Positions 1 through 64,000 of a DNA stretch of 64,000 nucleotides are shown piece after piece. How positions within the stretch are numbered: the stretch's first letter is position 1; every line of letters starts with the position of its first letter. The position numbers and the translations under genes were made by a program. This stretch comes from Candidatus Poribacteria bacterium (GTDB lineage Bacteria; Poribacteria; WGA-4E; PCPOR2b). The stretch spans positions 4,448,001 through 4,512,000 of the forward strand of contig OZ220744.1 in the NCBI GenBank assembly GCA_965116925.1, in the 5' to 3' direction. The notes below the pieces were generated by a model, which searched no databases, was not told the DNA's origin, and worked only from the letters and a program-made list of their open reading frames with translations.

Positions 1-307
1 GAAGATGTTCAGTTATGTCTACTTCAACCTTTTCTCTACTGAAGAGTTTCAATGCGCGTTCGTACTGACGCTGGTTTTTGGTTCGTGCGGTCGAATCCCA
101 TAGCTGCTGATATAACCTCGGTTGTTTTGATTCGACAGCTTGTTTCCACTGTTGGAGGAAGGGATCAATCGCCCCAGTATCTTCAATAACCTGTAGCCCA
201 AGTACCATCGCTAGAAGGATGACGGCCGCTCCAATAATGCCGATCACACCGAAACGGGTGTTGGGATTTTGAAATGTGGTGGAAAATTCAGTTTTGCCGG
301 ATCGCAT
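1..307 (-). CDS. Membrane-anchored hypothetical protein, runs off window edge; N-terminal TM helix then NTF2-like-looking segment
   Basis: Read by hand: ATG at 307 with GGAGG just upstream; open frame MRSGKTEF...FGVIGIIGAAVILLAMVLGL...FLQQWKQAVESK to position 1; not in the ORF track. Confidence 0.7.
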   Translation of the reverse strand, partial: MRSGKTEFSTTFQNPNTRFGVIGIIGAAVILLAMVLGLQVIEDTGAIDPFLQQWKQAVESKQPRLYQQLWDSTARTKNQRQYERALKLFSREKVEVDITEHL

Positions 308-319
308 TAATTTACCCTC

Positions 320-1678
320 CTAATTAACAGCAGTACCATACCGTGGCACCGCCTCGTAAATCCGCCAGCTTTCACGGAAAATTTTCCACTCAACCCCAAC
401 TTGACGCACCCACACCTCCCGCGTCCACAAATCGTGCAGAGCGGGCACCCCTCCACTCACCGCTTTCCGCGAAAGACGACTAAACCGATAGACAGCAATA
501 ACATTCTCTCCATCTGCATCAAACTTGGAATCCGTCTCTTGCCACTCAACGTCCATCATCTTTTTCAAAATATCAACCATTTGCAGACGATTAAGATGAG
601 TCTGCTCTTCGTTGCTAGAGCGGATAACGGTTTGATCTAGCGTCGCCTCCTGAGCATACTTGCTCAAGTGTCGGTGTATATCTTTTGCTGTCCACGCAAG
701 TGCCCAATCGCTAATGACTGCTCTGCCGCTTGCAATCTGTTCATGGGTCAGTGAGGTACTGTTGGTACGAACCGCTTGTTTTTTGCGCTGCTGCTGAACA
801 TAAGCCTTTGCTTCCTGTTTTTTTCGAGCTAGCGTATCTCCCCGTCGTTTTAATACATTAGATTGATCTAGTTGTTCAATGTGCTTTGAATAGTGCTGCG
901 CTTGCGCTGCTGCCTGCGTTCGTGCTTCCGCCGCCTCCTTGCGAGTTTTATCTACCAACGATTGAGCATCTGCCAATTCACTACGCAATTGATGAATCTG
1001 ACGCTCATATTCTTCCATTTGACCCTGCGCTTGGTGCAGTTGTGTTTGGGTTGTATTCAGTTTTGACTGAAGGTAACCGCATTCGGCTTTGGTTTTATTA
1101 TAATCTCGCAATATCTCTCGGTTTGCACCTTCAGTCTCTTGAAGTTTTTGGTCCATGTCAGCTTGCAGCCGATCCTTTTGCATACCCAATTGCTGGACAA
1201 TCGTTTGAGATTTTTCTAGTGCCTCACTTGCTGTTTTCAAATTTGCTTCAAGCATAACAATTTCCGCTTCCTTGCGTTTAATGATAGCATTTAGCCCATT
1301 CCCCTCGGATTTATACATCGCTTCTTGTTCAGCAATTTGTGCTTGGGTCAAGGCGTTATACGCTAGGTGCATTGCTCCGAGTCCGTCCTTCGCAGCGACA
1401 GCTTCCTTCGCACTTGCAAGGGCATTTTCCGCCTGCTGCAAGGTATCTGACGCAAGGTACTGAGCGTTTGCAAGGTGTGCCTGTTCAATCGCCGTTTCAG
1501 ATTGTGCGATAACAGTATTGACGTTTTCCAATTGAACCTTCCCAAGGGAACCGCTGCAGGCAATAACGAGCATCGGTAGAAGGCACATCCATGTATGATG
1601 AATGCAATTTTTCTTCCAAATTATAAGCAATCCTTGTTTTACTATGCCTCTATCTCTGAGCGATTTCATTTTTTTCAA
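320..1678 (-). CDS. Putative lipoprotein: DUF4398-like N-terminus, long coiled coil, C-terminal NTF2-like domain
   Basis: Lipobox-like LVIAC; AETAIEQA...LQQAENALASA pattern; Q/E/K-rich heptads; WALAWTAKD...Y and WKIFRE motifs. True start probably downstream of 1678. Confidence 0.6.
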   Translation of the reverse strand: MKKMKSLRDRGIVKQGLLIIWKKNCIHHTWMCLLPMLVIACSGSLGKVQLENVNTVIAQSETAIEQAHLANAQYLASDTLQQAENALASAKEAVAAKDGLGAMHLAYNALTQAQIAEQEAMYKSEGNGLNAIIKRKEAEIVMLEANLKTASEALEKSQTIVQQLGMQKDRLQADMDQKLQETEGANREILRDYNKTKAECGYLQSKLNTTQTQLHQAQGQMEEYERQIHQLRSELADAQSLVDKTRKEAAEARTQAAAQAQHYSKHIEQLDQSNVLKRRGDTLARKKQEAKAYVQQQRKKQAVRTNSTSLTHEQIASGRAVISDWALAWTAKDIHRHLSKYAQEATLDQTVIRSSNEEQTHLNRLQMVDILKKMMDVEWQETDSKFDADGENVIAVYRFSRLSRKAVSGGVPALHDLWTREVWVRQVGVEWKIFRESWRIYEAVPRYGTAVN

Positions 1679-1913
1679 CTCCTGAGCGTGATTACTGATT
1701 TGGCTTAATCTTTCCCATCGGCGGACAACTACAATTCTTAATTCAGAACCTTCTTTTCCTTTTCGTTTTTTTGAAATATTCGGCTAAGGGTTCGGATAAT
1801 CCGTCAATAAAAACGAACAAAGTGAGTGAAAGGTTGCAATTTGAATGGAGTATAGCATAACATGCAACGTGAATGTTGCTGATTTGTTTCCTTTTTTCCG
1901 ATCCACCAATATC

Positions 1914-2264
1914 TCAATCCAACGTTACAAAAATACTCTTCCTCGGTTGGGCGTTGACCGCCCGGCTACGATGCCCTCTGCCGGTAGTATCTTCTGCCAA
2001 AAGGATATCCCCCGGACCGAATCGCCTTGTCGTGCCATCACCTACCTCAATGTCAACCCCACCGCTTAACGTGATGACGTATTGTCTTCGTGGAACAGTA
2101 TGCCAATCATAGTCGTAGTTAGGACCAGTTTCCCGAAAGATGATCCCTGTCGCATCTTGAAGTTGCGACATTTTGCCAATGTCACCGCTATCTTCAACGG
2201 GAATCTCTATATCCTCAAAATGAGACTCGCCATCGGAGCCAGTATAGAGACGGGTTACTTTCAT
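1914..2264 (-). CDS. Cupin-domain protein
   Basis: MKVTRLYTGSDGESHFED...WHTVPRRQYVITLSG...EDTTGRGH; AGGAGG upstream of ATG 2264. Confidence 0.85.
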   Translation of the reverse strand: MKVTRLYTGSDGESHFEDIEIPVEDSGDIGKMSQLQDATGIIFRETGPNYDYDWHTVPRRQYVITLSGGVDIEVGDGTTRRFGPGDILLAEDTTGRGHRSRAVNAQPRKSIFVTLD

Positions 2265-2326
2265 CCTTGTTTTCAAACCTCCTGTAAATGAACTAATGAA
2301 CCAATGTGCCAATTAACCAAAAAGTG

Positions 2327-3691
2327 CTACAACCTCTTGGCAAACGCTGGCCTCTCTTCCATCACCCGTTTCGCCTTAAATGCTGTGCGCTCCAAAGCCC
2401 CTTGGTCGACAAATTCCACCTCCGGTCGGAAACCCAACGCTTCCCGGAGCGCGTCTGCAGCCCTTACCTGAAGGACTGACACCTGTTCCTCAGACATTTC
2501 CTTCTGCTCCAACTCAACCGCAATAATACAGATATCTCGATGCGTTGAAACGTCATGTGTCAACCGGATACGGTACTCGGGGCTCAGTTCTTCAAAGGAA
2601 CGCACCACCTGTTCCACTTGCATCGGATAAAAGTTGACACCCATGAAAACAATCATATCGTTCGCCCTGCCCAAGATGCCCTCAGGAGAACGGGCATGGG
2701 TGCGTCCACACGGGCACCGAGATCGGTCAAGCCGCACGAGATCATTTGTCCAGTACCGGATCATCGGCGTGGCACACCGCTCAAGGTGCGTGATGACGAG
2801 AACCCCTACTTCTCCCTCCGGGACAGGTTCTTTCGTTTCGGGATCAATGACTTCAATCAAATGTAGGTCCTCACTCCAATGTAACCCCGTTTTGTGGCTG
2901 CACTCACTGGCAAAAGTAGGACCAATTTCGGCAAGCCCGTAGTAGTCGTAGGCGTCAATGCCGAGACCTCTCTCAATGGTTCGGCGTGTTGCTGGCACCT
3001 CCGTGCCCGGCTCTCCACCAAAGCAGCCAATCCGGAGATTGATATCCGATATGCTATAATTATGCGTCCTCAGTTGTTCGGCGAGATAGATGGCATAGGA
3101 AGGCGTGGCAACGAGAACGGTGCTCTTGAGACGCACCATGTAATCAATCTGTCTTTCGGTTAACGCCGCGCCGATTGGAATTACTAGGCAACCGATTTTT
3201 GCCCCGGCATAGTGCACAGCCAACCCCGCCACCCAAAGCCCATAGGCAAAAGCATTTTGCAAAATATCCCCCGGACGGACACCGACACTCCAGAGTGTTC
3301 TAGCTGTCACTTCCGTGATGTATTGTACGTCTGTCGCGCTCCAAATTGTGTTGACAGGTGTGCCTGTGGTTCCGGTGCTTGGGTGCACCTCCCGGAATGC
3401 TGTCTCCGGTGCAACGGTAAATCTCCCCAAAAACGGGTGCTGTGCCTGCTCCTCGCGTAACTCCTCCTTGTGGACAAAAGGGAACCTGCGGATATCATCT
3501 AGGGTTTTGATATCTGCCGGTGATACACCCACTGCATCAAAACGTTCTCGGTAAAAGTCGCTTCGGTGATAGCATCGATCAACCTGCCATTTGAGCTTGG
3601 TAAATTGTAACGCATCCAAGTCGCTTCTCGACATAGTCTCAATTTTATGATCGTAAAAAATCGACATATCGCGTCTCGTCTGCCTCTCCAT
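2327..3691 (-). CDS. paaK: Phenylacetate-CoA ligase family adenylate-forming enzyme
   Basis: STGTTGTP loop, YGLAEIGP, PMIRYWTND, GRANDM, GVNFYP motifs; start uncertain. Confidence 0.8.
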   Translation of the reverse strand: MERQTRRDMSIFYDHKIETMSRSDLDALQFTKLKWQVDRCYHRSDFYRERFDAVGVSPADIKTLDDIRRFPFVHKEELREEQAQHPFLGRFTVAPETAFREVHPSTGTTGTPVNTIWSATDVQYITEVTARTLWSVGVRPGDILQNAFAYGLWVAGLAVHYAGAKIGCLVIPIGAALTERQIDYMVRLKSTVLVATPSYAIYLAEQLRTHNYSISDINLRIGCFGGEPGTEVPATRRTIERGLGIDAYDYYGLAEIGPTFASECSHKTGLHWSEDLHLIEVIDPETKEPVPEGEVGVLVITHLERCATPMIRYWTNDLVRLDRSRCPCGRTHARSPEGILGRANDMIVFMGVNFYPMQVEQVVRSFEELSPEYRIRLTHDVSTHRDICIIAVELEQKEMSEEQVSVLQVRAADALREALGFRPEVEFVDQGALERTAFKAKRVMEERPAFAKRL

Positions 3692-4013
3692 GACATGGCT
3701 CTCGTCGAATTGTTGCAAGGATTTGCAGCCTTTCTAAGGTTGAAACTTGTAACATCAACTGTGAAGGATTGGGGCGGTGATTCTAAACCTTATGATTATA
3801 GCAAAGCAACGGGGAACTCTCAAGCGAAAAGGCACTTGACTTTACCGGTTTTGAGTGCAATAATTGTCATAGAATTACCATAGTTGAAAGCTGATGAGGG
3901 TTCATCGGTAATTGTTGCACAACTCCTTGTGGACGTGCAACAGATTAAAGAATTCATCTAACTCGGACGCAAAGCTGTACACTGATTTGTCCAATGCAAT
4001 AGGAGTTCAGATT

Positions 4014-5228
4014 ATGAAAATCACAGATATTGAGATTATCCCGATTTATCCACGTATCCCCGCACGCAATACAGATCATCAAGCACGATTCTCGGCTATT
4101 AACCACCGCACAATTTTCAAAGTACACACAGACAATGGATTAGTCGGCTATGGCGACTATCGTTGTTCAGCACCTGATCGGTCAACCGTCGAACCGCTCA
4201 TCGGTTGTAACCCCTTCGACTTCATCAACAACAATTTGAATATAGGGCTGTGTGGTGCCCTCTATGATGTGATGGGCAAACACTTAGAGGTCCCTGCCTA
4301 CAAACTGATGGGACAGAAAGTGCGAGACGCAATTTCTGTCGCTGCGTGGACGAGACCCGCAGCCCCAGAAGCTTTCCGCGACGAAATTCAGCGGGCAGTA
4401 GACCAAGGGTACATGACCTTTAAGATGCACACCTGCGAATATTATGACGTGATGGAGCAGACACGGTTAGCAGAAGAGGTGGCACCGGAAGGATTTAAGA
4501 TTCACTACGACTTCAACAGTAACCGTAGCTTGGCAGCAGTGCTGCCTATTGTGCGTGAATTGGAGAATCACCCCGTAGTCGGTTTCATTGAGGATCCAAT
4601 TGTCCGAAACGATATAGACGGTTGGCGACGGTTACGGGAACAGAGCCGTCTCCCAATTGTCATGCACGCTCCACAACTCGGCGGTGTCCAAGAAATCATC
4701 CACGGACTTGCAGATGCCTATATGGTTGGCGAGAGCGGTATCGGTGATAGCCTAATACGAGGGTTTGCGTGTGGGAAGGCAAATCTTCAGGTGATTATAC
4801 AGTTGACCGGTGGTACGCTCACCAAGGCACTAGCACTGCACATGGGGGCTGTTTTGCCTACGATGACAGGTCACACAGTAAACCTCGACGACCAGTATGA
4901 GGAAGATGTCACGACAGAACGGATTCCGGTCATCGAAGGATTCTCGCCTGTCCCAGAAGGTCCCGGATTGGGGATTGAGGTGGACGAAGATGCCCTAGCA
5001 CGGGTGGCGGCAAACCAACCGACGGAGATTCCTAAGCATGTTGGTGTGCTGCATATGCCAGGCGGGCATAAGATCTATACCCCGTCTTTCGCTCCGGTGA
5101 GCCGACTCACAGGGCGAGAGGAAGGTACTATCCGAGGACTCAAACAGGAACTTTGGGACGACGATGGCTCCGAGGAGTTTGCCCGAATCTATGATAGGGT
5201 GCAGCAGGAGGGGTCATTTGTCGAGTAG
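4014..5228 (+). CDS. Mandelate racemase/muconate lactonizing enzyme family (enolase superfamily)
   Basis: MKITDIE start after AGGAG, KxH (FKMH), DFN, IEDP, PEGPGLGIEVD. Confidence 0.85.
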   Translation: MKITDIEIIPIYPRIPARNTDHQARFSAINHRTIFKVHTDNGLVGYGDYRCSAPDRSTVEPLIGCNPFDFINNNLNIGLCGALYDVMGKHLEVPAYKLMGQKVRDAISVAAWTRPAAPEAFRDEIQRAVDQGYMTFKMHTCEYYDVMEQTRLAEEVAPEGFKIHYDFNSNRSLAAVLPIVRELENHPVVGFIEDPIVRNDIDGWRRLREQSRLPIVMHAPQLGGVQEIIHGLADAYMVGESGIGDSLIRGFACGKANLQVIIQLTGGTLTKALALHMGAVLPTMTGHTVNLDDQYEEDVTTERIPVIEGFSPVPEGPGLGIEVDEDALARVAANQPTEIPKHVGVLHMPGGHKIYTPSFAPVSRLTGREEGTIRGLKQELWDDDGSEEFARIYDRVQQEGSFVE

Positions 5229-5256
5229 TTCCAAAGGCTCCTGTGTCAGCAAGGAG

Positions 5257-5296
5257 GGTTCTGGAGGTCGAGGTGACCACCTCGACCTCCAGAACC
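5257..5296. terminator. Perfect 19-bp inverted repeat between convergent genes (terminator or REP-like hairpin)
   Basis: GGTTCTGGAGGTCGAGGTG-ac-CACCTCGACCTCCAGAACC. Confidence 0.6.
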
Positions 5297-5379
5297 GTTA
5301 TCGCTACCCACAATTTTTTTGTGGAAAGATGTAGATACCGTTAAGGCCTACTTACTGTTTCGTCATTTGAGTGTTACTT

Positions 5380-5676
5380 TTACAACCTACCCACAACTTC
5401 AAACCGTTCTGATTCCGTAGGCTTCGACCACAATACTGATGCGCCCTCCATTACGGCTGCCCGTTCCGGAGAAGCGCGCCAAGCGTCGTAGATTTCATTA
5501 CTTTCCCACGTCACCAACGAGGTTATCTTTGTCGGGTCGGTGGTGGAGACAAGCGTCACCCGACTAATGAATCCGGGGGCTTTACTTTGTGCTAGCCCAT
5601 TGCGGTCTAAGAGTTCGCGAGCCTCATCAAATTGTTCCTCTTTTGCCCAATGGTGAGTTAATACGCCAATCATCAT
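5380..5676 (-). CDS. Antibiotic biosynthesis monooxygenase (ABM) family protein
   Basis: About 98 aa; APGFIS, TWES, WRASPER pattern. Confidence 0.8.
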   Translation of the reverse strand: MMIGVLTHHWAKEEQFDEARELLDRNGLAQSKAPGFISRVTLVSTTDPTKITSLVTWESNEIYDAWRASPERAAVMEGASVLWSKPTESERFEVVGRL

Positions 5677-5710
5677 TCCCTCCATATATTTTGACTCATG
5701 TTAAGAAACC

Positions 5711-5738
5711 GTAGGGAACAACGATCGTTGTTCCTTAC
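5711..5738. repeat. GTAG-type REP-like palindrome
   Basis: GTAGGGAACAACGATCGTTGTTCCTTAC; near-copies at 17635-17662 and 45930-45956. Confidence 0.75.
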
Positions 5739-5780
5739 TGCTGCATCAATAAACCAATGTTTTCACATTTCACGCTCTTA

Positions 5781-7061
5781 TCATCTCATCGCAAACAACC
5801 GCCAGACCGATGCGACAATCAGCACTAGTGAAAAGGCAAGTCCCATTGTGCTCACGGCTACGATTCCTGCTTCCGCAAACACCGCACCTGTTCCCAAACT
5901 GCCTGCCCCCGCCGCCAAAGCCACCATCATCTCACTGGCACCCTGTGCCCGACCACGCTCGACAGGCAGAAGACCGCTGAAAAACAGCGCAGATCCCGCG
6001 ATAAAGCAGAAATTCCAGCCCAGTCCCAGCAGGAATAGACTAAAAGCAAGCATGGCAACCTGATTGGAAATTGGCGTTAGTACGGCGGAGATACCCAGTA
6101 TCAACGCACCGGCGACTATCATTGTTACCGGCCCTAAACGGTCTGCCAGACGGCTCGTCAGGCTCGAAAGCCCGTACATCCCCAACGTATGCGCCATTAT
6201 CACCCACGAAATCGCCTGTGCCCCATGGGCATGATGGTTCATGTGCAGTGGCGTAATTACCATAATTAGCGTCATAACGAACTGACCAATTATCATCGCC
6301 GTGACACCAAGTTTCACGGTCCTGTCAATAAAAATTTGCCACAACTTGCGTCCGGTGTTCTTCTCGTCTACCCCGCCCAGGTCTCCCGACACCGTCCTCC
6401 CTATCTTCATAGGATCAGGATACAGCAAGAGAAGGGTCAGCATTAGCGCAAGGGCAGCAAGCACTACCGATACCATATAAGGACCAGCGTGGGAATGCAA
6501 GCCGAACGTTGTCGCCAGCCAAGTCGAAGGAGCTACCAGCAGCGGACCCCCTACAGCCCCTATAGTCCCTGCGAAAACAATAAGACCAATCACCCCCGCT
6601 CGTTTGACCGGGTGATAGACCTCCGCCGCAATAAAACGCGCCTGTTCGCTCACCCCACGTCCCATGCCCATCAACAACACACCAGCACAGAGCCACGGTA
6701 ATGACTCCCACATGCTGATTGATAACACACAGAGCACTGATCCAGCTGCAGTAAATAAATACCCCAGTGCCAGACCCAGCCGCCGTCCTATGTGGTCCAT
6801 GAGCCAGCCCACAGGATAGGCAGCAATGGCTCGCCCCAACATCATCATTGTAGGTGGTAATCCCGCAGCACGATCTGTCCCACTCAGTTGTGCAGAAATA
6901 ATCGGCAAAAGTGTAAACGACAAAATCATTGATGCGCTGAATAAACTCTGCGAGATGAACAACGTTGCCGTTATCCGCTGCTGCACCGAACGAGGCATTG
7001 TTGATGTAGACATAGACCCTTTCGTTAAGAACCGGAATGGGGGCAATCCAAACCGTGCCAT
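5781..7061 (-). CDS. MFS transporter
   Basis: About 12 hydrophobic helices; MDHIGRR and LADRLG motif-A repeats; start may be 7013. Confidence 0.9.
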   Translation of the reverse strand: MARFGLPPFRFLTKGSMSTSTMPRSVQQRITATLFISQSLFSASMILSFTLLPIISAQLSGTDRAAGLPPTMMMLGRAIAAYPVGWLMDHIGRRLGLALGYLFTAAGSVLCVLSISMWESLPWLCAGVLLMGMGRGVSEQARFIAAEVYHPVKRAGVIGLIVFAGTIGAVGGPLLVAPSTWLATTFGLHSHAGPYMVSVVLAALALMLTLLLLYPDPMKIGRTVSGDLGGVDEKNTGRKLWQIFIDRTVKLGVTAMIIGQFVMTLIMVITPLHMNHHAHGAQAISWVIMAHTLGMYGLSSLTSRLADRLGPVTMIVAGALILGISAVLTPISNQVAMLAFSLFLLGLGWNFCFIAGSALFFSGLLPVERGRAQGASEMMVALAAGAGSLGTGAVFAEAGIVAVSTMGLAFSLVLIVASVWRLFAMR

Positions 7062-7435
7062 ATTTCGGCATTAGGTACTTAGCCTTCAGTTGCTGACAAT
7101 CACCCTTATCCGCAACTTCAGATTATATCTTACCACGTCCCAAATATACGGTCAATTCCAAAGTAGCGCTACAAATTTTTCCTATATTTCTGGTTGAGTG
7201 GAGTCAATTCCGTTGACAACCACCCATGGAATAACTATAATGAAAATCGCTCACTTACGCTCCCCAAATCAGACTTTTGCGCTGATGGTAAGAATTGCAC
7301 CGATAAATCGGGATTCATATCCGTTTACTCCAAGCGGTTTCTATTTTTGGACGGAGCACGTTGCCATACCCATGTAGAAGATTGGTGTAGAGAGGGCGTG
7401 GGGCGTGCTTTGACATAATTCAAAAGGATTCAAAA

Positions 7436-8470
7436 ATGCCCAGAGAACTCATTGCTGTTGCACCACGGACACCTGTGCTTCGTGAATACGAGGAGCCATC
7501 ACTCAATTCCGGAGAAGTGCGTCTGAGAAGCATCTTTTCTGCCCCCAAACACGGATCAGAACTTCGCGGCTACCGTGCCGAAACGAAAGACCATACATCC
7601 CCTTTTGAGTGGGAACGGCGGATGCATGTCGGAGAAGGGGGTCCCCCGAAATTTCCAACGCGGTTGGGTAACATGACAATCGGCGAAGTGATTGAAGTCG
7701 GTGAAAATGCCACCCGTTTTCAGATAGGGGATCGCGTTTTCGGACACCTGCCTATCCGTGAAACACACACCGTCCACGAAGAGCGTTTAGACGAAGTCCC
7801 AGATAAGATGTCATCTGAAGCGATTGTGTATTTGGATCCGGCAGGTGTCGCACTCAGTCCGGTGCGGGATGCCAAAATCGGTCTCGGCGATCGTGTGGCG
7901 GTATTTGGGCTTGGCGCAATCGGACAGATGGCGGTACAGATCGCACGGCTTCAAGGCGCACGGTGGATCGCCGCAACCGACCCAATTCCGGTCCGCCGCG
8001 AGCTTGCCAAACGTCACGGTGCAGATGTGGTTATCGATCCAATCGCTGAAGACGCTGGACTAGTCATCAAAGACCTAACAGACAAAGTTGGCGTTGATGT
8101 CTCCTTAGAGACAAGTGGCATTTATGGCGCACTAAACGATGCGCTGCGCGCCACAGGTTACATGGGAACCATCGTCTCTTCGGCGTATTACACAGGAGAC
8201 GCCCGTGGATTAAGCCTTGAAGGGGAGTGGCACCGAAATCGGTTGAAAATGATTTCGACCCGTGATGTGAGCCAACCCATCCCTGGTCACCCTTTGTGGG
8301 ACACACAGCGGCTGCATACGGAGGCATTCGCACTGTTGCAGGAAGGACGCCTTTCGGTAGAAGGTTTGGTTCATCCGATTGTCCCGTTCAATGAGTCCGC
8401 GGAAGCCTATCGTGACATCGATGAAGCACCGGAGAAAAGCATCAAGTTGGGTGTGATTTATGAAATCTAA
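7436..8470 (+). CDS. Zinc-binding alcohol dehydrogenase (MDR) family
   Basis: GDRVF, VAVFGLGAIG Rossmann motif, GVDVSLETSG. Confidence 0.85.
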   Translation: MPRELIAVAPRTPVLREYEEPSLNSGEVRLRSIFSAPKHGSELRGYRAETKDHTSPFEWERRMHVGEGGPPKFPTRLGNMTIGEVIEVGENATRFQIGDRVFGHLPIRETHTVHEERLDEVPDKMSSEAIVYLDPAGVALSPVRDAKIGLGDRVAVFGLGAIGQMAVQIARLQGARWIAATDPIPVRRELAKRHGADVVIDPIAEDAGLVIKDLTDKVGVDVSLETSGIYGALNDALRATGYMGTIVSSAYYTGDARGLSLEGEWHRNRLKMISTRDVSQPIPGHPLWDTQRLHTEAFALLQEGRLSVEGLVHPIVPFNESAEAYRDIDEAPEKSIKLGVIYEI

Positions 8471-8484
8471 AAGGAGATAGCAAA

Positions 8485-9660
8485 ATGTCTGAACGCAAAA
8501 AAATTGCAGCAATCATTACCGAGTATCGTCCGGGGTCGCACGCCGATGTAATCGTTACCAAGTTCCTGAAAGGGATTCCCACAGACGATGGGTTGATCCA
8601 GCCGCGTGTCGATATTGCATCGATGTATGTCGATCAGTTCCCTGAAAACGATCTGAGTCGCGGCTTCGCCGCAGCACATAATGTGCCGATATATCCGAGT
8701 ATCGTCAAGGCGTTGACACTCGGCGGAAGCGAGCTCGCTGTCGATGGTGTCCTCCTGATCGGAGAGCACGGCGACTACGCCTGGAACGAAAAAGACCAAC
8801 AACTCTATCCGCGCAAATACTTCATGGAGCAGATCTGCGGCGTTTTTTCAACAAGCGGCAGAGGTGTCCCTGTCTTTAATGACAAACACCTCTCCTATAA
8901 CTGGCATGACGCTAAATGGATGTTTGACCGTGCGGCGCAGCTCGGTGCCCCGTTCATGGCGGGCTCATCGCTGCCTTTCGGTTATCGAAACCCGTGGTTG
9001 GAGCACCCGTTGGACGCGCCAATCACAGAGGCAGTCTCGATCGGCTATTCGGGACTCGACATCTACGGTTTTCATACGCTAGAAACACTTCAGTGTATGG
9101 TCGAGCGGCGGGTTGGTGGGGAAACCGGCGTCGCTGCGGTGACCTGCCTGGAAGGTGATGCGGTATGGAAAGCGGGAAAAGCCGGAGCATGGTGGCGGGA
9201 AATAGCGGAGGCTGCTTGCGCGCCAATTGAGAATAAACCGTCCGGAGCTATGGAAGATCACTGCGAAAATCCCGCGCTTTTTCTGCTAGAATATCGGGAC
9301 GGTTTCCGCGGTGCTGCCCTAATGCTGAACGGTTATGTAACAGACCTAGCTTACGCGGGACGGGTCGGTGGTGAGATCTACGGCTCAGAATTCTATCTAC
9401 ACGGGGATCCACACCCACACTTCAGCTACCTCAGTTTGAATATCGAAGAGATGTTCGTCACCGGGGTGCCAACCTATCCAGTCGAACGGACATTGCTTAC
9501 ATCGGGCGTGTTGGAAGCCGCTCTGGACTCACGCCATCAAGGTTATATCCGTCTCGAAACGCCACATCTTGATATCGCATACCGATCCTACGATTCAATT
9601 CCGTGGCGTCCAACGGGACCGCGTCCTGTCGGTGCATCACTGGAACCGCTACCCGAATAA
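8485..9660 (+). CDS. Conserved hypothetical protein, Gfo/Idh/MocA-like oxidoreductase fold
   Basis: SHADVI, DGVLLIGEHGDY, VFNDKHL, MAGSSLP, YGFHTLE motifs; AAGGAG RBS. Confidence 0.7.
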   Translation: MSERKKIAAIITEYRPGSHADVIVTKFLKGIPTDDGLIQPRVDIASMYVDQFPENDLSRGFAAAHNVPIYPSIVKALTLGGSELAVDGVLLIGEHGDYAWNEKDQQLYPRKYFMEQICGVFSTSGRGVPVFNDKHLSYNWHDAKWMFDRAAQLGAPFMAGSSLPFGYRNPWLEHPLDAPITEAVSIGYSGLDIYGFHTLETLQCMVERRVGGETGVAAVTCLEGDAVWKAGKAGAWWREIAEAACAPIENKPSGAMEDHCENPALFLLEYRDGFRGAALMLNGYVTDLAYAGRVGGEIYGSEFYLHGDPHPHFSYLSLNIEEMFVTGVPTYPVERTLLTSGVLEAALDSRHQGYIRLETPHLDIAYRSYDSIPWRPTGPRPVGASLEPLPE

Positions 9661-9731
9661 TTTCTTTTTTGGTTGGACATCAAACGAGGACTAGCGGTAT
9701 TTCGCACTGGCACACAGCAACTTCCACGAAG

Positions 9732-11780
9732 CTATTGAAACGGCACCGGAATCGTCTCCCCATGCCACGGGAAAGCATAGCTCGGATCATTCACGAAGCG
9801 ACGCATGCCGACCTCTAGCCGGACAGAGGTTGAAGGTGGAAGCTCGACTGCAAAATACTTCCCATTGACCGGGGTTTCTTTTCCCGCGTATTCCCGTTCC
9901 GACCGGAGCCATAGATAGGGATTCTGATGTAACTCCTCTTGACTCATCTCTCGGTATTTGAGCCCGGTAAACTGATGTTCTCCGAAAGCACCCGCCTGCA
10001 CGATAGTGTTTCGCGTTTCAGTCGTGCTAAGGTTCACCAACTGAATTCCAACACCATCTGATGCTAATTTGTCGACAAGAGCGGCGACATCTCTCGGCAA
10101 GCCCGGGCGAGCGTTGTCCCGATCATAATAGCGTACAGTCGCTCGGAGGAGTCCACCGTTGTAAACCGATTGCGGTGCACCCATCGTAAGTTGTGTCAGT
10201 CCTTTCGTGAAAACCGGGTTCGGCGGAAAGAAATTCGTTGTAACAATTTCTTCTACGGTACGATCATCAAGACGAATTTTGTCGAAAGCCTCCAATGCCC
10301 ATCGGTATTCCGCACTCAATATCTTCTCGGGCCAATTGGGATTTAACCCATCGTAATATTGAAAACGGGCAAACTCTGTTTCGCCGCCATTCTTTTCGCC
10401 ACCCCTGTCTCCAATTTCATTCCAATCGCGCTCGACCTCCCCATCTCGTATCTTCGTAATCAGTTCATAGTCTTCTGTAGACATTGAGGCATGATATAGG
10501 TGGGCAAGTTCCTGCATCCGCCACGGAATTGGTCCTGTGTAGACACCTCTCTTGGGCAGGATGTCATCATTTGAGGGACCGACGGGCGGATCATAGCACC
10601 AACCATCGGGACCGTATCGCGTCGGCATGATAAGCTGACCATCTTCCCGTGTTATCGAATTCTCCAACAGCAGCTGAATCTGTGAGCGGAGAAGTTCGAG
10701 ATAACCGTAGTCCCCGGTGAGCAGTAAGGCACATTCTGCGGCGATGGTAAGTGAGTGAAACATGATATTATAGCCCTGATAGTGGTTCCAACCATACTGT
10801 CCACCCCACCACCCACCGTTGCGGTGCTCACCAATCTTTCCGGTAGGCCCCACATTGTCAGGCATAATCCCGTTATTGCGACGCATCCGATCCAGCCAAG
10901 CCTCCGTGTATTCCAATACCCACCGCTTGTACTTCTCATCGCCTGTATACAGGTAAGCATTGGTAACGAGCGCGGTAGCACCCAAACTATTGGGAGTGTC
11001 GGCCTGTAAGACCATCTTCTCGAACAGTTCGACAATCTCTTCCCTACGCTTTGGATCTTCATACCAATTCAGTTCAAGGTCTTCGACGATTGGATAAAGA
11101 CTCGCACGCACACCGTAATAGTTGACCTCCCCGCCTAGATATCTTCCGGCGAGCAGCATGGTGTTCACGAAATTCGCATCTGCATGTAATCTCGGTCCCT
11201 GACTAGAATGAAATGGAGATCGAAGGATCTTATGCTCAGGGTCGTAATTGGGGGCTTCCGGATCTTCACCGATGAACATCGCAGCAAATCTTCGTGCCCG
11301 ACGGACATTCTCCGAAACCGTAGGACAAGCAACGCCGAAATCGTAGAACGCCATGTTGCCCTCACCGAGATGATGCCACTCCGTAGATTGCGCCAGATTC
11401 CAGAACTCATTGTACATCGACGGTCTGAACACTTTTGTAAAATCATTGTGTCGAAGGCGATGATTGAAGCTGTCATCACTAATTCGGGTCGACGCGTTCC
11501 AGCCCTGTAGCGCAAGGTTGAGTAGGCTCTCATCGGCACCGATGGCGTAGAACAGACACCAATTGTAGAACTGTTCGTACAAATCGTCGAAATCTTCGGC
11601 GAAGTAAAGGGCACCCCCCGGCTCCGTATACTTCTTGAACATCACGGGGGCAGCTTCCTCCATGAGGTCAATCAGGTTACGCTCCATCAACGCCCATCCG
11701 GGTGGCGCAGAGATATTAGTCGCCTTGATGGAAACCATTTCAGGCATAGAGACTCCATTTGTGGAAACGTTCGTCGTCAT
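9732..11780 (-). CDS. Conserved hypothetical protein, possibly an alpha/alpha-barrel sugar-acting enzyme
   Basis: 682-aa ORF with AAGGAG RBS; W/Y/D/E-rich; DDLYE, EWHHLGEG, AYLYTGDEKY, PDNVG motifs; fold is inferred. Confidence 0.6.
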   Translation of the reverse strand: MTTNVSTNGVSMPEMVSIKATNISAPPGWALMERNLIDLMEEAAPVMFKKYTEPGGALYFAEDFDDLYEQFYNWCLFYAIGADESLLNLALQGWNASTRISDDSFNHRLRHNDFTKVFRPSMYNEFWNLAQSTEWHHLGEGNMAFYDFGVACPTVSENVRRARRFAAMFIGEDPEAPNYDPEHKILRSPFHSSQGPRLHADANFVNTMLLAGRYLGGEVNYYGVRASLYPIVEDLELNWYEDPKRREEIVELFEKMVLQADTPNSLGATALVTNAYLYTGDEKYKRWVLEYTEAWLDRMRRNNGIMPDNVGPTGKIGEHRNGGWWGGQYGWNHYQGYNIMFHSLTIAAECALLLTGDYGYLELLRSQIQLLLENSITREDGQLIMPTRYGPDGWCYDPPVGPSNDDILPKRGVYTGPIPWRMQELAHLYHASMSTEDYELITKIRDGEVERDWNEIGDRGGEKNGGETEFARFQYYDGLNPNWPEKILSAEYRWALEAFDKIRLDDRTVEEIVTTNFFPPNPVFTKGLTQLTMGAPQSVYNGGLLRATVRYYDRDNARPGLPRDVAALVDKLASDGVGIQLVNLSTTETRNTIVQAGAFGEHQFTGLKYREMSQEELHQNPYLWLRSEREYAGKETPVNGKYFAVELPPSTSVRLEVGMRRFVNDPSYAFPWHGETIPVPFQ

Positions 11781-11898
11781 CCTTCACTCCTTATTGGAAA
11801 CCGTATTCCGAATTCGTAATTGATTGGCTGGAAGCCACGAGTCAGCTCCAGAAAGAACTGGTACTTGTGTGCCTGCTCAAGCTGCATCATTGAATCAT

Positions 11899-12663
11899 CT
11901 ACCAAGCAACCCAACCACCATCAACAGCGATGGTTTGTCCCGTCACCCAGTTGGCAGCGTCCGAAGCGAGATACAGCACTGCGCCAACAACCTCTTCGAC
12001 CTCACCGACCCGTCCCATCGGAATGCGACGTACAACATCATCATAAAACTCCTTGCGCTTTAGGAGCTCATTGGCAAGCGGCGTCCGTGTAAACGCAGGC
12101 GCAACAGTATTCACCGTTACGTTGTGTGGTGCCCATTCGACCGCGAGTCCTTTTGTCAATGCCACAACCCCACCTTTGCTGCCGGAGTAAATCGTTCGTA
12201 ACGGACCACCCACCAACGCCATCGTTGAGGTGATGTTGATGATTTTTCCGCTTTCCCGTTCAATCATCGGTTTCACGAGCGTCTGTGTGAGGAAAAATAA
12301 TCCCTTGAGATTCAAGTCGTAAACAGTGTCCCAATCGTCCTCAGTTACTTCAAGTGCAGGCTTCGGGCGGTTCGTACCAGCGTTATTGACAAGAACATCA
12401 ACCCGTCCCCAGACATCGATCGCCTCTTGTGCACCGCGTTCAATTTCATCCATTTTGCTCGCATCGAAAACGACGGGTTCAGCGTTACCGCCCGCTGCCC
12501 GTATCTCTTCCGCAACCTCTTCGAGATCTGAGAGCGTCCGGCTATTCAGAATTACATCAGCACCCATCTGTGCCGCAGCGAGTGCGAGACCTCGACCGAT
12601 GCCTTTACCTGCACCTGTAACTAACATCACCTTACCGTTAAGATCAAATCCGGGAAACCCCAT
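11899..12663 (-). CDS. Short-chain dehydrogenase/reductase (KduD/FabG-like)
   Basis: TGAGKGIG, NNAG, YSGSK, VDGG. Confidence 0.9.
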   Translation of the reverse strand: MGFPGFDLNGKVMLVTGAGKGIGRGLALAAAQMGADVILNSRTLSDLEEVAEEIRAAGGNAEPVVFDASKMDEIERGAQEAIDVWGRVDVLVNNAGTNRPKPALEVTEDDWDTVYDLNLKGLFFLTQTLVKPMIERESGKIINITSTMALVGGPLRTIYSGSKGGVVALTKGLAVEWAPHNVTVNTVAPAFTRTPLANELLKRKEFYDDVVRRIPMGRVGEVEEVVGAVLYLASDAANWVTGQTIAVDGGWVAW

Positions 12664-12735
12664 AATAAACCTCCATTTTTGTATGATGCGTAATACGCGA
12701 ATTCAAACGTTGAACCTATCCATCAACTGATAAAC

Positions 12736-13605
12736 CTATTTCTCTTGTTGAGCCAAGGCTAACTTCAATGTGTTTTCTAATAGCATCGCGCGTGTCATCG
12801 GACCGACGCCACCGGGGACAGGTGTGATAAAGCCGGCAACCTCCTTGACACCCTCATAATCAATATCACCGACAAAACCATTCTCAGCGATAGTAATTCC
12901 CACATCAATCACGACCGCCCCCGGTTTTACCATATCCGCCGTAATCAGCTGGGGTCTGCCGGCTGCTGCAATCAAAATGTCTCCTTGCCGGGTTTCCGAT
13001 GCAAGCTCGCGAGTCCTCGTGTGGCAGTAGGTGACCGTCGCATTACGGTTGAGCAGCATCAACCCGACAGGTTTGCCAACTAGGCTGCTGCGCCCCACAC
13101 AAACCGCATGACTCCCTTCGATCTCCACACCTATTGATTCGATGAGGCGGATAATTCCTGCCGGCGTGCACGGAACAGTCTGTTCACGGTTGATGAGGAG
13201 ATTGCCTAAGTTCACAAGGGTCAACCCATCGGCGTCCTTTGCAGGCACGATTGTGTTGATAATAGCGTCTCCATCAATAGAATCAGGAACTGGCATTTGA
13301 GCAATAATTCCGTGTATATCCTCACGACCGTTCAACGTGTGAATCTGCTCTATGACCGCTGCCTGCGGCGTCTCCGCCGGCATTCGATGTACCTCCGAAT
13401 GAAAGCCAACATATTGACAATCTTTCTCCTTGTTACTGACATAGACCGTCGAAGCGGGATCGTTTCCAACTTGGACCACTGCAAGTCCGGGGGTAAATTT
13501 CAGTTTCTTCACTTGGCGTCGAATTTCGCGCCGAACAGATCTGGCGAGCTGTTTTCCATCAATAATTTTCGCCCCGATTTCATCGGGATCCAGAGCAACT
13601 GGCAA
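12736..13605 (-). CDS. folD: Bifunctional methylenetetrahydrofolate dehydrogenase/cyclohydrolase
   Basis: IIDGK, KDADG, PCTPAG, GRSSLVGKP, TPVPGGVGPMT; TTG start at 13605 follows GGAGG. Confidence 0.95.
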   Translation of the reverse strand: MPVALDPDEIGAKIIDGKQLARSVRREIRRQVKKLKFTPGLAVVQVGNDPASTVYVSNKEKDCQYVGFHSEVHRMPAETPQAAVIEQIHTLNGREDIHGIIAQMPVPDSIDGDAIINTIVPAKDADGLTLVNLGNLLINREQTVPCTPAGIIRLIESIGVEIEGSHAVCVGRSSLVGKPVGLMLLNRNATVTYCHTRTRELASETRQGDILIAAAGRPQLITADMVKPGAVVIDVGITIAENGFVGDIDYEGVKEVAGFITPVPGGVGPMTRAMLLENTLKLALAQQEK

Positions 13606-13920
13606 TCGTGAACCCTCCCCATCAAGTGATGTAATATTTGCAAAAATGCTTCTTTCGTTCAAAGTTATTGCTGAATTTTGCAACGCGTTATTATATCATA
13701 TCTTGTGCCGCGTATCTATTATTTCTTTGATGTAAAGGTAGACTGATGTGTTCACCTATCGGAAATCCCTTGCAACGTAAAACATGAAGAAAGAAAAGGA
13801 TCGCGTAAACAAAGAGACAATAAGGCAAGTTAGACTCAAAAAACATCAACGTAATTCTTAATCCAAAGGCTCTGACTACTTCTGCGCTATCACGCCTCTT
13901 TTGGCTCCCGGTATCTGTTC

Positions 13921-16900
13921 ATGGGGAAACTTTTCGTAACGTCGTATTTCTTACTCATTGGCATTTTCATTTTCGTGCCTTATACCGCAAAGTCCGAGGG
14001 CGACCCGCTCCAATTGCCACCCCTTTCCCTTTTGCAGAAAACCGAATCTACCCGATTCAAAGATCTTCCTGATTCTTTTATTCTAAAGCATTGGCCCCCC
14101 ATCCGTGACAGTGAACGCGTAACAATTAACGGTGTGCGACTCACCAAAAACTTGGATTATCTCATCGATTACGGCGCGGGAACGCTCAGGTTCCTGAAGG
14201 ACTACCCTCCCGAAGCCACCGTTCAAATTACCTACCGGGCTTTGCCCTTCGCAATCAAAAAGGGGTATAAACGAGATCTCTTTCGACAAGATCAACCGTT
14301 GGAGCAACCGTCTAGTGAAATCAAACTTGAACCCCGTCCAGATCTGCCCCGACAACGTCCACCGGAATCAGCACTGCCTCCAGTGCAGGTGACAGGGACT
14401 CACACATTCGGTGTCTCGGCTGGCAGCAATAGAGCATTGTCCCCGGAACGAGCCTTGCGAATCAGTGTTGACGGCAAAGTTTCGGAGAATGTCAGTGTCA
14501 CAGCACTGCTTTCAGACCAAGACCTGCCCATCCAACCTGAAGGCACAACCGAAGATATTCAAGATATAGATCAGAAACTCATCCGCATCACAAGTCCACA
14601 TGTCACGGGATTGTTGGGTGATTTTGAGGGATCGCTTGGCGATACGGATATATTCTTTAATCGTGCGCTAGAGGGGGTGCAGGTCTCAGGAGATTTTAAG
14701 TGGGGAAAATTTCATCTCATACCGAGTGCTATCCCCAAGGGGCAGTCTGCCAGCAAGACAATTAGGGGCGAGGAGGGACGCAGCGAATATCGCATTGATG
14801 CCAATGGTGAGTTTGTCATCGTGAAAGCGGGCACCGAAATTGTTTGGTTGAACGGTCAACGGATGCGGCGTGGAGAAAACAATGATTACGTGATCCGTGA
14901 CTACGGCGATCCTATTATTGAATTCACAAGCAAACACTTAATCACAAGTAACGATGTAATCCGCGTCGATTTTGAATATATCCCCGAAGACTTGGCGTAT
15001 CAGCGAAATCTACAAGGCGTCAGCGGTGTGCTGAATCTGCCCGGCGAGCGTGTCACGGTTGGATTCGGCTACGCTGTTGAATCGGATCTAAATGATCCGG
15101 AAAATGCGTTCATTATTATAAATGAAGGGGAGTTTGAGGCACTTCAGCGAAACGAGTTGGACGCAGACGGGGCTGGCAACCTCCTCATCGCGCCACAGCG
15201 ACGCACCGTATGGGACATCAGCGGACGCCTCGATTTCACCGAAAGTCAAGGTTTCCTACAACACGCCCCGACACTGGAAGGACAGATTGCTTTCGGCGCA
15301 TTGGATCAGAACACTTTCTCCAACCGAGATCGTAAAACACTGAGTAGAGCTTGGAAACTCCTCGCCAACTCATCAACCGAGAAGTTGCTATTGAATCTGG
15401 AACTCCGATCTCTCGATGCGGACTTCGTACCTGTCGGCGCGTCGAGCACCAACCGCACACGGTTTCGATACGAGGAACAGTACACCGATGAACAGTTCGA
15501 CGACCTGTATCTATTGGGTGACGTGGGTACAGCCCAAACCCCCGATGAAAAGGCCGTAGATCTCGACCTACAGGTAAAGCCGGTCACTTGGCTCAAACTC
15601 GATTACGGCTTAGGACGCACAGAGGAACGTTTCAAGAAATCAACAAATCAGCAAAGTCTCAACGGTTTCGATACAGCTACCCCACTCGCCGATGTTACCC
15701 TTCGCAACAATCTCAACGGCGGATTTGATTTCAATCCACGGGAAGGACTGATGAAACGCCCATACCTCCCCCGCCTCAGAGGCGATTATCGAAGGAGCAC
15801 CTCGAAAGTCAGGGGACAAGACCAATTCCGTAAAGCCCGTAGACATGGACAACTCTCCCAACGCATTCTCCTGCTTAATCTAAACGCCTCCATCGAACAG
15901 TTGGAAGCAATTGACCTCGATTTCGACGATAACGTGAACCTCAACCGAAAACGAAATATTTCAACGGGACGGCTCGATCTTGTCGACTTTCGGTGGGTAT
16001 CAATTAACACGAAATACGCGATCGAAAGGGCTTTCGATAAAGAACCTCTACTCACCCTTGATGGAAAGGCATTAGGCTTCTCGGATTGGCAGCAGGAGAC
16101 GAGCGCGAGGACCTGGACGGCGGGTCTCTTTTCTCAGCCGCGCAAGTGGGCAAACGTCTCGACCAATATCTCCCGGCGGGTGTTCAAAGCGGAGCGAGAA
16201 TCAAACTCCGACTCAAAGACACAGTTGGCGGATATTGAAATGCGCCTCACGCCATTCAACCGCGCATTGGACGGGCAGCTCACCTATGAACTCGACAAGA
16301 AATTGGCGACAGAACGACGCGAAATCTTCACAAACATAAATCCGTTTACAGGACGGGAAATTAAGCCGGGTGAAGGACATTACGTCAAAATTGACGATCT
16401 GCATTACAGAGAAGATTTCGAGGAGGGTGACTATATCAAATTCATCCAGAATGTCGAGGACAAGCCCGTTTCTGCAATTGATATGAAGTTGAGCCTGCGT
16501 TTTCAGCCCCGACGCTTCACGTCGCGTCGGAGGAGTAACGTAACCACGAGCTCCAAGCAAACCGAAACACAGAGAAACTTAGTATGGTTAGCAAATGCTA
16601 TTCGCGGTCAGGCTGTTATCAATATAACCGAAGAACAGGAAGATCCAGATCCAGCAAGTCTTTATCTGTTGCGTAATCTGCGAAACGAACGCACAATTTT
16701 TGGGAGAGTCAACCAGCGGTATCGACTCGACTTTTCCCCATCGCCGCTATTGAGTCTAGACCTCGGATATGATACCAATCGTCTCCTCAACAAGCGAATT
16801 AATAACAGGGAACGACGACGACATAGCCGGGATTGGGAGGTGGACTTAACGCTGAACCCAACATCGAAACTCTCATTCAAGACAAAATGGGAACAGCGGC

Positions 16901-17373
16901 GGGAAGATGAACAGTTTACTGAACTCGATCCAGACGGGAACGCATCAGAAGCGATTTCCGATCTGACGCAGTTTGAGCGCACAAACACGCTTGAATGCAA
17001 CTATGAACTCAGTCGTGTTTTGCAGTTTGGCGTTGCCGGCAGCCACGAATCTACTGCCGATCGTGAACATCTTGATGACACGCCGGAAGCCCGAACCCGA
17101 ACTTTCTCGTTGGAAAATCGGCTAACCTATTCCTTTATCAACAAAGGCCGATTTGATTTTACCTATCGACTCAATCACGGAAGCAGCGAGGGCGGGATAC
17201 CTTTCACACGATATAACTTCTACGAAGGGGTGAGCCACGAAGTCCGTATCACTGCGGATTATAAAGTTCGGAAGGTCACAGATCTGCTACTACGATTCAA
17301 TTATCGCCTGCTTTCAACGAAACAGACCAAACCAGAGCACCGGGTGGGGATGGAAGTCGTAGCGGAGTTGTAA
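13921..17373 (+). CDS. Large secreted or outer-membrane beta-strand-rich hypothetical protein
   Basis: Signal peptide; two copies of an ERV.ING.R...DY.IDY-like module; C-terminal amphipathic beta strands. Confidence 0.65.
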   Translation: MGKLFVTSYFLLIGIFIFVPYTAKSEGDPLQLPPLSLLQKTESTRFKDLPDSFILKHWPPIRDSERVTINGVRLTKNLDYLIDYGAGTLRFLKDYPPEATVQITYRALPFAIKKGYKRDLFRQDQPLEQPSSEIKLEPRPDLPRQRPPESALPPVQVTGTHTFGVSAGSNRALSPERALRISVDGKVSENVSVTALLSDQDLPIQPEGTTEDIQDIDQKLIRITSPHVTGLLGDFEGSLGDTDIFFNRALEGVQVSGDFKWGKFHLIPSAIPKGQSASKTIRGEEGRSEYRIDANGEFVIVKAGTEIVWLNGQRMRRGENNDYVIRDYGDPIIEFTSKHLITSNDVIRVDFEYIPEDLAYQRNLQGVSGVLNLPGERVTVGFGYAVESDLNDPENAFIIINEGEFEALQRNELDADGAGNLLIAPQRRTVWDISGRLDFTESQGFLQHAPTLEGQIAFGALDQNTFSNRDRKTLSRAWKLLANSSTEKLLLNLELRSLDADFVPVGASSTNRTRFRYEEQYTDEQFDDLYLLGDVGTAQTPDEKAVDLDLQVKPVTWLKLDYGLGRTEERFKKSTNQQSLNGFDTATPLADVTLRNNLNGGFDFNPREGLMKRPYLPRLRGDYRRSTSKVRGQDQFRKARRHGQLSQRILLLNLNASIEQLEAIDLDFDDNVNLNRKRNISTGRLDLVDFRWVSINTKYAIERAFDKEPLLTLDGKALGFSDWQQETSARTWTAGLFSQPRKWANVSTNISRRVFKAERESNSDSKTQLADIEMRLTPFNRALDGQLTYELDKKLATERREIFTNINPFTGREIKPGEGHYVKIDDLHYREDFEEGDYIKFIQNVEDKPVSAIDMKLSLRFQPRRFTSRRRSNVTTSSKQTETQRNLVWLANAIRGQAVINITEEQEDPDPASLYLLRNLRNERTIFGRVNQRYRLDFSPSPLLSLDLGYDTNRLLNKRINNRERRRHSRDWEVDLTLNPTSKLSFKTKWEQRREDEQFTELDPDGNASEAISDLTQFERTNTLECNYELSRVLQFGVAGSHESTADREHLDDTPEARTRTFSLENRLTYSFINKGRFDFTYRLNHGSSEGGIPFTRYNFYEGVSHEVRITADYKVRKVTDLLLRFNYRLLSTKQTKPEHRVGMEVVAEL

Positions 17374-17389
17374 CTAAAGTTAGTACAAT

Positions 17390-17634
17390 TTTTAGGTAAA
17401 AAAAGGCAGAAAAGAGGTTATCCTTTCAGAAATCACCACAATTTTGAAAGGAGACTTAAATGAACCTCATACTTCTGCCTCAGCCATATTTTAACCTGCT
17501 TTCGTCCGTTATTCAACTGTCAAAACTTCGCCTTGTTCTGCACCTTCATTTTGTGGCTTATCGCTCACCGGCATCAAGCGACTCTCACTGAGATTTATCA
17601 AGCCGTTCTCCCCAAGAGCGGATACAGTTCATCG
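17390..17634 (+). pseudogene. Possible IS left-end remnant with frameshifted, truncated DDE transposase N-terminus (IS701/IS4-like)
   Basis: Long hairpin 17404-17480 covers AAGGAG and ATG 17460; +1 frame reads ILTCFRPLFNCQNFALFCTFILWLIAHRHQATLTEIY; ends at a REP-like palindrome. Confidence 0.4.
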
Positions 17635-17662
17635 GTAGGGAACGCACATCTGCGTTCCTTAC
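17635..17662. repeat. GTAG-type REP-like palindrome
   Basis: GTAGGGAACGCACATCTGCGTTCCTTAC. Confidence 0.7.
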
Positions 17663-17682
17663 ATCAACGACTCCAAGATTGC

Positions 17683-18885
17683 CTAAAGCCCCCAATGCTC
17701 ATCAATCTCTTGCTGGTATCCATCGACCTTTCCATCAAGCACATCAGCGATAGTTACGACCTCTCCGCAATGCCCTGACTCATAAATTGCGATTGAGATG
17801 GCTTTGGCTTGCAAACCGGTCCGGCCATCCACTTCCGGTGACCGCCGATTCCGGATTGCGTCGATGAAGTCGTAGATCTCCAAGGCGAAACCGTCCTCAA
17901 TTTCATGGGGAAAAAGCCGTGCTTTCTCTTCATCGCTCAACGTCTCAAGGTACATTTCGCGGAGTTCTCGCATATTGTATCTTGTCCCATCAAGTCTTTC
18001 CGCCTCCCCTCGGTCCTTAGCTGTAAAGGGATGAAAGACATCGCCGCTGTCACGAATGACACCCTCGGCACCGTAGAAAGCAACATTCAGATGGTTAGCG
18101 CACGGTGCGGCAACTGTCCAACTCCACGTCCCGACCACGCCACTCTTGAAAGTGATGATTGCCACCCAAGTATCCTCATGGCAGGTGGGCACCTTCCCTT
18201 TTTCGGCGTGATTGGCGAATCGTCCATCAATTTGACGGACTTCAGCGTAAACCTTTTCGACATCACCGAAGAAGTAGCGGATGGTGTCCATCATATGCGC
18301 GCCGCTGTCCATCACCATACCGCCGCCGCTGAACTCTTTGCCTAACCGCCAATGCCAATCCCCAATACTTGCTGGATCGTTCCAAGCCGCGGATTGTGCG
18401 AAGAACATTCGGGGTGTCCCGATAATGTTTCCTTCGTTAAGTGCCCATTTGACAGTTCGTTGTCCGGGTGTCCTGCGACAATTCTCTGCCGTAGCGGTAA
18501 GTCGTCCATGTTTCTCCGCGACTTCAATCATCTTCTGGCTTGCTTTTATTGTTACGCCAAACGGCTTCTCCGTCATAATATCAACGCCTGATTCAAGACA
18601 CGGGATGGCGGAGATATGGTGATAAGCATGTGACGTACAGATATCCGCTCCATCCAAATCTTCTGCTTTTAGCATTTCTTCAACATCATCGTAAACGCGG
18701 GGCATGGTCCCCTGCAATTCTGCAACCTGTTCCGCATAATTTTTCGCCGCTTCCCTACGCACATCACACGTTGCCTCAATTGAAAAGGTATTAACCCCTT
18801 TTTCCACGAGTGCTTGATAGCCTCGCAGATGTGCATTTGCGATTCCACCACAACCAATGACCGCTAAACCAACCTTATCTGACAC
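17683..18885 (-). CDS. Gfo/Idh/MocA family oxidoreductase
   Basis: IGCGGIA, EKP, GGGMVMDSGAH; start GTG 18885 or ATG 18906. Confidence 0.9.
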   Translation of the reverse strand: MSDKVGLAVIGCGGIANAHLRGYQALVEKGVNTFSIEATCDVRREAAKNYAEQVAELQGTMPRVYDDVEEMLKAEDLDGADICTSHAYHHISAIPCLESGVDIMTEKPFGVTIKASQKMIEVAEKHGRLTATAENCRRTPGQRTVKWALNEGNIIGTPRMFFAQSAAWNDPASIGDWHWRLGKEFSGGGMVMDSGAHMMDTIRYFFGDVEKVYAEVRQIDGRFANHAEKGKVPTCHEDTWVAIITFKSGVVGTWSWTVAAPCANHLNVAFYGAEGVIRDSGDVFHPFTAKDRGEAERLDGTRYNMRELREMYLETLSDEEKARLFPHEIEDGFALEIYDFIDAIRNRRSPEVDGRTGLQAKAISIAIYESGHCGEVVTIADVLDGKVDGYQQEIDEHWGL

Positions 18886-18934
18886 AGCTTTCCCCCTATA
18901 ATTCATGAACCTTGGATAGAGTTAGAATAAAATC

Positions 18935-18963
18935 TTGACTTTTTGACAGCTTCAGTTTACTAT
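18935..18963 (+). promoter_or_regulatory. Sigma70-type promoter upstream of eutN operon
   Basis: TTGACT-N17-TACTAT. Confidence 0.55.
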
Positions 18964-19063
18964 ACCTACAGCCATATAACTTTGTCAATGATGTTTTCAT
19001 GATGCCTTATATTTTGCATGATTTGCGTTTTTCGGACTAAGAATAAACAGGGAAAGATTTCGC

Positions 19064-19351
19064 ATGACGGTTGGAAAAGTTGTGGGAACTGTCGTTGCCA
19101 CACGAAAAGATGAAAAACTGGTCGGTAGTAAGTTGCTGATTGTGCAGGATACCGAGCTAGATGGAACGCTCCTCAGTCGATATACGGTGGCTGTTGATGC
19201 TGTTGGTGCGGGCGTCGGCGAGCTGGTGCTCACCGCAGCAGGAAGTTCAGCGCGCCAAACTGATGCCACCAAAAACAAGCCTATTGATGCGGTGGTCATG
19301 GCGATTATCGATTCGATCGAGGTGCACGGGGAAATCCAGTTTCAGAAGTAG
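19064..19351 (+). CDS. eutN: EutN/CcmL family bacterial microcompartment vertex (pentamer) protein
   Basis: GKVVGTVVATRKDEKLVGSKLLIVQ, VAVDAVGAGVGE, GSSAR, DAVVMAIID. Confidence 0.95.
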   Translation: MTVGKVVGTVVATRKDEKLVGSKLLIVQDTELDGTLLSRYTVAVDAVGAGVGELVLTAAGSSARQTDATKNKPIDAVVMAIIDSIEVHGEIQFQK

Positions 19352-19395
19352 CGATTAATATACTTCTTTAGGGGCTGTCAGTTGTCCATATCAAC

Positions 19396-21138
19396 ATGGT
19401 TGCAAATTCAACAGATTTACCTCTTGGAATTGAACTCATCAAGCGAATCCGCTGGCTTGTTAAACTCCGCTGGATTGCCATAACGGGTGTCTTGCTGACT
19501 GTAAGCATTGCAAGCTGGGGGCTCCACATTATTGACAATCCAACGCCGTTGTATATCATCGCGGCATTGATGACCCTTTACAACTTTGAACCGCAAATCT
19601 ATCCCAAACATCTTACAGAAAAGCCGCTCGTATCAATTCAGCGTCATGCGGGCAGACATATTATCTTAGATTTGTTCTCTTTGACAGCACTCATCCACTT
19701 TAGCGGTGGCGTCGAGAACCCGTTTATTTTCTATTTTATCTTTCATCTCGTTATCGCGAGCATACTCCTTTCTAAAAAAGTTAGTTACATCCTTGCCACA
19801 CTCAATACAATCCTTTTAAGTGCTCTCATTTTCTTGGAGTATTACTACGTCCTACCCCATTACCATCTACAGAATTTTCTGCCTGTAACCCTCTGGCGAG
19901 ATCCGATTTACATCTCAAGTGTGCTGTTCGTGTTCACTAGTACCCTATTTTTCTCTGTCTATCTTGCAACATCAATTATGGATACCGCGAGAGCGCGTGA
20001 AGCGGAGACCCGTGAATTGAAAGACAATCTTGAGGAAAAGGTTGTTGAATTAGAAGAGACAAGGGGTGCGGTGCTTTTCGAGCGAAATAAACTCACATCG
20101 ATTATTGAATGTATGCAGGAAGGGGTTATCTTTGTCGATGACAAGAACCATGTGTCACTTTTTAATAAGGCAGGACAGCAGATTCAAAAGGAGCAATTCG
20201 GACTCGATACAGAAGCCCTCCAATCCCCAGAGGCTGACGGGGTACTCCTGCAAATCGCAGAGGGTTTATCGAAGGGACACGCAGTGATTGAACAGCAGAG
20301 TCTACAGATTAAGGATAAATTCTTTGAAAACACGTATGCCGCCGTGCGTGACAGGGATGACAACTACTTAGGCACGGTTTTGGTTTGTCGAGACGTGACC
20401 GATCGGAAACGGATGGAGCAGCAGATGGTTCAATCAGAAAAGATGGCGGCGATAGGCGAGTTGGCCTCAGGGGTTGCACATGAGATTAATAATCCCCTTG
20501 ACGGTCTACTCAACTGCATCCTTCGGATAAAGCGCGATCCGCAGAACGAACGACAGACCAAAGAATACTTGGGGCTCATGGAGGAAGCACTCAGACGGAT
20601 TGAATCGACTGTCGGGCAGCTTCTCAATTTCTCACGTCAACGTGATCTGGAACTCACGTCAGTGTCTCTTAATGAGGTTGTCACCGAAGTTGTTGGTCTG
20701 ATTGCGTACAGCGCTGACGAAAAGGATATTCAGATTGAGAAACATTTCCAAGAAGAACTGGAGCTAATCCGTGGGGACAAACACCTATTGGAGCAGGTTG
20801 TCCTAAACCTTGCCCTAAATGCGATTGCGGCTATGCCCGATGGTGGTGTATTGTCCTTCAAAACTGGGGAGATCGGCTTTGATGCGCTACTTGGTAAATC
20901 GACAATTTTCGTTCAAGTAACGGACACAGGAATCGGCATCCCCACGTCTGTTCAAGATCGGATTTTTGACCCGTTTTATACCACGAAGATTACTGAGAAA
21001 GGCACGGGACTGGGACTCTCGGTATCCAACCGAATCATCAGACAACATGAAGGTGTCATCGAATTCGATAGTAAGATGGATCAGGGTTCCGTGTTCACCG
21101 TCAAATTACCGATTAGGAGAGGGGTGGAAAAGGATTGA
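19396..21138 (+). CDS. Membrane sensor histidine kinase with PAS domain
   Basis: N-terminal TM block; H-box AHEINNPL; N, G1, F and G2 boxes (DTGIGI, FDPFYTTK, GTGLGL). Confidence 0.95.
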   Translation: MVANSTDLPLGIELIKRIRWLVKLRWIAITGVLLTVSIASWGLHIIDNPTPLYIIAALMTLYNFEPQIYPKHLTEKPLVSIQRHAGRHIILDLFSLTALIHFSGGVENPFIFYFIFHLVIASILLSKKVSYILATLNTILLSALIFLEYYYVLPHYHLQNFLPVTLWRDPIYISSVLFVFTSTLFFSVYLATSIMDTARAREAETRELKDNLEEKVVELEETRGAVLFERNKLTSIIECMQEGVIFVDDKNHVSLFNKAGQQIQKEQFGLDTEALQSPEADGVLLQIAEGLSKGHAVIEQQSLQIKDKFFENTYAAVRDRDDNYLGTVLVCRDVTDRKRMEQQMVQSEKMAAIGELASGVAHEINNPLDGLLNCILRIKRDPQNERQTKEYLGLMEEALRRIESTVGQLLNFSRQRDLELTSVSLNEVVTEVVGLIAYSADEKDIQIEKHFQEELELIRGDKHLLEQVVLNLALNAIAAMPDGGVLSFKTGEIGFDALLGKSTIFVQVTDTGIGIPTSVQDRIFDPFYTTKITEKGTGLGLSVSNRIIRQHEGVIEFDSKMDQGSVFTVKLPIRRGVEKD

Positions 21139-22454
21139 AAGTACTGGTTGTTGATGATGAAAAAATCAAACTAATTACACTACGAGATGATTTGCGCGAA
21201 GCGAGCTACGATACTATTGCGGTCGAGTCTCCAGCACTTGGACTCCAACTTGTGCAGAACGAACATTTCGATGTGCTTGTTACTGATTTGCGCCTACCGA
21301 AGATGCACGGCATTGAATTTCTCAAGCGCGTCCAGAAGGAACAACCCCATATTATTGTGATTGTCATGACCGCTTATGCGAGTGTTGAAACTGCTGTGGA
21401 AGCGATGAAATTCGGGGCGTATAACTATATCAAGAAACCTTTTTCCAGCGAAGAACTGATTAAGATGCTGGATAAACTGAAAATGCTGCACGGCAGAGAT
21501 AAACAGCGTTCACAACTAAAAGTTCCTATGAAAGGACGGTCTCCATATCATCATATTATCGGGAAAAGTCAAGCGATACAAGACCTCTTTGACCTGCTTG
21601 AAAATATCTCCGATACTCAGAGTACTGTGCTAATCTATGGGGAACATGGCACAGGAAAAACACTCGTTGCAAAATCCATTCATTTTAACAGTGGGCGTAG
21701 ATTCCACTCCTTTAGGATCGCAAACTGCTCAGGCGTGCCTACCGAAGCGTTAGATCGAGAGCTATTTGGAGACAAGCAGACGGAAAACGAGTTTGGGCGT
21801 AGAGGGACACTTTTTCTTCAAGATATTGATGCCCTTTCCATTGCCCTACAGGTCAAATTTCTACGGGCACTAGAGGGGCAGCAGTTGAACCTAGACAGAA
21901 GCACACAAGGAGAGGATGTACGGATTATTGCTGCGACGACCAAGAATTTGCGGACGAAGGTTCAGAATGGGGAATTTCGAGACGATCTCTTTTACCGTCT
22001 AAATGTTGTCCCGATTTTTCTGCCACCGTTGCGTGAGCGGGTCGAGGATATTCCCCTTCTGATTAATCATTTTTTAGATCTGTTCTCGCCTAATGCTCCT
22101 ATCCATATTGCTCCCGAAGCTGTTGCGGTGCTCGCAGCATATCCATGGCCCGGCAATGTCCGCGAATTAGAAAATGTGATCGAACGGCTTGTAACGGTTG
22201 GAGACGGTGCAGATATTACTCCCGATGATATTCCGCTTGAATTGAAACTACCGGCACAGATAAGCTTAGATGAGACGTTGAGTGAGATATCCTTCCAAGA
22301 GATTATCCGGTCGACCGAGCGTGAACTCATCGGTTGGGCAATGAAAAAAGCACAGGGGAACAAAACGCAAGCCGCAAAGCTGCTCAAAATGAAACCCTCA
22401 ACCTTCCGCGATACCCTTGCCAAGTATATTGACCAGATCGAATGGCAGGCGTGA
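21135..22454 (+). CDS. NtrC-family response regulator (REC-AAA+-Fis HTH) with degenerate sigma54-activation motifs
   Basis: REC domain; Walker A GEHGTGKT; FRDDLFYRLNV; WPGNVREL; no GAFTGA. Confidence 0.9.
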   Translation: MKVLVVDDEKIKLITLRDDLREASYDTIAVESPALGLQLVQNEHFDVLVTDLRLPKMHGIEFLKRVQKEQPHIIVIVMTAYASVETAVEAMKFGAYNYIKKPFSSEELIKMLDKLKMLHGRDKQRSQLKVPMKGRSPYHHIIGKSQAIQDLFDLLENISDTQSTVLIYGEHGTGKTLVAKSIHFNSGRRFHSFRIANCSGVPTEALDRELFGDKQTENEFGRRGTLFLQDIDALSIALQVKFLRALEGQQLNLDRSTQGEDVRIIAATTKNLRTKVQNGEFRDDLFYRLNVVPIFLPPLRERVEDIPLLINHFLDLFSPNAPIHIAPEAVAVLAAYPWPGNVRELENVIERLVTVGDGADITPDDIPLELKLPAQISLDETLSEISFQEIIRSTERELIGWAMKKAQGNKTQAAKLLKMKPSTFRDTLAKYIDQIEWQA

Positions 22455-23041
22455 AGGGGAAGCGTACAAACCAAATGAATCAGAAACAGGCGCGCGAGCG
22501 GCTTCGAGCGGAAGTCCTCCGCAAAAGGGACAGCATTCCACCAAGTGTGAGAGCTGAACTAAGCCGACGGATTGTTGACCGTGCAATCAATTGGATTGAG
22601 GTGAACCGAGCCAATGCAGTCCTAATCTACCTCGACATGCGAAGTGAGGTGGAGACCGGTGGGTTGCTTGATTATCTGTTGGTTCAGAATAAAATTGCGC
22701 TTGCCCCTGTGATGCGTATGAAGCAGCGAAACCTTACACCATATCGTATCGTAGATGCGAAAAAAGATCTTATTCTCCACCCATACGGTATGTATCAGCC
22801 GAACCGGGCAACCTGTTCTCCCTTTCCTTTGAACCAGATCGATTTAATTTTTGTTCCCGGTGTCGCTTTTGACCTCAAGGGCTACCGGATCGGATACGGT
22901 GCCGGTTTCTATGATCGATTCCTACCGCAATGTCCACAAGCAGTTTGGATTGGGTTGGCTTACAAAGCGCAAATGGTGGCAGATACCTTTCCGCAGGCTT
23001 GGGACGTCCCTCTCCATCAAATCCTCACAGAGGACGCGTGA
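22451..23041 (+). CDS. 5-formyltetrahydrofolate cyclo-ligase
   Basis: SEVET, VPGVAFD, RIGYGAGFYDR, WDVPL; GTG start overlaps upstream TGA. Confidence 0.93.
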   Translation: MKGKRTNQMNQKQARERLRAEVLRKRDSIPPSVRAELSRRIVDRAINWIEVNRANAVLIYLDMRSEVETGGLLDYLLVQNKIALAPVMRMKQRNLTPYRIVDAKKDLILHPYGMYQPNRATCSPFPLNQIDLIFVPGVAFDLKGYRIGYGAGFYDRFLPQCPQAVWIGLAYKAQMVADTFPQAWDVPLHQILTEDA

Positions 23042-23130
23042 TATTTGTTGACGATTTTTAATCCGTGGGGGATTGCTTGAATACGTCTGCCTATGTTTTT
23101 GTACATCGTGTGCTGTGCCCAATTTTACGC

Positions 23131-23158
23131 TTGACATGGGATGGGGCTATGATATAAT
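23131..23158 (+). promoter_or_regulatory. Consensus sigma70 promoter of dcw cluster
   Basis: TTGACA-N16-TATAAT with TGn extended -10. Confidence 0.7.
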
Positions 23159-23237
23159 TCTTTCGTTTGGGGTGAACGGTTTAGGCTGTTTAGCAAGCAC
23201 TCTTCCAAATCAGCGTAGGAAAGGAGGGTATGCCTGA

Positions 23238-24254
23238 TTGGGTGAAACGAAAACGAGGGACATTCAGAAAGAGATGGGTGGTAACCACATACCTGTTCTA
23301 GTCGATGAAGTGATTCAATTTTTAGAACCGAAAAATCACGGTTTTTATGTGGATGGCACAGTTGGATTAGGTGGGCATGCCGCTGTTATTTTACATCAGT
23401 CTGCGCCGAAAGGGTTTCTACTTGGGATTGATTTGGACTCGGAGGCGTTGGCTATTGCCAAGCAGAAACTACATGAATACAAGGAACGGGTGACACTCGT
23501 TGATGGTAATTTTGCCCACTTGGATCGGCTGCACCAGTTGTCTCAGGGTTCGGGGGGAACGGAAGCAATGATTCCGCAAATTGATGGCATTTTACTAGAC
23601 CTCGGAGTGTCATCTTTGCAACTTGATACGCCAGCGAGAGGGTTTAGTTTCACCCACTCTGGTCCCTTAGATATGCGGATGGATACTAGCCAGTCTCTAT
23701 CAGCAGCGCGCGTCGTAAACCGCCATCCAGAGGACGCGCTTGCAATGATTTTTACGCAATTCGGTCAAGAGCGTTGGGCGAAAAAAATTGCGCGCCAGAT
23801 TGTTCACGCCCGAAAACGCAAGTCTATCTCAACAACCGGTCAACTGGCTGAAATCGTTCTGGATGCGATTCCCCCCAAATCAACAGGTTGGCGCATCCAT
23901 CCCGCGACACGGGTTTTTCAAGCGTTACGAATCTTTATTAACGATGAGCTTAAAAACCTGCATTCCGGGATACATTCCGCTGCTGCTGCTTTGAAGCCCG
24001 GTGGACGCTTATGCATCATCTCTTTCCATTCTCTCGAAGATCGAATTGTTAAAGAACAGTTTCGCACTCTATCGCGTGGCTGTATCTGCCCACCGAAGAC
24101 CCCTATCTGTGTGTGTCAGCATACACCTACTCTTCAAATACTAACCAAACGTCCAATAGTTCCAACCCCCGATGAAATTCGACACAATCCTCGATCCCGA
24201 AGCGCAAAATTACGGGTTGCGATGAAGATCTACGAATCTAAAACCCAAGATTAA
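23238..24254 (+). CDS. rsmH: 16S rRNA (cytosine1402-N4)-methyltransferase
   Basis: HIPVL, DGTVGLGGH, DLGVSSLQLD, HPATRVFQALRI, ISFHSLEDR, NPRSRSAKLR. Confidence 0.97.
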   Translation: MGETKTRDIQKEMGGNHIPVLVDEVIQFLEPKNHGFYVDGTVGLGGHAAVILHQSAPKGFLLGIDLDSEALAIAKQKLHEYKERVTLVDGNFAHLDRLHQLSQGSGGTEAMIPQIDGILLDLGVSSLQLDTPARGFSFTHSGPLDMRMDTSQSLSAARVVNRHPEDALAMIFTQFGQERWAKKIARQIVHARKRKSISTTGQLAEIVLDAIPPKSTGWRIHPATRVFQALRIFINDELKNLHSGIHSAAAALKPGGRLCIISFHSLEDRIVKEQFRTLSRGCICPPKTPICVCQHTPTLQILTKRPIVPTPDEIRHNPRSRSAKLRVAMKIYESKTQD

Positions 24255-24314
24255 ACGTTTCTTAAAAACCGGACGAGGCGGTTTGCAAAGGAATCATCAG
24301 AGACTATTACAATC

Positions 24315-24608
24315 ATGAAATATCAAAAACCAGTTCCATCGTCAAAATTTCATCCCTTTGCATACCTCGCGCTTGCCATTTATATTGGTATCTTTTTTTT
24401 AAGTGCATGGTTTGCGTCAAGCCAGCACAAGGTTGCGCTGCAAATGCGTGAGGACTTTGAGCAGCGAAGAGATCAACTCCACAACGAAATCAATAGGCTC
24501 AAAATACAGGAAACGAAACTCACTTCTATTGAACGGATTCACGAAATCGCTAAGGATCTTCAGATGGTTCAACCCTCCCAGCAAGCCCATGTGCTGCGTG
24601 CTGATTAA
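24315..24608 (+). CDS. ftsL: Cell division protein FtsL-like
   Basis: One TM helix plus coiled coil, ERIHEIAKDLQM; lies between rsmH and ftsI. Confidence 0.8.
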   Translation: MKYQKPVPSSKFHPFAYLALAIYIGIFFLSAWFASSQHKVALQMREDFEQRRDQLHNEINRLKIQETKLTSIERIHEIAKDLQMVQPSQQAHVLRAD

Positions 24609-24627
24609 GATCTGTGAATCGAGTGTT

Positions 24628-24735
24628 TATAGTGGATCTTAGAATTAATGAAACACCCAAAATCGGCGCAGTTGCAAACAGCGCCTACTAAACATGGGGA
24701 GCGAAAGTGTTCATTTATTTTTTGAATTCACTATA
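24628..24735. mobile_element. MITE-like element type A, copy 1
   Basis: TATAGTGGATC...GAATTCACTATA inverted ends; near-copy at 47157-47263. Confidence 0.75.
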
Positions 24736-24921
24736 ATTGCGTGCTCAATCTTTGGGACATCACAGAATACACCCTTCCTTGGGGCTGTTTCCTACAGTGT
24801 GATTTGTGAACGTGAAATGTAGTGGGTGAAATGCTTCATGTTTCAGGCAAGCAATTCAATCTGTGTGGAGTTCTTCACTAGTCGTGCACGCTGTTACACT
24901 TCTGCATTAATACCTTATGAA

Positions 24922-26365
24922 AATACTGGAAACAATCCCAATGCTTTAGCGTTGGATCAGACCGCGTAATTTTAGTTGATTTTCTTGGCAAAGTAGGGGG
25001 TACTTGGTTTGTCTTTCGGTGGGAGAATGTCAACTCTATCGCACGATAGGGTCTGCCACAATCCACTGACATGGACACGAAAGACAGAAAGACACTTCCA
25101 ATGTTAAAAACTCACAAAATCGCATTAGATCCAAACAACATTCAATCGACCCAATTCGCTCAACATTGTGGGTATGCACGTGTTGCGTATAATCACGTTC
25201 TTGCTGATTTCAAGGACGGCTTAACCAATGGGGAGTGGCGTTCACACATAGAGTTAAACAAGCGATTTAACTCAGTTAAACGTGAGCAATATGAGTGGTG
25301 TGACGAGTTAAATCAACGTGCTGCTTATAATGCGATTTACTTTAATTTCCACAACGCAGTCAAACGTTGGCAGTCAGGTGAGAGTCGGTTTCCGAAATTC
25401 AAGAAGCGTTCTAAGGGTCAAAGTTTTCAAGCAGACGCCGGTCGAGGCACAACTATTATCGAAGGACAGCGTATAAAACTACCCAAGATAGGTTGGGTTC
25501 GCATGTTCCAAACACTTCGACACCTCGGCACTATCGTCAAAGTTGTAATCTCAAAGACTGCTAACCGTTGGTTCGCTTCTATCACTGTAGATACTTTCGC
25601 TAACGATACTATTGCTGCCAATGGACATCTGCCTGTTGTTGGTGTTGACGTAGGTATCAATCACTTAGCGGTCACGTCCGAAGGTGTATATCACGAAAAC
25701 CCCAAAGCCTTAAAGCGTTACGAGCGGAAGCTAAAACGGTTGCAACGTCAGTTAAGCCGTCAGCAAAAAGGGAGTCGGAATTGGCATAAGACGAAAGCGA
25801 AACTTGCCAAGCTACACTACCGTATCGCCTGCATTCGACAGGACGCTCAACACAAGGCAACAACGGGTATCGTCAATGGTGCGAGTCGTATTGGGATTGA
25901 GTCGCTAAATGTCGCCGGTATGTTAAAAAACCACAGATTTGCAAAGGCATTATCGGACGCTTCATTATCCAGTTTTCTGTCTATGCTCACATACAAAGCA
26001 GAACGGTTAGGCGTTAAAATTGTAGAGGCAGACCCCTTCTACCCGTCGAGTAAGACGTGCTCGGCTTGTGGGGCAAAAGACAAAGGCCTGTCACTATCGG
26101 ATAGGACTTACCATTGCAGCGATTGTGGGCATACCCAAGACCGAGACCTTAACGCTGCGATAAATCTACGAACCGTCGCCGTGGGACACACGGAGACGTA
26201 AAACGCTTGTCCGCAAGGATCCCGATTTATCGGGGTGGAGAGATAGTAAGACCACACCAGCCATACGTGGCTTGTCTCGTCGAAACAAGAAAATAGCATG
26301 GAGATACTAATGTCTACCAATCAGTCTATTCAGAATCCCAAGGCTTTAGACTTGGGAGCAGTCAA
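24922..26365 (+). mobile_element. Non-autonomous IS200/IS605-family element (TnpB only) inserted in the 5' end of ftsI
   Basis: Left hairpin CAAT-CCCAATGCTTTAGCGTTGG; right hairpin GAAT-CCCAAGGCTTTAGACTTGGG followed by TCAA at 26362-26365; excision restores the ftsI frame. Confidence 0.8.
25101..26201 (+). CDS. tnpB: RNA-guided endonuclease TnpB
   Basis: HKIALDPN N-terminus; RuvC D (VGVDVG), E (IGIESL), D (DRDLNAAINL); zinc finger CSAC/CSDC. Confidence 0.95.
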   Translation: MLKTHKIALDPNNIQSTQFAQHCGYARVAYNHVLADFKDGLTNGEWRSHIELNKRFNSVKREQYEWCDELNQRAAYNAIYFNFHNAVKRWQSGESRFPKFKKRSKGQSFQADAGRGTTIIEGQRIKLPKIGWVRMFQTLRHLGTIVKVVISKTANRWFASITVDTFANDTIAANGHLPVVGVDVGINHLAVTSEGVYHENPKALKRYERKLKRLQRQLSRQQKGSRNWHKTKAKLAKLHYRIACIRQDAQHKATTGIVNGASRIGIESLNVAGMLKNHRFAKALSDASLSSFLSMLTYKAERLGVKIVEADPFYPSSKTCSACGAKDKGLSLSDRTYHCSDCGHTQDRDLNAAINLRTVAVGHTET

Positions 26366-26385
26366 CAATATATCTTTTTCCCGGA
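26170..26385 (+). ncRNA. Predicted TnpB omegaRNA (right-end RNA) with guide from ftsI flank; 5' boundary approximate
   Basis: Overlaps tnpB 3' end and right end; AACGCTTGT..GGAGAG..GTAAGACC..GAAACAAGAA scaffold-like motifs; predicted guide CAATATATCTTTTTCCCGGA. Confidence 0.6.
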
Positions 26386-28130
26386 TTACAATTGTATGGG
26401 TCGGTTTGGAACTCTGCTTAGGATTATTGATAGGACGTTTGTTTCTAATCCAGTATGTACACGGTCAGGTGCTACGCGAACGTTCTGAGAATCAGCGTAA
26501 GACGCAAGTGGGTTCTCAGGCAAAGCGCGCTACGATTTTAGATCGGCACGGAAGCGTTTTTGCAATCAATCAGGACTTAATCTCAGTCTATGCTGACCCA
26601 AAAGCGTTGAGAGATAAACCTGATGAAATTGCTGGTAAACTTGCGCCGCTACTTGATGTCTCGGAAGATAGACTTTTGTCGGTATTGCAGCAAAAGAAAA
26701 GGCGTTTTGTTTGGCTGAAAAGGAACTTAGATTATGAACGTCTTAACGCTATCCGCCAAGTCACTAGAAACATTTATGGGGTCGGATATCGAACCCATGG
26801 AAAACGGTCCTACCCAAAAGACGAGCTAGCGTCTCATATTATTGGATACACCAACTTTGAAAATAGAGGTATCGACGGGATTGAACACCAATACGATACT
26901 TACCTAAGTACTAGCAACAAAAGTAATCTTCCAGAATCACAGCCAAAAAGTAATCGAATCACTGCCGATGGTAAGAGACGCCCAATTCGTCCACCACAAC
27001 TTTATCAACAAGCGGGGCAATATGGCCGCAGCATTGTCCTTACACTTGATGAGTACCTCCAACATATCACAGAAACGGAACTGACGGCCGGTTGCGAGGA
27101 ATGGCAAGCGAGAGCAGGGAGTGCAGTCGTCATGCATTCCAAAAGCGGCGAGATTTTGGCATTAGCAAATTATCCGAACTACAATCTCAATCACTACTCA
27201 AGGAGTGAAGAGTCAGCCAAGCGAAATCGCGCCATCTGGATGCAATACGAGCCCGGTTCTGTATTTAAGATTGTTACTGCTGCTGCACTCCTCAACGAGA
27301 AGCTGATGTCTCCGGACTCGCGTGAGTATTGCGAGATGGGAGAATATCGTTTGTCCAATGGGCATGTTGTTCACGATATTAAGCCCAATGCGTGGCTAAC
27401 GTTCAGCGAAATTATCGCAAAATCTAGTAATATCGGTGTCCTCAAGGCTGCAAGACATCTTGATAAGGAGCAGTTGGAGGTCTATACGCGCCGGTTCGGA
27501 TTCGGTAAAAAAACCGGTATCGATCTGCCTTACGAACGCGTCGGCAGCTTGAGAGGCATCCAGAAGTGGGATGACTACACGATTGCCTCTGTTCCGTTTG
27601 GACAGGGAATTTCCGTGACACCTTTGCAGATGTTGAATGCTATTAATGTCATCGCTACCAAGGGTGTGCTGCTAAAGCCGTATATCACTCGGCAAATTAT
27701 TGATAAGGACGGAAGCGTGATAGAGCAGTCGTCCCCCAAGCCAATTCGTCGCGTCATTTCTGCAGAAACCGCGCAGGCAATGACACAAATGCTTGTCGGG
27801 GTGACGGAAGTCGGCGGCGGGTTGAGGGCACGGGTCGAAGGATATGCTGTTGCTGGCAAAACCGGCACAGCACAGAAAGCGGAACGTGGAAAGGGATACG
27901 TCAAAGGCAAAGTGACTGTTACTTTTGCAGGTTTTCTTCCGGCGGAGGATGCGTTACTCTCAATTATTGTTGTTGTTGATGAACCGGTGGGTGCCCCGTT
28001 GAGCAGTCGTGTCACCGCCCCGATGTTCCAGAGGATTGCGAGTGAAGCGATGTGGTATTTGAATCAAAGGGATCTCTTTGTTCAGAAATCAACTTCAAGC
28101 TATGCAGGAAACCAATCAGCACTTCATTAA
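26310..28130 (+). CDS. ftsI: Peptidoglycan transpeptidase FtsI/PBP3 (N-terminal 18 aa encoded by IS right end)
   Basis: RATILDRHG, EPGSVFK (SxxK), SSN, KTGTAQK; dcw position. Confidence 0.92.
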   Translation: MSTNQSIQNPKALDLGAVNNISFSRITIVWVGLELCLGLLIGRLFLIQYVHGQVLRERSENQRKTQVGSQAKRATILDRHGSVFAINQDLISVYADPKALRDKPDEIAGKLAPLLDVSEDRLLSVLQQKKRRFVWLKRNLDYERLNAIRQVTRNIYGVGYRTHGKRSYPKDELASHIIGYTNFENRGIDGIEHQYDTYLSTSNKSNLPESQPKSNRITADGKRRPIRPPQLYQQAGQYGRSIVLTLDEYLQHITETELTAGCEEWQARAGSAVVMHSKSGEILALANYPNYNLNHYSRSEESAKRNRAIWMQYEPGSVFKIVTAAALLNEKLMSPDSREYCEMGEYRLSNGHVVHDIKPNAWLTFSEIIAKSSNIGVLKAARHLDKEQLEVYTRRFGFGKKTGIDLPYERVGSLRGIQKWDDYTIASVPFGQGISVTPLQMLNAINVIATKGVLLKPYITRQIIDKDGSVIEQSSPKPIRRVISAETAQAMTQMLVGVTEVGGGLRARVEGYAVAGKTGTAQKAERGKGYVKGKVTVTFAGFLPAEDALLSIIVVVDEPVGAPLSSRVTAPMFQRIASEAMWYLNQRDLFVQKSTSSYAGNQSALH

Positions 28131-28200
28131 TTAGGGTTACTTGGTTTCTATCGTCTAGGTTGCGATATCCCCGGAAGATAAGCTGCTGGAAGGAGTAAAT

Positions 28201-29016
28201 GTGAGATGCCTGATTTGCATTACAATATTGGCACTGGTCGTTGTCAACCAAGCTGCAAGTGACGTTCGGGCTGTCCCAGACGTGGTAGGTTTAGCCTCCG
28301 GGGGAGAGTTGGTTATTGTGGGGAAACTGTTAGCAGCAGAGGAGGAAACAGACCCACAGATTCAGGTGCAGTATACAGATGTCGTCGTAGAGGTTGTCCA
28401 AGTTATTCGGAATATAACAGAACAGGAGATAAAGGTCGGTGCCACTATCAATTTTCGCCTCCCTGACGTGCCAATCGGTTATGGCAGATTTGAAGCGGAG
28501 TTTAGCAAAGAGGAAGTGGGTGATTTGCTTCTTTTGTCGCTAAGACGACCTCACCCCCGAATGACAGCGGGCCGCAGAAAAGGGTTTGACACCATTTTTG
28601 ATGTTTATGGGGGAGACCACGGGAAACATACCGTTAGAATCAAAGATGACCTTCCTATGGTGTATCTGTTTGGGCTGAAACGCAGGGTTGAAGACCCACA
28701 ATTTCGACGTTCACGTAATCGACGATTATATAAAGACCGTTATCAAGAGCTGGAGATTGGATTGCCTCTTGACTGGGTCTTAGAAGTGATGGATATGGCG
28801 ATAGCCGTTGATGCTAGGAATCCGGCGAAAAACCCAAAATCTCCCGAAGACATACCCGCAGAAATCAGGCTTCAATATGAACGGCTTAGAAGTTTAGAAA
28901 AATTGGTTCGCAAATTAGCACGGGACGGCAGGTCAGAAGCCTCTATTATCAAAACTGCCCGCAAAGGACTTAATCAAGTTAAAGAGGAATTAGACCTAGA
29001 AGAAGGGAACGAATAA
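28201..29016 (+). CDS. Hypothetical secreted protein inside dcw cluster
   Basis: AAGGAG before GTG; signal-peptide-like N-terminus; 271 aa. Confidence 0.65.
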   Translation: MRCLICITILALVVVNQAASDVRAVPDVVGLASGGELVIVGKLLAAEEETDPQIQVQYTDVVVEVVQVIRNITEQEIKVGATINFRLPDVPIGYGRFEAEFSKEEVGDLLLLSLRRPHPRMTAGRRKGFDTIFDVYGGDHGKHTVRIKDDLPMVYLFGLKRRVEDPQFRRSRNRRLYKDRYQELEIGLPLDWVLEVMDMAIAVDARNPAKNPKSPEDIPAEIRLQYERLRSLEKLVRKLARDGRSEASIIKTARKGLNQVKEELDLEEGNE

Positions 29017-29104
29017 GACGAAAACAGGGTTTTCTTTTACACAGTGATTGTGTTTTTTTCGCTTTGTTCGTTATAGAATTTTCTGAAGGTCGGAGGTGGA
29101 CTAG

Positions 29105-30568
29105 GTGGTGAACTTACATCGCTTACTCAAAGGAGTAAATATTCTCTCGTCAACTGGGGTGCTTGACAAAGACGTTACCGGCATTGCGAGCGACAGTCGA
29201 GCCGTGGAGCCGGGGTACGCCTTTGTCTGCTATGAAGGGGTCAACGTTGATGGGCACACCTTTATTCCACAAGCCCTCCAAAATGGCGCAACAACGATTG
29301 TTGGGGAAAAACCGGAGTCGATCCCATCGGGTATCACCTATATCCAAACGCCAAACGGACGTATCGCGTTCTCGCTCATCGCAGCAAACTGGTACGAGAA
29401 TCCGGCAGATCGGCTGAAACTAATAGGCATTACCGGCACGAACGGCAAGACCTCAACAGCACATTTAGCGCATTCGATCTTCAACGCTGCGGGACTGAAT
29501 TCGGGGCTCATGGGCACGGTAGGGACCCATTACGCAGATGTCTTTGTGGAGCCAACGATTACGACGCTTGAGCCTTTGACGCTTCACGGGTTATTTCGAG
29601 ACATTGCGGATGCTGGCGTAGATTATGTGATCATGGAAACCTCATCGCAAGGGCTTGCACAACACCGATTGGCTGGGCTCACCTTTGAAACGGCGGTTTT
29701 CACCAATCTAACACAAGATCATCTCGATTACCATGGAACGATGGAAGAATACCTAAACGCCAAGATGATGCTCTTTCGGCAACTCAATCCTAACAACGGT
29801 CTGGCAATCCTGAACGCAGACGATCCCGCCTCCGATTCAATTCGTCATCAAATCACCCTCCCAAGCCTTACCTTTGGGGTTGAACAACCGGCGGATTTGT
29901 CAGTCAGCAATATCGAATCAACACTTAAACGGCTCTCATTCCTTGTGGATACACCGAAGGGAAAAATCTCAGCGAATCTGCGCCTGTTGGGGGATTACAA
30001 CCTATATAACGCTCTCGCTGCGATTGGGATAGGGGTGCATCACGACTGTCCGCTTGAGGCGATCCAAGTGGGACTGGAATCTACCGTTGTGCCGGGGCGG
30101 TTTGAATTGGTTGACCGGGGACAGTCTTTTGCCGTTGTTGTGGACTACGCCCATACGCCCGACGGTTTGGAAAATCTGTTGATCGCTGCACGAAAAATTA
30201 CGCAGGGCAATTTAATCTCCGTCTTCGGCTGCGGCGGAGATCGGGACAGTGGCAAACGTCCGAAGATGGGCAATATCTCCGCAACCATCGCTGATCACAG
30301 CGTAATCACCTCCGACAACCCACGCACCGAAGAGCCAGACGCGATCCTTGCCGACATTGTGGAGGGTTTACCCAACGGCGTAAGTTACGATCTGATTCAG
30401 GACCGCCGGACTGCGATCGGTCATGCGATTGAGTTGGCGAAGAGTGGTGATCTTGTCGCTATTGCGGGCAAGGGGCATGAACCGTATCAAGAGATCAATG
30501 GCGTTCGATTTGATTTCGATGACAGGGAAGTCGCGGGGGAATTTCTTGACCAGTTGAAGGCGCACTGA
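29105..30568 (+). CDS. murE: UDP-N-acetylmuramoylalanyl-D-glutamate--2,6-diaminopimelate ligase
   Basis: GTNGKTS, DHLDYH, DYAHTPD, DNPR (meso-DAP-type motif), GKGHE. Confidence 0.97.
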   Translation: MVNLHRLLKGVNILSSTGVLDKDVTGIASDSRAVEPGYAFVCYEGVNVDGHTFIPQALQNGATTIVGEKPESIPSGITYIQTPNGRIAFSLIAANWYENPADRLKLIGITGTNGKTSTAHLAHSIFNAAGLNSGLMGTVGTHYADVFVEPTITTLEPLTLHGLFRDIADAGVDYVIMETSSQGLAQHRLAGLTFETAVFTNLTQDHLDYHGTMEEYLNAKMMLFRQLNPNNGLAILNADDPASDSIRHQITLPSLTFGVEQPADLSVSNIESTLKRLSFLVDTPKGKISANLRLLGDYNLYNALAAIGIGVHHDCPLEAIQVGLESTVVPGRFELVDRGQSFAVVVDYAHTPDGLENLLIAARKITQGNLISVFGCGGDRDSGKRPKMGNISATIADHSVITSDNPRTEEPDAILADIVEGLPNGVSYDLIQDRRTAIGHAIELAKSGDLVAIAGKGHEPYQEINGVRFDFDDREVAGEFLDQLKAH

Positions 30569-30613
30569 TGAGGCAATTTCATTCAACCATAGCGTCAGGA
30601 GGTGAGATGCAAT

Positions 30614-30856
30614 ATGCCAGCATTTGAGTTTTTGATCCTACTTTTGGTGGCACTCTTTTATATTTTTCCTTTCTGGCTTCTGTTACGTGCTGTTCGCGCG
30701 ATCGAAAGAATCGCGGACAAAATCGAAAAATCCCAGATAACCAAAGCACCAGAGAATAGAGCCAAATTAATCTGTTCAATCGCAGTCTGCTATTATTGTC
30801 CATTCGAGCAGACTGGACACAGCAAACAATTGCTCATACCCCATCCATCATTATGA
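30614..30856 (+). CDS. Small membrane protein
   Basis: AGGAGG upstream; one TM helix; stop overlaps murF start (ATGA). Confidence 0.5.
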   Translation: MPAFEFLILLLVALFYIFPFWLLLRAVRAIERIADKIEKSQITKAPENRAKLICSIAVCYYCPFEQTGHSKQLLIPHPSL

Positions 30857-32220
30857 ACCTCACAATTGCTGAAATCCTACAGGCGACGCAGGGCAAACTC
30901 ATCCAAGGCACTCCCAACACTGTAATAACGCAGGTTTCGACAGACTCACGGACACTTAAAAAGGGCGATCTTTTTGTCGCATTGGTCGGTGAAAAATTCG
31001 ATGGACATAACTTCCTGGAAGGCGCGTGGCAGCAAGGCGCGATCGGGGCAGTTGTCTCGAAACCGGTAGCGGAGCTCTCCCAACTTGCACCGCCGACTAT
31101 TGTGCAAGTAGACGACACGTTGATTGCGTTGGGAGGTATTGCCAACTGTCACCGTCGCAAGTTCGATCTGCCAATCATCGCTATCACGGGCAGCAACGGC
31201 AAGACCACGACAAAGGACATAATAACTTCTGTGTTGGCACAGCGGTTTTCTGTCTTCAACTCTGAGAAAAGTTATAATAACCAGATTGGCATTCCCTTAC
31301 GATTAATGCAACTTAGCGAAGCGGATGAAATTGCTGTGTTAGAGATTGGCACGAGTTGGCCCGGAGAGATTGAGCGGTTATCGCAGATAACAACACCAAC
31401 CGTTGGTGTGATCACTAACATCGGACCGGCACACTTGGAGTTGCTGGGTTCAATTGAAGGAGTTGCGAAGGAGAAAGGGGCGTTGCTGACGCATGTCGAA
31501 CATGCCATCCTTAACGCCGATGATCCGATGACGCCGAGGCTTGCCGTCCGTGTGTGTGGTCAAATCACCACATTCGGTTGGCAAAATGATGCGGATATTT
31601 CTGCAGATGCAATTGAGATTGACGGTTTTGGAAAGTCCTCGTTCACGCTAAAGATTGGTGGGGACGAAACCAACAGAGTGCATTTGCCTTGTCTGGGAAA
31701 ACACAATATCTACAACGCCCTTGCTGCTGCTGGCGTTGGTATCTGGGCGGGTTTAACGCCAACAGAAATCTGTACTGGACTAGAACGTTTTCAGCCGGCA
31801 GACATGCGGATGCAGCCAATTGTGCACAACAATCTACGCATTATCAACGATGCCTATAACTCAAACCCGGAGTCCCTCAAGTCTGCTTTGGCATTTCTCA
31901 GTGATATTGAAATAGCTGGCAAGCGAATTGCAATACTCGGTGATATGCTTGAGCTTGGCAAACATTCTCACGCGCTCCACCTGAAAACGGGACAGGCTAT
32001 TCCGACCAATATCAATCTATTGGTTACTGTCGGTCCTCATAGTCGCGCGATTGGTGAAGGGGCAGAAGGCATCGTTGAGTCCATCATCTCCTGTGATACG
32101 CCAAAGCAAGCGGCACAAGAACTGACCCAATATGCTCAACCCGGTGATGCAGTGCTTATCAAGGGATCGCGCGGGATAAAATTGGAGCAGATCCTGGAAG
32201 AACTGATGCGTGAAATCTGA
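30853..32220 (+). CDS. murF: UDP-N-acetylmuramoyl-tripeptide--D-alanyl-D-alanine ligase
   Basis: TGSNGKTTTK, NNQIGIP, DAYNSNP, LGDMLELG, KGSRG. Confidence 0.97.
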   Translation: MNLTIAEILQATQGKLIQGTPNTVITQVSTDSRTLKKGDLFVALVGEKFDGHNFLEGAWQQGAIGAVVSKPVAELSQLAPPTIVQVDDTLIALGGIANCHRRKFDLPIIAITGSNGKTTTKDIITSVLAQRFSVFNSEKSYNNQIGIPLRLMQLSEADEIAVLEIGTSWPGEIERLSQITTPTVGVITNIGPAHLELLGSIEGVAKEKGALLTHVEHAILNADDPMTPRLAVRVCGQITTFGWQNDADISADAIEIDGFGKSSFTLKIGGDETNRVHLPCLGKHNIYNALAAAGVGIWAGLTPTEICTGLERFQPADMRMQPIVHNNLRIINDAYNSNPESLKSALAFLSDIEIAGKRIAILGDMLELGKHSHALHLKTGQAIPTNINLLVTVGPHSRAIGEGAEGIVESIISCDTPKQAAQELTQYAQPGDAVLIKGSRGIKLEQILEELMREI

Positions 32221-32354
32221 AATTTGATACCTAATAGTTTGGACAGAATCAGGCTTGAAATTGTCGGTTAAGCGGAAGGAAGCGGTTACTTTTTTTCCTC
32301 ATTTCTCATTGCTTTCAATTTCCAAAGGATAAACCTTAATATCAAAAATTACCT

Positions 32355-33458
32355 ATGCTCTACTATCTATTTTTTGAACAATTAACAGAGTTTTTTTCGC
32401 CGCTGAATGTTTTTCGTTATATCAGCTTTCGGTCCATTTATGCAACAGTAACCGCGCTACTTATAGCCCTCATCTTAGGTCCCTTCGTTATTCGACATCT
32501 GAGACGATTGAAGATTGGTCAGCATGTCCGGGATGATGGTCCCGAAACACATTTCAGCAAGGAGGGTACACCGACAATGGGGGGCGTATTGATCATTACG
32601 TCCGTGCTGATTTCAATTTTGCTATGGGCGCGCTTGGATCAGCCCTATATTTTTGTCCTCACTTTTAGTCTCCTGTGGTTTGGTGGACTCGGTTTTTTGG
32701 ATGATTACCGAAAGATTACCAAGCAACAATCGCTCGGATTGAAGGGCTGGCATAAGATCTTTTTACAAACAGTCGGCGCCCTTGCCATTGCCTACTTCCT
32801 CTACCAATGGGGCCCCGTTCCCAAAGACAGTTTGACCGAAAGAACATCAATCATCATTCCTTTCTTTAAGCAACTGCGTCCAGACCTCGGCGTATTCTTT
32901 ATTCCATTTGCGGCGTTCGTCATTGTCAGTGCGTCGAACGCAGTGAATCTTACGGACGGGCTTGATGGTTTGGCAATCGGCTGTACTCTGTTTGTCGCAG
33001 CAACATTTGGGGTGCTGGGCTACCTTACAAGCCACCAACAATTGGCAAATTATCTCGACATCGCCCACATTCCAGCTAGTGGAGAGGCTGCGACTATCTT
33101 CTGTGCTGCGTTGATTGGTGCCGGTGTGGGCTTTTTATGGTATAATTGTCATCCAGCACAAGTTTTCATGGGAGATACGGGTTCGTTAGCTCTCGGTGCA
33201 GCACTTGGAACGATTTCTATCTTGATCAAAGAGGAGATCTTGCTTGTGATTGTCGGTGGAATCTTTGTTGCAGAAGCACTTTCCGTAATCATCCAAGTTG
33301 TATCTTATAAAACGCGAAAAAAGCGGGTGTTCAAGATGTCGCCTCTACATCACCATTTTGAGCAACTCGGTTGGCCCGAGCCGAAGATTGTGCTCCGTTT
33401 CTGGATTATTGGGTTGATTTTGATGCTCGTTGCGCTGAGTACCCTCAAATTACGATAA
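32355..33458 (+). CDS. mraY: Phospho-N-acetylmuramoyl-pentapeptide transferase
   Basis: GTPTMGG, DD, NAVNLTDGLDG, FMGDTGS, PLHHHFE. Confidence 0.98.
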   Translation: MLYYLFFEQLTEFFSPLNVFRYISFRSIYATVTALLIALILGPFVIRHLRRLKIGQHVRDDGPETHFSKEGTPTMGGVLIITSVLISILLWARLDQPYIFVLTFSLLWFGGLGFLDDYRKITKQQSLGLKGWHKIFLQTVGALAIAYFLYQWGPVPKDSLTERTSIIIPFFKQLRPDLGVFFIPFAAFVIVSASNAVNLTDGLDGLAIGCTLFVAATFGVLGYLTSHQQLANYLDIAHIPASGEAATIFCAALIGAGVGFLWYNCHPAQVFMGDTGSLALGAALGTISILIKEEILLVIVGGIFVAEALSVIIQVVSYKTRKKRVFKMSPLHHHFEQLGWPEPKIVLRFWIIGLILMLVALSTLKLR

Positions 33459-33534
33459 TGGGAAAAGAGAGAAGCCGAAAACGATGAAGATCCAATAATT
33501 ATAAGGTAGTTCAAATCTGTATAAGGGGAAGACC

Positions 33535-34281
33535 ATGCGACTACAGAATAAAATTGCCCTTGTCACCGGCGGGGCGACCGGCATCGGTGCCGCTACAACC
33601 GTGATGTATGCAAGAGAGGGAGCCAAAGTTATCATCGCTGATCTGAATGAGGCAGATGGTAAGGCAACTGTCCAATCCATTGAAGCGGCGGGTGGCTCTG
33701 CCCAGTTTATACGGACAGATGTCTCTCAAGAGGCGGACGTTGCTGCAATGGTGGAATCGGTCGAACGGGACTTTGGGAGACTTGATGTGTTGGTAACCTG
33801 TGCTGGCATCCTGCTAGGTGCAGCGGTGCGTATTGATCAGTTCGATGTGGACGCGTGGGATGCAGTCATCAGGGTCAACTTGAGGGGGACCTTCCTGTGC
33901 ACTAAACATACTGTCCCGTTAATAGAAAAAAGTGGCGGTGGGGTAATTGTGCTGATTGCGTCGGGAGCAGGGGTAACGGGGCCCAGTGCATCTGTCGCCT
34001 ACGGTGCTAGCAAAGGTGGTGTGCGAGGATTGGGATTTACCTTAAAAAACCAAGTCGAGCCGTTGAATATCCGAGTGCACGTTGTTTGTCCCGGCAATCT
34101 CAATACCCCCTTGAAACTCAGGGCGATCGCTGAAATTGCAGAAAGGGGTGGAGAATCACCTGAAGCTGCTGTCGCTGCTGCACAGTCTACTCTATTCAAG
34201 CCGGAAGAGGTCGCCAAGGTGCTGACAGATCTCGCTTCTGATGCGGGGGTAAATGCTGAAGAACTTGTATTTACGAAGTGA
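33535..34281 (+). CDS. Short-chain dehydrogenase/reductase
   Basis: TGGATGIG, YGASK. Confidence 0.9.
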   Translation: MRLQNKIALVTGGATGIGAATTVMYAREGAKVIIADLNEADGKATVQSIEAAGGSAQFIRTDVSQEADVAAMVESVERDFGRLDVLVTCAGILLGAAVRIDQFDVDAWDAVIRVNLRGTFLCTKHTVPLIEKSGGGVIVLIASGAGVTGPSASVAYGASKGGVRGLGFTLKNQVEPLNIRVHVVCPGNLNTPLKLRAIAEIAERGGESPEAAVAAAQSTLFKPEEVAKVLTDLASDAGVNAEELVFTK

Positions 34282-34521
34282 TCCAAGCTGCTTGTTTTCT
34301 GTGATCAAGAATATGAAAATCCGACCTACAGATTTTCTAGCAACTTGCGTTATTGTATATAAAAAAATTGTTCTCGTTGGCAGCAGCAATTCTCTATTCA
34401 TTTTTTGTAAAATTCTGCTGCGAGGAAATAACTCTTTACATTTTTGGTGACTTTAGTATATAATGAACCGTATATTACTGCGAAATAGAGTGGATTGAGT
34501 CGTAACGAAAAGGGAAGGTGG

Positions 34522-35097
34522 ATGGTTTTATCAGATCGGGATATTGTTCGTTATCAGGAAATGGGGAAGATTAAGATCACTCCTCCCCCGGATCTCGCTA
34601 AACAGCTCGGTTCCTGTTCCATTGATTTTCGGCTAGGGAATACCTTCCGGTTGTTTGAGCACAGTAAGTACCCCTATATCGATCTCCGTGAAGAGATTGA
34701 TCTCAACGAGCTGATGCACAAGATGGAAGTCCCCGATGGTGAAGCGTTTACCATGCAGCCGGGGGAATTTGTCCTCGCGGCAACGCTTGAAACCCTTGAG
34801 CTAGCCGACGATGTGATGGCGCGGCTCGAAGGTCGTAGTAGCCTTGGTAGACTTGGCATTATTGTCCACAGCACGGCGGGGCTTTTTGATCCAGGTTGGG
34901 TTGGGACTGCGACATTGGAGCTGGGAAATCTGGGGCGGATGCCCGTTAAACTCTACCCCGGTATGCGAATCTGTGCATTTACATTTGAAGAGTTATCCTC
35001 GCCGGCGAAAGTGCCTTATCGTCGAAAACCGGGTAACAAGTATGCGGGACAAGTTGAGCCGGAAGCCAGTCGTTTTGTGAGAGATTTGAATCAGTAG
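34522..35097 (+). CDS. dcd: dCTP deaminase
   Basis: MVLSDRDI, GRSSLGRLG, DPGW, LELGN, KYAGQ. Confidence 0.95.
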   Translation: MVLSDRDIVRYQEMGKIKITPPPDLAKQLGSCSIDFRLGNTFRLFEHSKYPYIDLREEIDLNELMHKMEVPDGEAFTMQPGEFVLAATLETLELADDVMARLEGRSSLGRLGIIVHSTAGLFDPGWVGTATLELGNLGRMPVKLYPGMRICAFTFEELSSPAKVPYRRKPGNKYAGQVEPEASRFVRDLNQ

Positions 35098-35107
35098 GTA
35101 ATAACAT

Positions 35108-35147
35108 TGCTAAAAACTTTAGCAGTGATCTGCCCAATAATTCAGCA
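35108..35147. promoter_or_regulatory. Tandem NtrC-like enhancer boxes upstream of glnA
   Basis: Two 17-bp TGC-N11-GCA sites: TGCTAAAAACTTTAGCA and TGCCCAATAATTCAGCA, about 200 bp upstream of the -24 element. Confidence 0.55.
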
Positions 35148-35322
35148 TCTATGGATTGAGGCATTTATATCACTCCACTAATTTTTTGCTAAAAGGATAT
35201 CTCACATAGTAAGCCAATTAGGAGCAAGCTACCTATCAGAGCCAATTCTCTGCTACAAATAAGAAAAAACGAGGTAGAGAAAATTCGGTGCTGACTTTTC
35301 ATTTTAACAGCGATTTACCTAT

Positions 35323-35338
35323 TGGCATATCGCTTGCT
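35323..35338 (+). promoter_or_regulatory. Sigma54 (-24/-12) promoter of glnA
   Basis: TGGCATATCGCTTGCT fits TGGCA-N6-TTGC spacing. Confidence 0.75.
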
Positions 35339-35538
35339 CTATATCTTTAAGGTGTCCCGTTTTCAAATTCCATAGTTTCCAATAATTCGTTGAGTAGGGT
35401 GTATGAAAGTGGTAAAAATGTCTCCCCTTGAGAGGCTTCTTATAAGCGTTCTTAACGAGCCTGTTGGGCAGTGCCAACCCTGCTTAGTTTAACCATCATT
35501 GCTTGGCTCAATATTTTTAATGTTTAAGGAGAGTTTAG

Positions 35539-36954
35539 ATGACACCAAGTGAAGTTGTTGCGTTTGCTAAAGAAAAAGAGGTCAAAATTATTGACTTTAA
35601 ATTCACGGATCTGCCTGGCCTGTGGCACCACTTTTCGATTCCCGCAACAGAGTTAGAGGAAGATCTGTTTGAAGATGGACTCGGTTTTGATGGTTCAAGT
35701 ATTCGCGGTTTCCAAGCGATTAACGAAAGCGACATGCTCCTTTTCCCGGATCCGAATACAGCCATTGTAGATCCAGTTTGCAAAATTCCGACGCTTAGTC
35801 TCATTGGCAATATTAAGGATCCAATTACCCTAGAAAGCTATAGCCGAGATGTGCGGCATATCGCTCAAAAAGCGGAAGCATACCTCAAAAGCACTGGAAT
35901 CGCGGATACCAGCTATTGGGGACCTGAGGCGGAATTTTTTGTGTTCAACGATGTTCGCTATGGTCAAGATCAGCATTCAGGCTTCTATTCTGTTGATTCG
36001 GTTGAAGGGAGTTGGAATACAGGTGCCGATGAAGGTCCGAACCTCGGATATAAACCGCGCTACAAGGAAGGCTATTTCCCTGTCCCGCCATCGGATACAC
36101 TACAAGATATTCGATCTGAGATGATCCTCAAGATGATCGATTGTGGGATTGATGTAGAACTTCACCACCATGAGGTTGGCACGGGAGGTCAGTGTGAGAT
36201 TGATGTGCGATTTGACACCATGACCCAGATGGGCGATAAGATGGCACTGTACAAGTATATTATCAAGAATACAGCCCGCGCCCACAACCTGACGGCGACC
36301 TTTATGCCCAAGCCACTTTTTGAGGATAACGGTTCAGGTATGCATTGCCATCAGAGTTTATGGAAAGATGGGAAAAACATCTTCTATGATCCGCAGGGAT
36401 ATGCTGGGTTAAGCGAAACGGCGTTATATTACGCTGGCGGTCTCCTGAGACATCTACCCTCGCTGTGTGCTATCATTGCACCGACAACCAATTCTTACAA
36501 ACGGTTGGTCCCGGGCTATGAGGCGCCGGTGAATCTTGCATATTCACAAAGAAACCGGAGTGCGTGTGTCCGCATCCCTGTATATTCTCAGAGCGAGAGA
36601 GCGAAACGACTGGAACTCCGTACACCAGATCCTTCCTGTAACGCATATCTTGCCTTTAGTGCAATGCTGATGGCAGGTCTTGATGGTATTCGGAACCAGA
36701 TTCACCCCGGTGAACCGTTAGATAAAGACCTGTATGATCTGGAGCCAGAAGAACTGGCAGAAATTGAATCAACGCCAGGCTCCTTAGCTGAGGCACTTGA
36801 TGCCTTAGAAGATGACCATGACTATCTGCTCGAGGGCGACGTAATCACGCAGGACGTGATTGATACATGGATAGAGTATAAACGTGAAAACGAAGTTGAT
36901 GCAATCAATCTCCGTCCGCATCCACACGAATTTCATCTCTACTATGATATTTAA
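35539..36954 (+). CDS. glnA: Glutamine synthetase type I
   Basis: [51 protein letters not shown] adenylylation-site context. Confidence 0.98.
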
Positions 36955-36992
36955 TTGGTTGAATTTCTTTTTCAGTTGTAGATAACCATGAG

Positions 36993-37047
36993 AGTAAAGC
37001 GTAAAACGTAAACTGTTAAGCGTTTTTTTTCGTTTTTACGCTTTACT
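36993..37047. terminator. Hairpin between glnA and glnB
   Basis: Perfect 14-bp arms AGTAAAGCGTAAAA / TTTTACGCTTTACT. Confidence 0.5.
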
Positions 37048-37102
37048 ATATTCACAGAATTGAGGGGTTGTGAGCGTCACCCTTTGAACAAAGGAGAGAT
37101 AA

Positions 37103-37444
<342 letters not shown>

Positions 37445-37802
37445 ACGTAAACCTCAATTCATACAACAGCATAATTGTAGGGGGCAATTCCTTGAGGGGT
37501 GTTGTCCCCTATATTTTTGCCCGCTAAAGCGATTCATGACTTACCCCTCCTCCTCCTCCTTGCCAAAATTACGGAGCACCTCCTTCCCTACATCGTTCAA
37601 GAGTTCATTCATTAGTGAATCCATGAACAAACTGTTTTCACGTTTCACTTTCAATCTGTGTCTGGCGGATCGGGGGCCTGCATAGGGTAATAATTACTTC
37701 CAATTTTTGCTTGACGTTTTTTGGATTGAAATGCTATTATTTGTCCTTGTCTTGCCAATAATCAATCTTAGAAATTCAAAGGAATAGAGGTGATTGTCGA
37801 GC

Positions 37803-38759
37803 ATGATTGAAGTGATAAATTTGACGAAGCGGTATGGCCCAACCGTTGCGGTAAATAACGTCTCCTTCGATGCGAAAGCGGGGGAGGTCCTAGGCTTTCT
37901 AGGTCCAAACGGTGCGGGCAAAACCACAACGATGCGTATCTTAACCTGTTACCTCTCAGCAGACGAAGGAACTGCGAAAGTCGCTGGATTTGATGTTTTT
38001 GAGGAGTCCTTTGAAGTCCGTAAACAGATCGGCTACTTGCCTGAAAGTGCACCCCTCTATACAGATATGGGAGTTATCGACTATCTTAAATTTATCGCCC
38101 AAGTCCGGGATATTCCAAAGAGCCAGCACTCCCAGCGTATTAAAGATGTCGTTGACATCTGTGGGCTTGAGAAGATGATCCAAAAGGATGTCGGTGAGCT
38201 CTCCAAAGGCTACCGCCAACGCCTAGGCTTGGCGCAAAGCTTGATTCATGACCCACCGATCCTTGTGCTTGATGAGCCAACCTCCGGGCTTGACCCCAAC
38301 CAAATTATCGAAATTCGGAATCTGATCCGAGAAATCGGCAAAGAGAAGATGATCATCTTCAGTACACACATCCTGTCTGAAGTCTCAGCGACCTGTAGCC
38401 GAATTTTGATTATTAATGATGGGCAGATCGTTGCAAACGGTACACCGGACGAGTTAGCTGGACGGGCGCGTGGAGAAGAGGTAGTTCACATCTCCATCCG
38501 AGGTCCCCGTGAAGAGATCGAAGCAAAGCTTGAAGCCTTAAATCTAGTTTCAGATTTCAAACGGGTCAAATCCGATGATGATGTGTGCAGTTATCAAATC
38601 GTATCCCAGAACGGGAAGAACACGGCAGAGGAGCTCTTCCATTTTGTGGTCCAGAATCACTGGAGTCTGACAGAATTGCGTCAGGAAGCAGTTAGCCTTG
38701 AAGATGTCTTCCGGCAACTGACCGGCAACGAATCTACAACCCAACCTACCACCGCGTAA
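37803..38759 (+). CDS. ABC transporter ATP-binding protein (GldA-like)
   Basis: GPNGAGKTT, LSKGYRQR, LDEPT. Confidence 0.93.
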   Translation: MIEVINLTKRYGPTVAVNNVSFDAKAGEVLGFLGPNGAGKTTTMRILTCYLSADEGTAKVAGFDVFEESFEVRKQIGYLPESAPLYTDMGVIDYLKFIAQVRDIPKSQHSQRIKDVVDICGLEKMIQKDVGELSKGYRQRLGLAQSLIHDPPILVLDEPTSGLDPNQIIEIRNLIREIGKEKMIIFSTHILSEVSATCSRILIINDGQIVANGTPDELAGRARGEEVVHISIRGPREEIEAKLEALNLVSDFKRVKSDDDVCSYQIVSQNGKNTAEELFHFVVQNHWSLTELRQEAVSLEDVFRQLTGNESTTQPTTA

Positions 38760-38909
38760 AATTAATCCGTTTACTTTTCAGACTGGATGGGACCTAATTA
38801 GATTTAAGTCCCGACTGGAAATTTCCTTGTTTGCAGTCGAAAGCTGACGGGGGATTTTCCTGTATGTAATAGCGCAGTTTATGGCGCGTTTAACATGTGG
38901 AATAAGGAA

Positions 38910-39626
38910 ATGAATAACATCGCAGCAATTTTCAAGAAAGAGTTTAGAAGCTACTTTAATTCGCCTATTGCGTATATTTTTATCACATTTTTTCTCGCAC
39001 TTAGTGCTTGGTTTTTCTTTCGAGGTTTTTTCCTCGTAGGGCAAGCCGTAATGAGAGGCTTCTTCAGTTGGGTGCCGTGGATATTCCTGCTGTTTATTCC
39101 GGCGGTCACTATGAAGCTCTGGGCAGAGGAAAAGAAGATAGGCACAGTTGAAATTTTGATGACGCTTCCCATTAAGGATTATGAAGTAGTCATCGGGAAA
39201 TATCTCGCCAGTTTTTGCCTGCTTGGGGTAACTATTCTGCTCTCCCTTTCGATACCCATTACGGTTGCCTATCTTGGGGAGCCAGATGGGGGTCCCATCC
39301 TCGGCGGCTACATCGGGCTTTTCCTGATGGGAGGGGCTTACCTTGCTATTGGGATGTTCGCCTCGACCATTACGGAAAATCAGATTATCGCCTTCATCCT
39401 TGGGATTGTGATGTGTTTTGGGCTGCTTATCATCGGTGAAGACATTGTGCTTTTCAATGCACCGAACTGGATTGTCCCGATTTTCAGTTATCTCGGCTTG
39501 GGTGCCCATTTTAGCAGCATTCTGAGAGGCGTTATTGATTCGCGGGACCTCATCTATTACTTTTCCGTTATCGGCTTTTTTCTCTATCTAAGCGTCTTGA
39601 TGGTTACAGTTCAGAAATGGAGATAG
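38910..39626 (+). CDS. ABC-2 permease (GldF-like)
   Basis: KKEFRSYFNSPIAY, EEKKIGTVEILMT, 6 TM helices. Confidence 0.9.
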   Translation: MNNIAAIFKKEFRSYFNSPIAYIFITFFLALSAWFFFRGFFLVGQAVMRGFFSWVPWIFLLFIPAVTMKLWAEEKKIGTVEILMTLPIKDYEVVIGKYLASFCLLGVTILLSLSIPITVAYLGEPDGGPILGGYIGLFLMGGAYLAIGMFASTITENQIIAFILGIVMCFGLLIIGEDIVLFNAPNWIVPIFSYLGLGAHFSSILRGVIDSRDLIYYFSVIGFFLYLSVLMVTVQKWR

Positions 39627-39630
39627 ATCT

Positions 39631-41280
39631 ATGGCTGCAAAAACATTAAAATATGGCGGCAATACACTCGCCTTTATTCTCGTTGTATTTGGCATTGTTG
39701 CGTTGGTCAATTTCCTATCAAGCCGTCGTTTTATTCGGGCAGACCTCACAGCGGAGAAGCGATATACAATTTCGCAATCGACCAAAAAAGTCCTCGATCG
39801 ACTAGACGACATTGTGACGATTGATGCCTATTTTTCACGGCAGCCATCGCGCGTTGCCCAGATTCGCCAATCCGTCCGCGATATGCTTGAGGAATATCGT
39901 GCCTTTTCCAAAAATTTGCAGATCAACTTTATTGACCCTGCGGCAGAGGACGAAGCCGAAAAGCAGAAACTTCGGTTTATGGGGATCCCTGAAGTACAGG
40001 TGAACGTCATTGAGAAGGACAAAGCAGAAGTCGCTAACGTGTATATGGGTATCGCAGTCCTCTATGAGGATAAAAAAGAGGTTCTCTCAGTCGTCCAAAC
40101 AACCGCCAACCTTGAGTATGACTTGACCTCTGCAATTCTTAAGGTAACGAGCGAAGAGGTGAAAACGGTCGGGTTTCTCTCGGGACATGATGAGATAGAT
40201 GTTTTCGATCAAGCGTTTGGGCCGCTACGTCAAGAGTTGAGCAAACAGTACGATGTACGGAAAGTACCGATCGACGCTGGCAAAGCGATTGATCCGGATG
40301 TCGCAACATTAATTATCGCAGGACCGAAAAAAGAGCTGACGGAACGTGAAAAATATGAGATTGATCAATTCATCATGCGAGGTGGCCGGGCACTATTTCT
40401 AATCGATCCGATCCTTATCCAATATGAGGGGCTGAGTGTGAATCCTTTGAAAACAGGGTTGAATGATCTGTTGGAACACTACGGCGTCAAACTCAACGAT
40501 AACCTTGTGCTTGATGTCTCCATGGGTCAGCTTACCTACTCACAGGGGTTCATGACGGTAACAACAGGCTACGCCTATTTCATCAAGGTGCTAAAGCAGT
40601 ATCAATACCGCACCGGGGAGACCTCAGAGGGATTATCGAAGGACAGTATTATCACGAACCAGTTGGAGAGCTTAACGTTGCCTTGGACAAGTTCGCTTGA
40701 ACTGATCCCGCAAGGGGACCCATCTGTTGAAACAATTGCGCTGGCCAAAACCAGCAGGGGAGGTTGGACAGCGCAAAGTCCCTACAACATCAGCCCGACG
40801 AATCGCCAATTCCAACCGCCGGCTTCCATGCAGCAAGTGCATACCGTTGCGGTGTCGCTCTCAGGAACGTTCAAGAGCTTTTATGCAGGTAAAGATATTC
40901 CACCGGCCGAATATAGTGAATCCGACGAAGCGGTGACGGCTAAACCGGCGGAGGAAGAGCGAACGACAAGGACCGATGGCGAAGCGACCCAAATCGTTGT
41001 GGTTGGAAACTCCCAATTTCTACAACAGGGGCAACAGGACGGTCGGCTCTTTTTCCTGAATACGGTAGACTGGCTTACGCTCGGCGAAGAACTGATTAAC
41101 ATAAGATCTCACGGCACCACAAACCGCCCATTGAAAGAGATCTCCGAAAGTGAAAAATTCTTCCTCAAGTTTATAAGCATTGCTGGTGTGCCGCTTCTTG
41201 TCATCGCCTTTGGACTGGTTCGATTTTTCTTGAGAAGGAGGGCGAAACGTTTGGTTGAAGCGTATGGATCAGCGTCATAA
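39631..41280 (+). CDS. GldG-like ABC auxiliary component
   Basis: DLTAEKRYTIS, LEYDLT, GHDE, FFLNTVDWL, C-terminal TM helix. Confidence 0.88.
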   Translation: MAAKTLKYGGNTLAFILVVFGIVALVNFLSSRRFIRADLTAEKRYTISQSTKKVLDRLDDIVTIDAYFSRQPSRVAQIRQSVRDMLEEYRAFSKNLQINFIDPAAEDEAEKQKLRFMGIPEVQVNVIEKDKAEVANVYMGIAVLYEDKKEVLSVVQTTANLEYDLTSAILKVTSEEVKTVGFLSGHDEIDVFDQAFGPLRQELSKQYDVRKVPIDAGKAIDPDVATLIIAGPKKELTEREKYEIDQFIMRGGRALFLIDPILIQYEGLSVNPLKTGLNDLLEHYGVKLNDNLVLDVSMGQLTYSQGFMTVTTGYAYFIKVLKQYQYRTGETSEGLSKDSIITNQLESLTLPWTSSLELIPQGDPSVETIALAKTSRGGWTAQSPYNISPTNRQFQPPASMQQVHTVAVSLSGTFKSFYAGKDIPPAEYSESDEAVTAKPAEEERTTRTDGEATQIVVVGNSQFLQQGQQDGRLFFLNTVDWLTLGEELINIRSHGTTNRPLKEISESEKFFLKFISIAGVPLLVIAFGLVRFFLRRRAKRLVEAYGSAS

Positions 41281-41312
41281 AATCCGGCTTCATCGTCAAT
41301 TCAGGTGAGATC

Positions 41313-42314
41313 ATGAAAATAAAACAACTTTTAGTCTTGATTGGTGTGCTTGTCGTTTTAGGTTTATTGGTCCTGATATTCGAGAATCCGTTCGGCAAAA
41401 GTGAGGAGCAGAAGAAGGTTGAGGAGGCTGGACTGCTGTTTCCATACTTTAACAAGGAGAACGTCGCGAAAATCGAGATCATCTCCGCATTTGGGTTGAC
41501 AACCACGATCCTTGTCAAACAGGCAGATCTGTGGCTTGTGGAGACAATGGATAACTATCCCGCTGATCAGACGGCTGTTAAGGAATTGCTTGATAAGGTT
41601 GCCGAGATGAAAACGGTTCAGCGCGCATCCTCAAACCCGGAGAAGCAAGCTGTCTTTGAAGTCGACAGTTCTGGCGTTGAGGCTAAACTCATTGACACAA
41701 GTGGCAACGTCCACGCACACCTATTTGCCGGGAAGACAACTCCAGGAATCTTTTACAGCTATGTCCGCGCTGCAGATTCTAACGATGTCTATATCGTCAA
41801 CGGACATCTGAAATCCACCTTTGATAAAGGCTATCGTTCGTGGCGGGATCGGACGATTTTTTCTTTTCTTAAGGAGGATGTAACCCACTTGACAATCAGA
41901 TCGGAGGAGGAAGAGATCGAGCTGCAGATTGATGCTGCGGGCGTGTGGCAGATGCTTAAACCGATCGTCTCTGCTGCCGATGGAACGGAGGTCGAGGCAA
42001 TCACGGAGTTGATGAGTTCGTTGGAGACCGACGATTTTGCAGAAGCGAAAGAGCTTTCAGAGTATGGACTTGATGTACCGAAGATGTCAATCACTGCCAC
42101 GCTCAAGGATGGGTCAGCGAGAACACTCCTGATTGGGGTGGAGGAAAGTGGGGCATATTACGTGAAGCGCGGGGACAAAGTGCAGATCTTTGAACTGAAC
42201 AAGGGGCGTGTGGATAAGCTGATCAAGAAGTCAGCGGATCTGAAATCTGAAACCTCTGTCTCAGAATCTGGCAGCGAAGAGGCTTCCATAACGCTGGATG
42301 GCGCAGGGGAATAA
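41313..42314 (+). CDS. DUF4340 domain protein
   Basis: N-terminal anchor; two repeats with YPAD, WRDRTIF, EYGLD; usual fourth gene of GldAFG-like operons. Confidence 0.8.
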   Translation: MKIKQLLVLIGVLVVLGLLVLIFENPFGKSEEQKKVEEAGLLFPYFNKENVAKIEIISAFGLTTTILVKQADLWLVETMDNYPADQTAVKELLDKVAEMKTVQRASSNPEKQAVFEVDSSGVEAKLIDTSGNVHAHLFAGKTTPGIFYSYVRAADSNDVYIVNGHLKSTFDKGYRSWRDRTIFSFLKEDVTHLTIRSEEEEIELQIDAAGVWQMLKPIVSAADGTEVEAITELMSSLETDDFAEAKELSEYGLDVPKMSITATLKDGSARTLLIGVEESGAYYVKRGDKVQIFELNKGRVDKLIKKSADLKSETSVSESGSEEASITLDGAGE

Positions 42315-42379
42315 ATCCCTCCTCTCCTTCCAATGGTGGCGCAAGTTTCCTAACCTGCGACGACGACTACCAAGACCTC

Positions 42380-42413
42380 AGAAACCGAGCTTTTGCCAAA
42401 AACTCGGTTTTTC
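42380..42413. repeat. Palindromic repeat or bidirectional terminator between convergent genes
   Basis: AGAAACCGAGCTTTT-gcc-AAAAACTCGGTTTTT. Confidence 0.5.
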
Positions 42414-42419
42414 TATTCC

Positions 42420-43658
42420 TTAAAGCAGCATCAAGACCTCTTCTTGAGCGGGGAGGGTTGTCACAACTACGCCTTCAGATGTGAGATCCGCTATAAAGAC
42501 ATTAATCTCAGTCCTAACGCCGAACTTGGGGAGGTAGATTCCCGGTTCAATCGAGAAGCAGACACCGGGGATTAGCGCACGCTCGTCTTTCGTTTCCAGA
42601 TTGTCGATATTGACGCCGTTGCCGTGTATCTCTGTCCCGATGCTATGTCCGGTCCGGTGGATAAAAAACTCGCCATACCCTCTCTGTGTTATGTAGCTTC
42701 GCACCAAATCATCGACAGCATAGCCGTAAACCGCCTCACCCGTCGCGAAGCTCTCCCGGATAAACGAAACAGCGAGATCTCGCGCATCACGGACGATCTC
42801 GAATACCTCGACATAGCGTTGAGGGGCGTTCGTGCCGGCGTAGGCAACCCAGGTCGTGTCCGCATAGACGGCGTCCGGCGCCTTCTGCTTTGCCCATAAA
42901 TCAATCAGTACGAAATCCCCCGGCTGGATAGGTTGGTGTTGATCCGCTGTCGGATAGTAGTGCGGATCGCTAGCTTTTGCGTTGACCGCCACAATTGGCG
43001 GGTGTCCCGGTATCAGATCCTCAGCGTCAAAGCGTTCCATGATGAAACTTTGCACATCATACTCCGTTACCGGTGTTCCATCGCGTAACCGTTTTCGCAA
43101 CCACGCAAACGCCTCGTCTTTAATTTCCAGTATCAGATGTGCCGATTCCAGATGTCCAGCAAACTGATCGGCGTTCCAGCGTGCTTCGGACTGTTGCACT
43201 AGATCCGCGGAGGAGACCACTTCAATCCCCAAAGAGCGTATCAATTCAACTGTGCCGGCGTCCACCCTCGAAATGTAAGGGATGGCAGCAAAAGGGGAAT
43301 ATTCCATCGCAACGCGACTACTATCCGCGAGGATGGTTTCCATCTCACGTTGTAGTTCACCCCAATCGGTATAGCTCCTGACTTCGCCGAGAACGTCGGT
43401 AAAATGGGAAACTTCAATCCGGTGGACGAGCCATATCGGCATTCCCTCCGATGGAATATAGCAGAACCAACGTCGGGTGATACCGGGATCATCAATGCCA
43501 GCGACGTTTCGTGCAATTGGATTTGACCCCCGAAAATCGTACAGCAACCAACCGTCGAGCTGCTTTGAATCCCGATCCTTGCGTCGAGAATGCTTTGAAT
43601 TTCGCTGAGATCCACTTCGCTTCTCGGTGAGAAAGTGTTGAATTTCCTCAATGTTCAT
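42420..43658 (-). CDS. Xaa-Pro aminopeptidase (M24) family
   Basis: DGWLLYDF, LIDLW, YADTT, HRTGHSIG, SIEPGIY, GVRTE; ATG overlaps upstream TAA. Confidence 0.92.
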   Translation of the reverse strand: MNIEEIQHFLTEKRSGSQRNSKHSRRKDRDSKQLDGWLLYDFRGSNPIARNVAGIDDPGITRRWFCYIPSEGMPIWLVHRIEVSHFTDVLGEVRSYTDWGELQREMETILADSSRVAMEYSPFAAIPYISRVDAGTVELIRSLGIEVVSSADLVQQSEARWNADQFAGHLESAHLILEIKDEAFAWLRKRLRDGTPVTEYDVQSFIMERFDAEDLIPGHPPIVAVNAKASDPHYYPTADQHQPIQPGDFVLIDLWAKQKAPDAVYADTTWVAYAGTNAPQRYVEVFEIVRDARDLAVSFIRESFATGEAVYGYAVDDLVRSYITQRGYGEFFIHRTGHSIGTEIHGNGVNIDNLETKDERALIPGVCFSIEPGIYLPKFGVRTEINVFIADLTSEGVVVTTLPAQEEVLMLL

Positions 43659-44806
43659 TAATCTCTCCTCTGCTGTCGCATCTGTTCCATATACCACTCC
43701 CTACCCAAAATATTTTTCTTATAATGCCAGCGTGACTGCTGTGGCTGCATCACTAGACTTCGATCCTCAATGGGAAACTTCACAGGGGTGTGTCCTCGCC
43801 TGTGGGATTCCCTCAAGCCGATGGCTATCTCTAACGCATGGCGTAAGTCGTCTCCGGTGGTTATCTTGAGCGGGGCACCCGTTTCCAGTGAATCGACAAT
43901 CGCCTGAACGATCCCTTTCATCGGTGTGCCTGGATCGAGCCATCCTTCGTCGTCGTAACCTCGTTCCGTCGTGTCATATTCTTCAAACAAACCTTTGACT
44001 TCTCTAAGCTCGGCGGGTCCCCGCTGGGTGTTATTGTTCTTCAAGAGATGGAGACCAAGACCAGTGTTGTTCCAGTTATATATCACTCCCTTGGAACCGA
44101 TGATCTCAATGCCCTTCCACCCGATCTCCTTGTAGTTGCTGAAGCACTCTACCCCGTTGGAGAAGCGGATGTAACCGCCGATCTTTCCGAATCCGGTCTT
44201 AGCCTCATCGTACGGATGTTCGTGGTCGCTGAAGGGATCACCGTCCACCCAGCCGACTACCCAATCGACGGGTGCCTTGCCTGCGAACTTGCGGGCTAAG
44301 TTAAGCCCATGACACCCACCCTGATTGTTAGGGCTATACAGGTCAATCCGCTGGATTTCGCCTATCTCACCGGCTGCGACCAATTCGTAGGCTTTCTGGT
44401 AATCTGGATGGCTTGAGATGACAAGTCCTGCGGCGAAGTGAATGCCACGCGAGCGGCATGCCTCCACCATGCGGTCGGCATCTTTGAGGCTAGCGGTGAG
44501 TGGTTTCTCGCAGAAAATTGCCTTGACACCTGCCTCCGCTGAAGCGACAACAGCATCGGCGTTGGGGCGTACCGGCAGGACCGGCATCGCAATATCGATC
44601 TGCTCGCTCTTAAACATCTCGTCGAAGGTGTTGTAGCCCGGAACATTGAAATGTCTACAACCTAGTGCTAAATTTTCGGGATCGGTGTCGGCGATGGCGA
44701 CGACCCCACACAACGGATGGAGGTCGAAAGCACGGGCGCGGCCTGTGCCTGCCCTCCCGCAGCCGATGACGCCAACGCGATATTTGGGATCTTTGGAATT
44801 GGGCAT
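43658..44806 (-). CDS. Gfo/Idh/MocA family oxidoreductase
   Basis: GVIGCGRAG, IFCEKP. Confidence 0.88.
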   Translation of the reverse strand: MPNSKDPKYRVGVIGCGRAGTGRARAFDLHPLCGVVAIADTDPENLALGCRHFNVPGYNTFDEMFKSEQIDIAMPVLPVRPNADAVVASAEAGVKAIFCEKPLTASLKDADRMVEACRSRGIHFAAGLVISSHPDYQKAYELVAAGEIGEIQRIDLYSPNNQGGCHGLNLARKFAGKAPVDWVVGWVDGDPFSDHEHPYDEAKTGFGKIGGYIRFSNGVECFSNYKEIGWKGIEIIGSKGVIYNWNNTGLGLHLLKNNNTQRGPAELREVKGLFEEYDTTERGYDDEGWLDPGTPMKGIVQAIVDSLETGAPLKITTGDDLRHALEIAIGLRESHRRGHTPVKFPIEDRSLVMQPQQSRWHYKKNILGREWYMEQMRQQRRD

Positions 44807-44830
44807 ATTCTCTCCTCGGTGAACTCGGTT

Positions 44831-45880
44831 TTAAACACCTGTAAACGCCTTGGGTTTGTCTTCCGATTTGACGGATCGGGTCCGTTTTGCCTCCCGTTGT
44901 GGGAATTTCAGGTCTCCGGCAAGCCCTACGCCGATACCGCAGAGTATCACCGCCCCGCCGATGATCTGCGCGGTCATTGGGATTTCACCGAGTATCAGGA
45001 ATGCGAAGATGACCCCAGCAATTGGTGAAAATGCAGAGGCTAACGAAATATCAGCCGGTGTGACTCGTTTGATCCCCGAAAACCAGCAGAGTTGACCGCC
45101 AACGACAATAACGCTCCCGTACAACGCCATCCATCCCCAGAGAACGGGTCTGAAAAGATCCATAAAGTGTCCTGGGCCAAGCATAATGAGCACGACGACC
45201 AGAAAGATGATCGAGCCGACAAAATTGCGGAAAACGCTGAAGACCCCCAAAGGGATTGATCGAAGTTGCTTACGCCCGAGTTCTGCCCCAAGCACTAGAA
45301 GAAATGTGCCAACCGTTGCGTAGATTTCGCCGCGTCCAATACCGCCGCTCATTTGACCTTGCTGCATCATTTCGCTGGGTTGACCCGTCTGTAACCAGAG
45401 GGTTGTTGCGACGCCGCCCAGAGCCAGAAACGCACCGATGACCGCGCTCCAACTCGATTTCTCCCGGTATAATAGCCACGCCAAGAATAGACCCAGTGGG
45501 ATTTCGACTGTTTCGATCAGCACAATGTTTGTGACCGAGGTTCGTTCAATGGCTTGGAACATCAGCGACGGTGCCAATGCGCCTGATGTAGCCGCCAAGA
45601 TAAGCTGTATAAGCCACTGTTTGGGGGTCAGTTTTTTGAGTTTGGAGGGTCGCCAGTCTCTGTGGAAGATGATCAATAGCGTCAGTCCAGCGACGACGTT
45701 TCCGGCGAATAGCAGGTTGCAGAACGCTATCGGATTCCGTCCGTCGAGCAGCGCGTTTTCGCCGATCATTATCAACTTGGCGACCACCGCCGAGGCGGCA
45801 CCGAATATCAGGATCGCGAGCCATAGGTAGATTTTTCCTTTTTTGGATTCGGTGGAATCTATTTCGGGGTTTTGTGTCAT
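44831..45880 (-). CDS. DMT/EamA family transporter
   Basis: About 10 TM helices in two EamA repeats; LGEIP..QIIGG. Confidence 0.88.
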   Translation of the reverse strand: MTQNPEIDSTESKKGKIYLWLAILIFGAASAVVAKLIMIGENALLDGRNPIAFCNLLFAGNVVAGLTLLIIFHRDWRPSKLKKLTPKQWLIQLILAATSGALAPSLMFQAIERTSVTNIVLIETVEIPLGLFLAWLLYREKSSWSAVIGAFLALGGVATTLWLQTGQPSEMMQQGQMSGGIGRGEIYATVGTFLLVLGAELGRKQLRSIPLGVFSVFRNFVGSIIFLVVVLIMLGPGHFMDLFRPVLWGWMALYGSVIVVGGQLCWFSGIKRVTPADISLASAFSPIAGVIFAFLILGEIPMTAQIIGGAVILCGIGVGLAGDLKFPQREAKRTRSVKSEDKPKAFTGV

Positions 45881-45929
45881 GGGGGTTATTATAACCTAAA
45901 TTGCTGGTTTGGTAAAGAGGCAATAAAAA

Positions 45930-46002
45930 TAGGGAACAACGATTGTTGTTCCCTACGGGCTCCCTGATGGTGCCCCTGCTGTAGTTGCCCGATTCATCGG
46001 GC
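45930..46002. repeat. Cluster of REP-like palindromes
   Basis: TAGGGAACAACGATTGTTGTTCCCTAC and GTAGTTGCCCGATTCATCGGGC. Confidence 0.7.
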
Positions 46003-46241
46003 GTTGGAAACGATGTCCTACGGCGATGAAGTACCGAATTACAGGGCTTGGGGCGTTCAACTGCACAACTCCTAACCTAGCAACTTGGGTTAGTATAGTT
46101 TAAGATATTGATATAATCAGAATTGCCTCGTCAATAACAATTCGATCTGTCCAGTTCTGCAGAGATTCGGATTGCATACGTTTACCCTCCTTTTTGGTTC
46201 CAACTGTATCAGATTGCGTTTAATTCAATAGGATGTCACCC

Positions 46242-47069
46242 CTAGAAAAAGGGGTTATGCGCTTTTTCTTCGCCGACGGTTGTAGCAGGACCGTGTCCGG
46301 GAAAGAGTTTCGTATTGTCGGGCAGTGAGAGCAGGTAATTCTTGACACCGGAGAGTAGATCGGTGTACGAAATATTCGCACCGCCGACGGATCCCGCAAA
46401 TAGCGCGTCGCCGACAATCACTGTGGAACGGGTGTGGAAGCTGCAACCGCCGGGCGTGTGTCCGGGGGTGTCGAGCGTTTTCACAGAGAGGTTACCGACC
46501 GCCACGTCATCTCCATGACTTAGGAGTCGAAATTGTTGGGTGCTGCGCGGCTGTGGTTCCCGTGCATGGATGTATGTCGGGCAGCCTGTCGCCCGTTCGA
46601 CCTCCATCAAACCGTTGGCGTGATCGCCGTGGGCGTGGGTCAGCAGGATTGAGGTCGGCTTGACGCCGGTCTCTTCCACCTTCTGCAGCACATCGTCTGG
46701 GTGCGCAGCGGTGTCGATGATGGCAGCCTCATTGGTCGCTTTGCAGACTAGTAGGTACGCATGGACGGGCCAGCCGCCAACATCGGCGGTAATAGTGACA
46801 ACTTCTAAAGCGTCGTCGTAGCCCGGTGGGACAGGTTGGGGTCCCCAGCGTTCCATCGCAATGTCCGCCAATCGTGCGCCGTTGAGATTGAGGCATTCTG
46901 CGATTTTGTGGACTTGGTCTTCTGTCGGTTCCAGTGTGTAGTCTTCCATCTGAGACAGTTGTGCCTCTGTGATGCTTGTTTGGGCAGCAACGTCGCTAAC
47001 GCTCAGACCGTTCCCACGTCTTGCCTTGCCGATGATGTCTCCGAATTCGTCTTCAAGTGTGTAAGCCAT
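46242..47069 (-). CDS. MBL-fold metallo-hydrolase with N-terminal XRE-type HTH
   Basis: THAHGDH, TPGHT, GDALF, PGHGP; N-terminus ARRGNGLSVSDVAAQTSITEAQLSQME. Confidence 0.88.
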   Translation of the reverse strand: MAYTLEDEFGDIIGKARRGNGLSVSDVAAQTSITEAQLSQMEDYTLEPTEDQVHKIAECLNLNGARLADIAMERWGPQPVPPGYDDALEVVTITADVGGWPVHAYLLVCKATNEAAIIDTAAHPDDVLQKVEETGVKPTSILLTHAHGDHANGLMEVERATGCPTYIHAREPQPRSTQQFRLLSHGDDVAVGNLSVKTLDTPGHTPGGCSFHTRSTVIVGDALFAGSVGGANISYTDLLSGVKNYLLSLPDNTKLFPGHGPATTVGEEKAHNPFF

Positions 47070-47156
47070 TGTTGATTATCTCCTTTGTTGGGGTTAAATA
47101 AAAGTATTAAAACATCCGCGAATTAACGCGAATCTTTGCGAATAAAAAAGAAAGAC

Positions 47157-47263
47157 TATAGTAGATTTTAGAATTAATGAGACACTCAAAACCGGCGCAG
47201 TTGGAAACAGCACCTACCAAACATGGGGGCGAAAGTGTCTCTTTATTTTTTGAATTCACTATA
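47157..47263. mobile_element. MITE-like element type A, copy 2
   Basis: Near-copy of 24628-24735 with the same inverted ends. Confidence 0.75.
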
Positions 47264-47427
47264 AAAGCAACTTGTAGTTGCCCTATTGTAGATGGATTTT
47301 CTAAAATCGACATTTGAGTGTCGAGATATGATCCTCGACCTACTTTACAGAATTTTTGTAAAAAGTGTTAGATTTTGTTAGATTTTGACAATTTGAATTG
47401 TCCCAAGCACAAAACATCAGTTCAAGT

Positions 47428-47565
47428 TATAGTAGATCTTAGAATTAATGAGACACTCCCAATGCACAGCTAACCCCCTAAATCCCCCTTATCAGGGGGA
47501 CTTTGGAAACCTCGCCAAGGTCGGAGTTATTGGTAAATGTCTACTTATTTATCTCATTCACCATA
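47428..47565. mobile_element. MITE-like element type B, copy 1
   Basis: Same TATAGTAGATCTTAGAATTAATGAGACAC end as type A, different core; near-copy at 52908-53045. Confidence 0.75.
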
Positions 47566-47601
47566 ATTTTGTATTAAGTGGCAGCTTGAGCATAAAACTA
47601 C

Positions 47602-50451
47602 TCACTCATTTCGGTTCTCGCTCAACCCAGAGGTGTGCTCATGGATGCGTTGACGTTCGATATTCGCGTATGGGTCAGCACGACGGGTGATGCCGGTGAT
47701 GGCGTCGACGGATTCATCCGCCTTGAACCGCAAATACAGTTTCTGCGCTTTCGCTGCCATCACCTCATTTTTGAGCGCACGGTAGCAGAGCATCATGTTG
47801 TAGTGGGCATCCAGATCCTCTGGATCGACCGCCAATGTCTTCTGAAATTCAGCGAGTGCTGCTTCGTACTTTCGCTGAAGGTAGAGCAGCCTGCCAATCT
47901 CATTGAGAATCCGTCGATCTCGTGGAAATTGGAGGGCGGCTGTCCGTAGATGTTCGAGCGCATCGTCATATTTTCCGTACGCTTTTTGGACTAGCGCGTA
48001 GAGGTAATGCACCTTCGCTCGGTGGGGATTGTCAGGGGGAAGCCGTTTCTGGAGTGCCATTGCTTTTTCAAGCATTTGTTCCGCCCCTCTCATATCGCCC
48101 TCTTGAATGCGACACCGTGCGACGTTGACCCAGCCGTCCATATAGTCTGGCTCAATTTCCGTGACTCTTTGGAACACCGCTTCCGCACCCTTGAGATCGC
48201 CCTGAAGAAATAGCCCGATACCGTAGTCGTTCCAACGCTCACGGTGGTTCGATTGCGGACTTTCTCTTGATTGACCAATTATAGGATCGTTTGAGTTTTC
48301 TTGATCCATTACCCGTAAGGTTGCCGTATCCTCTGCCATGGGGACGATTGGCAGATTGGGAATCGCCTTGACTTTCCCGGCGACATCCGATGTATTCCCT
48401 GTGAAGATCCAACGTCCATCGTCATAGCCTTTATCCACCTGAAAATCGGTGTCCTCCGGGTCTCGTACGCCCGCATAAGCCCACTGTGTATGCCACCAGT
48501 TGAATTTGCGGTAATTCAGTTTTGCGTGCAGCTGAATCTCGTCCCCGCAATCCGGTGGGATGGAGAGTCGATAGTGAACGGTATCCGCAGCACCGGGGGG
48601 AATGGTGTTCGCATAGAGGACAGTCCGCGCCGCCCAAGCGTTGCGTTTGTTGATAAGGTTTCCGTGTTCATCTAACATATACGCCCGATAGAAATGCGCC
48701 CCCGGATCAACGGGTCCATTTCCATCTTCCGCTTCAATTTGCCCGCTCCAGAAGATGACCTTTCCGTTTTCGTCCGTCGCCTTCAGTTCCAACCAGAGAT
48801 CGAAGGCATCAATTGTGCCGGCGGGGAATCGGTGCCCCACATTCCTTGTCCGAACAACAACATCAACCCGAACCTCCTCACCGCGCTGAACTGTTGGGTT
48901 GGAATCGTTGATGGGGGCGACAATCTTTGTTATGTCGGTTACTGTGCCGATAGCGTGCCCCTGACTTCCGCCCTCCATCATACTAAATGCGCGGAGTTGA
49001 GGGTTGGGGCGGGAGGTACTAACACCTCCATGAAATTGGGGTTGAATCGGTGTTGCAGGACTGAGCGCGAAGATATCGACGCTCACCTGATTATTCTGGA
49101 GGAAGTCGATTGTTGCCTTGAGTTGTTCGTCGTGCTTGTTCACGAAAGGGAGTGCCGTATTCGCTGCGGGAAAGCGGTGGCTGTGAACCTTTCCGTCGAT
49201 ATTCGCTGCGTCTTTCGAGGGAACTAACGGCATGTGGCAGTCAACACACTTCTTCGGTTCTTCGGGGTAGTAGAAGGACAACGCCCCCTGATGGGAGACA
49301 CCGCTCATCTGCCACTGATCGTAGTCGTCAAAGCCACGAAACCATCGGAAATTGTTGACCGGCACATCAAGATGTACCTTGTGGCAGGTGGAACAAAACT
49401 CTGCGGTGTTCTGACGGTGGAACGGCTTAAGGAAACTCTTTTTGTGGGGTTCGGGATCGAGGCGGATGAGGTAATTGTGAAGTTTGCGGATTGCGGTATT
49501 TTCGCTGGCTGCCATTTCATGAAGGGGTGGATATTTGATAACATATCCGCTGTTGCCCATTGTATCTTTGACCTTCTCCATCGAGTGGCACGCTGTGCAC
49601 GCGAGTCCGGCTTGGGCGGCGGGTGTGTGCAGATTCTCCCGAATCGGTCGATCCATCACGCCGTTGAGCAAGATTGCGGGGTCGTGACATCCACCGCACC
49701 ACTTGGATGGTTGGATCCCGTTGACAGCCTGCATATACATGACCGATTTGCGATACCACTGATTGTTGAAGGAGGCGAAGTGATGCGCCGATTCGTTCCA
49801 CTGTTTGTAGATGTCGGGGTGGCATCCACTCTCGGCACAGGTTTGGGAGGTCAGAAAGAAGTCGGTGGGGATCAGATCGCCGGTATAGGTCTCGACGGAG
49901 GCGGGGAAGAAGGGACCATCGGTGCCGCCGCCTTCCTCATACATGCTGGTTGGCGGAGAGAGTGGGTTTTTTACAAGGTAATCTGGGTTGGGTCGATAGT
50001 GTTGGATTAGCCTCGCCACGATGGGGAACAGCAGGCTGATGAGGAGAACGATCCCGGTGGCTTGCGCTGCTCTGCGTGAAAATTCGGTCTCCGTGCGTCT
50101 CCCCAAGATCAGTAGGTGTCCGACAAATAGGATTGTGCCGAGTGTTACGGTGATGATGTGGACGACGAGCAGCCAGCGATTAGGGGTAGTGGCACCGACA
50201 AACATCAGGTACACACCCGAAATCGCCCCGATTCCCAGAGAAACTACCCCGCCTTTACCGATAATCGACATCCCATCGAAACACTTGCACACGTAGACAA
50301 TGAACGGGACGATTAGTGCAACGCCGAGGACGATGTGGATTAGGACGTTCCCGATGTAAAATAGGGTCGGTTCGCCGAAGCTGATCAGGTACGCGCTGTT
50401 GATCAGCAGGATTAGGAAACCGAGAAGTAGGAGTTTTGTCGAGAGTCGCAT
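47602..50451 (-). CDS. Membrane-anchored multiheme c-type cytochrome with C-terminal TPR repeats
   Basis: About 5 N-terminal TM helices; CGGCH, CTACH, CSTCH, CVDCH plus atypical CAESGCH; TPR-like C-terminus. Confidence 0.85.
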   Translation of the reverse strand: MRLSTKLLLLGFLILLINSAYLISFGEPTLFYIGNVLIHIVLGVALIVPFIVYVCKCFDGMSIIGKGGVVSLGIGAISGVYLMFVGATTPNRWLLVVHIITVTLGTILFVGHLLILGRRTETEFSRRAAQATGIVLLISLLFPIVARLIQHYRPNPDYLVKNPLSPPTSMYEEGGGTDGPFFPASVETYTGDLIPTDFFLTSQTCAESGCHPDIYKQWNESAHHFASFNNQWYRKSVMYMQAVNGIQPSKWCGGCHDPAILLNGVMDRPIRENLHTPAAQAGLACTACHSMEKVKDTMGNSGYVIKYPPLHEMAASENTAIRKLHNYLIRLDPEPHKKSFLKPFHRQNTAEFCSTCHKVHLDVPVNNFRWFRGFDDYDQWQMSGVSHQGALSFYYPEEPKKCVDCHMPLVPSKDAANIDGKVHSHRFPAANTALPFVNKHDEQLKATIDFLQNNQVSVDIFALSPATPIQPQFHGGVSTSRPNPQLRAFSMMEGGSQGHAIGTVTDITKIVAPINDSNPTVQRGEEVRVDVVVRTRNVGHRFPAGTIDAFDLWLELKATDENGKVIFWSGQIEAEDGNGPVDPGAHFYRAYMLDEHGNLINKRNAWAARTVLYANTIPPGAADTVHYRLSIPPDCGDEIQLHAKLNYRKFNWWHTQWAYAGVRDPEDTDFQVDKGYDDGRWIFTGNTSDVAGKVKAIPNLPIVPMAEDTATLRVMDQENSNDPIIGQSRESPQSNHRERWNDYGIGLFLQGDLKGAEAVFQRVTEIEPDYMDGWVNVARCRIQEGDMRGAEQMLEKAMALQKRLPPDNPHRAKVHYLYALVQKAYGKYDDALEHLRTAALQFPRDRRILNEIGRLLYLQRKYEAALAEFQKTLAVDPEDLDAHYNMMLCYRALKNEVMAAKAQKLYLRFKADESVDAITGITRRADPYANIERQRIHEHTSGLSENRNE

Positions 50452-50484
50452 GGCTGGGGCTTTCTCTTGACTACAGTTTTGAGT

Positions 50485-50514
50485 TTGACAAGGGTTTGGA
50501 AGGGGTTGTATAAT
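50485..50514 (+). promoter_or_regulatory. Sigma70 promoter facing the cassette/TA island
   Basis: TTGACA-N18-TATAAT. Confidence 0.55.
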
Positions 50515-50611
50515 TCTATCAAGTTTTTCCAGTGGTTTCAACTGGAAAGTTTTCAATCAAGATTATGCAGAAAAAGATCTGCATAATTTGGAGTTAGGTT
50601 GAGGTGATATC

Positions 50612-51289
50612 ATGCGAACATTGCTGAAAAATTTACTAGGCATTAATAGAAGATCAAAATCTCGCGGATGGGCTGATGCGGAAACAGATATTCCTGAGGT
50701 TCTTGTGGCTATAGGAAGCATTCTTTTCATGGACTCTGATGTTTTGAAGAAAATGAAAATTAAGAAGTTCAAACTTTCAAGGGAAGGTGAGAACATGGTG
50801 CATTCTGCGCTAACAGGATTAGGAATATTTGTTGTATTACAATCCATTCCAAATGCAGTAGGCAGACTTGAATTGAACCCAGAAAAAACTCAGAACATCA
50901 TTGAACAAATTACGAAAGATCTACGAGGCGCATTCTTTCAACAGTTGCTTACCAATGGAATGCTTCCAGATGAATTACTGATGTATCAGAGCAGAATTAT
51001 ATCTCCACTTTTTGAGGATATAAATAACTTGCTCTATCATGTGAGTTTTGGAGGAAGCCTACAATCCCGCTATCCGTGGGGGATTCTTGGAATAGTCTTT
51101 GAGAGAGTATTAGGAGAGCAAACAGCCCGTGAGATTAAAGAAAACGATGTTTTTTTATTTATAGAAGCTCGGATGTATTTTGATGCCCTGTTTGTTGAGT
51201 CAATAAAATCATTCCAAACGGGAGATATGGCAAATCAGATTGATAACATACTGCGTTCACCAATGGGAAGTCAATATGGAATATCATGA
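50612..51289 (+). CDS. Hypothetical protein, integron gene-cassette ORF
   Basis: GAGGTG RBS; visibly AT-rich; preceded by GTTAGGT core site, followed by attC. Confidence 0.7.
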   Translation: MRTLLKNLLGINRRSKSRGWADAETDIPEVLVAIGSILFMDSDVLKKMKIKKFKLSREGENMVHSALTGLGIFVVLQSIPNAVGRLELNPEKTQNIIEQITKDLRGAFFQQLLTNGMLPDELLMYQSRIISPLFEDINNLLYHVSFGGSLQSRYPWGILGIVFERVLGEQTAREIKENDVFLFIEARMYFDALFVESIKSFQTGDMANQIDNILRSPMGSQYGIS

Positions 51290-51298
51290 GCAGATTAT

Positions 51299-51408
51299 GC
51301 CTAACCAACTGTTGCAGTTAGTGGTGGGCTTTGATTCGTCGGGAGTTTTTCGGTGCTCCCTACTTTCCTAGGCCCGTGTAGTGGACAGCTGAGCTCGTAT
51401 TGTTAAGC
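51299..51408 (+). mobile_element. Integron attC recombination site
   Basis: R'' GCCTAAC at 51299; inner CTGTTGCAG / CAGCTGAG boxes; R' GTTAAGC at 51402; 110 bp; starts 10 nt after a stop codon. Confidence 0.75.
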
Positions 51409-51428
51409 GTTGCGAGTGGGAAAAAGAC

Positions 51429-51713
51429 GTGGGACTGAAATTTGAATGGGATAATCGAAAAGCAGAAGAAAATCTGAAAAGGCATAGTGTTTCTTTTGAG
51501 GAAGCGAGTACGGTCTTTTCCGATTTCCTGTCTTTGACCATTCCTGATCCACTTCACTCAGAAGAAGAGGAGAGGTTAGTAATTATCGGATACTCTGAGA
51601 GACAAAGACTTTTAGTCATTGTTCATACAGAAAGAGGGGATGTCATTCGCATCATCTCTGCCCGACGGGCAACAACCTATGAAAGAATAACCTATGAAGA
51701 AAGCAACAACTAA
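51429..51713 (+). CDS. brnT: BrnT family toxin
   Basis: FEWDNRKAEENLKRHSVSFEEA...EER...IRIISARRAT. Confidence 0.93.
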   Translation: MGLKFEWDNRKAEENLKRHSVSFEEASTVFSDFLSLTIPDPLHSEEEERLVIIGYSERQRLLVIVHTERGDVIRIISARRATTYERITYEESNN

Positions 51714-51912
51714 TCCGCAAGATTCGGATTTACTTGATGAATACGATTTCAGTGAAGGGGTTCGGGGCAAATATGCCCAGAGATACCGGGAAGGCACAAA
51801 TATTATTAGGCTTGATGATGATGTTGCCAAAATATTCCCTGATGCTAAATCAGTGAATTCTGCCTTGAGAGCATTGGGAAAAATTATTGACCAGCATCAA
51901 CAAAAGGCATAG
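51694..51912 (+). CDS. Putative antitoxin partner of BrnT (BrnA-like)
   Basis: EYDFSEGVRGKY, LDDDVAKIFPDAKSVNSALRAL; overlaps brnT. Confidence 0.8.
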   Translation: MKKATTNPQDSDLLDEYDFSEGVRGKYAQRYREGTNIIRLDDDVAKIFPDAKSVNSALRALGKIIDQHQQKA

Positions 51913-51918
51913 CAAGTT

Positions 51919-52125
51919 ATGGACACAAAGCTTATACAATCCGATCCATCAATCATGATGGGTAATCCTTTCATCGCAGGTACACGCATCACAGTAGAAT
52001 TGATTCTGGAAAAACTCGCTGCAGGTGAAACTGTTGAGCAACTCCTTGAAGCACATCCACGCTTGACTAAGGAAGGAATTCAAGCAGCACTTCGCTTTAA
52101 CACGCAAGAATTATGGTCGAGGTAG
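51919..52125 (+). CDS. DUF433 domain antitoxin-like protein (no adjacent PIN toxin)
   Basis: DPSIMMGNPFIAGTRITVELILEKLAAGET. Confidence 0.88.
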   Translation: MDTKLIQSDPSIMMGNPFIAGTRITVELILEKLAAGETVEQLLEAHPRLTKEGIQAALRFNTQELWSR

Positions 52126-52159
52126 ATAGTGTAGTTAGAGGCAAGGAAAAGAAAAGATT

Positions 52160-52345
52160 ATGCAGAAAACTGAGACCAAGATGGACGACGAACTTCGTCC
52201 AGAGTACGATTTGAGAAGTTTACGGGTGAGAAAGGTTGACCCTAAGCGGAAGAGTTTCACTAGTAATTCATCGGACAACAGAACCTTTTCATTAGGCAAG
52301 GATGAAACGAAGAAACGTGAAAAAACCAATTTGAACCCTTGTTGA
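52160..52345 (+). pseudogene. Probable truncated antitoxin fragment
   Basis: DELRPEYDL N-terminus resembles DLLDEYDF of the 51694 antitoxin, then diverges. Confidence 0.45.
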
Positions 52346-52365
52346 CCGTCTGAGCGTTTCCTATA

Positions 52366-52602
52366 ATGGACTTTGAGATTATTGGGGAAATTACTCAAAT
52401 TGAAACTATTGCCCGTGGCAGTGGCATCCGTGACCGGGCGCGGTTGCGACGGCAATATGGTCAGGGTAGGTGGCGTAAGCTAAAGGGCATAGCAAATGTC
52501 CGTTTGATTGATGGTTCAGTACGTCTTGCCGAGATTCACTGGTATGAGGCACACGGACTTGGTAAGAGAGAATTCAAACTCAAACTCCCGTTTCTTGATT
52601 AA
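52366..52602 (+). CDS. Small basic hypothetical protein (putative toxin)
   Basis: 78 aa, Arg-rich; RWRKLKG, AEIHWYEAHGLGK; 2-nt gap to next gene. Confidence 0.75.
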   Translation: MDFEIIGEITQIETIARGSGIRDRARLRRQYGQGRWRKLKGIANVRLIDGSVRLAEIHWYEAHGLGKREFKLKLPFLD

Positions 52603-52604
52603 CG

Positions 52605-52847
52605 ATGAGAAAAAAAGAAAACGAATTTCCGCAATTTGGTCTATGTCTCAATAATGAAGGATACCCTGCTTCTCTTGAGGTGGGGAAATTGTATCGTGTG
52701 ATTCCTGATGATGACGCTGCAGCTCACGGCTACATTCGCGTTATAGATGAAAGCGGAGAAGACTATGCCTATGCAGCAAACCGTTTTCACCTGATGCAAC
52801 TGCCTACCGCTGTCGAAAAGGCGTTGTTGTCTGCTTCGCAAGCGTAG
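52605..52847 (+). CDS. Small acidic hypothetical protein (putative antitoxin)
   Basis: 80 aa; NNEGYPASLE, KLYRVIPD, IRVIDESGEDY. Confidence 0.75.
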   Translation: MRKKENEFPQFGLCLNNEGYPASLEVGKLYRVIPDDDAAAHGYIRVIDESGEDYAYAANRFHLMQLPTAVEKALLSASQA

Positions 52848-52907
52848 TTTTCTTCAGTAACGAATCTTGAACGGGCGGGAGCTGTTACAAGCCCCCGAAC
52901 CGATTAC

Positions 52908-53045
52908 TATGGTAGATTGTAGAGTTGCTTAGACACTGCCAATGCACGGTCAACCCCATAAATCCCCCTTATCAGGGGGACTTTGGAAACTTCGCTAGGG
53001 TCGGAGTTATTGGTGAATGTCTACTTATTTTTCTAGTTCACCATA
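52908..53045. mobile_element. MITE-like element type B, copy 2
   Basis: Same length (138 bp) and core as 47428-47565. Confidence 0.75.
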
Positions 53046-53066
53046 AATCACAAGGAGATAACCACT

Positions 53067-53939
53067 ATGCACTTGACAGAGGCTCAGATTTCCTCGTTCC
53101 ACGAGGACGGTTACCTACGATTGGAAAATGTACTGGATGCGAGCGACCTGCAGCCGGTCATTGACGAGTATTCCGAGATTATTGACGGACGTGCACAGAA
53201 GCTGTACGCGGAGGGCAAGTTAAGTTCACTGCATGAGGACGAACCGTTTACGCGGCGGTTGCTTCTGCTAGCGAAGGAGGTCCCAGAAGTCGCTGGTAAT
53301 TTAGACATCATGCAGGAACGCGGCGAGGCGACCTTCAACTTTCTGAAGAACCCGAAGATTTTAGACGTGGCGGAATCGCTCTGCGGTTCGGAGATTGTGT
53401 GCAACCCCATCCAGCACATTCGGGCGGTTCTGCCGCATCGTGCGACCGGTGGGTCTCCGACCCATTTCCATCAGGATATCGGCGTGTGTTGGCCCGACAC
53501 TGATCCCTACTTTATGCTGACTATCTGGGTGCCTGTCGTGGACGCGACGTTGGAGAACGGTTGTTTGGCGGTGCTGCCCGGCAGCCATAAGTATGGTCTC
53601 CGGCAACATGCGTATACGCCCGGATTGAACGTACCTGATGAAGAACGTCCACCCATCCAGTCTAAACCGCTGCCTGTCCCCGCAGGTGGACTGATCCTGT
53701 TCCACAACTATACGTTGCATCACGCACTCCCCAACGAGTCGGACGAGGTTCGTTGGAGTTTTGACCTGCGCTATCACGATGCCTATATGCCATCGGGCCG
53801 TCCGTTCTATCCGACGTTCCTCATGCGCAGCAAATTCCGTCCAGATGCGTTACAGACCGATTATGAGACGTGGTGTCAACGGTGGGAGTTTGCGTTGATG
53901 GCAGGGAAGGACGCTGTGCGCTACCGCTGGCAACGCTAG
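53067..53939 (+). CDS. Phytanoyl-CoA dioxygenase (PhyH) family Fe/2OG oxygenase
   Basis: HFHQD, ENGCL.VLPGSH, LHHALPN, R. Confidence 0.9.
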   Translation: MHLTEAQISSFHEDGYLRLENVLDASDLQPVIDEYSEIIDGRAQKLYAEGKLSSLHEDEPFTRRLLLLAKEVPEVAGNLDIMQERGEATFNFLKNPKILDVAESLCGSEIVCNPIQHIRAVLPHRATGGSPTHFHQDIGVCWPDTDPYFMLTIWVPVVDATLENGCLAVLPGSHKYGLRQHAYTPGLNVPDEERPPIQSKPLPVPAGGLILFHNYTLHHALPNESDEVRWSFDLRYHDAYMPSGRPFYPTFLMRSKFRPDALQTDYETWCQRWEFALMAGKDAVRYRWQR

Positions 53940-54007
53940 CTGTGGTGTCCAAGTTGCTAGAGGGTGTCGGTATTTATACGAGGTGTTTCGTAATTTAAGA
54001 CACGCTT

Positions 54008-54211
54008 GCCCAACGGGTTGGGAGACCCAACCCCTACGGATGCTGATACGTATCTAATCGTAGGAGTTTGTTTGCGTAGGGGCGAGGTTTCCTCGCCCAA
54101 CGGGTTGGGGACCCAACCCCTACGGATGCTGATACGTATCTAATCGTAGGAGTTTGTTTGCGTAGGGGCGAGGTTTCCTCGCCCAACGGGTTGGGAGACC
54201 CAACCCCTACG
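54008..54211. repeat. Tandem array of 86-87-bp units built from GTAG REP-like hairpins
   Basis: Units start at 54008, 54095, 54181; GTAGGGGCGAGGTTTCCTCGCCC...GGGTTGGGAGACCCAACCCCTAC. Confidence 0.9.
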
Positions 54212-54259
54212 CATTCAACGGACTCAAGACTGTTTTGCTTACGCATCACGCATTACGTA

Positions 54260-55114
54260 TTAGTCCTCATTTCCGAGCACACTCCGTTCAGGGACAAAAC
54301 CCAACTCTTCCTCGATTCGGTGGATCTCGTATACGGGATCTCTTTCGTGCCCGGGGCGTGTGTAGTGGGAGAGATCTATCCGATCGGCATCTGCGCCGTA
54401 CCATCCACGGATGATTTCGGGGACGGTATCCTCGACGCAGGCTTGGCTCCCTACTGCGTTCAGGATGCGAACGCCCGGTTTATGCGCGGCTTCGGCGGCA
54501 AGCGTCAAACAACGAACCGTGTCGCCGAGATACATGTATGAAATCGAACCTATCGCCCACTGTCCTACCGGTCCCACCTTTTTGGGTGTCAATTCACGAT
54601 CATCGGGGGCGATGCTCGCTAGGCGGATGTTAATGAAGTCCAGATCTTCATTTTGACGCGCCAGATAGCGCGAGACCTCTTCCATCAGATACTTTGAGAA
54701 GCCGTATCCTATCCGATCGAGACATGGGTGTTCGTCGGGCATCGGCAACTGCAACGGTCTGAACAGGGGAGACTGGAATCCGACCGCCGCGATTGAACTA
54801 GCGAGCACAAACTTCTTGCAGCCGCCATCTAGGAAGTATCGCACGAGTTGATATGATCCCATGACATTGACACGCAGTTGCTCTTCTTCGCTTCCGCCGC
54901 CCGTTACGGCCGCTAGGTGAACCACTACATCGATTTGGTTCGGATCCAACTTTTTTAGGTCGTCGGGTGCTGTAAAATCCCCTTGAATCGCCGTTACACC
55001 CTCTACCTCTGTCTTTTGCCTAGAGATACAGAAAACTTCGTGGTCTTTCGCCATTGATGCGGCGAGTGCTCGTCCGATAAATCCGCTGGTGCCGGTGATT
55101 AGTATTCCGCTCAT
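54260..55114 (-). CDS. NAD-dependent epimerase/dehydratase
   Basis: ITGTSGFIG, HLAA, ASS, YGFSK; AGGAGG RBS. Confidence 0.9.
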   Translation of the reverse strand: MSGILITGTSGFIGRALAASMAKDHEVFCISRQKTEVEGVTAIQGDFTAPDDLKKLDPNQIDVVVHLAAVTGGGSEEEQLRVNVMGSYQLVRYFLDGGCKKFVLASSIAAVGFQSPLFRPLQLPMPDEHPCLDRIGYGFSKYLMEEVSRYLARQNEDLDFINIRLASIAPDDRELTPKKVGPVGQWAIGSISYMYLGDTVRCLTLAAEAAHKPGVRILNAVGSQACVEDTVPEIIRGWYGADADRIDLSHYTRPGHERDPVYEIHRIEEELGFVPERSVLGNED

Positions 55115-55191
55115 TCTATGCCTCCTCCTTCTGAACTTATTCGTATAGCATAATCCAGAGGGTCTTTCTCGATTTATCATGCATCAACTCA

Positions 55192-55377
55192 ATACGACAC
55201 ACATGTCGCCCCGCTGGGGCTTTAGGGTTGGCTTTACCATGTCTGCTATACACATATCGCCCCTCTGGGGCTTAGGGACATTTGGGTTAGACATGTTCGC
55301 TACACACATTGCGCTCCTCTGGAGCGCGGAGGTTGGACATACCTGTATTCTATAGACATGTCGCTCCTCTGGAGCGA
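55192..55377. repeat. Four degenerate ~28-bp hairpin repeats with 22-26-bp spacers (REP-like cluster)
   Basis: Consensus near CTA.ACACAT.TCGC(C/T)CCTCTGG(G/A)GC. Confidence 0.75.
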
Positions 55378-55465
55378 AAGTAGAACACTTGACGGGCGGG
55401 GAAACCCCGCCCCTACGAGAAAATCGATGGATTTTCAATGCCTAGCAGCTTGAATTTCGATAACC

Positions 55466-55569
55466 GGACTTACGCAAATTTAGCACGCGGCGCGAGAACC
55501 CCCCAAAGTCCCCCTTGTCAGGGGGACTTTGGAAAATCAGAGGGACTTATGAACCAACTGCGTAAGACC
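55466..55569. mobile_element. MITE-like element type C
   Basis: Ends GGACTTACGCA ... TGCGTAAGACC; core CCCCCTTGTCAGGGGGACTTTGGAAA shared with type B. Confidence 0.55.
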
Positions 55570-55576
55570 TAAATAA

Positions 55577-56593
55577 TCAATCGTCCGACCATCGTATGAC
55601 CGCACCGACCACATCTTTGGCGTTATCTTTGTTGATAGCGTCGTAGAAGGCTGGTGAGTTCTCCGATTCGACGCGATGTGTAATCGTATGGTGCCACGGC
55701 AGGACGCCTGTCGCCATATTCTTGAGCACAGCGCGTCGACAGGGAGCAAAACCGTCGTCGCACGGATAGAACATCGTCAGCCGTTTGCCGTGGGGCGGTG
55801 CAAATTGATAGGAGAGCGGTTCCGTGCCGTAATGCCCCTGATACACAAACTTGCCGTGTCGCTTACACAGTTCAATTGCCGGATCCACACACGCAGGCAC
55901 ACCGGTGGATTCAAAAACAACGTCGGCACCTTCAGGTGCAATCTTTTGGAGCTCCTCCACTACGTTCTGGGTGGAACCGTTGATGAGGTAATCTGCGCCC
56001 AGTTTTTGGGCGACCTCCAGCCTGTTCTGCTCAAGGTCAATGGCAACGACGATGCAGCCCCGATGGCTACAAGCAGCCATGACTCCCAATCCGACCAATC
56101 CAGCACCGTAAACCGCAACAACATCCCCCATCCGAGGGTTTGCTGTATCAACGCCGTTCAAGCCGACTGCTGGCATTACAAAGAGGCTCGCAGCGTCGTC
56201 GGGAACACCTTCGGGCAGTAGTTCCAAGCCGTGCGTTGTCTGGGGATTGACGACAGCGGCAGAGCAGTGAACGCCAGATGCGGCTGAAACCTCCTGTCCG
56301 TCGGACAGATGAATCCCCTCCCGGTTATCGCGGTAGTAGATTTTATCGCCGACCTTGAAAGTATGAACCTGCTCGCCAACGTGCTCGATAACACCGACCC
56401 CTTGATAGCCGGTGCATATTGGATACTGCCCCCAAGTAGAAATCTTGTTACGGATCAGGGCGAACTCCGTTCCGATGCTAACCCCGCTATACAACGCCCG
56501 TATCAGAATATGTTCCGGTCCCGGATCCGACAGAGTTACGTCAGCGTAGCTAAAGTTCTGATTCTCGTCACTGACAAGTGCTTTGGCGTGCAT
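55577..56593 (-). CDS. Zinc-binding alcohol dehydrogenase (MDR) family
   Basis: SIGTE, GYQGVG, VYGAGLVG, GADVVFESTG. Confidence 0.87.
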   Translation of the reverse strand: MHAKALVSDENQNFSYADVTLSDPGPEHILIRALYSGVSIGTEFALIRNKISTWGQYPICTGYQGVGVIEHVGEQVHTFKVGDKIYYRDNREGIHLSDGQEVSAASGVHCSAAVVNPQTTHGLELLPEGVPDDAASLFVMPAVGLNGVDTANPRMGDVVAVYGAGLVGLGVMAACSHRGCIVVAIDLEQNRLEVAQKLGADYLINGSTQNVVEELQKIAPEGADVVFESTGVPACVDPAIELCKRHGKFVYQGHYGTEPLSYQFAPPHGKRLTMFYPCDDGFAPCRRAVLKNMATGVLPWHHTITHRVESENSPAFYDAINKDNAKDVVGAVIRWSDD

Positions 56594-56681
56594 TTTTTAA
56601 TACCTCATGTGAGTACCTCTATAATGGCTTCGGTGTTTTGTCGAGATATGAATCTCGACCTACAATTTCTGTTGATATAAC

Positions 56682-59600
56682 TCAAAATTGTGGCAGTTCA
56701 TGTGTTACGCGGCGTGTATTGTATTCTAGTTGATAGCGAAGGTGTTTTGGGGTCTGTGGGTATTTTTCCGCATTGGGATACGGATAGGCGGACATGTCGT
56801 GAAATGGTAGTGGTCCAACTGTCTGTGAAGACAGGGTATTGATATCGCCATCCTTGTCCCATCCATCGCTGTAGAGGATAAAATCCCGCTCCCAGCCCTC
56901 TTCCAATGGTGGCAATTCAGCTGCATCAAACTCGACGGTCATCTCGTCTCCGGCATTCAAGATGACATACATATCGTCAATTTCCTCTAGCAAAGGCGTC
57001 ACTTCTCCGTACCGGGTGTAATGTCCTGCTAGGTCACGCCACTGCTTCGCTGTTGTAACTTCATTGTAATCAAACAGGTGAGGTGCATGGGGAGTTGGAC
57101 GATACATCTTAGAGAAACCGCGATAGTGGAGATCTGTGTGGTTCGGAGATAGTTCCGTGATGCGTATCGGCACGTCCTCTCCGTCGATGGAGAAAAACGC
57201 TGAATCCCAGTAAATCTGCATATTGGATGCAATTTTTACCCTCCGATCTGTCGAAAGGAATTTGTCCGTCAGATCGATGCAGATAGTCTTATTTTTACCT
57301 GCGGGTATGCCGATGAGATCGATGACCGTCTGCCACTTTCCCTCCTTATCACGAACCTGTAGATAAGGAAAGTACGGATTAATCGCCGGATTCTGTGAGA
57401 GTGCAAGGTTGATACTGGTATCTGTTGGGAAAATCCAGCCGTTGAGAAACAGAGTAAGTCCCGAATCATGAGGCACGTCCCCCAGATCGAGGACGATGAA
57501 GTGGGGTTCAACGACACCCTGGAACACCCCCGGCTCGTGTTCAACCGCATAGCGATAATCGACAGCTTTGAGTGCGTCGGAGACATCGTATCCATGATGG
57601 TCGAGTGCTATGCGCGGATGATGAATCGCTTTCGCCGTGTAGATTTTGAACTCTGGAAAGGGCGGTGTCGTATATCTCTCATCAACGAAGATTTGAGTCC
57701 CGGCGGGGTGATCTATGGCAAGCAGCTTGACCATATCGAAATAGGCTGTTTCCCATAGCTCCTCCGTGATCTGAAGTGAGTAGACGCCCGCTTTCGGCTT
57801 TATGAGGTCCCCGGGAATTTTGACGTAATCTGCGGTTTCAGCAGCTGCGAGAAATCCCATCGGTGTGACCATCCCAAGCGGACTGCGCCACAAGAGATCT
57901 GTTACGAATTGATAACCACTACCGTCATAGACGTAGAGGAATGGGCACGACCCTTTCAATACCTGCTTTTCGAGGATGCGCTGGTTCGATTGAGGGGTGA
58001 TGACATTCTGTGGAACACCGTTTGTCCAGACAACCCGTAGCACATCCGCCTGTTTCTCTTTCCCCAAACCGAAATGTGTTATCGGATCGGTAACGTATTT
58101 CATCTGGTACAGTTCGCCCGCCTTGAGTTCCACTTTTGCGCCGATGCCGTCAATGTTGTTCTTGTTGTTACCAGCGTTGACACCTTCTAACTTGACTTGC
58201 AGCCAACTGTTTTGGTTTCCACCCTCGTTGTGCAGCGCGACAACCTTACCAGCGAAATCAATTAGGAAGAGGTCAAGATCTCCGTCGTTATCGTAATCGC
58301 CAACTGTGCCATTGCCTCCACTCTGAATCCCTTCAGGCAAGAGATTTGAGGCGTCGGTGAAGCGACCAGTCCCATCGTTCCTAAACAGGAAAACGCCACG
58401 TCCGTTCCCCTCTCTTGGTGTGCCGATAAGCCATAGATCCAAGAAACCGTCGTTGTCGTAATCGAGGAAATGAGCATCTGAACCGCGCACCTCCTTTGCA
58501 GCGTTGATGGCTGCATCATACGAACGGACATCAGGGGCAAAGGTGCCATCGCCGCGGTTGCGATAGAGTTGATGGGGTGTGTCGCCATCGGTTGCTAGAA
58601 ACAGGTCAATATCGCTATCGTTGTCGTAATCTCCAACTGCGACTGCTGTGAAGGCATGGTTTTGAGAGACACCTATTTCATCGGTTAATGCCTGCAGCTT
58701 GCCCTGACGTAGGTTAGTGTAGAGCGTACAGCCACTTCCATCATTTGCGATTAACAGATCAATATCGCCATCATCGTCAAAATCGCCAAGCCCTGCATCT
58801 CGTGCGCCGGATCGTTCCGATGGGATGAAGGTCTGGTCACTAACATCGCTGAAGACGCCATCGCCATTGTTGCGGTACATCTCCACTCGGTTCCCCGTTA
58901 TGAAAAGATCCAGATCTCCATCATGGTCATAGTCAACAAATAGATTTGGTCCTCTGGATTGGGCTTTTAGACTCTGATCTGATTGGGCTCCATCAAAGTC
59001 CGCCATCTCGGTGAAGTTACCCGCTCCATCATTGCGAAGCAGGACGCTCCCCGTGTTTCCATACAGATACAGATCTGGGTCGCCATCCTTGTCGAAATCA
59101 GCAAATGTGCCGGTGTCTCCACGACTGCCGACTGTAGCGGTGGGGACAAATTTTCCACCTTCATTCCGAAAGAGATTAGGTTTAGTATTTGGGGTGGCAA
59201 AAATGGCACACAGATCGAGATCGCTGTCGTTATCGTAATCTGTTAGCAGAATTTTGGAGCGTCTCCCGTTCAGGTCGTCAAGCCCAACCTCCTGAGTTAC
59301 ATCGGCAAAGTTCACTCCGATTGGTGGCGTCTCTTTTGCTTTGATTCGTGCCTTGAACCCGGAACTGAAGCTCTCGATTGGATGCCCCAAGATGTTTGTC
59401 ACTAACTCTCCGATTCCCTGTTGATAGCGGGGACTTCGCTTTTGGACGTTTTCAAAAATCTGAATATATCGGGCGGCTCCTTTGATATCGTTTTGGTCTA
59501 TCAAAAGCAGTCCCTGTTTCAGATACTTGAGAAAGTCTTCATCGGCATCCCATAGCAGGGCATTCAACTCCATGCAAATCCGCTTCGCTTCCTCAACCTG

Positions 59601-60188
59601 TTCTCGTCGTAAAAGTACGTTCGCTAACTTGAGCAATACCACTACATTCGCTGGGGTTCGCTCGCGCAATTCTCGCAGGTGGGAAATCGCCTCCTCCATC
59701 GCGGCTGGGTTGTTCCGCTGACTGAGATAGTGACGTGTCAGTTTATATCGCGTTTCAAGATCATCCGGCGCAAGTTTCACCGCTTCCTGAATCGCTGTAA
59801 CCGCTTCCGCAGTTCTGCTTTGCGATTGATAGATTTCCGCCAAAATAAAATGTAATTGGCTGTCCATCGGTTCAACTTCAAGCCCCCGTTTGACCCATAT
59901 TTCTGCCTCCTCACGCTGTTTGAGGCGCAGATGTGCAACGGCGAGGTTGCCGTAACCGATCGATTCATCGGGTGCAAGGTCAATCAACCCCTGAAACTGC
60001 TCAATCGCTTGATGTAGTTGGGATTCCTCGAGATAAGCTAATCCGAGGTTCTGGTGACGTATCGCAGCTGAGACGATTTCGTCAACAGTCTGTTGGGCGT
60101 TGGCGATGGGGATGTAGATAAGGAGTAAAACGTGAAACGTGAAACGTGATAAGAAAGATTTCATGAGTTTAGGGGGACGGACATTCAT
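56682..60188 (-). CDS. Secreted TPR + FG-GAP repeat + ASPIC/UnbV (CRTAC1-like) protein with extra C-terminal domain
   Basis: Signal peptide; N-terminal TPRs; seven D.D.DGD.D-type repeats; HFGLG...VVWTNG; GSCP-starting C-terminal domain. Confidence 0.88.
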   Translation of the reverse strand: MNVRPPKLMKSFLSRFTFHVLLLIYIPIANAQQTVDEIVSAAIRHQNLGLAYLEESQLHQAIEQFQGLIDLAPDESIGYGNLAVAHLRLKQREEAEIWVKRGLEVEPMDSQLHFILAEIYQSQSRTAEAVTAIQEAVKLAPDDLETRYKLTRHYLSQRNNPAAMEEAISHLRELRERTPANVVVLLKLANVLLRREQVEEAKRICMELNALLWDADEDFLKYLKQGLLLIDQNDIKGAARYIQIFENVQKRSPRYQQGIGELVTNILGHPIESFSSGFKARIKAKETPPIGVNFADVTQEVGLDDLNGRRSKILLTDYDNDSDLDLCAIFATPNTKPNLFRNEGGKFVPTATVGSRGDTGTFADFDKDGDPDLYLYGNTGSVLLRNDGAGNFTEMADFDGAQSDQSLKAQSRGPNLFVDYDHDGDLDLFITGNRVEMYRNNGDGVFSDVSDQTFIPSERSGARDAGLGDFDDDGDIDLLIANDGSGCTLYTNLRQGKLQALTDEIGVSQNHAFTAVAVGDYDNDSDIDLFLATDGDTPHQLYRNRGDGTFAPDVRSYDAAINAAKEVRGSDAHFLDYDNDGFLDLWLIGTPREGNGRGVFLFRNDGTGRFTDASNLLPEGIQSGGNGTVGDYDNDGDLDLFLIDFAGKVVALHNEGGNQNSWLQVKLEGVNAGNNKNNIDGIGAKVELKAGELYQMKYVTDPITHFGLGKEKQADVLRVVWTNGVPQNVITPQSNQRILEKQVLKGSCPFLYVYDGSGYQFVTDLLWRSPLGMVTPMGFLAAAETADYVKIPGDLIKPKAGVYSLQITEELWETAYFDMVKLLAIDHPAGTQIFVDERYTTPPFPEFKIYTAKAIHHPRIALDHHGYDVSDALKAVDYRYAVEHEPGVFQGVVEPHFIVLDLGDVPHDSGLTLFLNGWIFPTDTSINLALSQNPAINPYFPYLQVRDKEGKWQTVIDLIGIPAGKNKTICIDLTDKFLSTDRRVKIASNMQIYWDSAFFSIDGEDVPIRITELSPNHTDLHYRGFSKMYRPTPHAPHLFDYNEVTTAKQWRDLAGHYTRYGEVTPLLEEIDDMYVILNAGDEMTVEFDAAELPPLEEGWERDFILYSDGWDKDGDINTLSSQTVGPLPFHDMSAYPYPNAEKYPQTPKHLRYQLEYNTRRVTHELPQF

Positions 60189-60379
60189 ACCTCTATTGTC
60201 TGAAGGGGGACGCAGATCTCGCTGATAAAACTAGGGCGTGTTGCCATTTTAATGTTGCTAATTCGGCAAACGCTGGAATCATCGGGCAATCTGCCAAATG
60301 TAGTGCTGTTAGTTTGCCTGTTGGGATCACAATCTAACAGATCGTGGTACAAGGGACTATTTTTATGAAGTAAGTTGTT

Positions 60380-61417
60380 CTATTTGCCTTCCAGTTCAGC
60401 ACGGACGATCTGCGTTCCGGCGACAAGATTTTTCAGTTTCAAACAACATATCCAGCGTGGAAGTTGAAAGAAGCCACAGTCGGGCGAAATACTCAATCGT
60501 TCGGGCGGACAGTGCTGCAACACTTGGCGGATACGATCGGCGATCTCTTCAGGCGGTTCTTGCCAAAAACTCTTGATGTCCACAACCCCCGCCATAAAGT
60601 CAAACTGTCCCTCAAATCTACTGTAGATATCGTGCTCGATCATTTCGCGGTTGGCGAACTCCATTGACAGGCAGTCGACATTCATATCTAGCAACGCTGG
60701 GAACATCCAGTCATACCGGCGTTTGCCACGGGGACGTGACCCCAAATTGCCGAAGCAGATGTGTAGGTTTTTTCGCACTGAGACCCCATCAAGGGCGCGA
60801 TTGAGCAGTGCCACCCAATCTTCGAGTTTGCCGGGGATAATACCGAAACTCGGTTCATCAAGTTGGACCTCGGTACACCCTTCTTCCTCAAGGGCTTTCA
60901 ATTCTTGGTTGATAACTTCGGCGAATTCCCAGCCAAGTTCGACACGGTCTTTATACGGGTCGCCATCCCGGATCTGGATGTGCATGGTCAACGTCAGGGG
61001 ACCTGGGCAACACGCCTTGATTCGCTGTCCTTCGCCGGCGTTTGCTTTCAGGAACTGGAATTCCTCTACGATACCCAAACCAGCTGGGATGTGCACCCGA
61101 CCCTCAAGATTGTAACGTGGGACGCTATCGTACGCATACAGTCCGGTTTGGCGGAGGACAGGTCGTTCAATTAATCCCTCCATCCGTCCGTAGAAGGTTT
61201 GTACGAAATACCAGCGGCGCATTTCACCGTCCGTGATAGTGTCAACGCCGGCCTCCTTCTGGTCCAGGATTGCTAGCCGGACAGCGTCATCATAAACCTC
61301 TCTTATGTCGGTCGGTCCGTACTCACCGCGTTTTTCTGCCTCCATCGCTGTCCAAAACCAACCCGGCATCGCATGGGAACCGATCACCGTAGTGGGAAGC
61401 AATTGTTCGTATGACAT
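60380..61417 (-). CDS. Cobalamin-independent methionine synthase II family (single catalytic barrel)
   Basis: TTVIGS, TDGEMRR, VQLDEP, HICFGN, MEF, PDCG zinc-ligand pattern; 345 aa. Confidence 0.85.
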   Translation of the reverse strand: MSYEQLLPTTVIGSHAMPGWFWTAMEAEKRGEYGPTDIREVYDDAVRLAILDQKEAGVDTITDGEMRRWYFVQTFYGRMEGLIERPVLRQTGLYAYDSVPRYNLEGRVHIPAGLGIVEEFQFLKANAGEGQRIKACCPGPLTLTMHIQIRDGDPYKDRVELGWEFAEVINQELKALEEEGCTEVQLDEPSFGIIPGKLEDWVALLNRALDGVSVRKNLHICFGNLGSRPRGKRRYDWMFPALLDMNVDCLSMEFANREMIEHDIYSRFEGQFDFMAGVVDIKSFWQEPPEEIADRIRQVLQHCPPERLSISPDCGFFQLPRWICCLKLKNLVAGTQIVRAELEGK

Positions 61418-61659
61418 GAATTCTCCTTTATAAATGAGTAAGAATTAAACTGTCGAAAGTGCATAGTAAGCCTTAGAAATGTTGCACCTAACTTTATCAC
61501 ACTTTGCTTAACTTTAGCAACACTTTATCAGGGCTACCTATCAATTATCGCTTGACAATATCGCCGAATTAAGATAAATTGTTCGCTGTTTACGAGGAAA
61601 TTTATCCTTATTAATTCAAAAACCTGTTACCATTTATGGGGAAATTACTGGAGGTTTTT

Positions 61660-62415
61660 ATGAAATTTGTTCGATATCAATCTAATGGAAATGTAAATTA
61701 CGGGACGCTTTCAGGCAACACTATTAACGAAATAGATGGCGATCCAATCACCGGACATAGCGAAACCGGGAATACAGTCGCATTGGGGGATGTAGAACTG
61801 CTCGCGCCGGTCACACCGGGGAAGGTATTGGCAGTTGGACTGAATTATAGAAGCCATCTCGACGGTGCGCCAGAGCCAGCGAATCCGGAGATCTTCATCA
61901 AGACGCCTACTTGCCTAAACGATCCGGAGGGAAACATTGTGCTGCCGGATGGTGACGATAACGTTCACGCAGAGGGTGAATTGGTCGTTGTCATCAAGAA
62001 CCGCACGAAAGGAGCCACTCCCGAAGAAGCTGCCGCGAACATTTTAGGTGTTACCTGTGGTAACGACGTCAGTGCCCGAACATGGCAAAGCAATGACATG
62101 CAGTGGTGGCGTGCAAAAGCATCCGATACATTTGGTCCCGTCGGTCCTGCCGTTGTAACCGGTCTCGACTACAACGCGCTGCAATTGGAGACACGAATAA
62201 ACGGCGAGGTTGTGCAATCGCAGACTACCGCGGATCTGATTTTCCCTGTGGAAGCGGTTGTCAGTTTCGTTTCGCAGGCGATGACGCTTGAACCGGGAGA
62301 TGTTATCTTCACTGGAACCCCCGGAACAACATCAGCCTTAAAGGCTGGGGATGTGGTAGAGGTAGAACTTGAAGGGATCGGCGTCCTGAAAAACACTGTC
62401 GTTGATGCGTCGTAA
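61660..62415 (+). CDS. Fumarylacetoacetate hydrolase family protein
   Basis: VGLNYRSH, EGEL, GNDVSAR, KASDTFGP, TGTP. Confidence 0.93.
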   Translation: MKFVRYQSNGNVNYGTLSGNTINEIDGDPITGHSETGNTVALGDVELLAPVTPGKVLAVGLNYRSHLDGAPEPANPEIFIKTPTCLNDPEGNIVLPDGDDNVHAEGELVVVIKNRTKGATPEEAAANILGVTCGNDVSARTWQSNDMQWWRAKASDTFGPVGPAVVTGLDYNALQLETRINGEVVQSQTTADLIFPVEAVVSFVSQAMTLEPGDVIFTGTPGTTSALKAGDVVEVELEGIGVLKNTVVDAS

Positions 62416-62598
62416 GCCAATATATAGCTTGAAGGCTTATGTCAAAAGAAAGTGCAAAACGCAAAAAGCGTGAAACGTGAAACGTAATGCGTAAAGGGGC
62501 AGTAAGGTACTAGTTTATTGGTGCAGTCGGGCTAGGGAGCCCAACCTAAATGTAGGTGGATTTGCTAACTGAAGTTCAAGAATTGGGCGGTGCAAGTT

Positions 62599-63135
62599 AT
62601 GAACGACCTGAATACGGCGGATCCTTATTTTACGTTTCAAGACGGTTTTGTTCCGGTGAAGATACTCGCCGGCAACCATATTTTTGAACGGCTTGCGCCG
62701 CAGCGGACGAGTATCATCTTTGGGGTAACAGAACTGCCGTGGGCTGTTGCTGCTTATCGAATTAATGAACTCATTATACAGCTAGAGCCAAATCTTGACG
62801 AGGTGGACGCAATCGCTATCGAAAATTCAGGGAAAGCCCGACTTGTCCGTGATAGTGCAGTTATTTACGAGTTAGATTGCATCATCCCGCCGGACATTAC
62901 CGGATTGCACTCTAATTTTTTCTACCGTTGTCCTGAATGCAACGAGCACATTTACGAATGCACACATCTCCGAATCGGTGAACGAGATAAACGTAAAGCC
63001 TCTCCCTCACCGTCTGTTGCCTCAGAAGTCACAACCTGTCCTATCTGTGACGGCAAGATCCAGCACCTCGCACAGGGGATAAGTTTTTGCCTCGACTGCG
63101 ATTGGGAGCACGGCTTGGAACCGATCCGTCGATAA
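62599..63135 (+). CDS. Hypothetical protein with C-terminal zinc-ribbon-like motifs
   Basis: CPEC..C.H and CPIC...CLDC. Confidence 0.55.
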   Translation: MNDLNTADPYFTFQDGFVPVKILAGNHIFERLAPQRTSIIFGVTELPWAVAAYRINELIIQLEPNLDEVDAIAIENSGKARLVRDSAVIYELDCIIPPDITGLHSNFFYRCPECNEHIYECTHLRIGERDKRKASPSPSVASEVTTCPICDGKIQHLAQGISFCLDCDWEHGLEPIRR

Positions 63136-63181
63136 AAGGGTTGACAATCAGTTTTTGAAACAACGGAGGACACCACCAGTT

Positions 63182-64000
63182 ATGAAAATCACCCGTATCA
63201 AACTCTATATCGTCAACGTGCCCGAACGAAAATGGTGGTGGTCTGATGACTTTTATGGTCAGCCAGCACACCAACGGTCAGAGCATGGCATCGCTGAAGT
63301 CGAAACCAGCGAAGGACTGACAGGACTTACCCAGATAGGGCGTGCTACGCCGATGGCAACCATGGAGGCAGCGTTGAGCGAATGGTTGGGTCAGGATGTA
63401 CTAAAGATTAATCTCGCCGATTCGACCACACCAATGGTGGGTGCTTTTGAACAGGCGGTACTTGATCTGCGCGGTCAGGTACTCGGCGTCCCGATCTGGA
63501 GTTTGCTTGGTGGCAGACTCCGGGATCGCATTTTTGTCACCCAATGTACTGGCTACAAGACGCCGCAGCACACAGCAGAGGACGCACAGTGGGGATGGGA
63601 ACACGGTTTTCGTGCCTACAAGATGAAGTGCATCACGAGCAGAGAGACGACATCAGAGGAACGCATCCGCTATGTTGCTGACCGCATTGAAGCCATCCAC
63701 AAAGTCCTACCGGACATGGCAGTACGCCCCGATATTCGCTGGCGGCTTGAGGAGGTCTGGGTGGCTCAAGAACTTGCTCGTCGCTTGCAGGGGCATCGGG
63801 TGGAGAGTCTAGAAAGTCCGATAACTAAACGCGCGGCAGGGGGCACCTTTTCTGAGTGGCGTCGTCTGCGACAGACCATCCACCTCCCTGTGGGGGACCA
63901 CGTCTATAACAGCGAAGATCTCATCCAGCGGTTTCAGGCGGAGGCACTTGATTACGCGATTGTTGGAGGTTCGACTGCTTTTGAGGCGATTAATCAATCA
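63182..64000 (+). CDS. Mandelate racemase/muconate lactonizing enzyme family, runs off window edge
   Basis: Read by hand: MKITRIKL..., AVLDLRGQVLGVPIWSLLGG, YKMK, LESP; GGAGG upstream; not in the ORF track. Confidence 0.85.
   Translation, partial: MKITRIKLYIVNVPERKWWWSDDFYGQPAHQRSEHGIAEVETSEGLTGLTQIGRATPMATMEAALSEWLGQDVLKINLADSTTPMVGAFEQAVLDLRGQVLGVPIWSLLGGRLRDRIFVTQCTGYKTPQHTAEDAQWGWEHGFRAYKMKCITSRETTSEERIRYVADRIEAIHKVLPDMAVRPDIRWRLEEVWVAQELARRLQGHRVESLESPITKRAAGGTFSEWRRLRQTIHLPVGDHVYNSEDLIQRFQAEALDYAIVGGSTAFEAINQS

Follow-up and report, generated by a model that had tools for sequence, protein, structure and literature searches.

A tnpB-only transposon of the IS200/IS605 type lies in sense orientation directly behind the first five bases, ATGAA, of the cell-division gene ftsI in a Candidatus Poribacteria genome, and its right end carries a Shine–Dalgarno (SD) motif and an ATG in frame with the interrupted gene. 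From the window, by which we mean the whole 64,000-nucleotide stretch of DNA analysed here, and from comparison with related genomes, we consider it probable (roughly 80%) that this SD and ATG rescue the gene that the insertion would otherwise silence. The initial annotation had proposed as much, and all of its sequence statements hold, coordinate for coordinate. The argument draws on the following features, all on the + strand.

24315–24608: ftsL, a 97-residue open reading frame (ORF; Pfam FtsL, 1.3 × 10−7), upstream of the insertion in a division and cell-wall cluster
24609–24916: non-coding spacer from ftsL to the native ftsI start, with no SD motif before the native ATG
24917–24921: native ftsI ATG plus AA; TGAA (24918–24921) is the transposon target and the presumed TnpB target-adjacent motif (TAM)
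24922–26365: tnpB-only IS200/IS605 element of 1,444 bp, in the same orientation as ftsI, delimited by other copies and empty sites
24933–24956: left-end guide tetranucleotide CAAT (24933–24936) and hairpin CCCAATGC-TTTA-GCGTTGGA (24937–24956), from the sequence and other copies
25071–26201: tnpB ORF from ATG 25071 (Pfam OrfB_IS605, Cas12f1-like TNB, HTH_OrfB_IS605)
26202–26365: right end after the tnpB stop, presumed omega RNA scaffold, possibly beginning inside the 3′ end of tnpB
26300–26312: putative replacement translation start, with SD GGAG (26300–26303), a 6-nt spacer and ATG (26310–26312)
26310–26363: 18-codon element-encoded leader MSTNQSIQNPKALDLGAV, followed by NNISFSR... of ftsI
26333–26365: right-end guide GAAT (26333–26336), hairpin (26337–26356) and cleavage tetranucleotide TCAA (26362–26365)
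26366–26381: presumed 16-nt guide portion of the omega RNA, identical to the first ftsI bases past the insertion point
26310–28130: ftsI as presumably expressed, 606 residues (18-residue leader plus 588 native residues)

The element and its insertion point in ftsI

The ORF list gives the gene order rsmH–ftsL–ftsI–...–murE, in which rsmH and murE were named by reading their translations and ftsL by its Pfam match. FtsI matches PBP_dimer (1.1 × 10−18) and Transpeptidase (1.2 × 10−69), and its N-terminal membrane anchor is the hydrophobic stretch IVWVGLELCLGLLIGRLFLI. It is the sole class B penicillin-binding protein found in the genome. A second intact ftsI would have counted against the initial annotation; none was found in the genome, where the one other match is weak (E = 4 × 10−8) and lies in an 821-residue open frame.

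The boundaries of the element were set to the base by copies in the same genome (L002, L003, L004, L005/6, L010, L012 and L013), which have sequence in common from (A/T)TGAA| onwards and up to ...GGGAGCAGTCAA| and diverge outside. All have their left boundary at ...TGAA| and their right boundary at ...GTCAA|, as the initial annotation implied, and the window element is 8–10% different from its nearest paralogs. There are no terminal inverted repeats; as is usual in the IS200/IS605 family, imperfect subterminal hairpins occur at both ends, and these are the TTTA-loop hairpins that had been described as flanking tnpB. At the base of the left hairpin, position 24956 is A in the window copy and G in other copies, as it is in every contig of the public runs that covers the position.

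In IS608, a guide tetranucleotide 5′ of the hairpin foot recognises the cleavage tetranucleotide. Among 40 distinct right ends, GAAT occurs with TCAA and GAAC with TCAG (T:A 31, C:G 8, other 1), and three pairs of the hairpin show compensatory changes; at the left end, CAAT occurs with TGAA and CAAG with TGAC. This covariation supports the view that the IS608 rule holds for the element clade. The rule had been used to predict a TGnA target, here TGAA, from the left CAAT, and all 22 readable left flanks of relatives read NTGAA (ATGAA 13, TTGAA 6, CTGAA 2, GTGAA 1).

The true start of tnpB is likely to be ATG 25101 (MLKTHKIAL), which matches copy L002 with its ORF of 366 residues. The protein aligns to ISDra2 TnpB (8h1j, 8bf8) with 190 bits and retains GVDVGI, IGIE, DRD...NAA and two CxxC pairs, in keeping with the RuvC-like domain, zinc-finger insertion and N-terminal HTH that characterise TnpB nucleases. 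The RuvC Asp, Glu and Asp were correctly reported as intact, at positions assigned by the ISDra2 residue numbering. We also take the right end to be a guide-RNA scaffold by analogy with ISDra2; the fold of 26130–26385 has z = −2.17. An Rfam scan of 24300–26700, with E up to 1, gave only a chance snoRNA match, with no intron and no known TnpB RNA motif, which agrees with the earlier inference that the insertion is tolerated without splicing. A terminator scan found no terminator-like site on the + strand within the element, and a promoter scan found two weak sigma-70-like sites 5′ of it, below shuffle counts. No tnpA lies inside the element, and none of the five Y1_Tnp homologs elsewhere in the genome has the element's hairpins within 1.5 kb; the element is therefore at best a non-autonomous, tnpB-only member of IS200/IS605, and its mobilisation would fall to a TnpA acting in trans.

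Removal of 24922–26365 in silico yields ATG-AAC-AAT-ATA-TCT-TTT, preceded by an in-frame TAA three codons 5′ of the ATG, so that no alternative upstream start is possible in the reconstructed allele. The predicted empty junction is found in 17 of 19 same-genus genomes as ...ccct ATG AAx AAT ATA CCT TTT TCC CGG, with at least ~70 nt upstream of the ATG conserved in the genus, and FtsI in these 17 begins M-(N/K/V)-N-I-P-F-S-R and not with the MSTNQ of the element leader. At ftsI and at other fusions, the empty sites of relatives consist of both flanks joined with nothing gained or lost and no target-site duplication. The site is empty in the sister genome G005, and the insertion in the window's genome (G000) is lineage-specific. 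On the occupied allele the native ATG opens only a 10-codon stub, MKILETIPML-stop (24917–24949), as had been noted.

Contigs of public run X1 (24708–24946 and 26277–26452) bridge both element–ftsI junctions with 0 differences, as does an X2 contig at the left junction (24708–24946); X1 or X2 may be the source sample. The joint of the empty allele, 24921 to 26366, is not among the contigs of runs X1, X2, X15 and X16, an absence that in contigs proves nothing. A high-copy short repeat lies near 24701–24736, inside the ftsL–ftsI spacer, and X1 depth is 27,448 in the 24700–24766 bin compared with ~100 in subsequent bins.

The putative start cassette and its recurrence on other genes

The stretch from ATG 26310 to the end of the element measures 56 nt, that is, 18 codons plus 2 nt, which is the phase of ATG-AA itself. 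Because target and element both end in AA, the element ATG is automatically in phase with any ATG-AA start. The GGAG–6 nt–ATG arrangement and the 18-residue N terminus reported by the initial annotation are present in the sequence, within the final 66 nt of the element. Among the 40 distinct right ends, GGAG is kept in 39 and ATG in 38; indels are confined to the spacer between them (6–8 nt), with none in the final 56 nt. All 53 right ends that the pattern recovered have the 56-nt stretch open and in frame, and five further leader-bearing right ends, found later, were read by eye. Because the guide RNA probably relies on this stretch too, part of the conservation may be unrelated to translation. 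GGAG and the first leader codons can pair in a small hairpin, which could hide the ribosome site. On sequence evidence, the element ATG most likely replaces the ftsI start and keeps the gene readable.

In the same genome, seven right ends have an SD and an in-frame start, and four of these lead in frame into ORFs, of 296, 588, 197 and 283 codons. An in-frame run of at least 100 codons is absent from each of the other 25 pattern matches in that genome. The three fusions other than ftsI involve a RimK-type ATP-grasp, an HD-domain and a xylose-isomerase-like TIM-barrel protein, and the genes of relatives start exactly at the junction, with ATG AAA ATT GGC, ATG AAC ART CGG and ATG AAA TTG AGT, respectively. 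Across the genus, 66 loci were examined and yielded 58 leader-bearing right ends, 41 of which have at least 100 in-frame codons downstream, our proxy for a start-codon fusion; by comparison, 14.1% of all 42,725 WTGAA sites in the genome are joined in frame to a long ORF. A first, loose hairpin pattern had returned 1,910 mostly spurious matches and stricter patterns were used. The strict right-end pattern missed 13 of the 66 loci, which a looser pattern and inspection by eye assigned as 5 leader-bearing and 8 leaderless, and a second right-end subfamily (GGGAGTAyGTCAA) served as a frame control only. The 39 fusions found by the strict pattern have 34 distinct N-termini, including NadD-, Fmt-, RibBA-, MnmG- and UbiX-type proteins. 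Pfam domains of the fused ORFs (NAD_binding_2, GIDA, CTP_transf_like, GFO_IDH_MocA, DHBP_synthase, Formyl_trans_N, Flavoprotein, Sulfatase and DAO) begin at residues 1–15 and at profile positions 1–3.

The presence of a leader goes with residence at gene starts. Of the tnpB loci, 62 have a recognisable right end. In this set, which overlaps the 66 loci and includes copies common by descent that are not independent, a long in-frame ORF follows 32 of 42 leader-bearing and 3 of 20 leaderless elements (Fisher P = 7 × 10−6). Two of these three leaderless elements (L211 and L216) lie in 5′ untranslated regions, with a native SD and ATG a few codons downstream. Under a simple model of tolerated sites (~1,622 start-like and ~6,679 non-coding WTGAA sites), ~20% of insertions are expected at start codons, compared with 71% observed. 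The excess beyond rescue could stem from a bias in target choice, from better retention or from reliance on host transcription. The element clade was found only in Candidatus Poribacteria genomes. Most of its copies sit on codon 1–2 of a host gene, which supports start-codon rescue as a family-wide trait of the clade.

Genes that carry the insertion remain under purifying selection (dN/dS 0.11–0.15). The insertions in rimK and the HD-domain gene are orthologous in G000 and G005, with an identical left junction, and both genes have dN/dS of 0.11, at dS of 0.24 and 0.36; no differences (0/60) occur over the final 60 nt of the right end, compared with 18/300 and 25/300 in the adjoining gene. For ftsI, dN/dS is 0.158 between G000 and G005. 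Two further species, G004 and G019, have an element of another subfamily at the identical ftsI position, ~75% identical, with a different left end and a right end in TCAG, and the sequences indicate that ftsI has been struck at least two times independently in the genus. In G004 the tnpB gene is broken and in G019 half of it is missing; the SD–ATG leader and ftsI are intact in both, and ftsI dN/dS between them is 0.147.

Alternative explanations and proposed mechanism

FtsI might be translated from a different start, as an ATG at 26298, a TTG at 26352 in the right-end hairpin and re-initiation past the tnpB stop are all in frame and open, and pairing of GGAG with leader codons 2–3 might disfavour 26310. 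We regard this as unlikely: ATG 26298, four codons upstream, has no SD before it and has an in-frame counterpart only in copies with a 6-nt spacer, whereas every copy has the ATG at −56 in frame; the TTG, at −14, is within a hairpin and lacks an SD; and 26310 lies 108 nt downstream of the tnpB stop. It is similarly improbable that the SD, ATG and leader are a by-product of guide-RNA and hairpin constraints, with the elements residing at starts simply through the frequency of (A/T)TGAA there and the genes surviving by other means. ATGAA is indeed a common start context, as the number of start-like WTGAA sites illustrates, and the cassette region overlaps both the DNA hairpin and the presumed guide-RNA scaffold. 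However, leaderless sisters with a TGAA target (L198, L200, L201 and L251) or close cousins occur at start codons no more often than background (the 3 of 20 above, against 32 of 42), and the restriction of indels to the spacer 5′ of the ATG, the retention of the cassette in decayed elements and the purifying selection on occupied genes of essential type all speak against a by-product.

A third possibility, which we judge very unlikely, is that ftsI is knocked out, either as a young pseudogene or with functional FtsI made only by cells or chromosome copies from which the element has been excised. IS200/IS605 elements excise precisely, and a lineage-specific insertion with an empty site in G005 could be a knockout too recent for visible decay. 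Against this stand the 588 intact native codons with their low dN/dS, the lack of any other ftsI-type gene in the genome and the persistence of G004 and G019 with a dead element at the same site; the divergence of the window element from its nearest paralogs also means that it is not brand new. Least credible is removal of the element from RNA with use of the native ATG, in the manner of the IS200/IS605 or IS607 relatives that, according to a 2026 OMEGA review (PMC13565253), live inside genes by self-splicing. No Rfam family, group I introns included, matched 24300–26700 with E up to 1, the ~150–180 nt between the left end and tnpB are too short for a ribozyme, and a conserved in-frame leader would be pointless if spliced out; the lack of a 24921–26366 joint in RNA-run contigs is weak evidence in the same direction.

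Under rescue by the right-end start, ftsI would be transcribed by read-through from the upstream division-gene cluster and ribosomes would start at 26310, so that the short cytoplasmic tail and membrane helix of FtsI would be preceded by 18 additional residues at its N terminus; neither splicing nor excision would be required. Contigs of RNA runs cover tnpB and the right end; for this strain, no such contig is shown to span from the right end into ftsI, and transcript ends and translation are beyond what contigs can reveal. One RNA-run contig, 26354–26593, comes from a relative (20 differences) and begins with 31 letters that have no match. Guided by an RNA that would extend out of the right end into the first ~16 nt of ftsI, a portion placed there on the ISDra2/IS608 paradigm, the intact TnpB could cut an empty ATGAA allele, and recombination would then restore the element. 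At such an allele the guide-matching target would directly adjoin the 3′ side of TGAA; the nearest empty allele (G005) differs from the presumed guide portion at 1 of 16 bases. In decayed copies the cassette would persist as the permanent start of the host gene.

We also lean, with more reservation, towards a general reading in which a clade of TnpB transposons has evolved a portable start cassette, in which an SD precedes an ATG and a bland leader of 18 codons, its length fixed at 3n + 2, so that insertions into ATG-AA repair themselves. Its niche would be the start codons of housekeeping genes, among them ftsI and representatives of the mnmG, ribBA, fmt, nadD, nadK and ubiX types, where host promoters would provide transcription and a sloppy deletion could not remove the element. 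The RNA-guided nuclease could restore the element following precise excision, and the cassette would be domesticated once the nuclease decays.

Relation to known mobile elements

IS608 and ISDra2 are members of the IS200/IS605 family that move by peel-and-paste single-strand transposition and have a TnpB with a right-end guide RNA. The window element resembles both in its subterminal hairpins in place of inverted repeats and in insertion 3′ of a fixed tetranucleotide without target duplication; it has the GAAT...TCAA guide/cleavage pair of the IS608 right end, and a TnpB that keeps the catalytic positions of ISDra2. Unlike them, it lacks tnpA, targets TGAA and additionally carries in its right end an SD, followed by an ATG that opens an uninterrupted 18-codon leader of fixed phase, and most copies of its clade occupy host start codons. 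Other mobile DNA is likewise tolerated within or beside genes by keeping the frame or restoring expression, as with Rickettsia palindromic elements, further miniature elements that enter ORFs in frame, and insertion sequences with outward-facing promoters. Those elements add internal peptide segments or supply transcription, whereas the window element would replace the ribosome-binding site and start at a defined phase, and it carries an RNA-guided nuclease.

IStrons such as CdISt1 are group I introns fused to an IS200/IS605 or IS607 element and, in the same review, are described as TnpB-bearing, as residing inside coding genes, including important ones, without destroying them and as having ends that must serve several functions at once (PMC13565253), all of which recalls the window element. 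The rescue proposed here differs in acting at translation through a replacement start and not by RNA splicing, with no ribozyme found; it would work only at the first codon, and the host protein would gain 18 residues. We found no description of a start-codon-replacing transposon in the literature searched, and a term search of the text of the 2026 review (PMC13565253) returned neither ‘start codon’ nor ‘translation’.

If the proposed rescue is correct, translation is a level at which IS200/IS605 elements can neutralise the damage of their own insertion, and essential genes can be their safe harbours without a ribozyme. Beside self-splicing introns (and IStrons) and inteins, selfish DNA would then have a third means of residing in essential genes. 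It would account for an odd N-terminal peptide common to many host proteins in these genomes and would warn annotators that such genes begin inside a transposon end. One stretch of DNA would hold several codes: a transposase hairpin and cleavage site, a presumed guide-RNA scaffold, a ribosome-binding site and coding sequence. For TnpB, the predictions are that the TAM is TGAA, that guides match the opening codons of genes and, possibly, that TnpB and ribosomes compete for one RNA. A compact insert that restores the start on which it lands would also be a simple design idea for tagging genes of laboratory strains.

IS1341-type elements, which similarly have tnpB alone between IS200/IS605-type ends and are presumably mobilised in trans, come close to the window element, and no description of a translational start cassette in their right ends was found in the literature searched. 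The genome also contains internally deleted copies (L005/6, L010, L012 and L013), as do families with palindrome-associated miniatures. Runs X1 and X2 contain a joint of 24954 to 26274, the simplest reading of which is a miniature derivative at another locus.

Element boundaries and the empty ftsI site

The + strand of the window carries a cluster of division and cell-wall genes, within which a tnpB gene lies between ftsL and ftsI:

23238–24254, + strand, rsmH, methyltransferase-like ORF (name read from the translation)
24315–24608, + strand, ftsL, Pfam match
25071–26201, + strand, tnpB, 376 codons, with OrfB_IS605, Cas12f1-like TNB and OrfB HTH matches
26298–28130, + strand, ftsI, penicillin-binding-protein ORF with PBP_dimer and Transpeptidase domains
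28201–29016, 271-aa ORF between ftsI and murE, no Pfam family at E 0.001
29105–30568, + strand, murE, Mur-ligase-like ORF (name read from the translation)

The initial annotation had proposed that a TnpB element interrupts ftsI and supplies it with a new start codon. The motifs on which it relied were all recovered: ATGAA at 24917–24921, CAAT and a TTTA-loop hairpin at 24933–24956, GAAT and a hairpin at 26333–26356, TCAA at 26362–26365, and GGAG, six nucleotides and ATG at 26300–26312. The protein aligns over its full length with ISDra2 TnpB (8h1j, 8bf8; 190 bits); this alignment preserves the motifs GVDVGI, IGIE and DRD..NAA together with two CxxC pairs, in keeping with the claim that the RuvC residues are intact. 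The window's genome, assembled as one contig of 6.47 Mb, has only one ftsI-type gene; the other match is weak (E 4e-8) and falls within an 821-aa frame. The same contig contains more copies of the element:

L002, near full-length copy, 90%
L004, near full-length copy, 83%
L003, copy without the left end, 92%
L005/L006, internally deleted copy, together with several short derivatives

The right ends of all copies are alike through ...GGGAGCAGTCAA and diverge completely beyond it, and the left ends become alike immediately past (A/T)TGAA. Because the shared sequence starts and stops there, the element spans 24922–26365 (1,444 bp), which confirms the proposed boundaries to the base. Both junctions are bridged with no differences by contigs of two public runs, one of which is possibly the sample of origin. 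At position 24956, the foot of the left-end hairpin, the window copy has A, and the compared copies and all contigs there have G; the A weakens the stem and may impair excision of this copy.

We queried 40 related genomes with the native portion of FtsI and inspected the sequence upstream of every match. In 17 of the 19 same-genus genomes, ftsI starts ...ccct ATG AAx AAT ATA CCT TTT TCC CGG, with no bases between ATGAA and the next base. This is the precise empty junction that had been predicted, and the encoded N-terminus, M-(N/K/V)-N-I-P-F-S-R-I-T-I-V-W, differs from the MSTNQ start that would have contradicted the insertion. The site is also empty in the closest relative by FtsI (G005, 93% identity), and an in-frame TAA three codons upstream of the window's ATG indicates that the ATG at 24917 was the native start. 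One empty allele (L025, in G007) reads ATG GTC AAT (M-V-N-I-P) where relatives have ATG AAC AAT; GTC is also the final complete codon of the right end, and this allele may be the footprint of an imprecise loss.

Within the ftsL–ftsI spacer (24609–24916, about 300 nt), at least ~70 nt before the native ATG are conserved across the genus (L018–L036, the ftsI starts compared). The native ATG has no Shine–Dalgarno (SD) motif, and the element's ATG has GGAG. Positions 24701–24736 of the spacer are a high-copy short repeat with many different loose contig ends on both sides; contig depth in the public run X1 was 27,448 in the 24700–24766 bin compared with ~100 in the bins after it.

A probable replacement start and its recurrence

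In the occupied allele, the native ATG opens a 10-codon stub, and the right end of the element provides GGAG, six bases and an ATG (26310), from which 18 open codons read in frame into ftsI, as originally proposed. The stretch that begins with this ATG and closes the element measures 56 nt, or 18 codons plus 2, and ATG-AA amounts to one codon plus 2; because the element, like ATG-AA, ends in AA, the second codon that the insertion split is restored. Any insertion on an ATG-AA start thus falls automatically into the frame of the element's ATG.

The right-end pattern has 32 matches in the window's genome. Seven combine an SD motif with a start codon in frame: five have ATG at −56, and two miniatures have GTG at −47 preceded by GGAGAT. 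Four of the seven run directly into in-frame ORFs (296, 588, 197 and 283 codons). At least 100 in-frame codons follow none of the remaining 25, most of which reach a stop five codons short of the end. Besides ftsI, the fused genes encode a RimK-type ATP-grasp protein (its residue 1 aligns with position 2 of the Rimk_N profile), a protein with an HD domain and a xylose-isomerase-like TIM-barrel protein. Their element-free orthologs start ATG AAA ATT GGC (rimK), ATG AAC A(A/G)T CGG (HD) and ATG AAA TTG AGT (TIM-barrel), exactly at the junction. The rimK site is empty in 18 of the 19 other genomes displayed and occupied in G005, and the TIM-barrel site is empty in 11 of 11. For the HD gene, compared in 12 same-genus genomes (leaving out L090, a locus at a contig end), nine sites are empty, that of G005 is occupied, and two carry an unrelated 33-nt in-frame insert. 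This insert (L080 in G011, L083 in G009) follows codon 4, adds 11 residues and has a small GAAT-flanked hairpin. A second, larger right-end subfamily in the window's genome (~20 sites, ending GGGAGTA(C/T)GTCAA) is fused to an ORF at none of its sites; its tail is one base longer, so that TAG falls in frame.

With the last 80 nt of the element as a query, matches were found in 13 of 20 genomes, and the flanks of all full-length matches (66 loci) were read. The 56-nt distance is open and in frame in all 53 distinct right ends of the strict pattern; 39 of these are followed by at least 100 in-frame codons, with 34 different N-termini. Re-reading of the 13 loci outside this pattern identified 5 leader-bearing ends (7, 2, 78, 207 and 480 codons downstream) and 8 leaderless ends, so that 41 of 58 leader-bearing ends are fused. 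Across all 42,725 WTGAA sites in the window's genome, at least 100 in-frame codons follow 14.1%; at 3.8% there is, in addition, a stop no more than 20 codons upstream. A binomial test of the fused share against background gives about 1e-22, a figure that overstates the case because copies common by descent lack independence.

Pfam domains in 30 downstream ORFs start at residues 1–15 and profile positions 1–3, as expected if the junction lies at the very N-terminus. They include NAD_binding_2, GIDA, CTP_transf_like, GFO_IDH_MocA (two), DHBP_synthase plus GTP_cyclohydro2, Formyl_trans_N, Flavoprotein, Sulfatase (two), His_Phos_1, DAO and Thiolase_N; from such domains, the occupied genes are putatively named mnmG, nadD, ribBA, fmt, ubiX and nadK.

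A TnpB search with one genome per species provided a natural control (80 loci, all from Candidatus Poribacteria MAGs and overlapping with the 66-locus set; right end recognized in 62). An SD–ATG leader is present in 42 of the 62 right ends, 32 of which have at least 100 in-frame codons downstream. The other 20, from sister lineages, lack an in-frame start and have two additional bases just before the hairpin; they reach at least 100 codons in only 3 cases (Fisher p = 7e-6). At two of these three (L211 and L216), a native SD and ATG lie a few codons downstream and the element sits in the 5′ UTR. Some leaderless elements share the TGAA target, which indicates that the cassette, and not the target alone, goes with start-codon residence. 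The finding is real, its initial interpretation is supported, and the insertion in the window is one instance of a family-wide strategy.

Constraint, selection and proposed mechanism

Among 40 distinct right ends that were aligned, 39 keep GGAG and 38 keep ATG. Length variation is confined to the SD–ATG spacer (6, 7 or 8 nt), with no indels in the 56 nt past the ATG. The leader peptide varies with the hairpin (NPNVSTLG, NPKSLGLG, NPKDLSLG, NPKALDLG); as judged from this alignment, what is conserved is its openness and phase, not its amino-acid sequence. The right-end hairpin has compensatory changes in three pairs, and the base before it covaries with the element's final base (T:A 31, C:G 8, other 1). 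A guide/cleavage pairing rule is known from IS608; the right-end covariation fits it and, at the left end, CAAT occurs with target TGAA and CAAG with TGAC, which supports at both ends the IS608-like pairing first suggested for the window copy. GGAG is also able to form a small helix with leader codons 2–3, which might mask the ribosome site and couple translation to whatever binds the RNA.

The rimK and HD insertions common to G000 (the window's genome) and G005 have the same left junctions and different later internal deletions, and thus predate the split of these genomes. Since then the two genes have evolved with dN/dS of 0.11 (dS 0.24 and 0.36); the final 60 nt of the right end are free of differences (0/60) at both, compared with 18 and 25 in the first 300 nt of the genes. 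In rimK (L052 in G000, L053 in G005), the native ATG behind the element is lost, a 15-nt deletion relative to G001 leaving TTGAA. The ftsI start has been targeted more than once: G004 and G019 also have an element exactly after ATGAA of ftsI, of another subfamily (about 75% identical, with a different left-end sequence) that ends in TCAG, so that codon 2 of ftsI is AGC. In G004 tnpB is broken before the zinc finger, and in G019 only a 772-bp remnant is left, its left hairpin mutated; both genomes retain GGAG, six nucleotides, ATG, the 18 codons and full ftsI (dN/dS between the two 0.147 at dS 0.44). In the ftsI tree, each of the three occupied genomes has an empty sister, which means that the element was either gained repeatedly or gained long ago and then lost precisely.

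The insertion point, precise empty alleles, phase logic, recurrence, conserved cassette and selection on occupied genes are shown; translation from the element's ATG is inferred. Transcription would read through the element from upstream (a terminator scan found no terminator-like site on its + strand), and ribosomes starting at 26310 would lengthen the cytoplasmic tail of FtsI by a hydrophilic stretch of 18 residues. Intact TnpB may use the right-end RNA, with the first ~16 nt of ftsI past the junction as the guide; the occupied allele would be protected because TCAA stands in place of the TGAA TAM. TnpA supplied in trans could mobilize the element; none of the five Y1 homologs found in the window's genome has matching element hairpins. 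The element belongs to the tnpB-only kind of IS200/IS605, as judged by its ends, target behaviour and TnpB. It is set apart from IStrons, as the initial annotation had held, because an Rfam scan of 24300–26700 found no ribozyme. The literature searched outside subscription journals, including passages of 10.1101/2023.03.14.532601, gave no description of a transposon end donating a start codon, and a term search of the text of the 2026 OMEGA review PMC13565253 returned neither 'start codon' nor 'translation'.

Preference for gene 5′ ends

With random insertion and equal tolerance of start codons and non-coding sites, the expected share of copies on start codons is about 20% (based on about 1,622 start-like versus about 6,679 non-coding WTGAA sites), compared with the 71% observed. 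Together with the position of unfused strict-pattern copies, 11 of 14 of which lie 3–78 nt upstream of a same-strand ORF start, this indicates a tie to gene 5′ ends that is tighter than rescue alone predicts. The whole family favours sense-orientation sites at gene 5′ ends. Possible causes are dependence on host promoters, insertion bias, or better retention, because a copy on an essential start codon escapes sloppy deletion. Individual unfused copies (L108, L113, L114, L118, L120, L124, L149, L150, L152 and L161) and the leaderless cousins L126, L167 and L169 mostly precede the SD–ATG of a same-strand gene by anything from a few bases to a few dozen.
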